Shown here: positions 1 through 64,000 of the stretch, piece by piece
Numbering within the stretch: position 1 is the stretch's first letter
How the letters are laid out: each line of letters starts with the position of its first letter
Origin: a virus
Direction: 5' to 3' (one strand)
Length of the DNA stretch: 64,000 nucleotides
Virus record (IMG/VR): IMGVR_UViG_3300021092_002038
Coordinates: 16,468-80,467 of that record
Notes under the pieces: generated by a model
What the model was told of the DNA's origin: nothing
The model's database searches: none
What the model saw: only the letters and a program-made list of their open reading frames with translations
Translations under genes and position numbers: made by a program

Positions 1-349
1 CAGTAATTTTTTTGTCTCCTTCGTCTATGTTAGGAAATCCATCTTCAGTGTCGACCTCAATATCTAAAAATACAATTCTATGTCCGGTTGAGGGTTCGTC
101 GGAATTTTCGTAAGCATCTATTAAAACTTTGGTGGTTATAGGCACATCGCTTTCAAACAAACTCGGATCTCTAGGAGAAAACTTTGTGATTTTTTCAAGC
201 TCATCACCATATAAAGATTTATATCTTCCTCCGGATTTTCTTCTGTAAGCATAAGTTACGTCTGATTCAGGAATCGTCATTTTCCCCCGTTGGTCATCCC
301 AAACGTAAATTATTCCTTCTTTTTTACTATGAAAAATATTTTGATACAT
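1..349 (-). CDS. Family B DNA polymerase, N-terminal part (runs off the left window edge)
   Basis: Not in ORF track; hand translation from ATG at 349 gives MYQNIFHSKKEGIIYVWDD...LFESDV...HRIVFLDIEVDTEDGFP, with the ExoI-type DIE motif of PolB proofreading domains. Confidence 0.8.
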   Translation of the reverse strand, partial: MYQNIFHSKKEGIIYVWDDQRGKMTIPESDVTYAYRRKSGGRYKSLYGDELEKITKFSPRDPSLFESDVPITTKVLIDAYENSDEPSTGHRIVFLDIEVDTEDGFPNIDEGDKKIT

Positions 350-355
350 TATTCT

Positions 356-583
356 TTATTGTATTTGAAATTTTTCTTTGAGACAACTAAATATATGTCT
401 TCCGGCCTCTGCAATCTGTGGTTCAGCGTTTTTAATTATAAATTCTAAATATTTAGTTTTTAAAAATGGAATTATAGATTTTGTGAATTCATAAGGTAAA
501 ATTCTAGGCTGAGTTGTATTTAGGATATACAACAACATATTTAACTCGTCTTCATTTAAGGAATTCAATCGTTCTAATTTCAC
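356..583 (-). CDS. Hypothetical protein
   Basis: 75-aa ORF tightly packed between neighbours on the same strand. Confidence 0.55.
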   Translation of the reverse strand: MKLERLNSLNEDELNMLLYILNTTQPRILPYEFTKSIIPFLKTKYLEFIIKNAEPQIAEAGRHIFSCLKEKFQIQ

Positions 584-613
584 GATTAAATTTTACCACC
601 TAAAAAAAACATG

Positions 614-1375
614 TCAACGAATTTTTATCCCAATAACTTTTTTATCGATCAAAACAAACATTGTTTCGTTTGAAAGTGAAACCAAATCATTGCAACTCTG
701 TGTAATAGTTTTAACGTCATCCGGTTGTATTGGTTTAATAACAGCCGTTGGTCTGCCGTTATTCATGGTATCCATTCCTTTTAGAGAAAGACTATAATAT
801 GTAGATACGTGTGCAAAATTTCCTTCTGCGATTTTTAATTCTTTACTCTCAATAACCTTATGAATTGTAGCAGATCCTTCAAGAACCGCGATCACCGTCG
901 TTTTATCTTGAACTACTATACGAAACTTTCCGACTTTTAAAGTCATCGATACTCTAGGAGTTTGCAACATAAATATTCCGTTTGTGGATGTATTAACCAC
1001 ATCTAATACTCCTGACATTAAACTGAATACATAATTTTGGTTATCGCACACGAGTATCGAAGGTACTGTCGTATTATTTTTAATGGTTGATGAAAAAGTA
1101 TGCAATTTTAGCTGTGAATTTTCATTCAAAGAAACTAATGTTCGATCTGAAAATTGAAATTTAAATGTGGAATTGGTAGTTGTTTCAAAATCAATCTGAC
1201 AATTTTCGTGTTTATACGTATTTCCTAAAATTATATTGTTGGTTATAATTTTACCATCGTCTTGAAAAATCAGATTGTTTATCGTACCTACTTGTTTTAA
1301 AGGATAGTAAGACACGGTGTCTTGTGAAAAAGCTGACACAGTTAGTAATAAAAGAGTATAAATTATGTTTTTCAT
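614..1375 (-). CDS. Exported FecR-domain-like protein
   Basis: Signal peptide MKNIIYTLLLLTVSAFSQ; FecR-like pattern FSDRTLVSLNENSQL ... LQTPRVSMTLKVGKF ... TTVIAVLEGSATI; ATG at 1375 preferred to the TTG at 1381. Confidence 0.65.
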   Translation of the reverse strand: MKNIIYTLLLLTVSAFSQDTVSYYPLKQVGTINNLIFQDDGKIITNNIILGNTYKHENCQIDFETTTNSTFKFQFSDRTLVSLNENSQLKLHTFSSTIKNNTTVPSILVCDNQNYVFSLMSGVLDVVNTSTNGIFMLQTPRVSMTLKVGKFRIVVQDKTTVIAVLEGSATIHKVIESKELKIAEGNFAHVSTYYSLSLKGMDTMNNGRPTAVIKPIQPDDVKTITQSCNDLVSLSNETMFVLIDKKVIGIKIR

Positions 1376-1426
1376 AATCAAATATAAGTAGTAGACATCT
1401 AAGATAAAAGATGATATTCATAAAGT

Positions 1427-2305
1427 ATGGATGAAAATAATAAGAAAAAAGTAAGTTACTCTCAATATTCTAACTGGTTTAAATGTCCTCATAGATGGTA
1501 TTTAGACTACGTAAAAAATCTCAGAACATTTGAGGGTTCGATAAATACATGCTTTGGCACCGCTATACACGAAGTTATACAAACTTATGTAGAAACTTTA
1601 TATACAAAAGGACATGAAGAGGCCGAGAAATTAAATGTAAATGCACATTTTAAAGAGGTATTCGAGAAAGAATTGAAGAACGAAAAAAATGCAGTCAAAT
1701 ATACTGAAGAAGAATTTGTTGAATTTTGTTTTGACGGCGAAGATATTTTGACCACCTTTTTATCTACGGCGAATCGACTTAAACATTTTCCCAGTAAAAA
1801 ATATGAATTTATAGGCGCAGAATTGCCCTTGGAAGTTGATATAAAAAACAATGTGGTATTTGTAGCATTTATAGACTTGGTATTAAGAGATAAAGAAACA
1901 GGAAAATATAAAATAATTGATTTTAAAACTTCTTCAAGTGGTTGGAACAGTTATATGAAAGAAGATGAAAGTAAATATAGTCAATTGCTTCTATATAAGG
2001 CTTTTTATAGTAAGAAATTTAATGTGTCTCTGAGTGAGATAGAAGTGGAATTTTTAATTCTAAAGAGAAAATTATATGAGAGTGTAAACTTTCCACAAAG
2101 TCGTATTCAAAAATTTGTTCCAACAAATCATTCTCCCGCGATTGCACAATCTTTGAACGGATTTACTTTATTTATAAATGAATGTTTTAATTCTGATGGA
2201 ACTTATAAGGTCGATGGAAAATATTTAAAAGTCCCTGGAAAAGGAAAGAAAAATTGCAAATACTGCAATCATAAAAAAGTAAATTGTGATGCAAAGGAAG
2301 ATTAA
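1427..2305 (+). CDS. PD-(D/E)XK RecB/Cas4-like exonuclease
   Basis: SYSQ..CP, FGTAIHE, FIDLV, IIDFKT, QLLLY motifs and C-terminal CKYC...C cluster. Confidence 0.85.
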   Translation: MDENNKKKVSYSQYSNWFKCPHRWYLDYVKNLRTFEGSINTCFGTAIHEVIQTYVETLYTKGHEEAEKLNVNAHFKEVFEKELKNEKNAVKYTEEEFVEFCFDGEDILTTFLSTANRLKHFPSKKYEFIGAELPLEVDIKNNVVFVAFIDLVLRDKETGKYKIIDFKTSSSGWNSYMKEDESKYSQLLLYKAFYSKKFNVSLSEIEVEFLILKRKLYESVNFPQSRIQKFVPTNHSPAIAQSLNGFTLFINECFNSDGTYKVDGKYLKVPGKGKKNCKYCNHKKVNCDAKED

Positions 2306-2583
2306 TATGTTGCTATTAAATTGCCGTCATTATAAAATTTCAAAAAAGAAACAGAGTGTTTTATTTTTATAGTATATGCATATGAACTTATATATGTTAC
2401 AGCTATGTATTCATACATTTGTTTACATTCTTTTAGCTTTATTTCCTTTTCTCGGGGTTGTGCACAGTTGCATAAAGCAATATATTGATCTACAGTTTTT
2501 ACAAAATTATCAAATGGAGAATTATTTTGTAATCCTGATTCTTTTATTAAATTATACAATTGTGTAAAATTGTTTATGTTCAC
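2302..2583 (-). CDS. Hypothetical protein
   Basis: 93-aa ORF, 4-bp overlap with upstream gene (translational coupling). Confidence 0.55.
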   Translation of the reverse strand: MNINNFTQLYNLIKESGLQNNSPFDNFVKTVDQYIALCNCAQPREKEIKLKECKQMYEYIAVTYISSYAYTIKIKHSVSFLKFYNDGNLIATY

Positions 2584-2921
2584 TGTATATTAATTAATTT
2601 TGATAATAAATAGTAACTCGTCAAAATAATTAAAACGTGAAAACAATATATTCCTAAACTAAAAGTATAAAACAGAATCGGCAAACACAACCATACTGAC
2701 AAGCATATTGGGCAAGTAATTAGTCGTGTAAAAAAATTATTGTGATATTTTCTTAAATATAAATGATAGTTTAATTCAAAATCTTGAAGTTTTTCTTTTT
2801 CAAATTTATCTACCTTAAATAATTTAGACAAACGAAATAATTTTACATATTCCAAAAATGCATCAGTTTTGAACCACACTATTAATAATAGCACAAAAAT
2901 AAATATATAATTGTATTTCAT
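2580..2921 (-). CDS. Small membrane protein with CxxC motif (DUF1360-like)
   Basis: Hydrophobic segments plus LITCPICLSVW motif. Confidence 0.55.
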   Translation of the reverse strand: MKYNYIFIFVLLLIVWFKTDAFLEYVKLFRLSKLFKVDKFEKEKLQDFELNYHLYLRKYHNNFFTRLITCPICLSVWLCLPILFYTFSLGIYCFHVLIILTSYYLLSKLINIQ

Positions 2922-2976
2922 AATATTTAATGATATAAATGTCGTATATATATATGTGTGTAAATATTAATTTGTT

Positions 2977-3819
2977 ATGAAAGGAATTATTTTATCTGGC
3001 GGTAATGGTAGTAGATTATATCCGCTTACGACAGCAATAAACAAACAGTTGCTTCCCGTATATGATAAACCAATGATATATTATCCTTTAAGCACCATGA
3101 TTGGGTGCAGCATAAGAGAATATTGCATTATAAGCACACCTGAATATTTGCCTTTGTATAAAAAAATGTTTGGCGCCGGACAACATTTGGGTTTGGATAT
3201 TTGTTATAAAGTTCAAGAATACCCTCGTGGAATTTCAGAATCATTCATAATCGCGGAAGATTTTATTGGGAATAACGATGTGGGTCTAATACTCGGAGAC
3301 AATATTTTTCACGGTCCAATAAAAATTAAATCTGATTTAAACGATGCGATTATATTCGCGTATCAAGTAAACAATCCACGTGATTATGGCGTAGTCGAAT
3401 TTGATGAAACTAATAAAGTTATTTCTATTGAAGAAAAACCTATAAATCCAAAAAGTAATTTCGTTGTTCCAGGTTTATATTTTTATAACAATGATGTGGT
3501 AAAATATTCTAAAAAATTGAAACCTTCTTCAAGAGGAGAATTAGAAATTACCGATCTAAACCGAATTTATTTAAAACAGAATAGGTTGTCTGTTATTAAA
3601 TTTTCTAGAGGCACCGTGTGGTTGGATGCCGGCACTCCAAGTTCTTTATATCAAAGCGGAGCCTACGTTCAGACTATACAAGAAAGACAAGGTATAAAAA
3701 TTGGATGTGTTGAAGAAGAATGTTATAGAAAAAAATTTATAAATAAAAAACAATTATCTAATATAGTTGATAAGATGCCTAAGAGCGAGTACAAAGATTA
3801 TTTAAACAAAATATTATGA
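2977..3819 (+). CDS. rmlA: Glucose-1-phosphate thymidylyltransferase
   Basis: KGIILSGGNGSRLYPLT, KQLLPVYDKPMIYYPL, LGDNIF, EEKP, RGELEITD, WLDAGT. Confidence 0.95.
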   Translation: MKGIILSGGNGSRLYPLTTAINKQLLPVYDKPMIYYPLSTMIGCSIREYCIISTPEYLPLYKKMFGAGQHLGLDICYKVQEYPRGISESFIIAEDFIGNNDVGLILGDNIFHGPIKIKSDLNDAIIFAYQVNNPRDYGVVEFDETNKVISIEEKPINPKSNFVVPGLYFYNNDVVKYSKKLKPSSRGELEITDLNRIYLKQNRLSVIKFSRGTVWLDAGTPSSLYQSGAYVQTIQERQGIKIGCVEEECYRKKFINKKQLSNIVDKMPKSEYKDYLNKIL

Positions 3820-4682
3820 TTATATTATTCGGATCAAGTGGATATATTGGAAGTGAATTTAAAAGACAATTAGAACAATTAAATTTGGATTTTTACTGTT
3901 GGCCTAATACAGCAAACACTACTATTTTTCAATTAAACGAATGGTATAAAAATTTTGGATGTAAAAAAATTGATATTGTAATTAACAGTGCGGCTTATAT
4001 AGGAAAACCTAATGTTGAAGTGTGCGAATACAATAAAGAATTGACTATATTAGGAAATATTGTGTGGCCTAATACTATTACTACTTGGTGTAAGATGAAT
4101 AATATTCCATTGGGACATATTTCCTCTGGTTGTATTTATTCTGGTTGTAAATCTGATGGAGAATCATTTACTGAAGAAGATGTGCCTAATTTAACATTTA
4201 TACAAAATAATTGCAGTTTTTATGGTGGCACAAAAGCATTATCAGAAAAAATAGTTAAAGAATGGGAAAACTCTTACATTTGGAGAATCAGATTGCCGTT
4301 TGATGAATGTGATAATAATAGAAACTATCTAACTAAATTAATAAACTACGATAAATTGTTGATAGCCGAAAACTCTTTATCAAATAGAAAAGAATTAGTT
4401 ACTGCGTGTATAAAGACATTTACTAAAAAAGTTCCGTTTGGAATTTATAATGTAGTGAACGATGGTTATATTACTACTGAAAAAGTAGTAGAAAAAATTA
4501 AAAATACTATTAAAAAAGATAAAATATTTAATTTGATAACTGAAAAAGAGTTTTATAATACTATAAGTTCTCTTCCACGATCAAACTGTATTATAAGTAA
4601 TAATAAATTAAAATCGGTGGGTATTAATATGATGGATGTATACGACTCAATTGATTACTGTCTATTGAATTGGAAATATTAA
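3816..4682 (+). CDS. RmlD-like dTDP-4-dehydrorhamnose reductase (SDR, NRS/ER-like subtype)
   Basis: GSSGYIG Rossmann motif, GKPNVEVCE, SSGCIY, catalytic YxxxK (FYGGTK); coupled to rmlA. Confidence 0.8.
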   Translation: MIILFGSSGYIGSEFKRQLEQLNLDFYCWPNTANTTIFQLNEWYKNFGCKKIDIVINSAAYIGKPNVEVCEYNKELTILGNIVWPNTITTWCKMNNIPLGHISSGCIYSGCKSDGESFTEEDVPNLTFIQNNCSFYGGTKALSEKIVKEWENSYIWRIRLPFDECDNNRNYLTKLINYDKLLIAENSLSNRKELVTACIKTFTKKVPFGIYNVVNDGYITTEKVVEKIKNTIKKDKIFNLITEKEFYNTISSLPRSNCIISNNKLKSVGINMMDVYDSIDYCLLNWKY

Positions 4683-5449
4683 TGTAATGTTTTTAAATTT
4701 GTTTCTGAATTATGTTTTATATAAGACCCCCATTTATATTTTGAATATTCGTGGCCGATCATTTCTGTAGTTTGTCTTTTCAAATTTGATTCTGAATTGA
4801 TATTAGTAGTTAAACTGACAAAATGATAAAAATGTGTTCTGTATGTTCTTAACATTTTTAAACCTGCCAGTTGACATTTAAGAAAAAATTCCCAATCAGC
4901 AACAACTCCTAATTCATAATTTTCATCCCACCCTCCTAATTTTAAATAATCTAATTTCGACATAAATATAGGAGGAGTTGACCCGGTTTCTTCAATCACA
5001 TTTTTGTTTATAGAATTTACATATTCCCATAAATTTTCCAGATCAAATGTTTTTGGATCCCTTCCTAAATTTGTAATTACAAACTGTTTAAACATACTAG
5101 GAATAGGTTCTATATGATTTGGTGTTAATACTGTATTTGGTCTATAATCTTCGTTTAAGATTACATCCCAATTTTTTGGAAATACATTATCATCGTTAAC
5201 TAATAAAATGTTTTTAAATGAACTATTATATACTCCTAAGTTCATTCCTTTACATAATCCGACATTTTGTTCTAAGTTTAGAATTTCTATAGAATCTGCA
5301 TATTTTTCTAATACATGTTTATTAAGATCATAAAATCCATCAACCACTACTATAATTTGATTTTTATATTTTTGACCTAGTACAGCCGATTTAATGCATA
5401 AGTCTAAAGACTCTGGCGATTTATATGTTGGTATTATTACAGAGATCAC
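4679..5449 (-). CDS. Glycosyltransferase family 2
   Basis: ISVIIPTY, IIVVVDG, NDD, GGWDE, DWEF motifs. Confidence 0.85.
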   Translation of the reverse strand: MISVIIPTYKSPESLDLCIKSAVLGQKYKNQIIVVVDGFYDLNKHVLEKYADSIEILNLEQNVGLCKGMNLGVYNSSFKNILLVNDDNVFPKNWDVILNEDYRPNTVLTPNHIEPIPSMFKQFVITNLGRDPKTFDLENLWEYVNSINKNVIEETGSTPPIFMSKLDYLKLGGWDENYELGVVADWEFFLKCQLAGLKMLRTYRTHFYHFVSLTTNINSESNLKRQTTEMIGHEYSKYKWGSYIKHNSETNLKTLH

Positions 5450-5451
5450 AT

Positions 5452-6678
5452 TTAGATTACTTTTATGTCCGGCACTAAAATTATAAATTTATTTTCATAA
5501 ATATTTTCAAGTGATTTGATAATATAATTCGCAAAATTATGCGCTAATATTAGAATATAATCTGGCGTTTTTTCTTTTAATATTTCTTTAGATACAATTT
5601 GAATTCCAGTTCCTGGTATAAACTTACCTTGTTTTATATCGGTGTCATCAATTACATAATCAATATGAGTGTAATCAATACCCATAGCGTTTAAGTATAT
5701 ACATCCTTTTGCTGCGGCTCCAAATCCAAATATAGTTTTATTCTCTTTTTTGATCGATTTGATAAAGTCAGAAGAACTTTTAATATGACTATACACATTA
5801 TTACCCCAATTTAAATAATACTCTAAATTGTATTTCTTTTCGTGCGTTAAGAACTCTTCGACTGTATTATCTGAATTGAAATTTGAGTTTTTCTTAGTGA
5901 TGATTAACCTCAAAGATCCACCATGCATGTTTTGTTTTGTGATGTTAACTATTTTTAGATTATGTTTTTCCATCAACATTTTAATTGGAGTAACTGAATG
6001 ATAATACATATGTTCATGATAAATTTGATCAAATTGATTTGTTTCCATATTATGGATCCAATATGGAAACTCTAATAACCAAATTCCATTATCTGATAAT
6101 AGGTGTTCTATTCCTTTTGCAAAACTATTTATATCTTTTAAATGTTGAAATACATTTGTTGATGTTATTACTTCAAATTTATTTTTTATAGTTAAAGATA
6201 CTTCGTAATTAAAAAAATTGACATTGACAGGAATACCTTTTTCAAGACACAACTTTGTTAAGTTTTGTGAGGGGTCTATATTTAGAAGATTCAATTTTTT
6301 GTTTGTTGTATTTTTAAACATTTCTAATAAAGTTCCATCATTTCCACCTATGTCTGCTATGTTAATACCGTCTTGAACGTTCACATAATTTTGAATATAT
6401 TGAAACATAGTTTTACAATGTGTATGATATGGTATATTTACTTGAGATTTAAATAAATAATTTGAAAACAATAGATTGCTATCAACGGCAAAGTCTAAGC
6501 TAGATTGTCCTGATGAAGGATAGTAATTTACATTTAGAGGAAATGTAGTCGCAGTAAGAGATTCTTCTTTAGTTAGACATAAATTATTTACTAAAGGAAT
6601 TTCTCCTAAACTAAAGTATTTTATTTTATTAGTATTACCCGTAATCGGACAATTATTTATAACAGAATGATTATACAT
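5452..6678 (-). CDS. NDP-sugar C-methyltransferase (SAM-dependent)
   Basis: DIGGNDGTLL SAM motif, FDQIYHEH, HGGSLR, FGAAAKG, KQGKFIPGTGI. Confidence 0.85.
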   Translation of the reverse strand: MYNHSVINNCPITGNTNKIKYFSLGEIPLVNNLCLTKEESLTATTFPLNVNYYPSSGQSSLDFAVDSNLLFSNYLFKSQVNIPYHTHCKTMFQYIQNYVNVQDGINIADIGGNDGTLLEMFKNTTNKKLNLLNIDPSQNLTKLCLEKGIPVNVNFFNYEVSLTIKNKFEVITSTNVFQHLKDINSFAKGIEHLLSDNGIWLLEFPYWIHNMETNQFDQIYHEHMYYHSVTPIKMLMEKHNLKIVNITKQNMHGGSLRLIITKKNSNFNSDNTVEEFLTHEKKYNLEYYLNWGNNVYSHIKSSSDFIKSIKKENKTIFGFGAAAKGCIYLNAMGIDYTHIDYVIDDTDIKQGKFIPGTGIQIVSKEILKEKTPDYILILAHNFANYIIKSLENIYENKFIILVPDIKVI

Positions 6679-6679
6679 A

Positions 6680-7381
6680 TTAAATTTTTTCCCACTCTAT
6701 AAATGGACTTAACCAAGGCAATTCGCTATGTGTAGACTTTCCTGGCACGGAAGAAATTACAGATCTATCCTGAATTTGAACTAATTCACAAAAAGCGTCG
6801 TAGTCTCTTGGATACGATGTTAATAAATATTTTTCCCATATTTGTTTATCTTTTTTTATTGTAGAACCTTTTGATCCAAATGTCATTGTAGTTGAATTTG
6901 TTAATTTCCAATGAAAATGTTCAGTTCTTACTAATCTTGTTATTTCACCGCCATTTTCTATCTGTGGATTGCCGCCAAATTGAGCATCAATATACTTATC
7001 TGGACAATCATACAACGTAACATAATTTGCTATATCCAATCCCTCTTTTAAAGCTAGAAAACATCCATCTACATATAGGTAATCGTCTTCTGCAAAATAA
7101 ACAAACTCATTATCAGCAACTTCTTCACATGCTCTATAAAGACAGTGACGAAATGAATGTGCGTTATTTAACGATGTATTTTCTCTTATTATGTTTGATT
7201 TACATTTTGAGTCTATAAATTTACTCAAATTTGGATCGTTAACATTATCTGCAATTATATAAATCTGATTTTCTGTTACATCAAAATATTTTAGAAAAAT
7301 TTCTAAACAATGTTCTTTAGTTGCATTTGGTAATCTATTCTTTTTATAAGAATTATTGCTAATACGATAATATATTTTCAT
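6680..7381 (-). CDS. GT-A fold glycosyltransferase-like protein
   Basis: IIADN and YFAEDDYL (DxD-like) motifs; within glycan cluster. Confidence 0.65.
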   Translation of the reverse strand: MKIYYRISNNSYKKNRLPNATKEHCLEIFLKYFDVTENQIYIIADNVNDPNLSKFIDSKCKSNIIRENTSLNNAHSFRHCLYRACEEVADNEFVYFAEDDYLYVDGCFLALKEGLDIANYVTLYDCPDKYIDAQFGGNPQIENGGEITRLVRTEHFHWKLTNSTTMTFGSKGSTIKKDKQIWEKYLLTSYPRDYDAFCELVQIQDRSVISSVPGKSTHSELPWLSPFIEWEKI

Positions 7382-7390
7382 ATTTATTGT

Positions 7391-7513
7391 TTACTTATAA
7401 TCAGATAAATCGTAAATGCCTATAACATTATATCCTGGTTTATTTTGTAAAACCCAATCCGTAAATCTTGCTCCAATTAATCCTGCCACTACTGTAATTA
7501 TTACATTTTTCAT
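7391..7513 (-). pseudogene. 5' remnant of NAD-dependent epimerase/dehydratase
   Basis: Hand translation MKNVIITVVAGLIGARFTDWVLQNKPGYNVIGIYDLSDYK*: first Rossmann beta-alpha-beta unit only, with the first Gly of GxxGxxG replaced by Val. Confidence 0.7.
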
Positions 7514-7517
7514 ATGA

Positions 7518-8339
7518 TTAAATTTCTATTACTGGTTGATCTGACCAATGTAAATGACACAAATTTCCAAATCTTTTATATAAAACATTTTTATGACTGC
7601 CATCTATTATTTTAGAAAATTTTATCAAATTTATAATTGAATCTATCTCTGCATCATTTAGTAACATATGACTGGATAGTTTGTTTTCAACTACGGTCTT
7701 TTTGAGAAATGATTCACAATCACAGTTTGGAATACATTCCCATGGTTTTTGATTTATATCTTTTCGATCTTTATATATTTTATACAATTCATATATAGAT
7801 TCTTTATTCGGATAGAATTTTATTTTATTTTTTATGATATAAAAATAGGTTTGTGGGTAAAAATATTCTTTAGATTTGACCTTTTCTTTTAAAGTATTAT
7901 TATCTTCATCTTTATTCTGAATAAAGTAATAATATCCTAAATTATTAATATAATAAAAGTCAGATGGAACGATGTCTATGTTGAATATATCAGTATTTAC
8001 TATAGTATCGTTTGAAAATTTCCATATATATTCATATTGACCTAATTGACTTCCTCGTTCGTATATCACATATTCAATTAAAAATGTACCAAATGTATGA
8101 CCTAAATTTTCTGAAAATATAAACTCTACAATAGAATCAGGAAACATTTTTTTTATTGTTTTTTCAGAAAAGTCGCATAGATTTTTGTCACCATTAACAC
8201 TATAAATAATATAAGGAAATTTACTTAAAAAGTCTTTATTATATTCTACATACTCAAGGAATTTAATTACATCTTCTTCTTTTATTAAAGTTCCGACTGA
8301 AGAAAATATTGATTTTTTTAAAATGTCGTTTAGTGTCAT
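7518..8339 (-). CDS. Hypothetical protein, possibly glycosyltransferase-related
   Basis: 273-aa ORF in glycan cluster; ENLGHTFG and KFSND segments loosely resemble GT-A motifs. Confidence 0.5.
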   Translation of the reverse strand: MTLNDILKKSIFSSVGTLIKEEDVIKFLEYVEYNKDFLSKFPYIIYSVNGDKNLCDFSEKTIKKMFPDSIVEFIFSENLGHTFGTFLIEYVIYERGSQLGQYEYIWKFSNDTIVNTDIFNIDIVPSDFYYINNLGYYYFIQNKDEDNNTLKEKVKSKEYFYPQTYFYIIKNKIKFYPNKESIYELYKIYKDRKDINQKPWECIPNCDCESFLKKTVVENKLSSHMLLNDAEIDSIINLIKFSKIIDGSHKNVLYKRFGNLCHLHWSDQPVIEI

Positions 8340-8365
8340 AATTATATTTTAAATTAGGTAATTTA

Positions 8366-8524
8366 TTAAATTATAGTAAAACAGTCATTTTTATTTAATT
8401 TAAACGATTCTATTACCCATGATATAATTTTTTTTCCAAAAACAGGAGTTAATACTTTTGGTAAATTATAGTCTGCAATTTTAAATCGTTCTCCTTTTCC
8501 TCCAAGTGGAATCACTATATTCAT
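8366..8524 (-). pseudogene. 5' remnant of sugar-phosphate nucleotidyltransferase
   Basis: Hand translation MNIVIPLGGKGERFKIADYNLPKVLTPVFGKKIISWVIESFKLNKNDCFTII*: GxGxRF...PK motif then stop after 52 aa. Confidence 0.7.
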
Positions 8525-8555
8525 GTTATTTGAAATTTGTATTTTTTAGGATTAT

Positions 8556-9224
8556 TCACAATCCTCTATTTTCTTCCTCTGTAAAGTCTCTATTATATCT
8601 TAAATTTGTGTTTTCTTGTTTTTCAATTGTTTTATTATGAATTAATGCAAAATCAAGATCCTCTGGAAATCTAGAATATGTCTTTGTATGTTCAATTCGT
8701 TCATGTAATTTTCTTTCCCATTTTATATATTCTTTATTTTGAAAAATTCTACTTTGATAATCCGGCCAATTAACAATCTTTCTATCTTTATATTCCGTCA
8801 GTCTCCATCCCCACTTATTTGCATGTTGTTGAGTAACACCAACAAAATCGTTAATTCTTGGAATCCAGAACAATTCAACATCTTCGTTTTCTTTCAAAAT
8901 ATCTTTTAAGTTTTCCATTAAAATTTTCGAGGGAATTTCATCGGCATCAATTTGAAATACCCATTTTCCTTTGCACAAAGATTTTCCATAATTTTTATGT
9001 TCGCCATAATTTTTATCTAAATGGTGTTTATAAACTTTAAAAAATCCATTAGAATTTTTTTCTACATTTTGCAAAACCGACAAAGTATCCACGTCATCGC
9101 TATAATCGTCTAAAATAATAGTTTCTGCGTCATCCTTGTATTTGAAAAGAGTGTCAAATAAAAATTGTAATGAATATCCTTCATTTTTACACGTAACTAA
9201 ATAACTTATAAAAGGTTTATTCAC
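8556..9224 (-). CDS. Glycosyltransferase family 2
   Basis: ISYLVTCKNE, ILDDYS, FQIDADE, WPDYQSR, LHE motifs. Confidence 0.85.
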   Translation of the reverse strand: MNKPFISYLVTCKNEGYSLQFLFDTLFKYKDDAETIILDDYSDDVDTLSVLQNVEKNSNGFFKVYKHHLDKNYGEHKNYGKSLCKGKWVFQIDADEIPSKILMENLKDILKENEDVELFWIPRINDFVGVTQQHANKWGWRLTEYKDRKIVNWPDYQSRIFQNKEYIKWERKLHERIEHTKTYSRFPEDLDFALIHNKTIEKQENTNLRYNRDFTEEENRGL

Positions 9225-9227
9225 AAT

Positions 9228-10556
9228 CTATGACGTGACCGTTGTTGTCTTTTCCGTTTGTATTTTACTAATTTTCGGTAGTTCAATCTTCTTTAACTTC
9301 GGCAAAACAATTTTCTTTTCAACTGCAAATTCAGGAACATGTTTATCCAACATAGCGTGAAACTGTTTGTCTATGGCCGACTCGTTAAATTTTTCAACTA
9401 AACTTGTTACTGATTCTTCAGACTTTTTCAAAAGCTTATCATAATTAACAATCATCCCCACAAATTTTTCTTTGGCTTTTTCATAATCAACATAAAACCA
9501 ACTTGATTCTTTGATAAGATACTGATTTACTGATTCTGGTGAAATTGTTTTGACGTCTCCTCTCAATAAATATGAATTGTCTTTATTTAGAAATTCTAAG
9601 TGTCCGCTCCAATCAGATGCCATCACCGGCTTGCCGCTCATTGCAGATAACAATAATGGATGTCCGTATCCTTCTCCATGCGTAAAACTCACATGACACT
9701 TAACCTTTTTATGATTAAATAATGCATTCATTTCAACGTCACTCAATTCGCCGTGTAGTAAATACACGTTGGGTAAATCTCCGTTCACATCATTTTTAAT
9801 TTGATTTATCTTGGATAGACATTCATATTTATCAATTTTAGAAAAAGTAGCTCCGCTCGTTTTTAATATCAAAGCAGGCCTGTATTTTGAATTTTTGAAA
9901 GTTTCTAAAAATGTCTTGATTAACATTCCTATATCTTTTCTATCTCCATATGCAGAGCCGTGCGTCCATTGTCCTACAAACAAAAAACAAAAATCTTCTT
10001 TTATGTTTGAAAGCTCATTTTCTATTGATGAAACGGTTTCATCGGTTTTTTTATATATGTTAGTATTAACTCCCCAATTAACTACTTCTGTCGGTTTTAT
10101 TAACTTAATTTCTTCTTTTTGTCCATTCGGATGTTGTTTTAAAAAATTTACTTTTTCAAATACTTCTTTTACAAATTTAGAAAGAACAAAATTTACATTC
10201 ATTCGGTTCATTCCTTCAATCCAATCTCCTGATGGAATAGTTGTCTCTATTCCTGCCGTCATACCAATATTAAATTTTGCTGGGGATTGGAATTCGCTGG
10301 GAATACTAATTTGAATAAATAATTCTGGTTGTTTATTCAAAGGTTCACGAATAATTCTGTTAAATAACTCCTTTTCGACCACATCCGTAATTTCTTCCGC
10401 ACTATTTTTAGATGGACATGCTCCCCATCTTGTTGGCGCAATTCTTAAATCAAATTTATCATAACGTAACATCGATTTAGCCATTGCCATACTCCACTCA
10501 CCATATCCGCTTCTAGTAAAAAGTGGAGACTGTAATATACAAATTGGTTTACTCAT
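9228..10556 (-). CDS. GT-B glycosyltransferase (family 4-like)
   Basis: RSGYG, FLFVGQW, RKDIGMLIKTF, HGEGYGHPLL, SDWSGH. Confidence 0.85.
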   Translation of the reverse strand: MSKPICILQSPLFTRSGYGEWSMAMAKSMLRYDKFDLRIAPTRWGACPSKNSAEEITDVVEKELFNRIIREPLNKQPELFIQISIPSEFQSPAKFNIGMTAGIETTIPSGDWIEGMNRMNVNFVLSKFVKEVFEKVNFLKQHPNGQKEEIKLIKPTEVVNWGVNTNIYKKTDETVSSIENELSNIKEDFCFLFVGQWTHGSAYGDRKDIGMLIKTFLETFKNSKYRPALILKTSGATFSKIDKYECLSKINQIKNDVNGDLPNVYLLHGELSDVEMNALFNHKKVKCHVSFTHGEGYGHPLLLSAMSGKPVMASDWSGHLEFLNKDNSYLLRGDVKTISPESVNQYLIKESSWFYVDYEKAKEKFVGMIVNYDKLLKKSEESVTSLVEKFNESAIDKQFHAMLDKHVPEFAVEKKIVLPKLKKIELPKISKIQTEKTTTVTS

Positions 10557-10561
10557 ATAAA

Positions 10562-11242
10562 TTAATTTTCTCTTTCTTTTATTAAATCGCTATATCGTTT
10601 CCTTGGTGCAGAAACATTTGTTTTTTCATACATCTTTATTAAGTGTTCAGGAATCGAAACTTTATTTTTTTCGGTATTATTTTCAGTGGTGCTCCCAAAT
10701 CCACCTTTACCTCTTTCGGTGGAGTCTAAAACATTCACTAATTCAAATATAACATTTTCTATTTGAGTTACTTTTAATTGGCATATAGTATCGCCTTTTT
10801 TATAAATTTTATTTAAATTTGGTCGGCCTACAATTAAAGCTGATCCTGTATTTGGTTCCGTTGTGGGAACATATAGAAAATCGTCGGGTTGCCAAATATA
10901 TTTGAATCTTAATAATATTTCTCCTCTATAATCCGCGTCAATTAAACATATCGAGTTGGCCAACATCAAATTATACTTGGATATTGAAGATCTGGGAAAA
11001 CCTAAAATATCATAATCAGATATATTATTCATTTGAACCGAAGTAAACAAATTGGTTCTATATTGAATATAATCAATTGATTTATAATAGTATCCTGATC
11101 CGTCTTTATTTTGTTTTGTTCCAACAATTTCTGGTTCCGATGTAGCAATTATATCTCGGCCCGTCGAACGAGATGTGGCCGGTTTTGGCAATTTTTCTTC
11201 TGACGAATACGTTTCATTCTTTAAAATTTGAATTTTTGTCAT
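10562..11242 (-). CDS. dut: dUTPase (trimeric type)
   Basis: PRSS, LIDADYRGEI, ICQL, TERGKGGFGST motifs. Confidence 0.9.
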   Translation of the reverse strand: MTKIQILKNETYSSEEKLPKPATSRSTGRDIIATSEPEIVGTKQNKDGSGYYYKSIDYIQYRTNLFTSVQMNNISDYDILGFPRSSISKYNLMLANSICLIDADYRGEILLRFKYIWQPDDFLYVPTTEPNTGSALIVGRPNLNKIYKKGDTICQLKVTQIENVIFELVNVLDSTERGKGGFGSTTENNTEKNKVSIPEHLIKMYEKTNVSAPRKRYSDLIKEREN

Positions 11243-11262
11243 ATTTTAATAATTATAAGTTT

Positions 11263-12246
11263 TTATTTCACATTTTCAATTTCTTTTATTTCACGCATAA
11301 TTTTGTCCACATCAATTTTTGGCATTTTAAATCCCAAACAATTTTTTGGCATTTTATGGCCAACATGTTCGGTCGGAGTGTGCAGTGAAAACGATTTCTC
11401 AGGAACAAAATTTTCTAGTGTAAAATCCATGGCTTTAATAAATTGGTGCGCAAGATTTTTATGATTTAACCCCCCCTCATTCATAGCCCATCGGCGACCT
11501 TCTAATCCAAACTTTTCTCGAATTTCTTCGGACATCATATACCAATACATCATTGCGTTAGCCACATCTTCCCATTTGCACAAATCATCAAAAATGTATG
11601 GCGTTGGTGGTGACCCCTGAACTACTCTAGTTACCGGCCATATTGGTTTGGCCCACACACCGTGACGGCTATATTTTTTTTCGTTATTTGATGAGAAATC
11701 AACATCAAATTCTACTGGATTTCCTTCATCATCTAGTTGACCAATTTGATCTTGTAATCCTCCTGTAACATTTACAATAACAGGAGTTCCTGCCATTATA
11801 GATTCTGCTACGCTCAACCCAAACCCTTCATTTGAACTGACGTTAATCGTTACATCTGCGATATTATAAAGAACATTCATATCTTCAGGCGAAAATCTAT
11901 CTTGAATTACCAAAAAATTATGATCTGGTAAAAACGCTTCTTGAATAGCTTTTAAATCGGTGCCGGCATCTAATACTTGTTCGGTATGACATACCAAAAT
12001 ACATTTTTCCGATTTTTCTTTTGGTAAATTGTCACAAAACATTTTGAACGCCAATGCTATATTAGATGTTCTTTTTCTTTGAATGTTTCTACTATTGTAA
12101 AAAAATACAAAATCATAATCAATATCTTTAAAAATATTTTTTTTCATCACGACGAGTTTCTCGTCGGTTTTATTTAGTGGTTTAAATACTTCACTATTAA
12201 TTCCATGAGGAACGTAATGTAATAGATGTTTTCCTTTTACTGACAT
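11263..12246 (-). CDS. GT-B glycosyltransferase, C-terminal half
   Basis: YVPHGIN, RNIQRKR, SNEGFGLSVAESIMAGTP, TGGLQDQ; own AAGGA Shine-Dalgarno. Confidence 0.8.
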   Translation of the reverse strand: MSVKGKHLLHYVPHGINSEVFKPLNKTDEKLVVMKKNIFKDIDYDFVFFYNSRNIQRKRTSNIALAFKMFCDNLPKEKSEKCILVCHTEQVLDAGTDLKAIQEAFLPDHNFLVIQDRFSPEDMNVLYNIADVTINVSSNEGFGLSVAESIMAGTPVIVNVTGGLQDQIGQLDDEGNPVEFDVDFSSNNEKKYSRHGVWAKPIWPVTRVVQGSPPTPYIFDDLCKWEDVANAMMYWYMMSEEIREKFGLEGRRWAMNEGGLNHKNLAHQFIKAMDFTLENFVPEKSFSLHTPTEHVGHKMPKNCLGFKMPKIDVDKIMREIKEIENVK

Positions 12247-12256
12247 ATTTTTCCTT

Positions 12257-12802
12257 TTAATTTTTGATTAACTTTCCATCTGTGTTAAACTCGCCGTCTA
12301 CGGTTAGACAGTTTTCCGGTCTGAGCACCCACTTATTTATATTCATAGTTTGTTTACTAATAGAAAATAACGTGTCGCAGCTTTCATAAAAAGGTCGATT
12401 CCACATAGGATATGGAATGTCATCCCAAATGTTAAGATACGTCAATGGAATTTTTTGTCTAATCTTTTTTTCAAGTTGATACAACCACCCCCAAAATCTA
12501 GGATCGGTAAAGTGTAAAATTGCGTCAGGCTTTTCCATATTCATAACCGCCATTAATACATCTTCATTGCCATATCCGTCTACCGGGTACAATTTTAAAT
12601 ATGCGTCTTGTAGTTTTGTATATTCGTTTGCGGCAGCTGACATGTCTATTATTTTTCCCTTTTCGTAATGATTAATTGCGCCTGCGATTTGTACCCAATC
12701 ATAATGGTGAATTGTGTTTAAAACAAGTTCACGTGATTGACAAGCAATTCCACTAAACATTCTTAAATCGTCGCTCAGTAATAATATTTTTTTCTTTTTC
12801 AT
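12257..12802 (-). CDS. GT-B glycosyltransferase, N-terminal half
   Basis: KKILLLSDDLR..SGIA, EKPDAILHFTDP, YLNIWD, CDTLFSISK. Confidence 0.75.
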   Translation of the reverse strand: MKKKKILLLSDDLRMFSGIACQSRELVLNTIHHYDWVQIAGAINHYEKGKIIDMSAAANEYTKLQDAYLKLYPVDGYGNEDVLMAVMNMEKPDAILHFTDPRFWGWLYQLEKKIRQKIPLTYLNIWDDIPYPMWNRPFYESCDTLFSISKQTMNINKWVLRPENCLTVDGEFNTDGKLIKN

Positions 12803-12817
12803 TTTAAATCATGTAAG

Positions 12818-12997
12818 TCAAGGAGTTTTTACGCCACTAGAATTATAATCTTCAATAATTGCTTTTATTTCCGATTCAATGTCTTTGATTTTTTCTTTGT
12901 ATCCCGCATTAACATCTTTTTGATCTAACTTAACCTTTATTAATTGTTCAGTCAATTCGTATACCTTTTGTTCAGCTTGTTGTTTTGTCAATTTCAT
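12818..12997 (-). CDS. Small coiled-coil hypothetical protein (59 aa)
   Basis: Below ORF-track cutoff; hand translation MKLTKQQAEQKVYELTEQLIKVKLDQKDVNAGYKEKIKDIESEIKAIIEDYNSSGVKTP* fills the gap. Confidence 0.6.
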   Translation of the reverse strand: MKLTKQQAEQKVYELTEQLIKVKLDQKDVNAGYKEKIKDIESEIKAIIEDYNSSGVKTP

Positions 12998-13163
12998 ATG
13001 ATTTTACTTTATAACTTCCGGATATTGCATCTAAAATTGCTTTTTCAGCAAATCGATTCATTTTATAACCATTATCATCGCAAAATTCTTTGAGAAGATC
13101 TCGTATTGTAGTCGAAACTTGTATAGATGTTTTATCGTTATTATCCGTCATTTGATAATACAT
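12972..13163 (-). CDS. Ribbon-helix-helix-like DNA-binding protein
   Basis: TSIQVS strand + IRDLLKEFCDDNG + MNRFAEKAILDAI helices fit the RHH pattern; true start may be 13151. Confidence 0.55.
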   Translation of the reverse strand: MYYQMTDNNDKTSIQVSTTIRDLLKEFCDDNGYKMNRFAEKAILDAISGSYKVKSYEIDKTTS

Positions 13164-13174
13164 AGTATTAAACT

Positions 13175-13210
13175 TTAGAAAAGATTAGAAAAAATTAGAA
13201 AAAATTAGAA
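13175..13210. repeat. Four TTAGAA direct repeats in exact 10-bp phase
   Basis: ttagaa at 13175, 13185, 13195, 13205, directly upstream of the RHH-like gene. Confidence 0.8.
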
Positions 13211-13957
13211 TTCATTTAATATATTTTTCCAATTAAAAACCAACGGTTTTACAAAAACTATCTTTTTTTTACTTTCAGTAACCTTATATCCACTCTTGCT
13301 ATATTCGCCTAAATAACTTCCGTATTTTTTCAAACACTCTTCTTTATTTTCTCTAGCCAGTCTGCCTCGTTCGCCTTTTTCTTTAGCCCATAAAAGTAAA
13401 GGAGACTTTTGAATACTTGATCCTGAGGTCATTCCTATTTCAATCCAATTGTCAGCTTTATAACAGCTGCCGTTTCTATTGGCATTTCCATTATATTCAA
13501 CGTCTCTTTCAGGTTGTACGAATGTTTCTATTAAAATTAGATTATCATTATAACGTTCTTTCCAATCTCTGCGTCCAGAAATTCTTAACTGTTTTAAAGT
13601 TGAACTCGCAATGTTTTTTATAGTGGCGTTTTTTTGAATTATGCAAAATCTACTATTATTTGCTACTTTGTTAAGATGTTTCATTTTTGTTGTATTATTC
13701 CACCCAATATAATTATCTCTACACGCTACCGCAATTGTAGCACTACTTAAACCAACGGCTCCTACAAAATTTCCACTCTTAGATTCGTATACCAAATATC
13801 TTATGTTTCTAGTCGGAGAATCTTTATATTTCACATAAGAATGATATTGATTTATAGTGTCTCTAAATAATTTATTTTGCCGTGAATTTTCACAGTTAAA
13901 TAGTATAATATTATCCTTAACTGATTCTATATTAAAAAAACTGTGATTGTAAATCAT
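13205..13957 (-). CDS. DUF4338/DruA-like protein (GNAT/Mom-like)
   Basis: QYHSY, RNIRYLV, RDNYIGW, NNSRFCI, IETFV, GSCYKADNWIEIGMTSG. Confidence 0.7.
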   Translation of the reverse strand: MIYNHSFFNIESVKDNIILFNCENSRQNKLFRDTINQYHSYVKYKDSPTRNIRYLVYESKSGNFVGAVGLSSATIAVACRDNYIGWNNTTKMKHLNKVANNSRFCIIQKNATIKNIASSTLKQLRISGRRDWKERYNDNLILIETFVQPERDVEYNGNANRNGSCYKADNWIEIGMTSGSSIQKSPLLLWAKEKGERGRLARENKEECLKKYGSYLGEYSKSGYKVTESKKKIVFVKPLVFNWKNILNEF

Positions 13958-14604
13958 ACTATTTTAGTTAAAACATCGTCTACTGTTTTTAATAATATTT
14001 CATCTTTTAAAGCTAAACTGTATAATTCGTGGGTTCTATCAGTGGAATCTTCCCATTCAATTTGAATATCACTGCCACGTTTAATAATTGGATCATTTAT
14101 CATTTCTTGATCATTTGCTGGCTCCATATATAACTTTTTTTGTTGTGGTTGTTGAAACCGATTTGTTTTCATTCCTGCAAAGTAATATTTAGACAGATGA
14201 ACAAGTGTACCTTTTAATTCGTTTTTTATCCAATAAACCTCATCCTTATCGTAGATAGAATATCTAATGTCCGTAATTATGTTTATATCCGCATTTGATT
14301 TTTCAAGATCTTTTTGCAACATTTCTATCCAATATCTTCCTTCTGTTTGTTTTCTTTTTATGCCGCCATACCATACTAATAAAGGTCTAAATACATTTTT
14401 TTCCTCTGTTAATTCAGACCACACGTTCATATTTAGTTTTTCTTTAACAAACTGTTCACAATCTTTTTTCAAATAATACGCCAGTGCAAAAGATTTGCAG
14501 GTTTTGTTATATTTTTCTTTTAAAATATTACTTGCAATATCTGCAAATAAATTTTTGCCTGTTCTAGCTACTCCGCCAATACCTATAATTTTTTTATTCT
14601 TCAT
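13954..14604 (-). CDS. Deoxynucleoside monophosphate kinase
   Basis: P-loop GIGGVARTGKN, FALAYYLK, RPLLVWYG, ITDIRY. Confidence 0.75.
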   Translation of the reverse strand: MKNKKIIGIGGVARTGKNLFADIASNILKEKYNKTCKSFALAYYLKKDCEQFVKEKLNMNVWSELTEEKNVFRPLLVWYGGIKRKQTEGRYWIEMLQKDLEKSNADINIITDIRYSIYDKDEVYWIKNELKGTLVHLSKYYFAGMKTNRFQQPQQKKLYMEPANDQEMINDPIIKRGSDIQIEWEDSTDRTHELYSLALKDEILLKTVDDVLTKIV

Positions 14605-15079
14605 CTTTATTTATAATTTTATCTATTTGTTTATCTTCCATTCCATATCCTCTACAATCCTCGTATAGTCGATTCAGTCCTATTTCAGTCTTGGACATAA
14701 TCTCACAATATTCGTTAGCTTCAGATTTGCTTATCCGATATCTATCACTAATTAACTCTAGAATAGATTTATTAAATTTTTTATTTTTACTTTTTATATA
14801 AGGTGTAAATTTAACGGGTTTAATAACTTCACAACAAACTTTATAAAAAGATTTACTGTCCATTTTATCAAAAATTTTACTAAGATAACATACTTCGTCA
14901 ATCACGTTTGGATCCATGCTTAAAAATCTACAAATCATATAATGATTAAATGATTTTTTTTCTACGTCTGTTAAACTATCGTAATAACCCGGATTTTTTA
15001 CGTTCCTTATTTGATTAATATGATCAAACAATCCTTTTGGTTTAACTTTATTTTCGTTCGTTTGTTTTTTTCTTGCCAT
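14594..15079 (-). CDS. Putative clamp-loader small subunit (T4 gp62-like)
   Basis: LFDHINQI...SFNHYMICRFLSM...ISKSEANEY pattern resembles gp62-family proteins. Confidence 0.5.
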   Translation of the reverse strand: MARKKQTNENKVKPKGLFDHINQIRNVKNPGYYDSLTDVEKKSFNHYMICRFLSMDPNVIDEVCYLSKIFDKMDSKSFYKVCCEVIKPVKFTPYIKSKNKKFNKSILELISDRYRISKSEANEYCEIMSKTEIGLNRLYEDCRGYGMEDKQIDKIINKDEE

Positions 15080-15317
15080 AAATTATTTTAATGCATTTAT
15101 TAATATTATCATTCAATACATTTTGATTTTGTTTTAAATCATCTATATTTTTTCTAAATGTAATATTGTTTTCGTCTTGTATTATAAAGTTTTTACTTAC
15201 AAATTGTTTATTTGTCAAAATAAAATACACCGTTGCTCCTAAAAACAACGGTGTAATATTTTGAAACCAAAAACAAATAAGTGATACGCCAAAACTAATT
15301 ATAATTGGAATAATCAT
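15048..15317 (-). CDS. Small membrane protein
   Basis: Two N-terminal hydrophobic segments and a coiled-coil tail. Confidence 0.5.
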   Translation of the reverse strand: MIIPIIISFGVSLICFWFQNITPLFLGATVYFILTNKQFVSKNFIIQDENNITFRKNIDDLKQNQNVLNDNINKCIKIIYGKKKTNERK

Positions 15318-15345
15318 TCATTTATTTACTTGCTTACGTGCTTGA

Positions 15346-15591
15346 TTAAGCTGCCAATCTAGTAGCCTTGGTCAGAACCTTTCTCAAGGTGTTAATTTGA
15401 TGTCCATTCAAATCAATTCGGACATCATCAGATTTAATTGTTAGACGATTACGACCCTTAGAACCAGCATAAGATTGATTAATATATGTGGCCACATTGC
15501 CATAATCGGCACGAACAAACACGCTCTTTTTTCTATCGTTCTTAATAACTTGCATATTTTTTTCCCCTTTGTTTTTATTTTCAATCTTCAC
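15346..15591 (-). CDS. Small basic hypothetical protein
   Basis: Preceded by sigma70-like promoter; start may be the internal ATG (MQVIK) after an AAGGGG SD. Confidence 0.55.
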   Translation of the reverse strand: MKIENKNKGEKNMQVIKNDRKKSVFVRADYGNVATYINQSYAGSKGRNRLTIKSDDVRIDLNGHQINTLRKVLTKATRLAA

Positions 15592-15621
15592 ACAATGTAA
15601 AGATTAAATATTATGTTTTAT

Positions 15622-15649
15622 AGTTTAGTTCAAAAATTACATTAGTCAA
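15622..15649 (-). promoter_or_regulatory. Sigma70-like promoter TTGACT-N16-TAAACT
   Basis: Intergenic, oriented toward 15346..15591. Confidence 0.55.
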
Positions 15650-15821
15650 CAGTAAATTTGATATAAAAATTTATTATATTTTTATGTTATAATTAACTCT
15701 GCACGTGAATTAATCCACGATGTATTTCTCTATTAGTTAAGTTATTCATTATATATAAATTATTTTAATATTTTTATTTTCGGCATTTATTGTTTAATCT
15801 TCATAATTTAAAGGTTATATT

Positions 15822-16745
15822 TTAACAATTAAAAGTTTTTTCAAATTTTTTAATAGCTAGATCTTTTGCTTTAAATTCAAATTCTAAATCTATTTTATCC
15901 GCATTATTATATTCTTCTGGAATTTGAGATACATAATCTGCGTGTGCTCTAGGGTTTTTCGCATTTTTTTCACAATCGCTGAAGTGAAATAGTGGGATGT
16001 AATTTCCCCACGTCGATTTGGCTAAATTATACGCTTCAATATTTGACAAATTTCCAGTATTATTTTTGAAGTGTAAATTGTCATACGTAATTGGTATATT
16101 CGTTTTAACATATATGTGATCATAAAGTTGTTTTACATTCCAGCTATTAAGTTTGTCTTCGTTTTCCAAAACCAATCTAGATTTTACATTATCGTTTAAA
16201 GAATTATATATTGTTATAAATCTATTAGCGGTGTCTTCTAACGGGCTGCCTTTATAGCAATTCATGTGAATATTAATAGGCGATTCATAACTTTTTGGCA
16301 GTTCAAATAAATCCATGATGTCACCGTGATGATGTAATTCTAAAATTGATTTTTTTACAGTATTTAAATTCATAGATGCAAGAACCACAAATTGATCAGG
16401 ATGTGTACTACATCTCAAATTATTTTTACGAATTATTTCTGCACATTTTTTAAATTCTTCGTAGATTTGATCTTTATCAGGTAATATATCAATACTTATG
16501 TTTGCTTCTGGGAGAGTAATTAGGGGGATGATACCACTACTTATTCTGTAATTCCATTTGTTTTTTACACAATGTTCTATTGTTTTCAAAGTGACTCGTA
16601 AATTATTTAATGTTCTTTCGCTGACAATTTTCAATGCAGTTTTTCGTTCAAGCATCAAAAATCTTTTTTTAGTCATGCACGAAGCTCCTACATCATCCGG
16701 TAACATTAATGATATGCAACAAAGACTTTTTCTTTTATTTTTCAT
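15822..16745 (-). CDS. uvsE: UV-damage endonuclease (UvsE/UvdE)
   Basis: YRISS, HPDQFVVL, NIH, RLVLENED, TYDNLH, HFS, RAHADY, EFKAKD. Confidence 0.9.
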   Translation of the reverse strand: MKNKRKSLCCISLMLPDDVGASCMTKKRFLMLERKTALKIVSERTLNNLRVTLKTIEHCVKNKWNYRISSGIIPLITLPEANISIDILPDKDQIYEEFKKCAEIIRKNNLRCSTHPDQFVVLASMNLNTVKKSILELHHHGDIMDLFELPKSYESPINIHMNCYKGSPLEDTANRFITIYNSLNDNVKSRLVLENEDKLNSWNVKQLYDHIYVKTNIPITYDNLHFKNNTGNLSNIEAYNLAKSTWGNYIPLFHFSDCEKNAKNPRAHADYVSQIPEEYNNADKIDLEFEFKAKDLAIKKFEKTFNC

Positions 16746-16751
16746 TTTTAT

Positions 16752-16779
16752 ATTATATTATTTTATTTAAAACAGTCAA
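16752..16779 (-). promoter_or_regulatory. Sigma70-like promoter TTGACT-N16-TATAAT
   Basis: -10 box ends 6 nt upstream of the uvsE ATG, implying a near-leaderless transcript. Confidence 0.65.
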
Positions 16780-16800
16780 ATGATTTATTAAATTTTAAAA

Positions 16801-17988
16801 TTACCTTCCTACTTCATGAAAATAATTTTCTTTTGCTTCATTATACGGCATACCAATCATTGAATTATAATAAAGAATATCAGTCTTCACTTTATTTTCT
16901 GATAAAAGTTTTTTGTATCTTTCTATGGCTTTGGGTTTCCACCATTCCAATATTGCGGTTTTGTCATTTGCGTATAATTCTTTCATCTTTAATTGATTGT
17001 CGTCGATTTTATTTTGAAGAAATTCTTTGGTATTTTGATAAAATTCTGAATAATATACGCCTCTTTCATAACCATGAACATAATCTGATGTTTTAATACC
17101 TAACTCATTAAATATCATAGATATGGACTTTTGTTTTGCGCCTGTAACAGGACCAGACACTCCTTCTTTTTGAGTCATTGCTTTTTCATATTTTTCTTTT
17201 TTATTTTCTTGAATCCAATGATGCCATATTTCGTAAATTTCGTCATCAGGCTTTATAGGAATTTTTCCTGCACTGCTACCACATTTATGCCACCATTTTA
17301 AACTGTTATACATACTATAACTTCCGTATAAGCTGGTAGTGGTCATTCCGACCAACGTATTTTCGTATAATTTTTTCCAAACATCTCTTACTGTAGAAGT
17401 AGTAATTAAACATGCTATGAGCTTTCCTCCTAAAAAATTGTATCCAAATGGTTGCGTAGACATGATGCAGCTTCCAATGGCACTATTATTTATACGTTTA
17501 GATTTTTTTAATTTATCGTCGACTGTCCATTTTAGATAATTGTCTCTATCACTTATACAAATCACATCGCTAGATACCGATACCGCACCTAAATACCTTT
17601 TGTTGGAATCATTGCCGTCGTGAATTAAAAATTTCAAAAATCTACCTGGAGTTTGACTGAATTCCATAGTGTGACAAAAAACTCGCAACATTATCCAATC
17701 TATCTCTTGAAATTCTCCATTTACAAGTTCAATTGTAGGATTGATTTTTTCTATTTCTTCCGTCGTTTTTTTAAAATTGTTTATGTCGGTGGGAACCCAA
17801 ATTTTTGCTTTTATTTGAGCAGATACACTTGCATACTTTCTATAACTTTGTACCTCATACCATTTTTTATAGAAAGTTTGTTCTTCAACGCTCATACGTT
17901 TAAGAAAATTCATATTTTCTATAAATTTATTTTTGTTTCCCTGATAGTCGAATTCAATAATATCAAAAAAATCGTTTGCAACGTTCAT
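16801..17988 (-). CDS. DUF4338/DruA-like protein
   Basis: PGRFLKF, RDNYLKW, QPFGYNFLGGKLIA, TTTSLYG..SMYN, GYERGVY. Confidence 0.75.
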   Translation of the reverse strand: MNVANDFFDIIEFDYQGNKNKFIENMNFLKRMSVEEQTFYKKWYEVQSYRKYASVSAQIKAKIWVPTDINNFKKTTEEIEKINPTIELVNGEFQEIDWIMLRVFCHTMEFSQTPGRFLKFLIHDGNDSNKRYLGAVSVSSDVICISDRDNYLKWTVDDKLKKSKRINNSAIGSCIMSTQPFGYNFLGGKLIACLITTSTVRDVWKKLYENTLVGMTTTSLYGSYSMYNSLKWWHKCGSSAGKIPIKPDDEIYEIWHHWIQENKKEKYEKAMTQKEGVSGPVTGAKQKSISMIFNELGIKTSDYVHGYERGVYYSEFYQNTKEFLQNKIDDNQLKMKELYANDKTAILEWWKPKAIERYKKLLSENKVKTDILYYNSMIGMPYNEAKENYFHEVGR

Positions 17989-18002
17989 ATTTATACAATA
18001 CT

Positions 18003-18230
18003 ATGACATTTAAAAAAGTCAATTCTAATGAAAAGGAATTCCATTATATAGAATTACAATCAACCATGTATGTATTATTTGACTCACAATTTGATATTCC
18101 TATAGCAAGAGGCAGTAAAGTTATTGTTGGAAAAGAAATTACAAAGTTAAATGAAAATGTGACCGTTCATTACTATAAATTGGATAAAAATAAAATTATG
18201 TATAAAATGACACATGGACAAAAAAAATAG
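18003..18230 (+). CDS. Hypothetical protein
   Basis: ATG at 18003 follows TATTTATA at 17988-17995; ends at a bidirectional terminator. Confidence 0.55.
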   Translation: MTFKKVNSNEKEFHYIELQSTMYVLFDSQFDIPIARGSKVIVGKEITKLNENVTVHYYKLDKNKIMYKMTHGQKK

Positions 18231-18258
18231 TTCTGTATTTTATTACAGAACTATTTAT
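18221..18258. terminator. Bidirectional intrinsic terminator
   Basis: aaatagttctgta-tttta-ttacagaactattt hairpin between convergent genes. Confidence 0.7.
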
Positions 18259-18272
18259 CGTTTTTATGTCAA

Positions 18273-18635
18273 TTATACGGTTTGCAAATTCTTGTCCGAT
18301 TTAACTTGCGTGGCCTCAGTCTTGTTTGCATTAAGATCTACAACCTTGACAGTTGCCGATTCATGAAGAACAACTCCGTCATTCTTAGCTTGTTCAATAG
18401 TCTTGGTGGAAACAGGAGCCATAGAATATACAGAAAGGGGTCGTCCCTTACCGAAATTCTTGGTGCCCAATTCAATAACGGTACCTTCATTCTGAGCCTT
18501 TGCGAGTCGAACTCTAAGAGTAATTTCCTTATCGAAATGACTGTTCTGCTCGAGAAGTTGCTTGAACGTAAAAATTACATTTTTTGGCCAAGTAACAGTC
18601 TGCTTTGTTTTGTTTTTTCTATTTGTTTTATTCAT
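18273..18635 (-). CDS. Basic protein, possible winged-helix DNA binder
   Basis: FTFKQL...ITLRVRL...GKGRPLSVYS; own sigma70-like promoter and terminator. Confidence 0.55.
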   Translation of the reverse strand: MNKTNRKNKTKQTVTWPKNVIFTFKQLLEQNSHFDKEITLRVRLAKAQNEGTVIELGTKNFGKGRPLSVYSMAPVSTKTIEQAKNDGVVLHESATVKVVDLNANKTEATQVKSDKNLQTV

Positions 18636-18662
18636 ATTTTATATTTATCCCTTTCACTTTCT

Positions 18663-18690
18663 ATATTATAACAGTGTGTTTTTAAGTCAA
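18663..18690 (-). promoter_or_regulatory. Sigma70-like promoter TTGACT-N16-TAATAT
   Basis: Intergenic, upstream of 18273..18635. Confidence 0.55.
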
Positions 18691-18707
18691 CTACTTTTTT
18701 AATATTT

Positions 18708-20822
18708 TTAATTTTCTTTTTTTAAAAACATAATATTCAACGTTTTAGCGATTTCTAATAAATTTTTTACATTTATAAATGATGCGTTTTTACCATACAT
18801 CATTCTAAATTGTTCCGTAATTTCGTTGGTATCCACATCAGAGATACCTATATTTCCATTATTTAATGTGTTAATATGTATAAAATAAGATAGAACTTCG
18901 TATCCTGATCGAATTACTTTTTTAATTTGATTTCTAGTGTGTTCTGCCGCTTTACGCCCTTGATACATATGAGTTAAATTATTAATTTCAACGGACAAAT
19001 ATGGAAGTCCGTCAGATAAATTTATAAAATAATAATCTTCGTCTGAATTTTTTGCGGGTAAGTTTTTTACTATTGGTTCAAAACATAACCCTTCAGGAGT
19101 TGTATTAGCCGGATAAATGTGACTAAAATCATTTTTTATTTTATTAAAAGAGTCTTTAGTTGAGTCGTATGCAATTACAACGTATGGCGTATATGTATTG
19201 GTACTAACTTTTACAGAGGTTCTAAAACTTACTACTACATTTACGTTATTAATCATTGAACATGCCTTACAAATAGCCACTACGGTTGTAAGTGTATTTC
19301 TCCACTTTTCTCCGCCCATCGAACTGCTAGCGTCTACACTAATATGAATGTTAGCGTTTTTATATTTATCCATTTGATTTGTAAAAAATACGGTTGGAGA
19401 ATCAAAGGCAAGATCCGATAAAGTTCGTCTATCAATTTTTCCCGAAGACTTTCTCATGAATTTTGTTGTGTTTACAGAATTTCTAATTTGAAGTCGTTTC
19501 CCCAAAAGCTGTCCTAGACTGATTCCATTTCTAATACAGTTTTCATTTTCTCGATGAGTTAATACGTTATTACCATCGTTCAATGGAAATTTTTCATCCA
19601 TCAATAATTCTCGTGTGAGATTTTTAACAAAAACGCAATCAACGTTTGTTCCGAAAAAATCTTCTCCCACTTTTATTAAGGTCATTCCGCTATTTTCTAT
19701 ATTAGATATGGTGTTATTATCTAATTTATTCAAACTCTTTTTAAGGAACTGATGATCCATAAATTTTTTTTGATTTTTAAAACTGTTTTTTACTTTTTCT
19801 ATCAGAGTTTTTGTCAGTTTTTTAACGTTGCCGTTTTGTTTTTTCTCAGATTTAGATTCATCAGTTTTATTATCTTGGTCTGTATCATCGTTTGTATCGT
19901 CGTTTTTTACATTTTCTTCCTTGTTGTCTGAATCTGCGAGTTCTACATCTTTATTACTATTATCTGAATTTTTATCTTTTAAATTTGTGGATGGTTCGTC
20001 GTTATCCGCCTGTTCAGATTTATTTAAATGATTGTCACATTTAGATGTTGTTTTTGATCCTATTTCCGATTTTGTTTCTGTAGTATTAACATCTGATATA
20101 TTTTTCAATATCAATTTAACACATTCGACGGCAGTTAAAAATCTATCGCTCGGAGTTTTCAAACGACTAATGTTTTTGTAATCTATCATTTTATAAATTT
20201 TTTCAAGATCTGGTAATGCTGCCAAATCGGTATTTTCGTTTGTAAAATTAAAAATTCTGAACGTATATGATTCCACGTCTAAACTTCTGTACAATTCGCT
20301 TTTTAACGCAACATTATTTATTTTACTGTTAAAATATTTGTTATATAATTCTATGTAGTATCCTTGATAGCCTACGGATGTAGTATATACATACCAATCA
20401 ATATATCTGTCTTCGACATAATTTATCATATCTTTGGTTAATTCCCACACCGATTCTTTGCTCATGTTAATTTTTTCGGATAATTCGTATATTTCTCTAG
20501 GAATTCTTTGCCATAAGGTCTTTAAAATGTTCATATCCGACAAAACTATATGAGCGGATTCGTGTAACGCCAATCCAACAGTCACGTCGAAATCTTTTTT
20601 GCAACTTATCTTTGATGTAATGTAAATTGTTTCACCATCGGTTGAACTGTTTCCCGATGTCTTAAATTTTACAGGTACATTTTTATTGGTTAATATTTTT
20701 ACGAAATTTGAAATAGCCAGTCTATATGCGGCTAATTGTATCAAATTTAAATCTAATTTAGAATAATTTTCTTCTTCAACCGATTCCTCATTCAACCAAA
20801 AATCTGAATAAGTATCATTCAT
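18708..20822 (-). CDS. Metallopeptidase-motif + vWA domain protein (CobT-like partner of MoxR ATPase)
   Basis: HExxH (LHESAH), NYVEDRYI, acidic linker, MIDAS DASSSM ... TPEG ... LSDG. Confidence 0.8.
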   Translation of the reverse strand: MNDTYSDFWLNEESVEEENYSKLDLNLIQLAAYRLAISNFVKILTNKNVPVKFKTSGNSSTDGETIYITSKISCKKDFDVTVGLALHESAHIVLSDMNILKTLWQRIPREIYELSEKINMSKESVWELTKDMINYVEDRYIDWYVYTTSVGYQGYYIELYNKYFNSKINNVALKSELYRSLDVESYTFRIFNFTNENTDLAALPDLEKIYKMIDYKNISRLKTPSDRFLTAVECVKLILKNISDVNTTETKSEIGSKTTSKCDNHLNKSEQADNDEPSTNLKDKNSDNSNKDVELADSDNKEENVKNDDTNDDTDQDNKTDESKSEKKQNGNVKKLTKTLIEKVKNSFKNQKKFMDHQFLKKSLNKLDNNTISNIENSGMTLIKVGEDFFGTNVDCVFVKNLTRELLMDEKFPLNDGNNVLTHRENENCIRNGISLGQLLGKRLQIRNSVNTTKFMRKSSGKIDRRTLSDLAFDSPTVFFTNQMDKYKNANIHISVDASSSMGGEKWRNTLTTVVAICKACSMINNVNVVVSFRTSVKVSTNTYTPYVVIAYDSTKDSFNKIKNDFSHIYPANTTPEGLCFEPIVKNLPAKNSDEDYYFINLSDGLPYLSVEINNLTHMYQGRKAAEHTRNQIKKVIRSGYEVLSYFIHINTLNNGNIGISDVDTNEITEQFRMMYGKNASFINVKNLLEIAKTLNIMFLKKEN

Positions 20823-20855
20823 AATATTATATTTATATTTGCTTACGACAACTAA

Positions 20856-21827
20856 CTAAAATGGTACATTTACGTTATTTGATGGAATTGTAGATGGAAC
20901 CGACGCCGTTTTTTTACCGCTAAAGGGATTTTCTGCCGTTATTCTAGGGTCTTTTATATATTTTTGTACCAATTGTTTGACATATGTTCTTTCGCTATTA
21001 ACTCCACCATCGTTATCAAAATTAGGATAAATTGCGCTTTCGGCAATTTCTTCTAAATTAAATCCGTCCACTAATAATTCTGTCATTTCTACAGACGCTC
21101 TAGTTGATAGAAAGTTAGTAAGTTTAGAATCTTCTTTTTTAATATTTATACGTGTATGAGCACAAATCTCCAAAATGTTTTCTAGTATAGATATTTTAGA
21201 TGTGTCACTTATATTAAATCGTTCAGTTAATAATTTTAATTCTTCTTCAATTTTCAATGGATTCATTTCAATTTTAACCGAAAATCTATTAAGTAATGCT
21301 CTATCCATTACCCTAGTAGATGTGTATTCATTACCTATATTAGCCGTGGCAATAAAACTTACATTTTTAGCTACCTTGACCGTTTCTACATTGGATTTTT
21401 CGTCTAACCTCAGATATCTTTGAAGATCATCTAATACCGTCATTAAAATGTTCCATGCATCAGGATGAGCTCTGCTTATTTCATCTAATAAGATGATTGC
21501 GCCTTCAGTTCTAATTGCAGATACAAATGCGCTTTCATTAAAAACTGTTCCTGTGTTTTTGTCGAATTGGGTATTTCCTATCAAACTACATCTCGCATCT
21601 TGTGTGCTTCCCAAATTAAAATAAAAAAATTTATCGATTTTCTTTAAGGCTTTTGCAGCGCTAATAGCGGCCAATGATTTTCCACATCCTGTGGGTCCTA
21701 CGATTAAGATATTTTTTCCACGTAAAACATTTCTTATCAAATATTTCCATTTCAAATCATCAATAATGAGTTCGGATGGTTTTATGTCTTTACACGAATT
21801 TATTATTTTTTTAATGTCGTTATTCAC
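20856..21827 (-). CDS. MoxR/CobS-type AAA+ ATPase
   Basis: Walker A GPTGCGKS, Walker B ILLDEISR, ATAN, DRALLNRF, STR. Confidence 0.9.
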   Translation of the reverse strand: MNNDIKKIINSCKDIKPSELIIDDLKWKYLIRNVLRGKNILIVGPTGCGKSLAAISAAKALKKIDKFFYFNLGSTQDARCSLIGNTQFDKNTGTVFNESAFVSAIRTEGAIILLDEISRAHPDAWNILMTVLDDLQRYLRLDEKSNVETVKVAKNVSFIATANIGNEYTSTRVMDRALLNRFSVKIEMNPLKIEEELKLLTERFNISDTSKISILENILEICAHTRINIKKEDSKLTNFLSTRASVEMTELLVDGFNLEEIAESAIYPNFDNDGGVNSERTYVKQLVQKYIKDPRITAENPFSGKKTASVPSTIPSNNVNVPF

Positions 21828-21833
21828 GATAAC

Positions 21834-21862
21834 ACTGTATCACCGACGGGTATCAGTGTCAA
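21834..21862 (-). promoter_or_regulatory. Sigma70-like promoter TTGACA-N17-TACAGT overlapped by an inverted repeat
   Basis: Canonical -35, extended -10 TG; acactg (21832-21837) / cagtgt (21854-21859) dyad. Confidence 0.65.
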
Positions 21863-21879
21863 TTTTTAAAAATTATAAT

Positions 21880-22866
21880 TTACTTACTTTTAATTTTATG
21901 TGCGGGTAGATTTAATTCTTTGCCTTTTCCACCTTTTAAAACGTGTTTCTTTTCGACTTTACTCTGTTTAGGATATGTGTATTTAACTTTCTCGCCTTCA
22001 CTTGGGTGTTCCGATTGTTTATTTACCTTGTTTACTTCTTTCATAGGTTGATTAGGTAAATCTTCTTCATTTACTACTTGATTTTCTTTATAGTCTTTTT
22101 GTTCGTTTTTCTTATCATTCAAAGATTTAATAGGATTTTGTTTGGTTTCAGGAAGTTCCGATCCTTTTACCTGATCATTTGTTTGTTCTGCGGATTTATT
22201 ATAAGCTTTTTGAACGTAGTTGCCTTTTTCGTTTAATTTTTCTTTTACGAACTTTTTTAATTCATCTAAACTGTCATTCATATGTCTGGTTCTGTCGGTC
22301 CCATCTTTCGTATGAATTATATCATATGAATCCATATAATTTGGTCGAATGTGAAAATAATGCGGGAAACATCCAGAAATTTCGTATCCGCCGAGTTTAC
22401 TTGGTTTCACACAATAATCTTTGCTATATTCTTTAACTACCTTATCTAAAGCGACCATGGATTCCTCAATGGATTTCTGAGTTTCCAATTTAATTTCTTC
22501 AATTGATTCTTTAATCAATGATGTTAGAATTTTTCTTTTAGACTCTTCTAATTTAGAAAGTTCCTTTTCCGCATCCAATTCGTGTTTTTTTACATATCCA
22601 TCGGATCCCAGATACACATAACCTTTATCTTTAGCGACTTGATCAGCAAATGTCAAAATTTCTTCTTGAACGGATTCCGCTTGAGCGACATCTTTGATAT
22701 GAGAATAAATTATATTAGATATATCATCATGATCCAAATATGTTTCGTTTTCATTAAATAGTTTTTCGACCTCGGATTTTATAGTATCTACCATAGATTC
22801 AAGATGTGCTGGATTCATCTCGTTCAAAACTTCTTGTATCAACGACTTTAACTCAGAAATATTCAT
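21880..22866 (-). CDS. Hypothetical charged protein, probable head-internal/virion protein
   Basis: N-terminal ELKSLIQEVLNE leader; TATTTATA motif 4 nt upstream of ATG. Confidence 0.6.
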   Translation of the reverse strand: MNISELKSLIQEVLNEMNPAHLESMVDTIKSEVEKLFNENETYLDHDDISNIIYSHIKDVAQAESVQEEILTFADQVAKDKGYVYLGSDGYVKKHELDAEKELSKLEESKRKILTSLIKESIEEIKLETQKSIEESMVALDKVVKEYSKDYCVKPSKLGGYEISGCFPHYFHIRPNYMDSYDIIHTKDGTDRTRHMNDSLDELKKFVKEKLNEKGNYVQKAYNKSAEQTNDQVKGSELPETKQNPIKSLNDKKNEQKDYKENQVVNEEDLPNQPMKEVNKVNKQSEHPSEGEKVKYTYPKQSKVEKKHVLKGGKGKELNLPAHKIKSK

Positions 22867-22878
22867 ATATTATAAATA

Positions 22879-23652
22879 TCATATAAAAAAAGAATCGTTA
22901 ATATTATTTTCGACATCAAAAGTCTGTATTTCGTCGGAATAAGTAGAAAGTTTTGGATATGGTAAAATTGGATGTTTTAGAGATTTTTTTAATTTTTTGT
23001 TTAAAATCTTATTGGATATAAATTTTATATATCTGTGTTTAGAACTTTCTTTCTTTCTCCAAAAAGTTTTACCTATTCTTTTTTTGAGATGTTCAATATT
23101 ATGACTGCCCCACTTGGAAAACACCGTTCGACTGTGAATCCATTTATAATTTGGAGGACCATCTAAACTTATGCTATAATTAGGCATTAAACACAAACTA
23201 TTGTTGCCTTGATATAAAAAGCCTGTAGCTTGATATATGATTCCTGAGTGATTTACTTCTGAATCCGAATAACTTACCACCGATTTTATATGTGGAAAAT
23301 CTTTATTTAATTGTTTAAAAGATTCTGCAATACAATAACTTTCTATATTTTTACCATATCCGTCATGAATAAACAGTCTTACCAATTCAAATACTTCGTC
23401 TTTTGATAATAAATCGGATAATGAACTCGACACACTTCTTCCTACAGGTTGACTATAAACCACGCAACCAATTAATTTATCTACTGTGTCGTTAAAATAT
23501 AAAAACTTCTCTTCAGTTTTATAAAAAATACCGTATGCTATCCTGCATAACGTCCATTTATGAGTATAATGGTTTTTTATAATAATATCTTTTGCTACTT
23601 TGCTGCTTATTGGTTTTAAATAAACTTTTTCAACATCACAATATTTTTCCAT
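22879..23652 (-). CDS. Mom-like (GNAT-fold) DNA modification protein
   Basis: IIKNHY, LIGCVVY, FELVRLF, KNIESYCI, VVSYSD..NHSGIIYQATGFLYQG match the phage Mu Mom-family pattern. Confidence 0.75.
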   Translation of the reverse strand: MEKYCDVEKVYLKPISSKVAKDIIIKNHYTHKWTLCRIAYGIFYKTEEKFLYFNDTVDKLIGCVVYSQPVGRSVSSSLSDLLSKDEVFELVRLFIHDGYGKNIESYCIAESFKQLNKDFPHIKSVVSYSDSEVNHSGIIYQATGFLYQGNNSLCLMPNYSISLDGPPNYKWIHSRTVFSKWGSHNIEHLKKRIGKTFWRKKESSKHRYIKFISNKILNKKLKKSLKHPILPYPKLSTYSDEIQTFDVENNINDSFFI

Positions 23653-23688
23653 TAATATATGATGATGAAATAAACGAAAAGGTCAATT

Positions 23689-24258
23689 TTATTTAATTTT
23701 TAAACTTCCTATATAACCGTTATTATGAGTTTTTATCGCATTACACTCTACTAAGAATGTGTTTCCGTTGTCTCCAACCATTCTATAAGTATCTTGATAC
23801 ATTCTTCCATCCGTTACACAATCGTTCCAATGATCTACAACCCTTTCTCGATCTTCTTCATGTATTACGTTTTTCCAACCGTGTTCTAAAAAATAACTAA
23901 TATCATGTTTAAATAATTTTGTGTATGCCGAATTTACCCATATACATTTTCCGTCATCAGAACTTTCAAAAATAGGCTCTTCTCTGTTATCCAAAATCCA
24001 TCTCTGTCTGTGAAATATTTTTTCTGTAATTTGTGTGTTAATCGCCATCTGTTCGGACAAATGATTTATTTTATCTTTTATAGAGCCACCGCCGTTAGGT
24101 ATAACTTCTTTGAAAATAACGTCTAGTTTATTTTGAAACGATAATAATTTTTCATACTGTTTTTTTATCCATGTAATTATCCACGTAATCGTTTTATAAA
24201 GAGTACCTATCAACCCCAGTATTAGTATAGTGATCTGTAAATTGTTTTCGATATCCAT
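23689..24258 (-). CDS. Membrane-anchored PAS-domain protein
   Basis: N-terminal TM helix, PNGGGSIKD linker, PAS pattern IFESSDDGKCIWVNSAY...GWKNVIHEEDRERV. Confidence 0.75.
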   Translation of the reverse strand: MDIENNLQITILILGLIGTLYKTITWIITWIKKQYEKLLSFQNKLDVIFKEVIPNGGGSIKDKINHLSEQMAINTQITEKIFHRQRWILDNREEPIFESSDDGKCIWVNSAYTKLFKHDISYFLEHGWKNVIHEEDRERVVDHWNDCVTDGRMYQDTYRMVGDNGNTFLVECNAIKTHNNGYIGSLKIK

Positions 24259-24304
24259 ATATCAATTATAAATATAATTAATTTTTATAAAAGTTAAAAA
24301 TGAT

Positions 24305-26278
24305 TTACCTTATAGGGCAAAATCCACCGTCGCATTCTATTCCTTGAATAAGTTCTCCTGTAATAACTGTGTTAAAAATTCTGTGTTTTATTTTTTCCGT
24401 TCCACGGATATATTCTTCCTCTGTAATTTCTTGATAAGGAGCTTGTTTGAAACCATGTTCTTTGTGTAATAAAAAACTTACACTTTTAATGTTTTGTTTA
24501 TAATTTTCAGATAACCACTTTTTTAATTTTTCTAATTCTTCCGATTTATAATAAGCCGTAACACTAACTGCATTGTCACTCCAAATCGATTGCAATTTCT
24601 TTACCATTTCCAATTGTTCGATTACGTTCATTTCTTTAGCGAGAATAGCGCCTTCTGGAGTTTTACATGGAAAATATACAACTACCGTGTCGTGATTTTC
24701 TGATCCATCAAGGTTTAACAAATATTCCACGTGATATCCGGAATCTTTACATATTTTTACTAATTTATCGCTAGAAGACATCCGGATGGTTCTCATGTAA
24801 TATTTACTATATGACGGATGAATTCCAGGAGTGGCGCCTCCTAAAAGAGACAATGTGCCACTTGGTTTTATGGTGGTAAGTTTTATACTTTCAGGCCAAC
24901 CTTTTTGTTTGCTCCATTCTCTATCAAATTTTCTCAACATTACATAAACTTTATCTAACCATTCTATTTTATTTAGTGATTGACAAATTCCTGTCACACC
25001 TAATCCCAACCTCATATTTTTATGAACAATTTTATTAGTTTCGTCGTGGATAAAAGGAAGTGCAGCGATGGCTTTTTGAGTCTTATACAGTAATTTTGCA
25101 CAATCAAAAAGTTCTTCTTGACTATCTATGTTGTTCAAATATAATTCAGATAAATTGCAACATTCATAGCTAGATAAAGAAATTTCTGAACAAGGGTTAG
25201 TGCCTATGACATTATCGACGTCAGTAGGATACATTTCGTTTCCCTTTAACGGTCCATCTTTTAATCTTCCATACGTCTGAGATAATGGCAAATTAAACAA
25301 TCCATAAGGTTCTCCATTTGCATATCCTGTTTCTTTGTTTACTATATATCCATTTTTCCACACTTCTTCCATTATATGTTCAAATTCATCAACATATATA
25401 GTGTTATTGCTCATAGCTCGCCAGTTTGGGATATTCCCACTAGACCAATTTTTTGCTCTTAAATACAAAATATCATCAGGATCACCTAAAGCGATTTCAG
25501 CACTTCTTCTTACGTTTCCAGCCACTACTATACTTCCAATAATATTACATACATCTAACACATCTACGCTTCTTAATTTTTTTCCTTCTCGATTTTGAAA
25601 AATAGTTTTTATTTTTTCTATACCTTCTACTAAAATTGCGGGCCCACTAGCTTTTCCACCAAAACCGTTAATAGGTTCGCCGGCTCCTCTAATTAATATG
25701 GTGGAATAATTAAATGATTTTCCGGTTTCGTAGAATGATTTTAAAACGTATTCCAATAGTTTAACCCATCCTTCTCGAGTATCAGGAACAATAAAATCCG
25801 CATCTTTAGTTAATTTGTGAATTACATTTACTCCTTTTTTAATTTTTGGAAGCTCGTGAACATCTTCTCGTCTAATGCTATAACCTACGCCGCCACCAAG
25901 CATTAAATTTTCAAACAAAAACGTAAACGCTTTTGGTTCATTAATACTTACATACCAACAATTCAATAAACTATTTGCGCCAAATCTATCAACTGTAGAT
26001 GTTCCTAACTGCCATAACATTCTGCCTGCAAAATTGCATTTTAAATTAAAAATTAAATCAAACAGTCTCTGTGCTTCTTCTTTTGTGTAGCTCGCTCCGA
26101 GTTTTTGAGCCCCGTTTATACAACGAGCCACTGTCTCATGCCACTCTTCGGTGTTTCCATCATCTTTAGTTCTGGCATAAGTTCTTTTGTATACGATATA
26201 TCCTAGTCCGTTAAATCCCCAGTTAGGTTGTTTGTTCTTATAATTTTCCAAAAAATCTTTTTCAATAATCTCATTCAT
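24305..26278 (-). CDS. nrdJ: Class II (adenosylcobalamin-dependent) ribonucleotide reductase
   Basis: RTYAR, LLNCW, VVAGNVRRSA, TNPCSEI, CNLSE, TIKPSGT, C-terminal CDGGFCPIR; no intein seen. Confidence 0.92.
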   Translation of the reverse strand: MNEIIEKDFLENYKNKQPNWGFNGLGYIVYKRTYARTKDDGNTEEWHETVARCINGAQKLGASYTKEEAQRLFDLIFNLKCNFAGRMLWQLGTSTVDRFGANSLLNCWYVSINEPKAFTFLFENLMLGGGVGYSIRREDVHELPKIKKGVNVIHKLTKDADFIVPDTREGWVKLLEYVLKSFYETGKSFNYSTILIRGAGEPINGFGGKASGPAILVEGIEKIKTIFQNREGKKLRSVDVLDVCNIIGSIVVAGNVRRSAEIALGDPDDILYLRAKNWSSGNIPNWRAMSNNTIYVDEFEHIMEEVWKNGYIVNKETGYANGEPYGLFNLPLSQTYGRLKDGPLKGNEMYPTDVDNVIGTNPCSEISLSSYECCNLSELYLNNIDSQEELFDCAKLLYKTQKAIAALPFIHDETNKIVHKNMRLGLGVTGICQSLNKIEWLDKVYVMLRKFDREWSKQKGWPESIKLTTIKPSGTLSLLGGATPGIHPSYSKYYMRTIRMSSSDKLVKICKDSGYHVEYLLNLDGSENHDTVVVYFPCKTPEGAILAKEMNVIEQLEMVKKLQSIWSDNAVSVTAYYKSEELEKLKKWLSENYKQNIKSVSFLLHKEHGFKQAPYQEITEEEYIRGTEKIKHRIFNTVITGELIQGIECDGGFCPIR

Positions 26279-26386
26279 AAAATACGTCTGTAAAAAATAA
26301 ATATTTTGTTTTTTTTAAAACTTTTAAAATACCATAAAATTTTAAAAATAAATTCTGTTCGTTTTTATTTTTTCTTACTATGATCT

Positions 26387-27772
26387 TTAATTGTCATCAT
26401 CTTCACTATCCATGTGCGATTTCCATTTACTTGCCATCATTCTTTTAACTACATTTTCACCTTCGTTCATTTCTTGAATAGCGGCGATACCATCTCTCGA
26501 TTTCTCATCGAAAATTTGAATATCTCCACAGCCTGCGTTCATTCGGCTTGGAAAAGTCATTCCATCTGGACCAAAACGATTCTTGATAATATGAAATCTT
26601 GCGGTATTACTCACTTTGTCGTTTACTTTTCTAGAAAGACTCATGACAAAATCCGCCGTCATTATTTTTCTGTAGCTATCGCTGATGTTATTGGCTTGAA
26701 TAATATCTTCATCCATTGCCGCTCTATTGCTTTGTGATGCGGTCCAGATTGGTATTTGCAATTCTCCCGCAATGCTTCTTAATTCTTCATATATTCCGCC
26801 CGCCTCACTATAACTATTAGAGTTCTTATCGGAAGAAGTTGGCTTTAAAATATCAGCATAATCTACAATTATCATGTCGATCTTGGTCCCTAAAGTTTGA
26901 ATTCTTTCAGTATGAATTTTAAGACTGTGTGCGCTGACTGTTTTTAGTGGAAAATATTTGATTATTAATTTTCCAGGAATATTTGAAATTTTATCTTTAA
27001 CAACATTTACGTTATTTCTAATATTTTGAAAGTCTATACCTGTAAAACAACTATCATATCTAAGCCCCACGTAGTTTTCATTTAATTCTAGAGTAAAATG
27101 TAACACGTTTTTTCCATTCTTCATTGCTTCTGCGCCGATTTTTGCTAATACCCAACTTTTACCACTGCCTGCACATGCCGTTATCACTCCTAACTCTCCT
27201 GAAGCTAATCCTCCATCCATTATAGCATCGACTACTTCCCACGGAGTTCTCATCGTGTTTCTTGCCATTACACTCATACGATTGTCTATATCGATCATAT
27301 AATCATGTCCGATGTTTCTTTCCATGCCTGCTTTCAACGCTTCTTGAACTACATGCGAAATTCTATCATAATGGCCTATTTTAATCAATTCGACGCTACT
27401 AAGAATAGCATTTTTCATTTTTTGATTTTTACAAAATTCTAAATACTGTTCCTTCACATATTTTATATCGCTCTCGCTTATTTTTTGATATACTAACTTT
27501 AGTTGGTCGACTACTGTTTTTTTAAGCAATTCAGTTTCGATTGTATCTACTTGAACTTTAAAAGCTGTCATCGTAGGTAAATCTTTATATTTTATAAAAT
27601 ATTCTACAATAGTTTTTACTATCCATTGGTGAGCATCCATTTCAAAGCTATTGAAATCTACAATGTCGTATATTCTTTCTAAAAAAGTCTTATCGCTCAA
27701 AAGACTTGAAATACATTTTAATTGAAAGTCGTTTCCGTATTTTTTAAGGTTGTTTATTATTTGGTTTTCCAT
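26387..27772 (-). CDS. Replicative helicase (DnaB/T4 gp41-like)
   Basis: ACAGSGKS Walker A, HFTLEL, IVDYAD, WTASQSNR, KNRFG. Confidence 0.92.
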   Translation of the reverse strand: MENQIINNLKKYGNDFQLKCISSLLSDKTFLERIYDIVDFNSFEMDAHQWIVKTIVEYFIKYKDLPTMTAFKVQVDTIETELLKKTVVDQLKLVYQKISESDIKYVKEQYLEFCKNQKMKNAILSSVELIKIGHYDRISHVVQEALKAGMERNIGHDYMIDIDNRMSVMARNTMRTPWEVVDAIMDGGLASGELGVITACAGSGKSWVLAKIGAEAMKNGKNVLHFTLELNENYVGLRYDSCFTGIDFQNIRNNVNVVKDKISNIPGKLIIKYFPLKTVSAHSLKIHTERIQTLGTKIDMIIVDYADILKPTSSDKNSNSYSEAGGIYEELRSIAGELQIPIWTASQSNRAAMDEDIIQANNISDSYRKIMTADFVMSLSRKVNDKVSNTARFHIIKNRFGPDGMTFPSRMNAGCGDIQIFDEKSRDGIAAIQEMNEGENVVKRMMASKWKSHMDSEDDDN

Positions 27773-27898
27773 ATGAAGGTATCAATATGTAATTACAATA
27801 CTATTATAAAAACAAAAGACAATTTTTTTTATGTCGTTTTACTATTTATAGTTGAAATCGGATGTATGATCCGCTTTCTACAAAAAGAAAGATAAATT

Positions 27899-28585
27899 AT
27901 GAATAATTATTACAATACTGTGGATGTAAATATCCTTGTTAAAGGAAATCCTGTCGCTACCTATTTTAAAGACGAAAAAACTTATATAGAAGCAAAAGAT
28001 GGAAGCGAATATGAAATTCAAATAAAAAATAAAAATTTCAATCGAATACTTGCTTTAGCTAGTGTAGATGGTTTAGATGTTCTGACAGGCGAACCGTCTT
28101 CTAACGACGATGGTGGTTACGTTATAAATCCATATGACTCATTTAAAGTTAAAGGATTTAGATACAGTAATGAAAAGGTGGGTTCGTTTAAATTTGTAAG
28201 CAATAAAAAATCGTCCGTCTCGAATCAAATTTTAAAAAATTGTGGAACTATAGTCGTAAAAATTTTTTGCGATGCATCCGCTTACACGTATACTGCCACC
28301 AGTCCCACATTTGTTAAAAATTCAGAAACATGTAATTTTGATATAAATCACAATTTAAACGAAAATTGCAGATTTAACATGGGTTCTACGTGGGGTTCTT
28401 CAAAAGAAAGCAAAGTAACCTCCACAGACTTTGATCGAGGTTATATAATTCATTCATTTGAATTTCATTACGCGTCTAGAAATACGTTATTAGAAATGGG
28501 AGTAATAGGAAATTCAACTCCCAAAGTTTCTTTTCCTAAAGGTTTTATAAAATATGCCGTTCCACCCAAAGATTGGATAGGATAA
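27899..28585 (+). CDS. Conserved-looking hypothetical protein
   Basis: 228-aa ORF (YIEA..GSEYEI..KN, SVDGLDVL, GYVI); TATTTATA at 27843-27850 upstream on the same strand. Confidence 0.65.
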   Translation: MNNYYNTVDVNILVKGNPVATYFKDEKTYIEAKDGSEYEIQIKNKNFNRILALASVDGLDVLTGEPSSNDDGGYVINPYDSFKVKGFRYSNEKVGSFKFVSNKKSSVSNQILKNCGTIVVKIFCDASAYTYTATSPTFVKNSETCNFDINHNLNENCRFNMGSTWGSSKESKVTSTDFDRGYIIHSFEFHYASRNTLLEMGVIGNSTPKVSFPKGFIKYAVPPKDWIG

Positions 28586-28591
28586 TAATGT

Positions 28592-29665
28592 TTATTTTAT
28601 AAAATTATCTAGTTTAGTAAACACTTCGCTGAGCCATACATTTCCATTTGGAATATTATTCCAAATTTTATCCTCTCGCATTAACCCTATAAATTGCATT
28701 CTATTTAATCTAGAAATTTGAGAATCTATTATTTCGTTTATTCTTAATTGTGTAAAACTTTGAATCTGAGTGTCATTCAACTGCATTAAATCATAATTTC
28801 TTTGTGCAACAGATTTGTTGTCTAAAATGGTATCGTGCAACTTATATTTTCCCTTATGACTTTCACAGTAATTAAATATCTCATCCAAGCTATATCGATA
28901 ATTATGTTCAAATATAGGAAAACACTTTTTTATAGTTTTTAATCCTGCTCCGTATATTCCATCAATATTATCACTCACATCGCCTTCTAATACTCTATAA
29001 TTTATGAAATTTTCACAACTTATTCCATACTCAGATAAAATTTCCGCACAACCATAAAGTTTTTTCTTTGTGGAACTCCAAATTTTAACTCGATTACTTG
29101 CTAATTGTAAAAAGTCTTTATCAGAAGACATTATTGTAATATTACTGTCTTTAAATTTGTCTAATGACAAATATGCAATTACATCATCCGCCTCAACGTT
29201 ATCTACACACAACACAGTTACAGGTAAGTTTTTTAAATAATCTACCGTTCTAATTAATTGTTTCTTTAAATTCTTTTCTTCGGTATCTGCATCGGCGTTA
29301 TCTAAATAAGTTCTATTTATTCTGATTTTAGTTACCCGTTTATTTTTGTAATCGGGATAGATTTTTCTTCTTTTTTGACTTCCTCCTGAACCGTCAAAAA
29401 CAATTACGCATTTTGTAGGGTTAAAAAGTTTGATGGCATATCCGATACTCTTTAAGAATCCGGATATGCCACCTGTGTGTATTCCATCTGCGTTCATATA
29501 TGGTGATACGCAAAAACTTTTTATGAAAGTATTTAATCCATCAATTATTAATATATCCGACAGTTGATTTTTTTGTAATCCTGTTGTCGATGTTTCTTCA
29601 TTTTTATTTACACTTTCAAATAAAGAATACAATTTTTTTTTATCTGAAGAATTAATACTTTCCAT
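28592..29665 (-). CDS. 5'-3' exonuclease / RNase H (T4 Rnh, FEN-like)
   Basis: IIDGLN, VFDG, YKNKR, EADDVIA, SSDKDFLQL, GDVSDNIDG. Confidence 0.9.
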   Translation of the reverse strand: MESINSSDKKKLYSLFESVNKNEETSTTGLQKNQLSDILIIDGLNTFIKSFCVSPYMNADGIHTGGISGFLKSIGYAIKLFNPTKCVIVFDGSGGSQKRRKIYPDYKNKRVTKIRINRTYLDNADADTEEKNLKKQLIRTVDYLKNLPVTVLCVDNVEADDVIAYLSLDKFKDSNITIMSSDKDFLQLASNRVKIWSSTKKKLYGCAEILSEYGISCENFINYRVLEGDVSDNIDGIYGAGLKTIKKCFPIFEHNYRYSLDEIFNYCESHKGKYKLHDTILDNKSVAQRNYDLMQLNDTQIQSFTQLRINEIIDSQISRLNRMQFIGLMREDKIWNNIPNGNVWLSEVFTKLDNFIK

Positions 29666-29667
29666 TT

Positions 29668-30819
29668 TTACTCCTCGTCAGATTCGTCCTCATTAGTATC
29701 TACAACTGTATCGTCAACAATTATACTGTTCGGGTCTTTATATTTCATTATTACAGACTCAGATATTTTATTATACAATTCTTCCTTAAACAAAGGATCT
29801 TTTGTCATCATATCAACCAAATCTTTAGATTGAAACTGAATTTCTTCTCCATTTACTTTAGTATATTTATAATAAGCGCCGGCTTGTTTTATTATGTTTT
29901 GTTCTTTTAATACTTTTAACCAGCTCGCATAATCCGCAATGCCACTATCAAAATAGATATCAAAACTTGCTTGTCGTTGTGGTGGCCCCATTCTATTTTT
30001 TACAACTTGTGCTTTGCATTCATTACCAATTACTTCTTCTCCCTTTTTAAGTTTTCCAGTATTATTAAGCCTCACTCTAACTGAACAATGATAGGCTAAC
30101 GCCTTACCGCCACTTACAGTATATTTGTCTCCGAATGCCATCGCATTGAGATTTTGTCTTAATTGATTAGTGAAAACAATCAATACTTTTTGTCTACCAA
30201 TCATGTTAGTAATTTTTCGCATTGCTTTACTAATAATAATTGATTTAGCCGTTGCAAATCCATCTTTGCCATGTTCGCTTTCTTGTTCAGTTTTAGTCGA
30301 CGCAGCCGCCACAGAATCTACTATAATCGTAAGAATTCTATCTTTATTACTTTTTCTAACCACGGATATTAGTTTTTCCATCTGTTCAAAAATATCTTCT
30401 ACCGTTTCGCATGGAGAATACGGAAGATTTTTTAAATCTACACCTAAGCTTTTCCAAAACTCAGGCGCGGCTGCATTCTCCGTATCGATAACTACTGCAA
30501 TGCCACCTTTCTTTTGTGTATTTGCTACAATATGAGCAGAAATCAAACTTTTTCCCGTTCCTTCTAATCCGTTAAATTCTACCATTCTGCCAACAGGAAG
30601 TCCTCCGTTTGGACGATTACTTATCGCTAAATCTAACAAAGATGAACCTGTGGAAATCCAGTCGGATATTGTGGAAGGATCGTCTTGATCATCTAAGAAA
30701 TATACTTTTTTTCCTTCTTTGGAATCTTTATTTAAAGCATCTGCTAATTCAGATACTAATTCGTCTCGGTCTTGTTTAGATTCAATTGTTGCGTTTTTTG
30801 TACTTTTATTTTTTGCCAT
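29668..30819 (-). CDS. recA: RecA/UvsX recombinase
   Basis: ISTGS..LD, GLEGTGKS, IDTE, VDSVAA, NQLR, SGGKAL, VVKNR; AGGAG SD. Confidence 0.92.
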   Translation of the reverse strand: MAKNKSTKNATIESKQDRDELVSELADALNKDSKEGKKVYFLDDQDDPSTISDWISTGSSLLDLAISNRPNGGLPVGRMVEFNGLEGTGKSLISAHIVANTQKKGGIAVVIDTENAAAPEFWKSLGVDLKNLPYSPCETVEDIFEQMEKLISVVRKSNKDRILTIIVDSVAAASTKTEQESEHGKDGFATAKSIIISKAMRKITNMIGRQKVLIVFTNQLRQNLNAMAFGDKYTVSGGKALAYHCSVRVRLNNTGKLKKGEEVIGNECKAQVVKNRMGPPQRQASFDIYFDSGIADYASWLKVLKEQNIIKQAGAYYKYTKVNGEEIQFQSKDLVDMMTKDPLFKEELYNKISESVIMKYKDPNSIIVDDTVVDTNEDESDEE

Positions 30820-30830
30820 AAAACTCCTTT

Positions 30831-30869
30831 TAAAAGGGGGGAGAGGCGAGTATTTCGCCTCTCCCCGTT
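30831..30869 (-). terminator. Intrinsic terminator after SSB gene
   Basis: - strand GGGGAGAGGCGA-AATAC-TCGCCTCTCCCC followed by CCTTTT. Confidence 0.85.
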
Positions 30870-30887
30870 AAGTTTACCAAATGTATA

Positions 30888-31709
30888 TTAACTATTAAAC
30901 AAATTATCAAATGCTTTGGTAACGTCTTCAACATTTGATTTTGCGGCGGTCGCGCTAGGCGATTTAGTAGTAGGATTTTTAGCTGCTTCAACTGCGGCCG
31001 TCTCTACCTCTTCGGCTGTAGGAACGGGTTCTTCAGTTCCGCCATTTTCGGCATCATTTGATGCCAACCAAGCTTCCATAACTGCCTTAAGCTCGTCATA
31101 ACTAAGCTCAGGAAATATTTCAAGAAGATTTGGCTGACTGCTGATCATTGAAACCATTTCTTTATTATTTGGATCAACCGCTGGAGAAACGTTTGGCTTA
31201 ACTCTGATAGCCGTCTCAGGATATTGTTTACCCGTCTCATTGGCCGTCTTAAACTCTACAACCACGTCACGTCCCTTAACTAGATCGGTAATGTCACCAA
31301 AATCTGGATCTGCGATGATTGCCAAAATCTCTTGGTATACATTCTTACCAAATCCCCAGAACTTAACACCTTCAAATTCTTGTCCACGGACAATTACTGG
31401 AGCAAAAGTTCTCATTTTTGGTTCAATTTTTCGACCAAACTTCCATTCCTCTTTATCTCCGCTTCTCTTTAGCTTATTGGAGAATTCTACAATAGGATCT
31501 GGTCGATTGAAAGAATCTGGACTCAAATAAGTTTTTCCGTTAAGTCCATAATGAAACTTCAATTCAATAAATGGGTTTTCAATATTGTGCTTGTAGGGAA
31601 CGATTCGAATAACTTGTTTACCAGGTGATGGTTTCCAAATTAAATTGCTTTTGGTATTGTTTGAAAATGAGTTCAAACGACTCTTAATTTTTTCTATGTT
31701 TAATGGCAT
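30888..31709 (-). CDS. Single-stranded DNA-binding protein (T4 gp32-like)
   Basis: WKP..G...IRIVP, PF.E..FHY, DPI, GVKFWGFG, DITD..GRD, acidic tail ending AFDNLFNS; next to recA. Confidence 0.85.
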   Translation of the reverse strand: MPLNIEKIKSRLNSFSNNTKSNLIWKPSPGKQVIRIVPYKHNIENPFIELKFHYGLNGKTYLSPDSFNRPDPIVEFSNKLKRSGDKEEWKFGRKIEPKMRTFAPVIVRGQEFEGVKFWGFGKNVYQEILAIIADPDFGDITDLVKGRDVVVEFKTANETGKQYPETAIRVKPNVSPAVDPNNKEMVSMISSQPNLLEIFPELSYDELKAVMEAWLASNDAENGGTEEPVPTAEEVETAAVEAAKNPTTKSPSATAAKSNVEDVTKAFDNLFNS

Positions 31710-31811
31710 AATGTTATTTTTTAATTTTTAATTAGTAAATAAGTTAATTATTAACTACTCTGTTAAGTATTTTCTTATCACCAATAAATAGTATCGTATA
31801 CTAGTATTCAA

Positions 31812-32726
31812 TCAGTTGGAAGTTATTTTAACTAAAATTTTTTTAGAATAATTATATCTATAAAATTCACAGTTTAGATGTGAGATTATTTTTTTATGAC
31901 GTGCTTCATCTTTTTCAGTTAGTTTACCGTTTTTATAATGCCTGGGCTCATCGTATTCTACCACAATATTTTTATCTTTGTCGTATCCATCAACCCAATA
32001 TCCCAATTCTTTTATATAATACTCTCCACCATTCATTGCATGAATAAGATTCCATCCGTTTTTAATATTAAGTTCATCCAAATAACGGCACGCTTCTATA
32101 TTAAAATTTGGAGCAGATTGTCCATTATATAATTGTTCTCGTCGTTTATTATGAGACATTCTTATTTTATTGCGTACTTCGTCTCGTTTAGCCGGATTTA
32201 ATTCTCCTGTTCTTTTTCCTGAATTTGATCCGCTTATTTTTTTCTTAGCATCCTCTGTGTGATGTTTTCCAAAAAAAGGATGTCGTGTTCCTGATCGACC
32301 CATACATGGTGCATTATCTCCAGAATTTGATTGGCTTATTTTTTTCTTAGTATCTTCTGTGTGATGTTTTCCATACATCGGATGATTTTTTCCACAATTT
32401 TTTAAACTTATTTTATTTTTAGTTTCGTTTGATAATTTTTTACCAATTTTTATGTCACGCATTTTATTTTTAGACTCCACTGTATGTTTTTTACCGTACA
32501 TGGGGTGTTTTTTTCCAGAAAAATCTCTACACGCCATACAATTTCCGTTTAATCGGCGTATCAAATCCGTCTTCAATCCGTAAAACATAAAGTTTTCACA
32601 TTTTTTACAACGTCGGAAATATTTTCTTTTTGAATCGACTAAAATATATGGATAATTTTTTGTTCTGTCAAAATTAATATAATATTCGATTTCATTATAT
32701 TTAATTTTGGTCATGTTAATTGACAT
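31812..32726 (-). CDS. Free-standing homing endonuclease-like protein (NUMOD3 repeats + C-terminal Vsr/DUF559-like nuclease)
   Basis: HPMYGKKHTVESK / HPMYGKHHTEDTK / HPFFGKHHTEDAK repeats; YWVDGYD...VVEYDEPRH. Confidence 0.75.
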   Translation of the reverse strand: MSINMTKIKYNEIEYYINFDRTKNYPYILVDSKRKYFRRCKKCENFMFYGLKTDLIRRLNGNCMACRDFSGKKHPMYGKKHTVESKNKMRDIKIGKKLSNETKNKISLKNCGKNHPMYGKHHTEDTKKKISQSNSGDNAPCMGRSGTRHPFFGKHHTEDAKKKISGSNSGKRTGELNPAKRDEVRNKIRMSHNKRREQLYNGQSAPNFNIEACRYLDELNIKNGWNLIHAMNGGEYYIKELGYWVDGYDKDKNIVVEYDEPRHYKNGKLTEKDEARHKKIISHLNCEFYRYNYSKKILVKITSN

Positions 32727-32768
32727 AAAGCTTAATCGTAATTTATCATAATAAAATAACCGCGTAGA

Positions 32769-33197
32769 TTATTTGGTTAATTGATTCACTATTTCTTTTT
32801 TAAAATCAATATATTTGTTGTTAATTTCTGGATATTTTTCAGCTATACTATTCCACTCAACATCTAATAACTTTATATTTTTATTATAGTTATCTAAATC
32901 TATGTTACCGATTGCGTGTACAACCGCATCTACAATTTTTTGTGTTTCGCTTATACCGGCTTTTATATCTATTCTTTTTTTTCTATCAATATAATTTGTT
33001 ATTACATGTAACACTTTAGACTTCATTGCAAAATCTTTATCATCATACGGATTTATTTTTGTGGCTGGAAAAGTTCCATTTTTATCATCTTGCGAGTTTG
33101 TTGAATCGAATGGGTCACGGGGTTCATTTTCCAATCCTTGTAAATTCATTTCGTATAAAACTTCTTGTATCAACGATTTTAGTTCTTTTTTTTTCAT
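32769..33197 (-). CDS. Hypothetical protein with ELKSLIQEV leader
   Basis: MKKKELKSLIQEVLYE, near-identical to the leader of 21880..22866. Confidence 0.6.
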   Translation of the reverse strand: MKKKELKSLIQEVLYEMNLQGLENEPRDPFDSTNSQDDKNGTFPATKINPYDDKDFAMKSKVLHVITNYIDRKKRIDIKAGISETQKIVDAVVHAIGNIDLDNYNKNIKLLDVEWNSIAEKYPEINNKYIDFKKEIVNQLTK

Positions 33198-33215
33198 GAT
33201 ATTTTTTAGTTATTT

Positions 33216-33605
33216 TCAAATTTTTATAATGTCAATTAGTTCAAGATTAATAGTTCGATAACCAATATCTGTGGTTATGATCAATGTGTTTTGAAATAAG
33301 TTCCAATCTATCTGATAATTTTTATCTAATCTTCCTCCGGTTTCTTCTTGAATAATTCTATTTAAAGAATTTAATGTGTAAAGTGTGTTTGTTTGTTTTT
33401 TTCTATGAATTGAAATTGTAGCAGGAAATTTTTTGTAAATTCCTTCGGAAAAAATATTGTAAGTCAAAATTATAGAGTCATCTTTTGATTTATCTTTAAA
33501 AATGAAAAATTTTTTATCCGATAAAGTATAGAAACTTTTTATGGTTGTTATTAATCCGACATACTCTTTAACATTAGAAAATGTACATAACAATTGAATT
33601 TTCAT
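33216..33605 (-). CDS. Hypothetical protein
   Basis: 129-aa ORF (QLLCTF, TYN, HRKKQTNTLYTLNSLN), coupled to upstream gene. Confidence 0.65.
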   Translation of the reverse strand: MKIQLLCTFSNVKEYVGLITTIKSFYTLSDKKFFIFKDKSKDDSIILTYNIFSEGIYKKFPATISIHRKKQTNTLYTLNSLNRIIQEETGGRLDKNYQIDWNLFQNTLIITTDIGYRTINLELIDIIKI

Positions 33606-34324
33606 TTTCTAATTAAAAAAGTGTTGTTAGATTCGTCAAAAAATTGAGTGCCGATTAATTCTCCGTCTTGAGTATACCAACGTTTGTCTTTTTTATAAAA
33701 ATTAAGTTTTTTCGCTTCTTCAATAGTATACGTTATTGACTCGTTAGTTAAAATCTTTTCTACATATTCTTCTTTAGCTTTTTCAATTTCTTTATCTGCC
33801 ATCATAGATTTTACGTCAGGTGTCGAACCGGAAATAGGTATAGATGCTGGATCAGACGTGGGTGTAGAAACGTTTATGGTTGAAGAATCCGGATCGGCCG
33901 CTGGAGCTGCTGGAGCTGCTGGAGCTGCTGGAGCTGCTGGAGCTGCTGGAGCTGCTGGAGCTGCTGGAGCTGCTGGAGCTGCTGGAGCTGCTGGAGCAGT
34001 GATTGGTGTTGAAAATTGAAGGTTTGTTTGTCCGGCTTTAGGATTTTTTTCAAAATGGGTGCCTCTTTGTATAGCTCGTTGTTTATATTCTGCGGTCGGA
34101 AACGTCACTAATATTCCATTGTTATTATAAGCTTGTCTTTCTGGAAATCTTCCTTCTAACATGCGATTTCTCACGGCAATAGATTCTTCTTTGGAAGCTC
34201 CCATATTTTGTAAATATTCTTGAAATATATCAAGATGATCGTTATTATCAATTTCAAAAGTTCCGTTTGAAATTCTTTCATCCAATGAGATTTTATTTAA
34301 AAATTTTTCAGCTATAGTATTCAT
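33602..34324 (-). CDS. Hypothetical protein with (PAA)n linker
   Basis: 240-aa ORF containing a perfect Pro-Ala-Ala run. Confidence 0.65.
   Translation of the reverse strand: MNTIAEKFLNKISLDERISNGTFEIDNNDHLDIFQEYLQNMGASKEESIAVRNRMLEGRFPERQAYNNNGILVTFPTAEYKQRAIQRGTHFEKNPKAGQTNLQFSTPITAPAAPAAPAAPAAPAAPAAPAAPAAPAAPAAPAADPDSSTINVSTPTSDPASIPISGSTPDVKSMMADKEIEKAKEEYVEKILTNESITYTIEEAKKLNFYKKDKRWYTQDGELIGTQFFDESNNTFLIRK
33900..33997. repeat. Perfect 9-bp tandem repeat (gctggagct) x 11
   Basis: ctggag recurs every 9 bp from 33901 to 33991. Confidence 0.95.
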
Positions 34325-34326
34325 AA

Positions 34327-35523
34327 TTAATTAACAAGTGTAACTTGTGGTCTAACAGATTGGTTTATAGAAAAGAACTTGAATTTTGGATTACTCAAAA
34401 AATTATTATTTTCATCAATAATAATCAATTTTAAATCGGGCGTGTTGTAAATTTGATTTATTTCCTTTACAACCTGTTCTCCAAAATTTTCTACATTTGG
34501 ATATTGATTTAAAAAGCTATTTACAATGACCCCCACATCTTCCGAAAAAGATACAATTTCTTCGGTGTCTTGTTGATCCAAAGTTGGTTCGATTTGCGTG
34601 GGTGTTTTTTGTCCCGCCGACGTTGAAGCTGATTTTTTAATATCATCAAACGGCAATTTAAAATAAACATCTTTGTCGACATCATTAACTTTAAATATAA
34701 AGTTTTTTCCTGTTGTCGTGGATGAACTTATACTCTTTTCTTTCTTTTGTTCAACGGTATACTCTTTTAATTGTTTCAAAAAGTCGTAAAATTTTTGTAT
34801 TTTTTTTGTTGTCCAAGAAGCTCTTGATCCTTCCCCGAGATCATCTGTCGATCGCCCTCTATCTTTATAATTTAAGATTGAAAAAAATATATTATTAAAC
34901 TCTACTATTAATTTGCCTTCTTTATATTTTTTAGATTTTAATAAGCTTTCCAGATTTAATATTAATTTATTAAAATCGGTTATGGTATTCAAATTTAAAT
35001 TGGTACCAAATCGTATTGCTTCTTTAGGGGTTTTTATTTTTTTAATCTCGTATGAGATTCCTCCAACTTGAACGTCTCCCTTTTTTCCTTTCGGAATTTT
35101 AGTTGCGCCATTTACAAGTAAAAGAATCGCAAACTCGCCTTCTCCAACTTCCTTTTTTTGAAAACTTAAAAGTGTGGGATTTTGTTGTAAAAACTTAAAT
35201 GCATCTCCTAATGTTTGAGATGGATAGTTTGTTTTAAAATTAACTAATTGATTATTTACGGTGTTTAAATACTCGTCCGATATATCGGTTCCCATGAATT
35301 TTTTCCAAGTGGCTTTTACATATTCTCGTGTGCCATTTATATCAACACTATTTTCAAACAATTGTTTAATTGTGTTTTCTTTAAAAAATGAATTGTAGTT
35401 ACTTTTAATTAAAAAATCCTCAAAATCTAGAAAACTGTTGCGATCTTTTATATTGAAATTAACTCCGCCATCATGTCGGTTCATGAAATATTCATTTAAT
35501 ATTTTTTCCAAACTAAGGTTCAT
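34327..35523 (-). CDS. Hypothetical protein with PD-(D/E)XK-like core
   Basis: VGEGEFAILLL...KGDVQV....YEIKK resembles a restriction-endonuclease-like active site; TATTTATA upstream. Confidence 0.5.
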   Translation of the reverse strand: MNLSLEKILNEYFMNRHDGGVNFNIKDRNSFLDFEDFLIKSNYNSFFKENTIKQLFENSVDINGTREYVKATWKKFMGTDISDEYLNTVNNQLVNFKTNYPSQTLGDAFKFLQQNPTLLSFQKKEVGEGEFAILLLVNGATKIPKGKKGDVQVGGISYEIKKIKTPKEAIRFGTNLNLNTITDFNKLILNLESLLKSKKYKEGKLIVEFNNIFFSILNYKDRGRSTDDLGEGSRASWTTKKIQKFYDFLKQLKEYTVEQKKEKSISSSTTTGKNFIFKVNDVDKDVYFKLPFDDIKKSASTSAGQKTPTQIEPTLDQQDTEEIVSFSEDVGVIVNSFLNQYPNVENFGEQVVKEINQIYNTPDLKLIIIDENNNFLSNPKFKFFSINQSVRPQVTLVN

Positions 35524-35565
35524 CGATACAATATAAATATTAAGAGATATAGTAAAAAGTGTTAA

Positions 35566-36927
35566 TTATATATCAATTGATACCAAGTCTTGATAATTCT
35601 TACCAATGTGACATTTTACGGGAAATTGGTTGTCTACCATGATAGTTTTTATATTTACTAAGGTGTCTTTTTTATCATCTTTACACACATCAACCAAGAT
35701 AGAATCGTATGTGTATAATACAACCTTTGACTTCTTGTTTTTTAAATAGTGATTGACTCGGTTTATATTTTGAATACTAAACTCAGTTTCTGCTGCTTGC
35801 AACAAATAGTTAAAAAGTTTATTTGGGTTGGCATCGTGAATATGTTTATTTGTTATTCTTCTTTTAAATATCGGCGTCTCAACATATTGGTTTTGATTGA
35901 AGAAATCCCATCGGTGTGTGATGTATTCGTCTACTTTTTTAAAATAATCAATATTTTTATATTCTTCTCTAACGCCACCGTAAAGATTTTGAAAAGTCAA
36001 ATTTTTAGCCTTTTTTAAGTCTTCCACAGTTATTTCTTCTTTTTCAAAATACTGTTTTGCCAAATATTCATAAATATTAAGTGATAAATCAAGTTTGTAA
36101 TTTATTAAATTCGCAATAATGTGTGGGTGATATGCGCTATAATCTATACTTAAAAGCATTCCGTCGTCGCCAAATCTAGACACAAAAGCAGATCTACAGC
36201 CATCTTCTTTATTTAATGCCGCGTAATTTATTTTTCCGAATCTATTGCTTGGTCTACCCGTCGAGGTGAAAAGATTGTATTCGGTATAAACAAAATTGGA
36301 TTTTTGCTCAATTTCTTTTTCCTTAAAAAATTCATTGAATTTAATCACATCAACATATAACCCATTCGATTCAACTTCAGCTAATGTCTCAGTGATAATT
36401 CCATTTAACTGTGAAAAAGACTCATCTATATAAAAATCAGTCATAGATGATCTCATTTTTTTATAATTTTTTTCAAACAATTCTATATGTTTGCTCACAG
36501 GTATTATATAATTAACATCAACTCGATCATCTATATTTTTATATTTTATAAAATCGTGATAATTGGTCGTGGTCACTTCATCCAAAGAATCGGTTCCTTT
36601 TTGAAATTTAAAAATTAAAACGTCGTTTACGTTTTTGATTTTAAATAAATGTATAAATTTCTTTTTATCTGTTACAAATATTTTTTTTGATTTTTGTATA
36701 ATTAAATTTAAAGTGTTGTTTATATTTAAATTTGAAAAATTTAAATCCTGATGAGTTTGGTTTAACAAATATAGCTCGTCAGTTTTTATATTTTTTATAA
36801 ATAACAAAATTATCTCGTTTTTAATAGAATGAACATTATGATTTTTTACAACGTAGTCTATAAATACTTCTTGATTGCATATATTGTTTAAAAAACTATT
36901 ATAGTTTGTTGTATTCAACGACATCAT
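35566..36927 (-). CDS. Compact family A DNA polymerase
   Basis: TSTGRPS, motif A IDYSAYHP, motif B KKAKNLTFQNLYG, NYLLQ, motif C YTYDS; start moved to ATG 36927 because the track's TTG at 36963 is the -35 box. Confidence 0.85.
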   Translation of the reverse strand: MMSLNTTNYNSFLNNICNQEVFIDYVVKNHNVHSIKNEIILLFIKNIKTDELYLLNQTHQDLNFSNLNINNTLNLIIQKSKKIFVTDKKKFIHLFKIKNVNDVLIFKFQKGTDSLDEVTTTNYHDFIKYKNIDDRVDVNYIIPVSKHIELFEKNYKKMRSSMTDFYIDESFSQLNGIITETLAEVESNGLYVDVIKFNEFFKEKEIEQKSNFVYTEYNLFTSTGRPSNRFGKINYAALNKEDGCRSAFVSRFGDDGMLLSIDYSAYHPHIIANLINYKLDLSLNIYEYLAKQYFEKEEITVEDLKKAKNLTFQNLYGGVREEYKNIDYFKKVDEYITHRWDFFNQNQYVETPIFKRRITNKHIHDANPNKLFNYLLQAAETEFSIQNINRVNHYLKNKKSKVVLYTYDSILVDVCKDDKKDTLVNIKTIMVDNQFPVKCHIGKNYQDLVSIDI

Positions 36928-36935
36928 CGTGTAAG

Positions 36936-36963
36936 AATCTAACATCCAAAACAAAACAGTCAA
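36936..36963 (-). promoter_or_regulatory. Sigma70-like promoter TTGACT-N16-TAGATT
   Basis: Ends 8 nt upstream of the ATG at 36927. Confidence 0.55.
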
Positions 36964-36974
36964 TTATTTTATCA

Positions 36975-39440
36975 TTATAAGATTCCTGCAATTGCAGAAC
37001 TCGGTCGCACAGTTGCGGTTACGCTAGTTATCCACCCATCTCTATTTATTGAATGTTTTACCTCTCTTACTTGAAAAATAACTCCCGTATCATATGGTTT
37101 TGGTAAATTTTTTGCAGTAAAAATTTGAAACGATCTAAAGCCTGATATTCCTAAAATAGTAAAATCTATTGTGACACCCGGCATTGGCATAGTACTTATG
37201 TTTGCAAATAGCGGGCTTTGATTGTCTGAAATCAGTTGGACCAAGAAAGATTCTGCGGTTTTTGGTAATTTAAGTCTGACTTTCTCTTCTGATTTTTCCT
37301 TTACTTCTACCGTACGAGATCTAAAAGTTGTTGGCTTAAACCCTAGAGGAGGAGACGATATCATCATGCTGTCTTCATCTATATTATTGTATTTTTGAGT
37401 TTTTGATGTGGTTGATGTGGTTGGATCGCTTTTTGTAGATGATCCTAAGTTCACCGGTTGGTTTTCTTTTGCTGCTGATAACATTTCATCGACTCCCATT
37501 TGAAATTTTCCTATATAACTTTGTCCTGTAGAAATATCACTGTCTGCCGCCGAAGAAGTTTTCGGTAAATCGGTAACTGGCGCTGACTGTGATTCCGCAT
37601 CGTAAAGTACCATATTGGCTACCTTATCCGACAGTTTCACATTGAAATTAAAACTTTTCAATATAGAATTTTGTGAATATACGTCAAACGGATATATTGT
37701 CGGATCCGTATCGGTTAATCCAAGGCTTGTTCTTAACTCTTTAATATGTTCGAGATTTAAAAATCTTTCGTCTCTTATAGAGAGAAGAAGTGGCTCTTGT
37801 TCGCATAATTTCAAATCCCATATTTTTGCAAAACTGTTTAGATCTTGACACAGTGATTGAGCAAATTCTTTTATTGATCTATTTTTATCAAGTAATTCTA
37901 ATACGCGTACATATTTAATATATACATCTTTTAAATTGCCTTTAAATTTTTCAGATTCTCCTCCTGTATAAGGAAAAGAGTATCTGCCTTTCTGGCCAGG
38001 AAACATTTTATATCTTAACCAGTTTATCACTTCATCTAAATTTTGTCTGTTTGCGGTCTTTAATGCTTTAATCATTAATCTATTTTCAGGTTTTTTGAAC
38101 GATGCGGGAGGGATAAATTCGTTAAGATCTGCTTGTCCGTTTAAATTCTCCGAGGTAAAACTGGGTGCGTTTTCGTTTGGTATTAAAAAATTAGAGGTGG
38201 TGGATATTAAATTGGGATGGGCTCCTATTATAGAACTATTTAGGTCTAGTTTTATAGCTGGTTTAGTACTTGGAAGTTCTATGTTCAATATATCAGCTAA
38301 AAGTCCTAAACTTATATAAAATGATTCGTCGCCTCTAAATTTGGTAGCGGATTCTTCTGTGATTATATTTGTATAGTTTTCTAAACTAAACAGTCCCCCC
38401 GCATTTACAACTGATTTTTTTTGGGACCACTGAACTGCCTTGGAAAATATTTTAGAATAATCTGCATCATCCGCATTCATTGGAAACTGTGAGTTTGGTT
38501 TTGGAGAGTTATAATGTTCATACAATCGCTTAGTCAACCCTTTTAAATAAGAAAAAATATCACTTTTCATTCTCTCATAAATGGTTTGTTTGGGTTTGTT
38601 GTCTGCTCCGGTTTTTTCTTGGCCCTCCGGTGAGGCATCTTTTACAGATAATCCATAGTAAAATTTACTATTTGAATATAATTCAGTAGTACAATTAAAT
38701 GACATATCGGAGGAGTCAAACGAGTAGTCGAAATTTACTATGTGTCCAACTAAAGCGTCGTATTTTCCTTCTGACTTTTTAAGGTTTTCTTCTATTAATC
38801 CCGCGTTCGTATATGCTCCTAAAGTTCCTGAACCTTTTTGTGTTATGTTTCCGGAATCATCTCTTTTGAGAGGCGTGCCTATTTCTGTTATGTCGATTAA
38901 ACTCTCAGGATTATAAGTATTCCAACCCCATTCTAATAATACGGTGTTGTATGGTGAAAAAAAATAAGGAGTCATGTAATTTATCTGACTTACGGTAAAA
39001 CATTTCCACTTTATTGTGGCTTTTCTAAAAATTTCTCGTTGAATGTCTACATCTATGCTTATAATTCCCGGAATAGGTCGGTGTTTTTGATATTCGTTTG
39101 TTATATTATTTTCAATATAGTGTGGTTTTCCTTTTCTGTCGTATCCGATTATTGTTGCGTTTTTTACGTTCTGACCATTCAACGAGGAATCAAAAGAGTT
39201 TTGAATTCCGTATTTATCTTTAAAAGAGTCGCCTCCATATAATACAAATCCGCTATATTGATTTACCTTAGAATTAGACACGGCGCGAATCCATGGCGTC
39301 ATCGCTCCTTTATAATCTTTTATTTTTGAAAAATCGCTTGTATAGTTGTTGCCGTATTTATCAGACCGACGTTCTATTTCGTTACGCATATATTTGGGTA
39401 ACGGAACCGCTGCATACGGTGGATATAGTGTATCAGACAT
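36975..39440 (-). CDS. Putative baseplate hub / tail-associated protein
   Basis: RPIPGI.SID, ATIKWKCF, VLLEWGW, NFDYS, C-terminal GISG...FQV.EVKHSI...W.T; downstream of tape measure. Confidence 0.6.
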   Translation of the reverse strand: MSDTLYPPYAAVPLPKYMRNEIERRSDKYGNNYTSDFSKIKDYKGAMTPWIRAVSNSKVNQYSGFVLYGGDSFKDKYGIQNSFDSSLNGQNVKNATIIGYDRKGKPHYIENNITNEYQKHRPIPGIISIDVDIQREIFRKATIKWKCFTVSQINYMTPYFFSPYNTVLLEWGWNTYNPESLIDITEIGTPLKRDDSGNITQKGSGTLGAYTNAGLIEENLKKSEGKYDALVGHIVNFDYSFDSSDMSFNCTTELYSNSKFYYGLSVKDASPEGQEKTGADNKPKQTIYERMKSDIFSYLKGLTKRLYEHYNSPKPNSQFPMNADDADYSKIFSKAVQWSQKKSVVNAGGLFSLENYTNIITEESATKFRGDESFYISLGLLADILNIELPSTKPAIKLDLNSSIIGAHPNLISTTSNFLIPNENAPSFTSENLNGQADLNEFIPPASFKKPENRLMIKALKTANRQNLDEVINWLRYKMFPGQKGRYSFPYTGGESEKFKGNLKDVYIKYVRVLELLDKNRSIKEFAQSLCQDLNSFAKIWDLKLCEQEPLLLSIRDERFLNLEHIKELRTSLGLTDTDPTIYPFDVYSQNSILKSFNFNVKLSDKVANMVLYDAESQSAPVTDLPKTSSAADSDISTGQSYIGKFQMGVDEMLSAAKENQPVNLGSSTKSDPTTSTTSKTQKYNNIDEDSMMISSPPLGFKPTTFRSRTVEVKEKSEEKVRLKLPKTAESFLVQLISDNQSPLFANISTMPMPGVTIDFTILGISGFRSFQIFTAKNLPKPYDTGVIFQVREVKHSINRDGWITSVTATVRPSSAIAGIL

Positions 39441-39442
39441 AC

Positions 39443-39742
39443 TTATTTATTTAAATTGTTGTATTCTTGCATTATAGAATCTATGTTAATAGGAATTCTT
39501 AATTGTAACCCAACAGGTATACTCAGTCTTCCGTTTCCAAGATTGTTAGATAAGGCTATAATCCACCATAAAGATGCGTCTTTATAAAATTTATATGCCA
39601 ATGCATCAAGATAATCCGTTTCTTTTGAAATATAAATAATATCCGAGTCTTGTGGCTGAATCGTAGGATATAATCTTGTTCCTAAGAACCTTTTACCATC
39701 AAATGTTTTTTTGACGTTTTTATTGTTGTCGTATCGTGTCAT
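39443..39742 (-). CDS. LysM-like baseplate wedge protein (gp53/tail X-like)
   Basis: DYLDALAYKFYKDASLWWIIALSN...GLQLRIP. Confidence 0.75.
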   Translation of the reverse strand: MTRYDNNKNVKKTFDGKRFLGTRLYPTIQPQDSDIIYISKETDYLDALAYKFYKDASLWWIIALSNNLGNGRLSIPVGLQLRIPINIDSIMQEYNNLNK

Positions 39743-42618
39743 GCTACAATTAATTGTTTAGAGAAACCACCACCGCTTTCACCGCCACCAAAGTTTCTTC
39801 CTCCGGTACGAGGCCTTTCTGTTTCTAATATATCTGTACTTATTTGTATTTCACATTCGGTGGGAAATTGTGCGTATTTTCCGCCACTGTTGTTCCATTC
39901 AATTTGATTGTTTAAATACTTCCACGTATTAGATTCATTATTTAATTCTGGAGTAATTTCCCAAATAACGTCTTCTGGTATAGATATGGTTACACTTTTT
40001 AAAATAACTGGTTGTTCTTTATATAAATCTCCAATTGTTATAGTTATAAGCGGAGGTACTATAAAATTACTGACAGATGGAATCTTTTCTTTTATATACG
40101 TATAATCAGTGTATTTAGCCGGTTTAGTCAAACCCACTAGGTAATTTATTCTCTTCCACATAGGTAATAATTCTTGTATGCTCATTGCAACTGCTTTGAA
40201 ATTAAAACCTAATGTTCTGGTAAAACCTGTATAGTTACATAATTTATCCGCTCGACCTATATAGTTTATGTCTGCCCAATTGGCGTTAGCGTTCTCTTGA
40301 ATTCCTTTGACTGTTGCTCTGAATGGAATGTAGGTTTCGTTTACAAGATCGTGAAAGTAAAATGCTATGAAATCGTCTTCATAGGGATTATATTTTTGCA
40401 AGGTTATCATCGACTCGCTTAATTTTCCTGGTTTATTATAAATTATAGATGAGTCGTCTACTCCCGGAAAATTTTTCACCATTATGGATAAAGAATTTAT
40501 TGTATCCGATTTTCCTGTTGTTGATAATCCTTTTTGCGGGTTTGGGTTTTTATCATTTATGCTTTTTTCATATGAGCCAGATAACGGGCTCTGCGGATAA
40601 CGATGATTTACTAATTTATTATATGTAACGTCTACACGACTTTCATACGAAGTAGTATTATAGTCTGTATTTATTTTTTTTAATGCGTCATTTAAAGAAT
40701 TTATTATATTTTTTTTATGTTCGTTTACTTCAGGTGAACCGCGAACAGATATAACTTTTCCTGTTGCGTCGAATGCGGAATCGGGTAAAAATTCTTTATT
40801 TTCGTTTCTTCCAGAAAGTCCGGTCCCCATGCCTGCGCCGTGGAGTGTTCTAACTCCTGAATTCGGATCTTCTTTTATTTTATTCGAATATGTACCTTTT
40901 ATATTGTAGGCCGATTCATTTTTTTTATTTTTATGTTCGTTTAATACAGATTCAACGCGAACAGATATAGGTTTTCCTGTTGCGTCTACACTTCCAGAAA
41001 TTCCAGTCTCCATGACTGCGCTATGGTGTTTTAAAACTCCGAAAGGCGGATTTCCTGTTTCTGATGAGCCGGAAATCTTATATTCATTCGAATATGTACC
41101 TTCTATATTGTGGGCCGATTCATTTTTTTTATTTTTATGTTCGTTTAATACAGATTCAGCGCGAACAGATATAACTTTTCCTGTTGCGTCGAATGCGGAA
41201 TCAGGTAAAAATTCTATTTTATTTCCGCTTCTTCCAGCCATTGCGCCTTGGAGTGTTCTAACTCCTGAATTCGGATCTTCTTTTATTTTATTCGAATATG
41301 TACCTTTTATATTGTAGGCCGCGTTACCGGAGTTTATTATAAATTTGATTTTATTATTTGCTTCTTGTCGATATCCCCAACTCTTTCCTTTGTTCTCGTC
41401 AGAAATATCTCTTGGAATTTGCGTATTGGGTTTTTCGGCTGTATCAGACGGTAATCTATAAGAACGAAAAGCTGGTTTACCTTCAAGGGTGGTATAAATG
41501 GATAATATATCCGAGAATTGATATGGTCCGGCTCCGGGTTCTAAATCCGATCTCTCTTTTCCTACATTACTACCATATTTTTTGTATCCGTGTGTATCAT
41601 CTTTGATGTCATATCCCAACGGTGAACCGAAATATTGAGATTTCATCGGAATAGATTGTCCGAATATTTTTATTTTTTTATCGCTATCAGATGTAGAAGT
41701 TTGACCGAATTTTTTAATATTTTCTTTGGCCTTGCCTGTATTTTTTCCTGCCTCAAATCTTTGATAAAAATCTGTTCCCCAAGTTATAGGTTTTCCATTT
41801 TTATCAAAATAAGAAAATTTTTGAGGTTGCGTCAAAAATATTCCATAAGCTCCTTCATCCGCCCTGTATTTTGCGTTTCCTGGATGTTTCAGAGGACCAA
41901 ATCCACCAAATAAACTTTTTGCAAAAGATACAATTGGTAAAGAGGCTAAAAATCCACCCTTTGAAGATTTGGGATTCTTGATAGACAAACTATTATATGC
42001 ACTGATTGCAGTTCCTGCTCTAATTAATCCCTTTGAATTATTTTGATTTAAAGTGGATAATGCTTGGGGTCCGACGGTGCCTTTAGGTGGAGTTGGTTTA
42101 TTTAGTGCCGATACACCAACAATACTTGCTAATGCTCCTAATAGTCCACCGCTCGTATCTATATGTCGGAGTGGATTTTTATCGGAGAATGGATTTATTT
42201 TAGTCGAAGCTGCCAGTATTGAACTCAGCGGATTGTATATTCTTGTTTCGTTAAATGCTTGACTTTTTTGTAATAAAAATTGTTTCGTTAAAAAAAGTAT
42301 GCCGTTTCCACCTATTAAAAATTTACTGACTCTTATAGTATCTTGCAATGTGCTTGCAAATGGAAATGCTCGACTTTCAAATCTTTTTAAACCGTTTATT
42401 CCTTTTCTTCCTTGATTTGGATTTACATAAACATAAGGCTGTCTAGGTCCAAAACTAAAAAGTCCACTGTTTTCGGTATATGGAGATAGTTTCTTATACA
42501 AATTATTATTATTAGCATCGTATAATTGTTGTATTTTACCCACCAAAGGCGAATTACTATAACCACTAGGCACTATAACCGTCGGCGGCACTATATTTGT
42601 TGTATTTTGATTTGCCAT
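39739..42618 (-). CDS. Putative baseplate / tube-initiator protein with internal repeats
   Basis: C-terminal FRATVKGI..W..INYIGR..Y.GFTR...PPLITITIGDLY; immediately after tape measure. Confidence 0.6.
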   Translation of the reverse strand: MANQNTTNIVPPTVIVPSGYSNSPLVGKIQQLYDANNNNLYKKLSPYTENSGLFSFGPRQPYVYVNPNQGRKGINGLKRFESRAFPFASTLQDTIRVSKFLIGGNGILFLTKQFLLQKSQAFNETRIYNPLSSILAASTKINPFSDKNPLRHIDTSGGLLGALASIVGVSALNKPTPPKGTVGPQALSTLNQNNSKGLIRAGTAISAYNSLSIKNPKSSKGGFLASLPIVSFAKSLFGGFGPLKHPGNAKYRADEGAYGIFLTQPQKFSYFDKNGKPITWGTDFYQRFEAGKNTGKAKENIKKFGQTSTSDSDKKIKIFGQSIPMKSQYFGSPLGYDIKDDTHGYKKYGSNVGKERSDLEPGAGPYQFSDILSIYTTLEGKPAFRSYRLPSDTAEKPNTQIPRDISDENKGKSWGYRQEANNKIKFIINSGNAAYNIKGTYSNKIKEDPNSGVRTLQGAMAGRSGNKIEFLPDSAFDATGKVISVRAESVLNEHKNKKNESAHNIEGTYSNEYKISGSSETGNPPFGVLKHHSAVMETGISGSVDATGKPISVRVESVLNEHKNKKNESAYNIKGTYSNKIKEDPNSGVRTLHGAGMGTGLSGRNENKEFLPDSAFDATGKVISVRGSPEVNEHKKNIINSLNDALKKINTDYNTTSYESRVDVTYNKLVNHRYPQSPLSGSYEKSINDKNPNPQKGLSTTGKSDTINSLSIMVKNFPGVDDSSIIYNKPGKLSESMITLQKYNPYEDDFIAFYFHDLVNETYIPFRATVKGIQENANANWADINYIGRADKLCNYTGFTRTLGFNFKAVAMSIQELLPMWKRINYLVGLTKPAKYTDYTYIKEKIPSVSNFIVPPLITITIGDLYKEQPVILKSVTISIPEDVIWEITPELNNESNTWKYLNNQIEWNNSGGKYAQFPTECEIQISTDILETERPRTGGRNFGGGESGGGFSKQLIVA
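40741..41320. repeat. About three tandem ~200-bp units within the 959-aa gene
   Basis: gcgaacagatat begins units at 40741, 40957 and 41161; first and third units are near-identical. Confidence 0.85.
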
Positions 42619-42627
42619 ATGAATATT

Positions 42628-45600
42628 TTAATAAGATGCTTGCGCTAATAATTCGCTCGCACGTTTGCCGTCTATATTTACTGCAATTCCTCCAGATTTC
42701 ATTAAATTTATAAGTTCATCTAATTTTCCGATCATCGTTGTATTATCTTGGCTGGACTTAGCGTTTTTATTTTCTAATTTATCTTGGTCGGACTTAGCGT
42801 TTTTATTTTCTAATTTATCTTGGTCGGACTTAGCGTTTTTATTTTCTAATCTATTACCTAACACAGATGACGTAACTAACTTTAACGTATCGAGTTTTTC
42901 TACACTCGAATTTAATTTTTCTAAAGACGTCGCGAGTTTTGATATTGCATCACTAAAAGTGTTCACTGATTCAAATTCTTGTGCGACTTTTGATATATTC
43001 ATAAGTGCATCTGCTGTAAATTTCAATTTACTTCCGATGTCTGCCAAGTCTCGTATTTTCTTTATCGGATCTCCTCCTAAAAACTTTCCAACAAACGAAC
43101 CAATTCCTGCAACCGCAGATCCCTGTCCAAATGCCGCTAACGCTAACGAAATAGCACCAATACCTATTGCAGCTTTTAAAAGATCTATCTGAGTTAGTTG
43201 AAGTACGGGATCTATTGCTTTTGCAATGCCCTCGCCGAATAACGTCATTCCTGCGCCCGCCGCGAGTGCGGCCAAACCAAATGGAATAAGTGCTAAACCA
43301 AGTGCCGTTATAGCTAATACTCCTGCACCAAAAATTAATCCGCCGGGACCTGAAACTAAAGCTCCTAATCCAAATGCTGCTGCCGTAAATCCAATTAATG
43401 CTAGTGCGCCAATTCCAACTTGTGCCCAGTCTAGCTCACTAAACATTTTCATAGCAAATGTAAATGGAAGTAAAGATAATCCAAAGGCCGCAATGCCTAA
43501 TGCTCCCTTGAAAACTTCGGGTTTTCCCATTTTTGATATTCCCTCTGATAAACCAGTTAATAATTTTTTTGCAGCGCTTCCGCCTCCAGCTGCACCTGCT
43601 ATAGATATTGGTATAGCTGCAGCTCCTATTAATAACAATCCAGGTGAAGCCAATATCATTGCGGCTGATCCTATAAATACTTTCCCACTTCCCATTGCTT
43701 TTATCCCTTCAGCTAAACCTTCGAGAGACTGTTTTAATTTTTCTCCATTCAAAGTTTGTAACAATTTAGCTCCAAGAAATCCAGGTATCATTAAAGTTAA
43801 TCCCGCCGATGCTGGAATAAGATTAAATGCGCCCTTTAAAACTCCGTCTTGTCCCATTTTTTTCAATCCCTCCGCAAGCCCAGTCAAGAACTTTTTAACA
43901 CCTGGCCCATCAGATCCGCCCATTCCTTTAGTTTTACTTGCAGTAGAAGACGCATCTGGAGTAGCTGTTGTCGCAACGCCTGATCCTAAAGCCGTTTTCA
44001 TACGATCTTTTATAAATGTGAATGGTTTTTTTATCATGGACATAAGTCCTGAAAGACCCATTTTTCCGAACAAAGCGATAGTAATAATTCCTGCACCACC
44101 GAGCACTAAGTTGGTCAGAATCTTCCCCACGTTCCCAAACGATTCATACAACTTACGAGTGTCTTCAATCGTCTCGTTTATCCACTCGTTAAATGATTGC
44201 AATACACTGTTTGACTCCCGAATCAAACCGAACAATTCTTTAAAGGGAAGTAAAAGCGCTTTTGCAATTTCTACAACTACTTTTAAAGTAGGAATAAAAA
44301 TGCCGCCTAACAATTCTACAACAGGGAAAAATACATCGCTTAAACTATTACCAAGTGAATGCATTGTGTCGTTTAGTTGGTTTAGCAAGCTTTGCATTTT
44401 TGCTTTTTTTAACAAATCGTCTTTGGTTACTTCTACATTTTCTTTATTTTTTGTGATTAAATCGTCGTATTCTTTGCGTTCCTTCTCACTCATTTTATCC
44501 AATTCTTTTTCCATCATCAACATTTTGTTTATCTCTCCCACCGACATACCTGCAGCTTTTGCAATCGCTTCTTGTTGAAACATGTTCATCTTTTGAAACT
44601 CTCCAGTCGACTTTATGGTTGCTAAAGTAGCTTTTGCTGCCTCTTCGAACTTTCCTGCATATGAGAGTCTACGAGATTCCATGAAGTTTAAATTTTTTCC
44701 TACTAAAACTGATGCTTCCATTTCGTCTCCGATACTAGTTTGAAAGTTAAGCATACTTCTTGACGATTCCGTTAAAGTTTTTAAACTTGTTCCAAGTCTC
44801 GCTGCCGCTGCGGCTCCTTTTATAAGTTCCAACGTGCTGCCTCTAACCATCGAAAGCGCCTGCTCGCCGGCTTCGGCCACATCTTTCATTAATTTATCCA
44901 ATGGAACACCTGCGGCTTTAGCTAAATTACCTGCATATGAAGCATAACTTGTAGCAACTTTCGAACTAACTCCACTCAAAGCCATAGTTTGTGTTAAAAA
45001 CTTTGCACCTGTATCACTGGATACACCTAAATTTTTACTTAATAAGGCTGTAGTTTCTACCAGTTGTTTATTGTTATTTAATACTTTTACATTTCCAAGG
45101 TTATTCATTAAATCTCCTGAGGCTTTGTATCCATCCTTTAGCGTCACTCCAAATTTTTGATACTCTTGATTTAACTTTAAAGCTGTATCCTCAAGTTCTT
45201 TGGTTTGATCAACGTTTAACTTAGTTTCTTTTCTAAACTCTTCGGCCTCTTTCTGAAGATCGATAAAACGATCTACGGCTAGCGTTAGTAAATCAGCTAT
45301 TACTTTTAATGCCAGCGCATATATATTTCCGGTTTTTGCCACATCCATCCAACCTTTAGCTAAATCTACAACTTTTTTTCCTTGTTCGCCTAAAAGGTCT
45401 GCTCCTTTTTTCTTGAGATCTACTTGTGACTGAGTCATAGAATTCTCCGCTTTAAGAGCATTGATTGTATCCATGAGGGGGCCCGTCTTCTCTACGGATG
45501 CGTTCTCTTCACGTAGTCTGTTCAATTCTTCTTGAAGACTATTTATAACTGATTGTCTAGTTGATATAGATTCGAGTTGGTGCTCAGTGGTTCTATGTGA

Positions 45601-45801
45601 TCCTTCCATCATCTTAGACAGATCTTGTGTTTTAGTAATTTTTTCTTCTATTTCACGGATGCTTTTTTTCGCTAACTCCGACGCTTGCTTTTGAAGATTT
45701 AACTCTTTAGCCGCTCCTTCTCGCTGTTCGGGTGTCATTTTATCGACCAACTCTTTACCTGTTTTTTGTGCCTCGGATTTATTTTCGTTTGGATCACTCA
45801 T
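42628..45801 (-). CDS. Tail tape measure protein
   Basis: 1057 aa, coiled-coil N-terminus, Ala/Gly-rich amphipathic repeats, C-terminal IAVNIDGK; position between chaperone and baseplate genes. Confidence 0.8.
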   Translation of the reverse strand: MSDPNENKSEAQKTGKELVDKMTPEQREGAAKELNLQKQASELAKKSIREIEEKITKTQDLSKMMEGSHRTTEHQLESISTRQSVINSLQEELNRLREENASVEKTGPLMDTINALKAENSMTQSQVDLKKKGADLLGEQGKKVVDLAKGWMDVAKTGNIYALALKVIADLLTLAVDRFIDLQKEAEEFRKETKLNVDQTKELEDTALKLNQEYQKFGVTLKDGYKASGDLMNNLGNVKVLNNNKQLVETTALLSKNLGVSSDTGAKFLTQTMALSGVSSKVATSYASYAGNLAKAAGVPLDKLMKDVAEAGEQALSMVRGSTLELIKGAAAAARLGTSLKTLTESSRSMLNFQTSIGDEMEASVLVGKNLNFMESRRLSYAGKFEEAAKATLATIKSTGEFQKMNMFQQEAIAKAAGMSVGEINKMLMMEKELDKMSEKERKEYDDLITKNKENVEVTKDDLLKKAKMQSLLNQLNDTMHSLGNSLSDVFFPVVELLGGIFIPTLKVVVEIAKALLLPFKELFGLIRESNSVLQSFNEWINETIEDTRKLYESFGNVGKILTNLVLGGAGIITIALFGKMGLSGLMSMIKKPFTFIKDRMKTALGSGVATTATPDASSTASKTKGMGGSDGPGVKKFLTGLAEGLKKMGQDGVLKGAFNLIPASAGLTLMIPGFLGAKLLQTLNGEKLKQSLEGLAEGIKAMGSGKVFIGSAAMILASPGLLLIGAAAIPISIAGAAGGGSAAKKLLTGLSEGISKMGKPEVFKGALGIAAFGLSLLPFTFAMKMFSELDWAQVGIGALALIGFTAAAFGLGALVSGPGGLIFGAGVLAITALGLALIPFGLAALAAGAGMTLFGEGIAKAIDPVLQLTQIDLLKAAIGIGAISLALAAFGQGSAVAGIGSFVGKFLGGDPIKKIRDLADIGSKLKFTADALMNISKVAQEFESVNTFSDAISKLATSLEKLNSSVEKLDTLKLVTSSVLGNRLENKNAKSDQDKLENKNAKSDQDKLENKNAKSSQDNTTMIGKLDELINLMKSGGIAVNIDGKRASELLAQASY
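42743..42850. repeat. 36-bp tandem repeat x 3 (LENKNAKS(D/S)QD(K/N))
   Basis: ttatcttggtcggacttagcgtttttattttctaat at 42779 and 42815, with a 2-nt variant at 42743. Confidence 0.95.
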
Positions 45802-45845
45802 AATATATAAATATCAAATGCTAAAGGTTATTAACGATTTAGTTG

Positions 45846-46117
45846 ATTTAAAATTATAATAAATTGCGGATTCTACAGTTAAGGCTTATCGACCTTAAAG
45901 AATGTCGGTTATTATAGCGATTTTATGTATAACTTGTAGAAGTCGTCAACATCCTGCGGCATCGATACGGAGAAACGAATGATCCGATGTTCACAAAAAC
46001 CGGAGACAGTTAATCTCTGTCTGTTATTTTAGCTAGACCGAATTGTTGATAATCGATCTTTTACAGAGAGACGTATTGGGTCGACTCTATGCTAATTTCG
46101 TTGTTTATATTTTAAAT
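45846..46117 (+). ncRNA. Candidate structured non-coding RNA, family unknown
   Basis: ORF-free, GC-richer intergenic block with at least seven nested helices; non-Watson-Crick pairs are G-U on the + strand. Confidence 0.55.
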
Positions 46118-46120
46118 TTA

Positions 46121-49100
46121 TTAGATAAAAAACTTCCTATAATCTGATAGGTTGTATGGTGATCCTTCTTTGATTTGATTGCCAACATCGGAACTTATAC
46201 CCTTACTTTTATCATTTTTTTTGGTTTTGATTAACCCCTTTGCTTTGTCATAGTCATTTCTACCAGCTTTTGACAATGTGTTCAGTTTTTGAATCAATTC
46301 AGCTTTACCCTTTACATCAAGTGGTTTCAAACCATCTTTTGTAACAATATTCCACTTGTCTCCAAAATATTGATACAAAGACTTTGGAGTTAATGGATCT
46401 TCTTCTTGACCAGCCATGACCAATGTCTTTTCTTTTGGTTTAAATCCATCTTGTTTTGGTTGAGCTTGGCTTGATCCCAACAAGTCCAATCCTTGTAGTG
46501 CGTTATCAACCATTTTGTTTGTCTTTTTACTACCCTTCTTATATACCAACACATCACCAATGTCCAAACAAGTAATTATAAGTTGTTTTAGATTTGCCTT
46601 AGTAAAGCCGTTTGGATTCAATCCTTGTAGAATTAGACCTAAATCAATCAATTTAGCAAACATTGCTCTAGCATTTGCGATATCTGGGCCGGTCAAGTTT
46701 CCAATAGCGCCAGTATTTGGAACAACTGGCTTACCCTTGGTCTCCAAATCTTCGTTCATTGGTAACTTAGGTGGCTGTGCAGGTGCCACGCTAAAATTAT
46801 AAACACTATTTGGATTCTTTTTGTTGAACACTTGACGAAGTTCAAAAGTAGCACCCACTAGGTTTGGAATAACAGCGGTAAAGTCGTTGATAAATGCTTG
46901 ACGTGCTTTATTTTGTGCCAATAAATCTTTAGCTGCTTCAGCCAGCGAAGTAAACTGAGGATCTTGTGTTATTTCAACACGAACATTATTTGGATCACCA
47001 ACCTTTTGACGATATTGAGCAGACGCATCACTAATTGCTTTACTGAACTTAATCAAGAAGGTCTTTAATGTAGCAATACTAGCCTTAGCCTCTGGACTTT
47101 TTGGATCATCAACAGCTTTTAACATATCTACCACCCGTTGTTGTAAATTACCAGAGAATAACGGACTTCCCTTCAATCCAGTTACATACTTTGCCAAATT
47201 TTTATTTGCATAACTGCCGCCTGAATCACCAGCACCAGTAGTTGCACCAGGAGTTGCATCAGAATTTTTGCATTTTGCGATGTCGAGTTGTCCACTCTTC
47301 GTATTTTTATATTTTTCGTATATTTTTGGATATTTCTTTTCAAATTCATCTAGAAAAGCACAAAAAACAGAACGATAATAGTTATCATCATCTATAACTT
47401 TTCCAGTTGAATCAACTTTTACAAAATCGTATTTTTTGGGATTGTTATATACATTCTTACCAAACTCGTTCCGAAACGCTAGAAGTGTATTTTCTTCTTC
47501 ACGTGTCAAAGGTTCGCCTGTTGCGGAAGTCTGTGTTGAAGTTGCGCCAGTAGTTTTTTCAGAATCTTTAACACTTTTACTGACCACGATATCTTCCGGA
47601 AAATTTAAGTTCAAACTTTTTGGAAGCTTTTTAAAATCGGCTTTAACTTTTTCAATAAGTTCATACGCGGATTTTGCGCCCTCAATGTTTTTCAAACTGT
47701 TCAACACTTCTGTTGTATTGTTTCCACTTGCGTTGAATGTTTTTGCGACATCTTGAATATATTGACGCATTTCTTTTTCAATATTTTGTTTTAAATTTTT
47801 AACTGCGTTTTCTTGATTTGCAGTTAAAGGAACAGCCCCAACAACAGGAGTAGCAGCAGACGTGGATGCGGCTGCTTCACTTAAAACATTCTTAAGTATA
47901 GATAACAACATTGTAGATTCGTTTGTGTTATTAATTTTATTTGGTGTGACCCCTGGTGTGCCCCCCCCTGCGGCTACAGCTCCAAACGCGGATGTGGCAG
48001 AACGAATGTTATTGTTTAATGTTTGATTAAATGCATCGGTTGCGGCCTCGATACTGTTTCTTGTCGCCATAACTAATTCAGCATTCTGGAAAGCTTTAAC
48101 CAGATGTTTATTATCACCATCATTTGCAAGATTGGCAAGATAATTATATAAATTTATATATTCTTGATTCATTCGCTTCGTAACTAGAGGCGCCATTGTT
48201 CCTAGCTCATCGTTTGCCAGATCTTCACCCATCTGACTTATTGAACGTACAGAGGTCGCTATTAAATCGATTGTACTCTTGGATCCTGCTATATCAAAAG
48301 TCATCTTTTGAGCAGAATCCCAATTGTTCATAGTTACTTGTACATGAACATAACCCTCATTCTGAAACTTTTCGAAATAGGTCATGATGTCACGCCCAAT
48401 CTCAGTCGGTACCGACATTTTCATCATATTCTGTAAAAATGGACCAACAGTTTGTTGAAATAACTGGCCGGTCAACCAACCTACTATACTCGTTTTAAGT
48501 GCATTGCCAATTGCAGTAGAAGCACTTTCACCTTTTAACGCACCCACAGCGGCTCTCAACATGAAGAGAACTGCGCTTGTTACAAGAACAACAGACTTTG
48601 CACCTACAAGCGCGAAGCCAATTGGCCCGGCGGCCAAACCTGCAACAGTTGCTAATAATCCAATTACTATACCGGTCTTAACTGTATTTGCTTTTGCATA
48701 GGCTCCAAGTTGATCAACTATCTTTAAAATATTAGACTGTTCTGTTTGATTTGCACCCAGCTTAGAGAGATTATCACGAATTGATTTCTTCTTTTCTTCA
48801 AACATTCTATCAAAATCTTGAACCGGCTTGGTATTTTTGATGTTTTCCCACAATTCATTAAATTTTTTATTCAGTAACGCAGTAAGTTTTTCCGCTCCAC
48901 CAACCGCGGCAACGGCAGCACCAGTAACACCGTACGGTAGAACATTGGCACCACTTAGAGCCGTTCGTGCAACTCCACCTGCGATTTGTCCTCCCTTTTG
49001 GGTTAAACCTTTTAACACTCCACTCTTTTTTACAGGAATACCTCCGATAGCATCAGGTACATTTTTGTCGAAAGTTTTTAATTGAGCAAAATAATCTCCC

Positions 49101-49498
49101 AAACTTCTTGTGAAATTTTTGTTTCTTAAATTGAGATATGTGGTTTCATATTCACCTTTTACCGATCCACCTATCTTACTTTGAATAGCTTTTCCCAAAC
49201 TACCAAATCCACCAGCACTAGCGAGATTACCCACAGCATTAATAGCACCTTTACCAAATCCAGCAACCTTAGCTGCAAAGTTATCACCAAATTTTTCTTG
49301 AAGAATTTTTTCGGTGATTTCGATTGATTGAATCTCCATTACCAATTCTTTTTGTATAGCCAGACCATCACGATAATATCCAAAAAATTCTTTGGTGCGA
49401 TTACCGTGAATTGATTGATATTGATCATAAAATTTAACTTCTTCGTTGAGAAGTTGTCTAGAATAAAAAGTTTCAATTAAAAGAGGTGAATTATCCAT
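46121..49498 (-). CDS. Large hypothetical protein with hydrophobic hairpin (possible virion/ejection protein)
   Basis: 1125 aa, long apolar stretch TGIVIGLL...LFMLRAAVGAL, Thr/Ala/Gly linkers, TATTTATA upstream. Confidence 0.6.
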   Translation of the reverse strand: MDNSPLLIETFYSRQLLNEEVKFYDQYQSIHGNRTKEFFGYYRDGLAIQKELVMEIQSIEITEKILQEKFGDNFAAKVAGFGKGAINAVGNLASAGGFGSLGKAIQSKIGGSVKGEYETTYLNLRNKNFTRSLGDYFAQLKTFDKNVPDAIGGIPVKKSGVLKGLTQKGGQIAGGVARTALSGANVLPYGVTGAAVAAVGGAEKLTALLNKKFNELWENIKNTKPVQDFDRMFEEKKKSIRDNLSKLGANQTEQSNILKIVDQLGAYAKANTVKTGIVIGLLATVAGLAAGPIGFALVGAKSVVLVTSAVLFMLRAAVGALKGESASTAIGNALKTSIVGWLTGQLFQQTVGPFLQNMMKMSVPTEIGRDIMTYFEKFQNEGYVHVQVTMNNWDSAQKMTFDIAGSKSTIDLIATSVRSISQMGEDLANDELGTMAPLVTKRMNQEYINLYNYLANLANDGDNKHLVKAFQNAELVMATRNSIEAATDAFNQTLNNNIRSATSAFGAVAAGGGTPGVTPNKINNTNESTMLLSILKNVLSEAAASTSAATPVVGAVPLTANQENAVKNLKQNIEKEMRQYIQDVAKTFNASGNNTTEVLNSLKNIEGAKSAYELIEKVKADFKKLPKSLNLNFPEDIVVSKSVKDSEKTTGATSTQTSATGEPLTREEENTLLAFRNEFGKNVYNNPKKYDFVKVDSTGKVIDDDNYYRSVFCAFLDEFEKKYPKIYEKYKNTKSGQLDIAKCKNSDATPGATTGAGDSGGSYANKNLAKYVTGLKGSPLFSGNLQQRVVDMLKAVDDPKSPEAKASIATLKTFLIKFSKAISDASAQYRQKVGDPNNVRVEITQDPQFTSLAEAAKDLLAQNKARQAFINDFTAVIPNLVGATFELRQVFNKKNPNSVYNFSVAPAQPPKLPMNEDLETKGKPVVPNTGAIGNLTGPDIANARAMFAKLIDLGLILQGLNPNGFTKANLKQLIITCLDIGDVLVYKKGSKKTNKMVDNALQGLDLLGSSQAQPKQDGFKPKEKTLVMAGQEEDPLTPKSLYQYFGDKWNIVTKDGLKPLDVKGKAELIQKLNTLSKAGRNDYDKAKGLIKTKKNDKSKGISSDVGNQIKEGSPYNLSDYRKFFI

Positions 49499-49551
49499 AC
49501 AATATAAATATAATTAATTCTATAAAAAAAGCATAATATTGTTACATCATC

Positions 49552-49756
49552 TTATTTTTTGGAATAGTTCGTCGACTTATTATATTCTTTAGATTCTTTT
49601 TCTTTGATCTCGGTGAGTTGTTTATAGTAGAAATTTCTCAAATAAACAGGTAAATCATAAGCTATATCAACATTTATAGCTCCTTGACTGTAATAACCAA
49701 GCTGAAAAATCTGTTGATGTAAGTAAACTTTATACTCCGGTGTCAGGCCAAAAAAA
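49552..49756 (-). CDS. Probable frameshift extension of the tail/baseplate assembly chaperone
   Basis: Frame has no ATG; protein-like sequence begins at the U7 run shared with the upstream ORF (FFGLTPEYK...YDLPVYLRNFY). Confidence 0.6.
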
Positions 49757-50605
49757 GGATACCGACAACGGTATGCCCATCCTTTCGTTGTGTTGGCAGT
49801 CGGAACACTCAAAATCAAACGCCATGTCGATATCAGGTGTATTTTCTTTAACGTAGATTCTAAATGCTAAACTATCCTTGGATAACAACTGTTGATCAAC
49901 AAACTTGTTGATAATCTGTCGATCTTCGTTTCCGTCCACACTGACAATCATTTTTTTCAAACGAGTAGTGATTTCAGCCGAAGCTCCTGACTTGTTGATT
50001 TTGTTGAGTGCAGTCAATTCTTGTTCGATCGAACTTTCATCACGATGTGTCAATAACTTGTATTTTAATGTTACTTTTGACGCGGGTAAAACAAATTCAA
50101 ATAAATTTACTCCACGTTCATACTTTTCAAACTCAAACTCTTTGTTATTTACTTTTGATAAATCTATCAAACAGTTGTTTTCTTTTCCACATTTAGGACA
50201 TTTAACTTGAAGTGGTCCATAACTATCGCCATACGCCAATCTTCTTGATGCGACAAATAGAGCATTTTTATCGCCAATTAATAATTCATCGGTTTTAACT
50301 CCATCGGTAACAATCAAACTCTCCAAAAGTTTTTCCAACACCACTCCTTTTTTAATCAAATTTTGACTCGTTAAAATATCTTCTTCTTTTGCAGTCATGT
50401 ATTTTATATCTACAACACCTTTACTTAAAGGTGAATTTGAGTTGTAAAAATATCCCTCGCTAGGCAATCCAATCGTTTCTGATGGATACTTGGGTTTCTC
50501 GACTGGTTTACTAGCAGGTGATTTAACTGCCAGTCTGACTGAATCAGGAACGTTAATCGAAGTTTCTTTTTGTGGTCGTGTAATATTAATTGTATCTTCT
50601 TCCAT
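49730..50605 (-). CDS. Tail/baseplate hub assembly chaperone (T4 gp26-like)
   Basis: LPSEG..Y, MTAKEEDIL, GDKNAL...R..AYG, CPKC, LP.S, P.IDM...CSDC, FFWP. Confidence 0.75.
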   Translation of the reverse strand: MEEDTINITRPQKETSINVPDSVRLAVKSPASKPVEKPKYPSETIGLPSEGYFYNSNSPLSKGVVDIKYMTAKEEDILTSQNLIKKGVVLEKLLESLIVTDGVKTDELLIGDKNALFVASRRLAYGDSYGPLQVKCPKCGKENNCLIDLSKVNNKEFEFEKYERGVNLFEFVLPASKVTLKYKLLTHRDESSIEQELTALNKINKSGASAEITTRLKKMIVSVDGNEDRQIINKFVDQQLLSKDSLAFRIYVKENTPDIDMAFDFECSDCQHNERMGIPLSVSFFWPDTGV

Positions 50606-50677
50606 ATAACATTATGTTTTCAATATATAGTAACCAATTACTTTTTTTTCTTTTTATATTTAATGTATTTTTAAAAT

Positions 50678-51004
50678 TTACTCTTTTACGATTGATGCGG
50701 CTTTAACAGCTGCCTCTGTAGATTTAACTTTTTCTTCTGCATTTTTTACCGACTGTTCTTTTTCAGTTAAATCTTTTTCTCCAGAATCTTTTGCAGATTT
50801 TAATGATTCTTGTGCTTTATTCAAATTATATTTTGCTTTTTCTAATGATTTAGATTTTGCCTTTAAATCAAACTCGTCACGTTTTAATTCTAAGTCTTTT
50901 ATTTCTTTATCAAACGTCTCGTTTTCTTTATCTTGTTCATTTTGTTCCAAGATAATTCTTATATAACTTCTCACATATTCTTTTAATTTAACTTTTTTAT
51001 TCAT
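50678..51004 (-). CDS. Coiled-coil hypothetical protein
   Basis: 108 aa with LKEYVR..I..ILEQ leader; TATTTATT upstream. Confidence 0.55.
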   Translation of the reverse strand: MNKKVKLKEYVRSYIRIILEQNEQDKENETFDKEIKDLELKRDEFDLKAKSKSLEKAKYNLNKAQESLKSAKDSGEKDLTEKEQSVKNAEEKVKSTEAAVKAASIVKE

Positions 51005-51037
51005 ATAGTTTCAGTAATAAATATATAAAAATAAAAA

Positions 51038-52687
51038 TTATTTTGAAAAAATCCACTTAGAGTGTCCACAATCCCAAATTCTATCGTAATTATTAAGTTG
51101 CATATTTTGCCATTCGGTTAAATTTTTATCAAATTTATTCAGTTTTTTATCAAGATTGTGTTTAACAAACCCGTATCTATGTAATCTATCTGGATTGCCA
51201 TATTTAATATAAAAATAATTAGGCGGCGTGTTTGATTCAAAAGAAAATCCTAACTTTTTATAAATATCTCCAATACTCCACCTTCTATCCGCGTATGATA
51301 TTATTTTCTTAGGATTGTAAGTCTTTATAAAATATTTAATAAGTTTACTAGCTCCACCTATTATCAGATTTTCTGAACAATATCTATACATTTCGTATTC
51401 ATCTTCTTTATGTTTGTTTCCTAGAATGACTCTGAGTTTTCCAAATGTCATAACCGATACAAGGTTTCCTTTAAAAATTAAAGCTAACCGTATCGATGAA
51501 TTGCATTTTCCCTGAAGATGGTGTGTTTCCAAAAACTGATCGCAATCTTTTGAATTAATCTCTTGGATTTCACAGTCTCTAGCATAAATCTTATTTTTTG
51601 CATTTTTACCTAAAATGTGAGATAGTCGAGTTTTGACCACGTTTTCTTTTTTAATCCACTCATCCTCAAATATGTGAATAAGTCTAATGTTCTTCTGAAG
51701 ACATTCTTCTGTTTTTTTTAAATGATACATTTTTGATTTTTTTCCTGCCAACTCACTGTGCCAATATGTTCCGTCAAATTCTATTGCAACGTTTTTAGCC
51801 GGAATGTATATATCAAGTTCACCCGAAATAATACCTCTTTGTTTTTTTTGTATTTCCACTTCGGCACCCATCAACGATTTGATATAATCGGATATTTCTT
51901 GTTCCATAATCGATGTTCCTCGAATGTATGGATTGCAAACCAAACATCTGGGAATATGTCCGCCGTCTATGTGATCTTCAAAAATTGCCTCACACTTATT
52001 ACATTTAAATTTATATAAATTTGATTTATCCGTCGTAACATACTCTTCGTTTTCAAAACAAACAGAAACATGTTCGTTTATTTTTGGATTGGATCTTAAC
52101 TTTTCCCATCGACGCAACCGATTTTTTTTAACCATTTTTAATTTTATAATATCAGAATTTACAGGTATTTTATTTCCGTATTTTTCTATATTGGTGTTGT
52201 GAATTTTAGATTTAATTGACTCACATTTAAAAACATTATCACATCCGTATTTTTTTCTAACCGTGTTTTTTACCTTTTCTTTGACCATCTTAGATTGTGA
52301 TGGATTTTCCGTTCCGTATTTTTTTAAATTTGAAATTTTTATTTTTTCTTTTACCACGTTTGATTGAAAAGAACACTCAACCCCAAAATTCTTTTTATTT
52401 GTAGTTTTAATCTTATCGATGACCTCCGATGATTTTGACGCATTATTTACGCCGTATCGTTCTAAACACGTTTTTTTTGCTTTTTCTGGATTAACATACG
52501 TCTCAGATCCATATTTTTTTAATTTTGTGCTCTTTATTTTATCAATACGATTTTTGTCATTCGCCGTCGCTTGAGAACTGCATTTAACACAACAAAATCT
52601 TTGCTTTCTTTTTATTAAAGATTCAAATTCGTTATTACATACTTCACAATTTTTTACTATATAATATGTATTTTTTAATTTTATCAT
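51038..52687 (-). CDS. Nuclease-like fusion, paralog 1 (Zn finger + KYG repeats + Vsr/DUF559-like nuclease + Mom/GNAT-like domain)
   Basis: CEVC..CCVKC; KKYG/ERYG repeats; ELDIYIP..IEFDGTYWH; HHLQG, ISYADRR, RIWDCG. Confidence 0.75.
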   Translation of the reverse strand: MIKLKNTYYIVKNCEVCNNEFESLIKRKQRFCCVKCSSQATANDKNRIDKIKSTKLKKYGSETYVNPEKAKKTCLERYGVNNASKSSEVIDKIKTTNKKNFGVECSFQSNVVKEKIKISNLKKYGTENPSQSKMVKEKVKNTVRKKYGCDNVFKCESIKSKIHNTNIEKYGNKIPVNSDIIKLKMVKKNRLRRWEKLRSNPKINEHVSVCFENEEYVTTDKSNLYKFKCNKCEAIFEDHIDGGHIPRCLVCNPYIRGTSIMEQEISDYIKSLMGAEVEIQKKQRGIISGELDIYIPAKNVAIEFDGTYWHSELAGKKSKMYHLKKTEECLQKNIRLIHIFEDEWIKKENVVKTRLSHILGKNAKNKIYARDCEIQEINSKDCDQFLETHHLQGKCNSSIRLALIFKGNLVSVMTFGKLRVILGNKHKEDEYEMYRYCSENLIIGGASKLIKYFIKTYNPKKIISYADRRWSIGDIYKKLGFSFESNTPPNYFYIKYGNPDRLHRYGFVKHNLDKKLNKFDKNLTEWQNMQLNNYDRIWDCGHSKWIFSK

Positions 52688-52743
52688 GCGTCTCCACCTG
52701 TCATTCTAACTTGAAATACATATAATTCAATCCATTAAAAAAT

Positions 52744-52778
52744 AAAAAAGTTCGCCGGTTTAGTGGCGAACTTTCTTT
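52744..52778 (-). terminator. Intrinsic terminator after tail tube gene
   Basis: - strand AAAGTTCGCC-ACTAAACC-GGCGAACTTT followed by T run. Confidence 0.85.
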
Positions 52779-52797
52779 GATATCCTTTAAACAATTT

Positions 52798-53292
52798 TTA
52801 GAATTGGAGGATACAGTAATCCATACTGAGAGTTATGGTGATTCCTATATGCTCGCCGTCGTTACTCCAATCAAGCGTACCGAAGTTGGTTGTACCTGTG
52901 ATAAATGCTCCTTTAAGAGTCCACTCTTCCACTTTATCTCCAACAGGTCCTAGAACGTTAATTGTGACATCTTTTTTGTAAAAATCACTATATCCGTCTC
53001 GACCAGTCACTGATTCGTGGTGTAAACGAATCCATTCCATGACTGCTTGTGCGCCGGACGGAACAATTGGATCATACAATTCTATTGTCACATCTTCCCA
53101 TTTGCTCTTTCCACGATATTTTCTTTGAATGTTGATGTGGTTTAATTCTTTTACAGCTGCGTTAATTTTGGGTCGATCTGTTTTCTTGATTAGGAAGGAC
53201 GGAATTCCATCAAGATACATGATAAAGCGATTTTGAACTTTAGGTTCGAAAGCTGTGAAAAAGATTTCATTGGATTGTAATAAGTCTGCCAT
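52798..53292 (-). CDS. Tail tube protein (T4 gp19-like)
   Basis: FEPKVQNRF, W.DVTIELYD, VMEW, YKKD, VEEWTLKGAF, FGTLDW, LSMDY. Confidence 0.88.
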   Translation of the reverse strand: MADLLQSNEIFFTAFEPKVQNRFIMYLDGIPSFLIKKTDRPKINAAVKELNHINIQRKYRGKSKWEDVTIELYDPIVPSGAQAVMEWIRLHHESVTGRDGYSDFYKKDVTINVLGPVGDKVEEWTLKGAFITGTTNFGTLDWSNDGEHIGITITLSMDYCILQF

Positions 53293-53429
53293 AATTTAAA
53301 ATTCCTTATTTTGATGTTTTGATGTTATATTCATCGTTGAGTATAAATAATAAAAAAAACAAAAAAAATGATTTTAATTTTTACTTTAATAATTATATTT
53401 ACAGCTTTCGAACTAAAAGGTAATATTTT

Positions 53430-54989
53430 ATGGGTAGACGTAGAAAGAATCCGATTAACGTGACAAAACAATGTCCAACATGTGGCGTTAATTTTTTAAT
53501 TAAATATTCAAAACAACATCAAGTTTATTGTAGTCGAGCTTGTTCACAGAAATCTCCATCGGTTATAGCAAAAATGAAATGTAGTCAAAAAGAAACGTTT
53601 ATTGAAAAATATGGAGTAGAACACCCTATGTTGACCGATGCTACAAAATTAAATTTTAAAAAATCGATGTTGAGTAAATATGGTGTTGATCATCCAAGTC
53701 ATATGGATGGACACAGGGAAAAGGTTAAGTTAACATTGAAAAACAGATACGGTGCTGAAAATTATAACAATCTTAAACAAATGGAAAAAACCATGTTTGA
53801 CAGATATGGGGTTGTGAACTATAGAAAAACTTCAGCTTGTTCGGACAAAATAAAACAAACGTGTTTGAAAAAATATGGTGTGGAACATGCCTCTCAAAGA
53901 GAAGAGCTAAGGCATAAACATCGCTCGAATATGTTTATTAAATTTAAAAATTTGCCAGAATTTGAGAATTTTACACCTCTGTTTAGTTTAAATGATCTAC
54001 AGGGAATGTCTTCTGAAATTATTAGATACAAATTTAAATGTAACCGATGCGATTCTCTTGATTTTTACAAACTTATAGATGGAAGTAAACCTTTATGTAA
54101 AAAATGTGATAAAGATATTTTATTTAAAAACCAAAACGAATTGTGTTTGTTTTTAAAAGATATTTTAGAAAAAGATGAAACGATTATTGTTGATGATCTA
54201 ACTATACTATATCCTCAAGAAGTAGATTTATATATTCCATCGAAAAAAATTGTAGTCGATCTTGTGGATTTGCAATCTCACAGCGAATTGGTTGGCGGTA
54301 AAAATAAAACATATCATTTGTTAAAAACCAAAAAATGTCTGAGAAAAGAAGTTGAGTGTGTTCAGATTTTTGAAAATGAATGGAATGATAAAAAAGAAAT
54401 AGTGAAATCAATTTTAAAAAATAAATTTAAAAAATGTGATAATAAATTTTATGCTCGTAACTGCACTGTAAAAATTCTTAACAAAGAAGAATGTAAAAAT
54501 TTTTTAAACGAAAATCATATTCAGGGAAACGATAAGTCTTTTTTTAAAATTGGTTTGTTTCATAACAATATGTTGGTGTCGGCAATGACATTTTGTAAAA
54601 GTAGATATAATAAAAATTACGAATACGAACTTAGTCGTTATTGTAACAAATTGTATTCAAACGTTGTCGGTGGAGCGGAAAAGTTATTTTCTTTCTTTTT
54701 AAAAAAATACAATCCCAAAAACATTATTACTTACAGTGATCGTCGATTTTTTTCCGGCGAAGTATATCTTAAATTAAAATTTAATTTTACACATAACACC
54801 TCTCCCAATTATTTTTATATATCGGATAATTATAAAACTTTATTAGGAAGAATTAGCTTTCAGAAACATAAATTGAAAAAATTGTTGTCTTTGTATGAAG
54901 AAAATCTTAGTGAGTGGGAAAACATGAAAAACAACGGATATGATAGAATTTGGGATTGTGGCCACTCGACCTGGGTTTATACCGCTTAA
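53430..54989 (+). CDS. Nuclease-like fusion, paralog 2 (degenerate nuclease site)
   Basis: Same architecture; nuclease motif reads EVDLYIP..IVVDLVDLQSH instead of IEFDG.YWH. Confidence 0.75.
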   Translation: MGRRRKNPINVTKQCPTCGVNFLIKYSKQHQVYCSRACSQKSPSVIAKMKCSQKETFIEKYGVEHPMLTDATKLNFKKSMLSKYGVDHPSHMDGHREKVKLTLKNRYGAENYNNLKQMEKTMFDRYGVVNYRKTSACSDKIKQTCLKKYGVEHASQREELRHKHRSNMFIKFKNLPEFENFTPLFSLNDLQGMSSEIIRYKFKCNRCDSLDFYKLIDGSKPLCKKCDKDILFKNQNELCLFLKDILEKDETIIVDDLTILYPQEVDLYIPSKKIVVDLVDLQSHSELVGGKNKTYHLLKTKKCLRKEVECVQIFENEWNDKKEIVKSILKNKFKKCDNKFYARNCTVKILNKEECKNFLNENHIQGNDKSFFKIGLFHNNMLVSAMTFCKSRYNKNYEYELSRYCNKLYSNVVGGAEKLFSFFLKKYNPKNIITYSDRRFFSGEVYLKLKFNFTHNTSPNYFYISDNYKTLLGRISFQKHKLKKLLSLYEENLSEWENMKNNGYDRIWDCGHSTWVYTA

Positions 54990-55678
54990 TTTTTTTCAAA
55001 AATACTCACCGAATGATCGTATACATCTTTTTTTAAATCTCTTATTCTTTTTATATATCCTTTAGATCTTAAAAGTTTAAACACAACATTTTCTACGCTC
55101 ATTTCTCCAGACGAATCTAATCCAGTTTGCCTCATTTTATATAAGTCATTAATCAGCGTATTCAACTTATCTACTGTGGTAGGTTCTTCTGTAAATCTAT
55201 TTATTTTATAAACGTAATCATTATATTTACTCTTGACCATTTCTTTATCTATTATCACCTTTTGTTTTTTCGGCTTAACAATCCAATATCCTTTCATTAA
55301 AGAATAAATTCCAGTCGCATGTGTTTTATGATTTACGTCTTGAATATAACCTTCGACGTTATAACCTTTAATAGTAATGTCATGTTCGTAATTCCACTTT
55401 GATTTTAAAGCGTTTAAATAATTCTGCGCTTCTTTTTGATCGACTCCTAGTTCGTTAATATCAATAACCAAATGAATATCTATATCACTTGTAGTCGTCC
55501 AGTTATAGTTTGCAGAACTTCCTAATAATAATACATCTTTAAGAGCGGGCTTTATTTTTATTTCTGCATAAAAATCAGAAGCGATTTTTAAAAGCTTTGC
55601 AGAAATTTCAGGCTTGATGTTTTCATCAGACTGCCATATGGCAGGATTTAAAGTGGATTGATATAATCGATCAAACAT
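54986..55678 (-). CDS. Pol-beta-superfamily nucleotidyltransferase
   Basis: LLGSSANYNW...SDIDIH, VEGYIQD; likely start is ATG 55678 (MFDRLY), overlapping the upstream stop. Confidence 0.75.
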   Translation of the reverse strand: MFDRLYQSTLNPAIWQSDENIKPEISAKLLKIASDFYAEIKIKPALKDVLLLGSSANYNWTTTSDIDIHLVIDINELGVDQKEAQNYLNALKSKWNYEHDITIKGYNVEGYIQDVNHKTHATGIYSLMKGYWIVKPKKQKVIIDKEMVKSKYNDYVYKINRFTEEPTTVDKLNTLINDLYKMRQTGLDSSGEMSVENVVFKLLRSKGYIKRIRDLKKDVYDHSVSIFEKN

Positions 55679-56213
55679 ATCTGTAAAGTTCTTTAATAAT
55701 CCTTTCGGCGTTAATGCGTTCAAGATCACCAATTGTTCTATTAGCATTAAAATGCTGAATTCCGATTCCTCCTTTAGCTCTCCAAGAATCGATATTATTC
55801 TTGTAGTCGTCAACTAATATTTTTCCAGGCCCCGCATATTTCTGTTTATCCTGCGCTGATCCAACAATAATAATATCCGAAGCATCAATTTGCGATGTAA
55901 AATTATATTTTTTAAGCCACAATCTTTTTCCTTCATCTGCATAAATACTTCCGTTTTTCTCACTTGAACTGCTTAAAATTCCAACGCGAACAAAGTTTTT
56001 AAATACAAAACTTTTAAGATCTTCCATGTCTTTCATCGGAGTCATGTTTTCCCAAAATTCCACTCCCGCGTCATTTATAAACTTCCACAACGATTGCGAT
56101 CCTTTGGTTTTTTCATATTCAGCAACATCAACTCCTGATTTAATTTTAAATTCAAGATGAAAATCGCATAATACGCCATCCATATCAAGGTATATTATTT
56201 CAATATCAGTCAT
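55671..56213 (-). CDS. HAD-family 5'(3')-deoxyribonucleotidase-like protein
   Basis: YLDMDGVLCDF, ILSS, GKRLW, ILVDDY..N...W...GG; likely start is ATG 56213 (MTDIE). Confidence 0.8.
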   Translation of the reverse strand: MTDIEIIYLDMDGVLCDFHLEFKIKSGVDVAEYEKTKGSQSLWKFINDAGVEFWENMTPMKDMEDLKSFVFKNFVRVGILSSSSEKNGSIYADEGKRLWLKKYNFTSQIDASDIIIVGSAQDKQKYAGPGKILVDDYKNNIDSWRAKGGIGIQHFNANRTIGDLERINAERIIKELYRYV

Positions 56214-56350
56214 ATCGTTGTATAATAAATATCCATTTAAAATATAAATAGTTGACTTTGTTTTATAAAAAACTATATGTACAACATGCTGTTGCAAGCA
56301 AAACAAGCACAATAACTAAAATAAGTAAAACAAGTACAATATAATTAAAA

Positions 56351-56533
56351 TTAAGTACTTAAGGAAAATAAAATATCAAAATTGTCAAAGGTGTATTTTT
56401 TATGTAATAGTTGTTCGATCGAATTCTCTCCGTTCCAACCGTCACTCCAGGGTTGACCGTATTCAGGACCGGCTAATACATGTTCAATGTTGTTATCGTC
56501 GTACTCAACGAAAATCTTAGTATCGATTTTCAT
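56351..56533 (-). CDS. Small hypothetical protein
   Basis: 60 aa; TATTTATA 4 nt upstream of ATG. Confidence 0.5.
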   Translation of the reverse strand: MKIDTKIFVEYDDNNIEHVLAGPEYGQPWSDGWNGENSIEQLLHKKYTFDNFDILFSLST

Positions 56534-56580
56534 ATACTATAAATATCAAAATATAATAAATAATTTATTTTTTTTAATAA

Positions 56581-58515
56581 TTATTTTTTCCACTCGTATT
56601 TTAAATGTCCACAATCCCAAATTCTATCATATCCGTTGTTTTTCATGTTTTCCCATTCGCTTAAGTTTTCATCGAAAATTTTAAGCTTATCTTTTAGAAC
56701 ATTTTTTCTAAAATTAAATCTGTGATACAATTTTAACGCATTGCTTTTATAGAAATACCAATAGTTAGGAGACGTTATACTTGACAAATCAAACCCCAAT
56801 TTTTTATAAAACGCTTCTCCTGATTTACTATATCGCCTATCCGCATAGCTTATTACGGATTCAGGATTATAATTTTTAACAAAATATGAAAACATCCTTC
56901 CAGCCGCCCCAATCACGGTCTGAGACATGCAAAATCGATACAGTTCATATTCATCATCTGCGGTATTAGTGGAATTTCCTAAAGCGACACGTTTATTACC
57001 AAAGGTCATTACTGATACAAGTTTATCATTATAGAATAATCCTAATTTAATTGAGGATTTATCAGGCCCCTGCAAATGATTTAATGTTAAAAAACGAGAA
57101 GCGATATTTGAGCCGACAACACGAACCTCGCAATCTCTAGCATAGATTTTTTCTGCGTTATTTAACCCTAAAATATGAGTCAACCTACGTTTAACAATAT
57201 CTTGGTTATTCATCCACTCATTTTCAAATATATGAATCAGTCTCACGCCGACCACCTCACATTTTTCAGTCTTGTTCAGATGATAATTTTTATCTTTACC
57301 ACAAGACTCTCCATGCCAATAAATTCCATCAAGTTCTATTGCCAATTTCTTCTCTGGAATGTAAACATCCAACTCAAGTGGATTTATTACAGTTCTGTCA
57401 TCCTTAACAATTAAACACTCATTTCCTAATTTAGATTTAATAAAATCTACCAACTCTAACTGAATTCCACTTTTCGTTGGATACGGTTCGCACGATAAAC
57501 ATCTCGGATCTTTTCCATTTGATATAATGTCACTAAATACATCATTACATTTTTTACATTTAAACTTATAAGGAATTCCTACTCCGCCAACTTTATTTCC
57601 CAAATACTCTGATTCCGAAAACATCGGAACGAACTTATCTTCTATCTTTTTAAATAACCTCTCTAAATATTTTTTATTTTTTTCATTTTTAGAACGACGA
57701 GAAACATCCGAATTCTTCATCGCATTTTCAACTCCATATCTATCTCGCATGGTTTTTAAAAACCCATCCGTTCCAAATCCTATTTTTCCAGATTTCAAAT
57801 TCTTCTTTGTAGAAATCGAAACATTTGGAGAATAGGGCAATCCATATTTCTCAATTAAAGTGGTCCGAGCTTTGGGTCTATTATTATAATTCTCATCGCC
57901 ATACTTTTCTAGTTTAGTCTTTTTAACTTTATCTATATTCACATAATTTTCATCACCATATTTATCAATCTTTGTATTTTTTACCTTATTTATATTTACA
58001 TAATTCTCATCTCCATACTTCTCAAGTTTGGTTTTCTTGGATTTAAAAACAAAATCCGACAGTTTGGAAGCATGATCAACTCCATATTTTTTTAACATTG
58101 TATTTCTCAATGTATTCATTCTTTTTTCATTTACATCTTTACTAGAATTCAATGTTAATAAACAACCCTTAGAACATGTAATCTTTTTCCTTTTCTTATA
58201 AACATCAAACTCCTTATTACACACAACACAATTTCGAGTCTCGTGACTGTTTTTATGTTTAGAGTCGCCCACACATTTATAAGAACACCGATTTCTGTAA
58301 CCCTTGTAAATTCCATCAAATTTACATTTTTTCCCACACGACTCACATCGACCAACATTTTCCCCATTCAAAAAATGATAAAGCTTTTGGCCAAATGATT
58401 CAAAATCATACATACCATCGATGTCACGATAAAAATCTGGATGCATTCTTTTAAGTTGAATAGAATAATTTTCACGATTTTTTTCCAAAAACAAATTCAA
58501 TTCTTCAATAGTCAT
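56581..58515 (-). CDS. Nuclease-like fusion, paralog 3
   Basis: Zn fingers, KYGDENY repeats, ELDVYIP..IELDGIYWH, NHLQG, ISYADRR, RIWDCG. Confidence 0.75.
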   Translation of the reverse strand: MTIEELNLFLEKNRENYSIQLKRMHPDFYRDIDGMYDFESFGQKLYHFLNGENVGRCESCGKKCKFDGIYKGYRNRCSYKCVGDSKHKNSHETRNCVVCNKEFDVYKKRKKITCSKGCLLTLNSSKDVNEKRMNTLRNTMLKKYGVDHASKLSDFVFKSKKTKLEKYGDENYVNINKVKNTKIDKYGDENYVNIDKVKKTKLEKYGDENYNNRPKARTTLIEKYGLPYSPNVSISTKKNLKSGKIGFGTDGFLKTMRDRYGVENAMKNSDVSRRSKNEKNKKYLERLFKKIEDKFVPMFSESEYLGNKVGGVGIPYKFKCKKCNDVFSDIISNGKDPRCLSCEPYPTKSGIQLELVDFIKSKLGNECLIVKDDRTVINPLELDVYIPEKKLAIELDGIYWHGESCGKDKNYHLNKTEKCEVVGVRLIHIFENEWMNNQDIVKRRLTHILGLNNAEKIYARDCEVRVVGSNIASRFLTLNHLQGPDKSSIKLGLFYNDKLVSVMTFGNKRVALGNSTNTADDEYELYRFCMSQTVIGAAGRMFSYFVKNYNPESVISYADRRYSKSGEAFYKKLGFDLSSITSPNYWYFYKSNALKLYHRFNFRKNVLKDKLKIFDENLSEWENMKNNGYDRIWDCGHLKYEWKK

Positions 58516-58584
58516 ATGGATAAGTATATCTGCAACCGACTAAAACTACAATATTTATGTAGTTATAATTTAATAAATCTAAAT

Positions 58585-58620
58585 AAAAAAATTGGCAACT
58601 TGTTTAGTCGCCAATTTTTT
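58585..58620 (-). terminator. Intrinsic terminator after tail sheath gene
   Basis: - strand AAAAAATTGGCGAC-TAAACAA-GTTGCCAATTTTTT. Confidence 0.85.
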
Positions 58621-58637
58621 CGAATGGAATTTAAATA

Positions 58638-61600
58638 TTAAGCGCCTGGGAAAGCAGCACCAGTTGGTAATATATTAAAATCAAGAACAATGAATTCAGC
58701 CGTTTTGGCAGGTTGTAGATAGATTTGACCATACAATATGTTTCTATCAATCAAATCCGGCGTATTATTACTTTCATCCATCACAACTTGGAATGCATAT
58801 AGACCACTTCGTTGTTGAACGCTTTCCAAATATGGATTCACGATGCCTAAGAATCTATTTCTTGTGGCGGTCACGTTCTGTTCAAACACCAAGAATTTAG
58901 AACTACTTGCGATAAACTTCTTAAGCGCAATTAACAATCTGCGAACGTTAATTCTATCTAAAGCACTTGGTTTTTGCTGAAGGGTTTTCTGTCCCCATAC
59001 ACAAATTCCTTGGCCAGGGAATGCCGCGATAGGATTGACTCTTCCCTCGTATAGAGTATCACGTTCAGAATGCGTCAGTCTGTCTAAAACTTGAACAGCT
59101 TGAGTGATACCACCACGATTCAAGCCGGCCGGAGCAAACCATTCTGCGGCAGCGGCATCATTAGCTGCGTAAATAGCAGGTAACACTACGCTAGGCGGAA
59201 CACTTATAATCTTATTTAGATTTGTATCTAATATCTTCACCCACGGATAATAAGTGGCAGCGTAATTTGTATCATATGTTGAGGCTTGATTTACCGCTGA
59301 ATCAATTAATCCTACACTTTGATTGCTTGAGGGGAAAACTACGTTATCCATAATATAGAAACAATCTCCACGAGCTTCACACATGTCAACCACAAGATTT
59401 GTTACGTAACTGTGTAAGCTAGAGAAAATGCCTGGAGTAACAATCAAATTAATATCAAATTCATCTGCGTTACCCAGTGCTCCTATACATTGTTTGTAAG
59501 CTATACTACCAGCACTATTAATATTTACGCAATTTAATCCTTGAGTATTTCCAGCAATTATATCAGAACCAATATTAATAGGAATAGCAGGCCACTGTCC
59601 ATCAAATCCACCCTGCATGCCTAAAACGAATTTACGTTTTTTAACGTTAGTAGATTCATCAGCCGCGATATAATAGGATGGAACTCCATTTCCTGAAGTA
59701 ACTCCTCCGATTGTATAATCTGATTCCAAATCAAAATCATCGTTTCCTCCGTTGCTATCATTTGAACCAAACGCAGGAAGCGGAGCAAAATATTGTTCAT
59801 TGTCACGATTACATCCTACACCTGAAGAGGCGGTAGGATACAGAGCTCTAAGAGCGTCAGGAGCACCTACAGGCACTTCTCCAATCATTACTCCTGAAGC
59901 ATATTTACCTGGAGTTTCACTATAGGTTGAAGCTTTTGTATATTTCATTGTAGGCAAGAATATACTATAGTTACTATCCATTGGAGTAGCATATGCTCGG
60001 AAGCCGTAAGGAACCGCATCAACAGGATAAATATCTGTAGTCATTTCGATACGAATATATTTACTCAAGTTGACATAAGTTCCAAATTCAATAATTTTAC
60101 CGGCAAAGGTAATGAAGTTGTATCGATCACCAATTTTACGAGCAATGAAATTTGCAGAATCAGGATCAAGATTTAAGTTTTGGAAGCTCTCTAAATATTT
60201 AGGACGTTTCTCGGTGTCACTATAACTACGAACACTTAGAGTAAAACTACCATAATCAGAACCAGGAACAGTACCTGCCAGTTTAACATTACTAATTTCA
60301 ATTTTAAACCGTGTATTTTCACCAGTACCATCACCTAAAGTGTGAACCTTAAACAAATTGAATTTACCTGGAACAGCCGGACCAGCCGTACCAGTCCAAG
60401 GAGCAACAGTTTGTGAGGTAATGAATGGAGTCTCAGCCTGTTTAAGACCGAACGCACTATCTCCTTTATTTAAATCCGTAGAATACTTGTCAGAGAAATT
60501 CAATAAACCACCAACACGATCTTGACCCTCGATAGTAGTTCCAACTTTAATCATCCAATTTTCTTTTTCTGCTTTTACCTGTTCAATTGTATCCTCGAAT
60601 ATTGAATATATGTAAGCGGCTTCAATTTTTTGTCCACTAACTTGTTTGGCAGGATCACCAACCGTAGCATCATCACCAAACACAGAAGTTATATATTTAC
60701 TATTATTTGGATCCAATGAAAATCTATATGTTCCAAATGCACTACCAACAGAACTACTTAATTTTAAATCAAATTCTAAGCTTGTGGCTCTTTCTGACGC
60801 AGAAGAAGTAATTGTAGTCAAATCACCACTGAAACCAGGAATACTCAAGTCAGATAAATTTTGATTAGCATTTCTGGTATTAGCCAAAACTGCCAATATC
60901 TGAGGCAAAGCGCCTGAATTTGTAGAAGCACACGGATCCGAACTCACAACGGAAGAACTGATGAACTCTCCTGTATAATCTCCATATTCACCCTGTATAT
61001 TTCCTGACACAAGATACAATACCGTGCCACAACCACCTTCAGTACGTACGGCTTTAAATACACCGTTTAGTATTGTTAGAGCAGAACCATCTTCTGTATC
61101 AAATGTAGACGAAGCGGTAATATTTAATGATATTCCTGACATCGAAAGATTAGACGTAGTTGAGGTAGTTTCTAATAACGCTTGAGTGAGTTTGGCTAAA
61201 CTAGAAAAAGTGGAATTACTTTGAATACTAGAACTAATAAAAAATTTTCCTGAAGTAAATGTGGCCGTAGTAGTGCCTAGTTCCACGGTTTGTCCAGCAA
61301 ACGCTAAACTTGATGTATTAAACTTAGCTATTACAGTGACGTTATTTAGCGTAATTGACCCAGTGTCTGTACTATTAGAACCGCTATATGTAATAAAATT
61401 TAAAGGATCAGTTGAACCATCTGAACTTTTTACAAACGAATTATTTCCAGTTTGAACCGCTTCACTTAAACCATTACGATCCCAAGTTCCAGGAACTGCA
61501 TAAATCATCAACGGATTGTTTTGTTTATAGCCTGTGAGTGCTCCTACTCTGCATACGGTGACTCTTCCTTGTTCTTGTAAATACTCTTTGGCGGTATAAG

Positions 61601-61826
61601 GTCCGTAATATACACCATCCGCAACTCCAAATCGTTCTTCAAGATCAGTTACGGAGGTAATTAACGTGGGAGAAAAACCTGGTCCTTTTGCAAACGGCGC
61701 GACGACAACTCCGCCTATGTCAGCGACACCTTGCGCGAGACCGCTGAGGTCGTTTTCTCTTGTAAAAACGCCCGGAGACACTATTTGGTTAACCGGACTA
61801 AATCTTCCACCTTCTGTAATTGGCAT
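58638..61826 (-). CDS. Contractile tail sheath protein (T4 gp18-like)
   Basis: VSPGVFTRENDLS, YYPWV, WFAPAGLNRG, VWGQKTL, SALDRINVRRLL, PAKTAEFI. Confidence 0.95.
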   Translation of the reverse strand: MPITEGGRFSPVNQIVSPGVFTRENDLSGLAQGVADIGGVVVAPFAKGPGFSPTLITSVTDLEERFGVADGVYYGPYTAKEYLQEQGRVTVCRVGALTGYKQNNPLMIYAVPGTWDRNGLSEAVQTGNNSFVKSSDGSTDPLNFITYSGSNSTDTGSITLNNVTVIAKFNTSSLAFAGQTVELGTTTATFTSGKFFISSSIQSNSTFSSLAKLTQALLETTSTTSNLSMSGISLNITASSTFDTEDGSALTILNGVFKAVRTEGGCGTVLYLVSGNIQGEYGDYTGEFISSSVVSSDPCASTNSGALPQILAVLANTRNANQNLSDLSIPGFSGDLTTITSSASERATSLEFDLKLSSSVGSAFGTYRFSLDPNNSKYITSVFGDDATVGDPAKQVSGQKIEAAYIYSIFEDTIEQVKAEKENWMIKVGTTIEGQDRVGGLLNFSDKYSTDLNKGDSAFGLKQAETPFITSQTVAPWTGTAGPAVPGKFNLFKVHTLGDGTGENTRFKIEISNVKLAGTVPGSDYGSFTLSVRSYSDTEKRPKYLESFQNLNLDPDSANFIARKIGDRYNFITFAGKIIEFGTYVNLSKYIRIEMTTDIYPVDAVPYGFRAYATPMDSNYSIFLPTMKYTKASTYSETPGKYASGVMIGEVPVGAPDALRALYPTASSGVGCNRDNEQYFAPLPAFGSNDSNGGNDDFDLESDYTIGGVTSGNGVPSYYIAADESTNVKKRKFVLGMQGGFDGQWPAIPINIGSDIIAGNTQGLNCVNINSAGSIAYKQCIGALGNADEFDINLIVTPGIFSSLHSYVTNLVVDMCEARGDCFYIMDNVVFPSSNQSVGLIDSAVNQASTYDTNYAATYYPWVKILDTNLNKIISVPPSVVLPAIYAANDAAAAEWFAPAGLNRGGITQAVQVLDRLTHSERDTLYEGRVNPIAAFPGQGICVWGQKTLQQKPSALDRINVRRLLIALKKFIASSSKFLVFEQNVTATRNRFLGIVNPYLESVQQRSGLYAFQVVMDESNNTPDLIDRNILYGQIYLQPAKTAEFIVLDFNILPTGAAFPGA

Positions 61827-61927
61827 ATGTTGTTCCTTTCAAAGTTCTACTTTTTTAAAAATAGATGTAAAAATCTAAATATAAATATATTTAAATTTTC
61901 CAAACAACATTTTATTATAAATTTATT

Positions 61928-62206
61928 TTATTTATTTTGTGGGGTAAAAGTACCATCTTTTAAAGAAAGTGTTCCATCTCCATACTTGGTACTTAGATCC
62001 GACAACAATTTAGACTCATCTTCTTGTAATTTCAAGTATTCTTCACGAAGTTTATTTTCCGATTCGTTTATAGATTTTATAGCCTGTTCAATAGAAATTC
62101 TTTCTATATTTAGCTGGCCAAACATAATCAATTTTTCTTGATATGATTCTTGTAGAGTTTTAATAGCTCTTAATTCTTCGTCGGTAAATTTTATAACGTC
62201 ATTCAT
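61928..62206 (-). CDS. Small coiled-coil protein
   Basis: KFTDEEL...FGQL...LSTKYGDGTLSLKDGTF. Confidence 0.6.
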   Translation of the reverse strand: MNDVIKFTDEELRAIKTLQESYQEKLIMFGQLNIERISIEQAIKSINESENKLREEYLKLQEDESKLLSDLSTKYGDGTLSLKDGTFTPQNK

Positions 62207-62658
62207 AGTTTATTTATTATATTTGTAGTGGATATATCATGTTTAAATTTTATAAATTTTATATCCGACTTATTTTCGGTCAGAGATTTTTTTTCTTCTT
62301 CGTTTAAAGTTTCAAGAGTATAATCTCCACCCTTTATATATATGTCAGGTTTAGAAATTTTCAAAAAATTTACACATCTTAGTTCGTCAAAAACATATAC
62401 AAAATCCACACATTTTAAATTATCTAATATGTAAGCTCTATACGATTGTATATTAATTGGTCGGTTTTCACCTTTTAATTTTTTAACGCTAGAGTCAGAA
62501 TTTATACCCACTAACAAATAGTCTCCTAAAGATTTTGCTTCATTCAAATAGTGAACGTGACCAGCATGCAAAATATCAAAACATCCATTTGTAACCACTA
62601 ATTTTTTATTAGTTAGAACAAACGAATCCCTCCACTGTTTTAAATTTTCTATTAGCAT
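62203..62658 (-). CDS. ADP-heptose synthase adenylyltransferase domain (RfaE domain II/HldC-like)
   Basis: TNGCFDILHAGH, VGINSD.SV..LKG..RPI, KGGDY, STT. Confidence 0.88.
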   Translation of the reverse strand: MLIENLKQWRDSFVLTNKKLVVTNGCFDILHAGHVHYLNEAKSLGDYLLVGINSDSSVKKLKGENRPINIQSYRAYILDNLKCVDFVYVFDELRCVNFLKISKPDIYIKGGDYTLETLNEEEKKSLTENKSDIKFIKFKHDISTTNIINKL

Positions 62659-62810
62659 ATTAAATCCGATTATAATACTTTTCCTTTTATCTTGTAAACA
62701 TTTATCAATTTTTAATCATAAATTCTATTAAAATTCTTAAATGATTTTTTCTACACCACCACCCACACCGAAAAAAATCTGAAAAATTATGATCTGAATG
62801 CATGTTATTT

Positions 62811-64000
62811 TTACCCTTGTCGATAATATTTCTCAACCACGGTTTCTACAATCTTTTCTACTTTAGGTATGCATGAAAAATTTTTATTTAACGGACAGGT
62901 TTGGACTCGAAATTGAAGTATTTTCCCATGTTCATCCACATAATATTTTAAATTATTTAAACAATGTTCGAAACAGTCTCCATGCATATAAAATAATTTA
63001 TAATCATCGACACCATTTCTGTAAGGATTCCAAAGCTCGTTATTAAAATAACTCGATATTAAGAAAATGTTAGTATCCGTCGTTGAAGATAATACATATG
63101 CGCTAGTCGGAAACGTAATTATCCCAAAGGATTTATTTATTAAATGCCAAATCTCACTAGAAATCTGAAATTCATTCGTAGAATCGATGTCTAATTTTCC
63201 GCATAAATTAACTCCTAGTTTCACATCCAAGTCATGATGATCTTTTTCTGGTTTGCCGAAGTTTGAATTAAGACCAATAGTGACAACCGGAATATTTTTT
63301 GCATTCAATATGTTCACCAATTCTTGCCATTTATCCTTGCCTAAATCTCTATCCTGTCCAGTTTTTCTTGGATAAATTAATATATACTTCTCAGGAAGAT
63401 TAAAATTAAGTTTTTTAGGATTCGGATAAAACTCAAAATATTTTTCTTTTTTACTTAAACTTGTTTGACATAAACTTGCCGCATTATCTCTTAAATCTAG
63501 CTCTTTATTCGCTACAAATTTATAATGACCAATTTCCCAAAAATTAGGATTATCTTTGTTTTTTTGTTTTACAGATTCTCCTGTGTCATTATCGTTTATT
63601 CTCGTAAACTTATTAACGTGGGGGTTGTTTAAAAAAGGCAGATCATATGTAGAATATACGTCCACTCTTCTTTGAAAAATTTTATTTAATTTTCTAATCA
63701 CCGGTTGAGTCGTAAAAGCATCACCCAGACCAAATCGTTTCCCCGCTGCTATAAGAAGCGTTGGGGTCTGAATTTTTACTCCATATTTAGATTTTAATTT
63801 TATAAACTCAGAAAACACAATAACTTCATTTTGGTAAATAGAAATTGTAATATTTTTTGAAATAGTATAAAATTTACAAAAATGAAAAAAATTACTGTCA
63901 ACAAAATCCTTGCCTATTTTGTTAATTGTAAAACTATAAACTAATTCATTATTTTCATTTGTTATTTTAACAATCTGATCGTCTGAAGTGGGTTCTTTAT
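62811..64000 (-). CDS. GT9 (heptosyltransferase)-like glycosyltransferase, 5'-partial
   Basis: GLGDA, FLNNPHV, PVVTIG, GVNLCGK; the frame stays open from 63818 to the window edge, so the real start lies outside the window. Confidence 0.7.
   Translation of the reverse strand, partial: KEPTSDDQIVKITNENNELVYSFTINKIGKDFVDSNFFHFCKFYTISKNITISIYQNEVIVFSEFIKLKSKYGVKIQTPTLLIAAGKRFGLGDAFTTQPVIRKLNKIFQRRVDVYSTYDLPFLNNPHVNKFTRINDNDTGESVKQKNKDNPNFWEIGHYKFVANKELDLRDNAASLCQTSLSKKEKYFEFYPNPKKLNFNLPEKYILIYPRKTGQDRDLGKDKWQELVNILNAKNIPVVTIGLNSNFGKPEKDHHDLDVKLGVNLCGKLDIDSTNEFQISSEIWHLINKSFGIITFPTSAYVLSSTTDTNIFLISSYFNNELWNPYRNGVDDYKLFYMHGDCFEHCLNNLKYYVDEHGKILQFRVQTCPLNKNFSCIPKVEKIVETVVEKYYRQG

What the first reader, a model, noticed from the sequence alone, without database searches (positions are those of the whole stretch)
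51038..58515. Three paralogous nuclease + Mom/GNAT-like fusion genes bracketing the tail tube and sheath genes
Seen: 51038..52687, 53430..54989 and 56581..58515 share Zn-finger, (K/R)YG repeats, Zn ribbon, a Vsr/DUF559-like ELDxYIP..IExDGxYWH nuclease, and a C-terminal domain (HxQG, LVSxMTF, YE(L/M)xR(F/Y)C, I(S/T)Y(A/S)DRR, G..Y..L.F). That domain's motif order parallels the stand-alone Mom-like protein at 22879 (NHY, LIG.V.Y, ELVR, VSYSD, G.IY...GF). Each gene sits next to a highly conserved structural gene, as free-standing homing endonucleases do. Inference: a selfish or antagonistic element coupling DNA cleavage to an acyl-transfer DNA-marking or mark-reading domain in one polypeptide, conceptually a restriction-modification unit based on acylation rather than methylation.
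Basis: partly seen in the sequence, partly recalled or inferred. Interest (0 to 1): 0.72.

Follow-up and report, generated by a model that had tools for sequence, protein, structure and literature searches.

The report
Three Hef-type homing endonuclease genes
The three genes are copies of a known selfish phage gene, the Hef-type homing endonuclease; their tail really is related to phage Mu's DNA-modifying enzyme Mom, but that fusion is already published and its function has never been tested.

Summary
ORFs 51038-52687(-), 53430-54989(+) and 56581-58515(-) are paralogs (37-47% identity). Each has a Zn finger, KYG repeats (Pfam DUF7487), a Zn ribbon, a Vsr-like nuclease and a C-terminal GNAT domain related to Mom.

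They are not a new kind of element. All three match PHROG 3339 ("homing endonuclease") full length. They also match genes annotated hef or Hef-like in Campylobacter, RaK2 and PA5oct phages. The nuclease matches I-Bth0305I (3R3P) by profile and by fold.

The C-terminal model (pLDDT 92.9) has Mu Mom (8BV8) as top Foldseek hit, and its profile aligns with the Mom family at 97.8% probability. Counterparts of Mom H58, R111, D149, R151 and Y159 are invariant. The essential S124 is not conserved (S, E, G here).

Across 80 related phage loci the three slots are sporadically filled (2/66, 9/23, 6/58). This fits mobile genes, not fixed core genes.

The nuclease-Mom fusion and the cut-and-protect idea were published by Iyer et al. 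2021. This scan has already reported the family on other DNA (88 notes, at least 73 genomes).

One point is specific to this window. Paralog 2 has a scrambled nuclease core but an intact Mom-like domain, and a 98.6%-identical strain variant shares this.

The parts
51038..52687 (-). Paralog 1, a Hef-type homing endonuclease of 549 aa. Zn finger aa 14-36; KYG/DUF7487 repeats about aa 46-200; Zn ribbon aa 229-251; Vsr-like nuclease about aa 257-360 (nt 51608-51919); Mom-like GNAT about aa 361-549 (nt 51041-51607).
   Evidence: phrog_3339 E 1.5e-126, full length; DUF7487 E 1.2e-20; 32-39% identical over 95-99% of its length to genes annotated hef or Hef-like in CP220, RaK2 and PA5oct; GNAT model pLDDT 92.9.
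53430..54989 (+). Paralog 2, a Hef-type gene of 519 aa on the opposite strand to its neighbours. The Mom-like domain is intact and the nuclease core is atypical.
   Evidence: phrog_3339 E 1.3e-107. Positional orthologs lie in the same orientation in 9 of 23 related loci.
54249..54278 (+). Scrambled catalytic-core patch of paralog 2. It encodes IVVDLVDLQS where the family has (L)AIE(F/Y)(D/N)GLYW.
   Evidence: Unique among 123 family members at five near-invariant positions, with E303D shared by one other. About 17 of 30 nt differ from the L001 ortholog while the flanks are about 85-90% identical, with no frameshift. The same patch occurs in an independent contig that is 98.6% identical.
56581..58515 (-). 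Paralog 3, a Hef-type homing endonuclease of 644 aa, with an extra N-terminal Cys-rich segment of about 85 aa. The Mom-like GNAT lies at nt 56581-57165.
   Evidence: phrog_3339 E 2.6e-115. The isolated C-terminal domain reaches the Pfam Mom PF25680 cut-off (28.2 against 27.1 bits).
52798..53292 (-). Tail tube gene (T4 gp19-like), flanked by paralogs 1 and 2. A probable target neighbourhood.
   Evidence: PF06841 E 2.9e-6 (27.6 bits, just under the 28.2-bit cut-off); phrog_4542 E 1e-23. More than 600 relatives in IMG/VR.
58638..61826 (-). Tail sheath gene (gp18-like), directly upstream of paralog 3.
   Evidence: PF04984 and PF17482; phrog_23 E 1.4e-68. PA5oct has the same order, sheath followed by a Hef-like gene.
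49730..50605 (-). Baseplate hub-like gene. It is the other boundary of the slot that holds paralog 1.
   Evidence: PF12322 E 3.7e-15; phrog_150.
52744..52777 (-). Terminator-like hairpin between the tube gene and paralog 1.
   Evidence: 13-bp stem followed by a T run. This is a consensus match only.
58585..58621 (-). Terminator-like hairpin between the sheath gene and paralog 3.
   Evidence: 16-bp stem followed by a T run, with an ACTAAAC loop like the one at 52744-52777. This is a consensus match only.
22879..23652 (-). Stand-alone bona fide Mom gene of the same phage, used as the comparison domain.
   Evidence: PF25680 E 1.9e-40; phrog_1384 E 3.7e-45; matches PDB 8BV8 at E 4.9e-9. It carries the Mom-family invariants H28, Y29, R92 and S105 and the near-invariant D130.

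Best explanation
The three genes are free-standing, mobile Hef-type homing endonuclease genes of an uncultured T4-like jumbo myophage. They belong to the Vsr-like 'EDxHD' lineage, whose prototype is I-Bth0305I.

Inferred mechanism: the N-terminal Zn finger, the KYG repeats and the Zn ribbon bind a long DNA site. The Vsr-like domain (D292 and H310 in paralog 1 numbering) cuts the HEG-less allele of a co-infecting relative, close to the tube, sheath or hub genes. Recombinational repair then copies the endonuclease gene into the empty intergenic slot.

The C-terminal domain is a true, strongly conserved relative of Mom and is a standard part of this family. It keeps most of Mom's active-site pocket but not its catalytic serine. 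My best guess is that it engages a base, probably an adenine, in the target DNA. It might modify that base, but this step is only inferred.

Paralog 2 is probably a nuclease-impaired copy that has kept the Mom-like domain.
For: Family: all three match phrog_3339 full length (E 1e-107 to 1e-126). There are 429 phage records with matches, including genes annotated hef or Hef-like at 95-99% coverage, and more than 6,000 database proteins at E<1e-5.

Nuclease: the profile hits I-Bth0305I 3R3P at E 3.8e-5, with D196 aligned to D292 and H213 to H310. The model (pLDDT 86.4) hits 3R3P (TM 0.75 normalised to the target), Vsr 1CW0/1VSR and DUF559 3HRL. D292, H310, H322 and K325 are invariant in 123 sequences. 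Taylor et al. 2011 place Hef-type enzymes in this family (PMC3239194).

Mobility: in 80 related loci, Hef fills the tube-to-hub slot in 2/66, the NTase-to-tube slot in 9/23 (8 clean empty sites of 70-73 bp) and the sheath slot in 6/58. In the closest relative, L001, the slot of paralog 1 holds a C2H2 plus HNH-like ORF instead.

Confidence: 0.88

Rival explanations
1. Single-chain 'cut-and-protect' unit, as proposed by the first reader and by Iyer et al. 2021. In this reading the Mom-like domain is an active DNA adenine acyl- or aminoacyl-transferase. It marks the carrier genome, for example at the enzyme's own target sites, so that the fused nuclease cuts only unmarked competitor or host DNA.
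For: The homology to Mom is specific. Counterparts of Mom H58, R111, D149, R151 and Y159 are invariant in 123 relatives, and the domain is as constrained as the nuclease. 409 of 429 Hef-bearing phage records keep the domain. Paralog 2 keeps the domain while its nuclease core is scrambled, as a modification-only copy might. The prediction is published in PMC7824862.
Against: Mom's essential S124 has no conserved counterpart: it is S, E and G in the three copies, and hhalign places it in a 6-residue deletion. Mom Y59 is replaced by L/I. Homing endonucleases normally need no modification for self-protection. From my memory of Sandegren et al. 2005 (not readable here), U5 Hef cut its own DNA as well as HEG-less DNA. 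No biochemical data exist.
Confidence: 0.3
2. The Mom-like domain is a catalytically inert module that has been recruited for target recognition. It might act as a base-flipping or DNA-clamping domain, or possibly in dimerisation. In that case the protein only cuts DNA.
For: The catalytic Ser is lost and the N-x-E-S loop, which is invariant or nearly so in the Mom family, is absent. Mom itself binds dsDNA and is modelled to flip the target adenine (PMC13219725), so the scaffold is pre-adapted for DNA recognition. Phage homing endonucleases typically combine a small nuclease with several DNA-binding modules (PMC3943268).
Against: Invariant acidic and other polar residues in the pocket (D467, H390, Q392, C540, D539, N528) are more than a pure DNA clamp would need. 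The invariant G444-x-(A/G) at the start of helix 3 resembles the GNAT phosphate-binding loop (this is my inference).
Confidence: 0.35
3. The genes are domesticated and no longer selfish. In this reading they serve the phage as weapons against co-infecting phages or host DNA, or as regulators, and are kept by selection on the phage rather than by homing.
For: All three ORFs are intact and 99.6-100% identical in a second strain that is 98.6% identical at the DNA level. Paralog 2 keeps an open frame despite a scrambled nuclease core. The paralog 2 slot is filled in 9 of 23 relatives, always in the same orientation.
Against: Occupancy is low and patchy in the other two slots (2/66 and 6/58). In the closest relative one slot holds a different endonuclease class. 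Copy number varies from 0 to 11 among phages. All of this is typical of selfish spread.
Confidence: 0.12

Closest known systems
Hef (phage U5) and 'Hef-like' free-standing homing endonucleases. Examples are Campylobacter CP220, CPt10 and IBB_35, Klebsiella RaK2 hef, Pseudomonas PA5oct, Dickeya LIMEstone1 F-LimIII, VII, VIII and X, and PHROG 3339/559.
   Same: Full-length architecture and sequence: 32-39% identity over 95-99% of the protein. The genes are free-standing and sit next to conserved structural genes. A Hef-like gene lies directly after the sheath gene in PA5oct and next to the tail tube gene in LIMEstone1 (PMC3296691). Several copies per genome are common.
   Different: Only the host phage differs (an uncultured jumbo phage, IMG/VR contig about 28% complete), along with the atypical nuclease core of paralog 2. 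I did not compare U5 Hef itself directly.
I-Bth0305I (PDB 3R3P), prototype of the EDxHD Vsr-like homing endonucleases
   Same: The nuclease domains are homologous by profile (E 3.8e-5) and by fold (TM 0.75 normalised to the target). The catalytic Asp and His are conserved.
   Different: I-Bth0305I is intron-encoded. It has N-terminal NUMOD/HTH modules and ends with the nuclease, with no Zn finger plus KYG-repeat array and no C-terminal GNAT (PMC3239194). Its D222 aligns with an invariant His here.
Phage Mu Mom (PDB 8BV8; Pfam PF25680), a Gly-tRNA-dependent DNA adenine N6 modifying GNAT
   Same: GNAT fold with an insertion before the last strands. The profiles align at 97.8% probability. Counterparts of H58, R111, D149, R151 and Y159 are conserved.
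   Different: The Hef domain is fused to a nuclease. It lacks a conserved S124 and the N-x-E-S loop, has L/I for Y59, and is about 6 residues shorter between the R111 and D149 equivalents. Only one of the three copies reaches the Pfam cut-off, and its activity is unknown.
Jumbo-phage Mom-REase fusions predicted by Iyer, Anantharaman, Krishnan, Burroughs and Aravind 2021 (PMC7824862)
   Different: That paper treats them as a restriction-like conflict system and does not connect them to homing. The present data stress sporadic slot occupancy, which is typical of homing endonuclease genes.

Membership tests
Hef-type / EDxHD (Vsr-like) homing endonucleases | Vsr-like nuclease fold | tested here: met
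   Model pLDDT 86.4. Foldseek hits 3R3P (E 8.6e-4, TM 0.75 normalised to the target), 1CW0, 1VSR and 3HRL. The profile hits 3R3P at E 3.8e-5.
Hef-type / EDxHD (Vsr-like) homing endonucleases | Conserved catalytic residues (I-Bth0305I E170, D196, N208, H213, D222) | tested here: inconclusive
   The D196 and H213 equivalents (D292, H310) are invariant in 123 sequences and present in all three paralogs. The N208 position is D, V and D in paralogs 1, 2 and 3 (family D or N). D222 aligns with an invariant His322. For E170, E264 (104/123) is only a candidate, because the alignment does not reach that residue.
Hef-type / EDxHD (Vsr-like) homing endonucleases | Full-length similarity to genes annotated as Hef | tested here: met
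   phrog_3339 E 1e-107 to 1e-126. RaK2 hef, IBB_35 Hef and PA5oct Hef-like cover 97-99% of the query.
Hef-type / EDxHD (Vsr-like) homing endonucleases | Free-standing gene with sporadic presence at a fixed intergenic site next to conserved genes | tested here: met
   Slot occupancy is 2/66, 9/23 and 6/58 in related loci. Empty sites measure 70-73 bp. The closest relative has a different, HNH-like ORF in one slot.
Hef-type / EDxHD (Vsr-like) homing endonucleases | Site-specific cleavage near its own locus, and homing in mixed infection | not testable with these tools
   This needs enzyme assays and phage crosses.
Mom family (PF25680) | GNAT fold | tested here: met
Mom family (PF25680) | Score above the Pfam gathering threshold | tested here: inconclusive
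   The isolated domain of paralog 3 scores 28.2 bits against a 27.1 cut-off, while the full-length protein scores 25.0. Paralogs 1 and 2 give no hit. Many homologs carry a precomputed PF25680 hit. hhalign gives 97.8% probability.
Mom family (PF25680) | Essential residues R111, D149 and R151 (plus H58 and Y159) | tested here: met
   R435, D467, R469, H390 and Y476 are invariant in 123 relatives and in all three paralogs.
Mom family (PF25680) | Catalytic Ser124 within the N-x-E-S loop | tested here: not met
   The loop falls in a 6-residue deletion in the hhalign alignment. Under the most favourable manual alignment the position is S, E and G in paralogs 1 to 3, and S in only 70 of 123 relatives. 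The Ser is invariant in the Mom alignment A4.
Mom family (PF25680) | HTH-like insertion (Mu residues 175-209) required for activity | tested here: inconclusive
   The model has a helical insertion (model residues about 149-176) before the last two strands. The VIA alignment spans chain residues 36-221. hhalign does not align this part.
Mom family (PF25680) | Gly-tRNA-dependent modification of N6 of adenine in dsDNA | not testable with these tools
   This needs LC-MS of DNA after expression, as done in PMC13219725.
Restriction-modification system | The modification activity protects self DNA from the cognate nuclease | not testable with these tools
   No sequence-based test exists. There is no evidence either way here.

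The most novel reading that the evidence does not exclude
The Hef C-terminal domain is an active DNA base acyl- or aminoacyl-transferase that uses a catalytic set different from Mom's (no Ser124). This would make Hef genes single-chain 'cut-and-protect' homing elements. Paralog 2, with its scrambled nuclease core and intact Mom-like domain, would then be a natural modification-only derivative that shields the tube-gene region from related Hef nucleases.
Probability: 0.2. Interest if true: 0.7.

Novelty: new member of a known kind. Interest (0 to 1): 0.28.

Why it matters
On its own this is routine annotation: three more members of a very large family of selfish phage genes, in positions already seen in cultured phages. 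One open question remains, and it applies to the whole family rather than to this window. More than 6,000 Hef-type proteins carry a strongly conserved Mom-like GNAT domain whose function nobody has tested. If that domain modifies DNA, Hef genes would be the first homing endonucleases that chemically mark DNA. This window offers a convenient natural set for such a test. It has two copies with canonical nuclease cores, one copy with a disrupted core but an intact GNAT domain, and a bona fide stand-alone Mom in the same phage as a positive control.

Tried and rejected
(1) Complex prediction on two copies of residues 255-549 (nuclease plus GNAT) returned 'no answer' with a score of 0.00. This is not evidence for or against dimerisation.

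(2) A HMMER profile of the C-terminal domain against PDB sequences did not reach 8BV8. It gave only a weak hit to glyphosate N-acetyltransferase at E 0.021. The link to Mom needed profile-profile and fold comparison.

(3) NCBIfam gave only sub-threshold Vsr hits.

(4) I asked whether paralog 2's odd patch came from a compensated frameshift. It did not. The other frames hold stops, and the difference is a cluster of substitutions.

(5) I asked whether the patch was an assembly artefact. It is not, because the same sequence occurs in a second contig that is 98.6% identical.

(6) I tested a 'reader of momylated DNA' as a general role for the domain and rejected it. Stand-alone Mom and Hef-type genes occur in nearly disjoint sets of cultured phages.

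(7) Sigma-70-like promoter matches were no more frequent than in shuffled sequence (40 against 47.1 +/- 6.9), so I draw no conclusion about promoters.

(9) Sandegren et al. 2005 is not held in the library. What I say about U5 Hef rests on second-hand citations (PMC3322345, PMC3296691, PMC3239194) and on my memory.

(10) No paper mentions DUF7487.


Full report
**Observation**

The window lies in an 80,467-bp IMG/VR virus contig that is estimated to be about 28% complete, so this is probably a jumbo phage. ORFs of 549, 519 and 644 aa sit exactly at 51038-52687(-), 53430-54989(+) and 56581-58515(-). They align over their whole length, at 37% and 47% identity to the first.

All three share the same layout:
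- an N-terminal Cys4 finger;
- tandem KYG repeats (Pfam DUF7487, E 1e-15 to 1e-20);
- a CxxC...CxxC ribbon;
- an ELDxYIP...H nuclease core;

The neighbours are a gp19-like tail tube gene (52798-53292), a gp18-like sheath gene (58638-61826) and a baseplate hub-like gene (49730-50605). Between paralogs 2 and 3 lies a nucleotidyltransferase-like gene followed by a 5'-nucleotidase gene.

**What the genes are**

All three match PHROG 3339 ("homing endonuclease") over the full length, with E 1e-107 to 1e-126. A tblastn search of 50,697 phage genomes finds 429 records with matches. These include genes annotated 'Hef', 'hef' or 'Hef-like homing endonuclease' in Campylobacter phages CP220, CPt10 and IBB_35, Klebsiella phage RaK2 and Pseudomonas phage PA5oct. 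Identity is 32-39% over 95-99% of the query.

The protein database holds more than 6,000 relatives at E<1e-5. The position is also familiar. In PA5oct a Hef-like gene directly follows the tail sheath gene. In Dickeya phage LIMEstone1 a Hef-like gene neighbours the tail tube gene (PMC3296691).

**Nuclease domain**

[quoted passage not shown] In that alignment the mutated D196 and H213 of the crystal construct line up with D292 and H310.

An AlphaFold2 model of the Zn-ribbon plus nuclease segment has pLDDT 86.4. It matches 3R3P (TM 0.75 normalised to the target, rmsd 3.0), Vsr (1CW0, 1VSR) and DUF559 (3HRL). D292, H310, H322 and K325 are invariant in 123 sequences, and E290, E303, E341 and E343 nearly so. 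Taylor et al. 2011 already assigned 'bacteriophage Hef type homing endonucleases' to this Vsr-like EDxHD family (PMC3239194).

**C-terminal domain**

With a 36-sequence alignment the model reaches pLDDT 92.9. Foldseek against the PDB puts Mu Mom (8BV8) first, at E 8.9e-8, followed by ordinary GNAT acetyltransferases. In the viral library, Hef-like proteins come first and Mom proteins follow at about E 2e-11.

- hhalign of the Hef-domain profile against a 43-sequence Mom profile gives 97.8% probability, E 1.2e-12, over 132 columns;
- the isolated domain of paralog 3 just passes the Pfam Mom cut-off, at 28.2 against 27.1 bits;
- many relatives carry a precomputed PF25680 hit.

**Active-site mapping**

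The Mom profile aligns to 8BV8 at E 1.9e-40, which lets me map residues. In Mu Mom, R111, S124, D149 and R151 are essential, and H58, Y59 and Y159 are important (PMC13219725).

| Mu Mom residue | Counterpart in paralog 1 | Status in 123 relatives |
|---|---|---|
| H58 | H390 | invariant |
| R111 | R435 | invariant |
| D149 | D467 | invariant |
| R151 | R469 | invariant |
| Y159 | Y476 | invariant |
| Y59 | L/I | replaced |
| S124 | none conserved | see below |

The invariant counts come and the Y59 replacement. The Mom N-x-E-S loop that carries S124 falls in a 6-residue deletion in the hhalign alignment. Under the most favourable manual alignment the position is S, E and G in paralogs 1 to 3, and Ser in only 70 of 123 relatives.

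The domain is as conserved as the nuclease: the mean top-residue fraction is 0.62 against 0.63. It has 13 invariant positions, so it is functional. Whether it is catalytic cannot be decided from sequence.

**Mobility**

I fetched 80 IMG/VR loci around homologs of the tube gene (63-88% identity) and mapped the window's genes onto them.

| Slot | Loci with a Hef gene | Empty gaps |
|---|---|---|
| tube to hub | 2 of 66 | median 245 bp |
| NTase to tube | 9 of 23 | eight sites of 70-73 bp |
| after the sheath gene | 6 of 58 | median 95 bp |

In L001, the closest relative (tube 88% identical), the slot of paralog 1 instead holds a 270-aa ORF. That ORF has a C2H2 finger and an HNH-like motif (phrog_8048, E 1.3e-4). 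Sporadic occupancy of fixed intergenic sites, and exchange between endonuclease classes at one site, are what free-standing homing endonuclease genes do. The genes are not fixed core genes.

Terminator-like hairpins lie between the tube gene and paralog 1, and between the sheath gene and paralog 3. These are consensus matches only.

**What is specific to this window**

Paralog 2 deviates from the rest of the 123 sequences in a 10-residue stretch of the nuclease core. It reads IVVDLVDLQS where the family has (L)AIE(F/Y)(D/N)GLYW. The changes include E303D and a Val at the position equivalent to I-Bth0305I N208 and Vsr H64.

At the DNA level, about 17 of 30 nt differ from the L001 ortholog, which is 69% identical in protein and has an intact motif. 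The flanks are about 85-90% identical, and there is no frameshift. The same patch occurs in a second contig that is 98.6% identical and carries all three genes. So it is real and is kept in an open frame with an intact Mom-like domain. I read this copy as probably nuclease-impaired, which is an inference.

The selfish-endonuclease part and the Mom/GNAT homology hold. The 'restriction-modification by acylation' part is untested and is already in print. Iyer et al. [quoted passage not shown] They propose that momylation protects phage DNA while the nuclease attacks other DNA (PMC7824862).

Three things temper the idea:
- the missing Ser124;
- Mom uses Gly-tRNAGly rather than acyl-CoA (PMC13219725), so acyl-CoA binding would not be a decisive test;
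- stand-alone Mom and Hef-type genes occur in nearly disjoint sets of cultured phages.

On the last point, stand-alone Mom appears in 115 records, mostly small siphoviruses of Listeria, Proteus and Mycobacterium. The Hef domain appears in 409 records, mostly large myoviruses, with up to 11 copies per genome. A general 'reader of momylated DNA' role is therefore unlikely.

**Earlier scan notes**

The scan has already reported this family on other DNA: 88 notes in at least 73 genomes. Its follow-up reports reach the same reading. One of them described copies in which an arginine that Mom needs is replaced. Here both arginines are intact.

**Verdict**

These are new members of a known kind. Interest is low to moderate, and it rests on the untested function of the family-wide Mom-like domain and on the natural nuclease-core variant found in this window.

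Noticed in passing
window 54249-54278 (within 53430-54989, +): Paralog 2 has a cluster of substitutions exactly over the nuclease catalytic core, reading IVVDLVDLQS instead of (L)AIE(F/Y)(D/N)GLYW. This is unique among 123 relatives. The rest of the ORF, including the Mom-like domain, is intact, and a 98.6%-identical strain variant (L083/L084) shares the patch.
   Followed up: yes
L001:6136-6948 (+): In the closest relative, the tube-hub slot that holds paralog 1 in the window is occupied by a 270-aa ORF with a C2H2 zinc finger and an HNH-like motif (phrog_8048, E 1.3e-4). Different endonuclease classes therefore occupy the same slot.
   Followed up: partly
window 54897-54964 and 56606-56673; also 51063-51145 and 56606-56688: The 3' ends of paralogs 2 and 3 form a 68-nt inverted repeat that is 90% complementary. 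It flanks the NTase and 5'-nucleotidase module. The 3' ends of paralogs 1 and 3 form an 83-nt direct repeat at 76% identity. This is far more similar than the genes are overall, so it suggests local gene conversion or strong constraint on the ...NGYDRIWDCGH end.
   Followed up: no
window 52744-52777 and 58585-58621 (-): Two similar terminator-like hairpins with ACTAAAC-type loops lie directly after the tube and sheath genes, just upstream of paralogs 1 and 3.
   Followed up: no
window 54986-56312 (-): The nucleotidyltransferase-like (phrog_36119) plus 5'-deoxyribonucleotidase (PF06941) module between sheath and tube is itself accessory. Most related loci have the sheath gene directly next to the tube gene (50 of 58). 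The listed TTG start of the 213-aa ORF overlaps the NTase gene by 143 nt and is probably too far upstream.
   Followed up: partly
window 61246-61385 and the sheath gene 58638-61826: Between the window and strain variant L083, the sheath protein is only about 91% identical, and the DNA alignment breaks at 61246-61385. The neighbouring tube, NTase and nucleotidase proteins are 100% identical. This points to a hypervariable or recombined part of the sheath.
   Followed up: no
window 22879-23652 (-): The same phage carries a bona fide stand-alone Mom (PF25680, E 1.9e-40) with the Mom-family invariants, including the catalytic Ser. Its DNA may therefore be momylated independently of the Hef genes.
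   Followed up: partly
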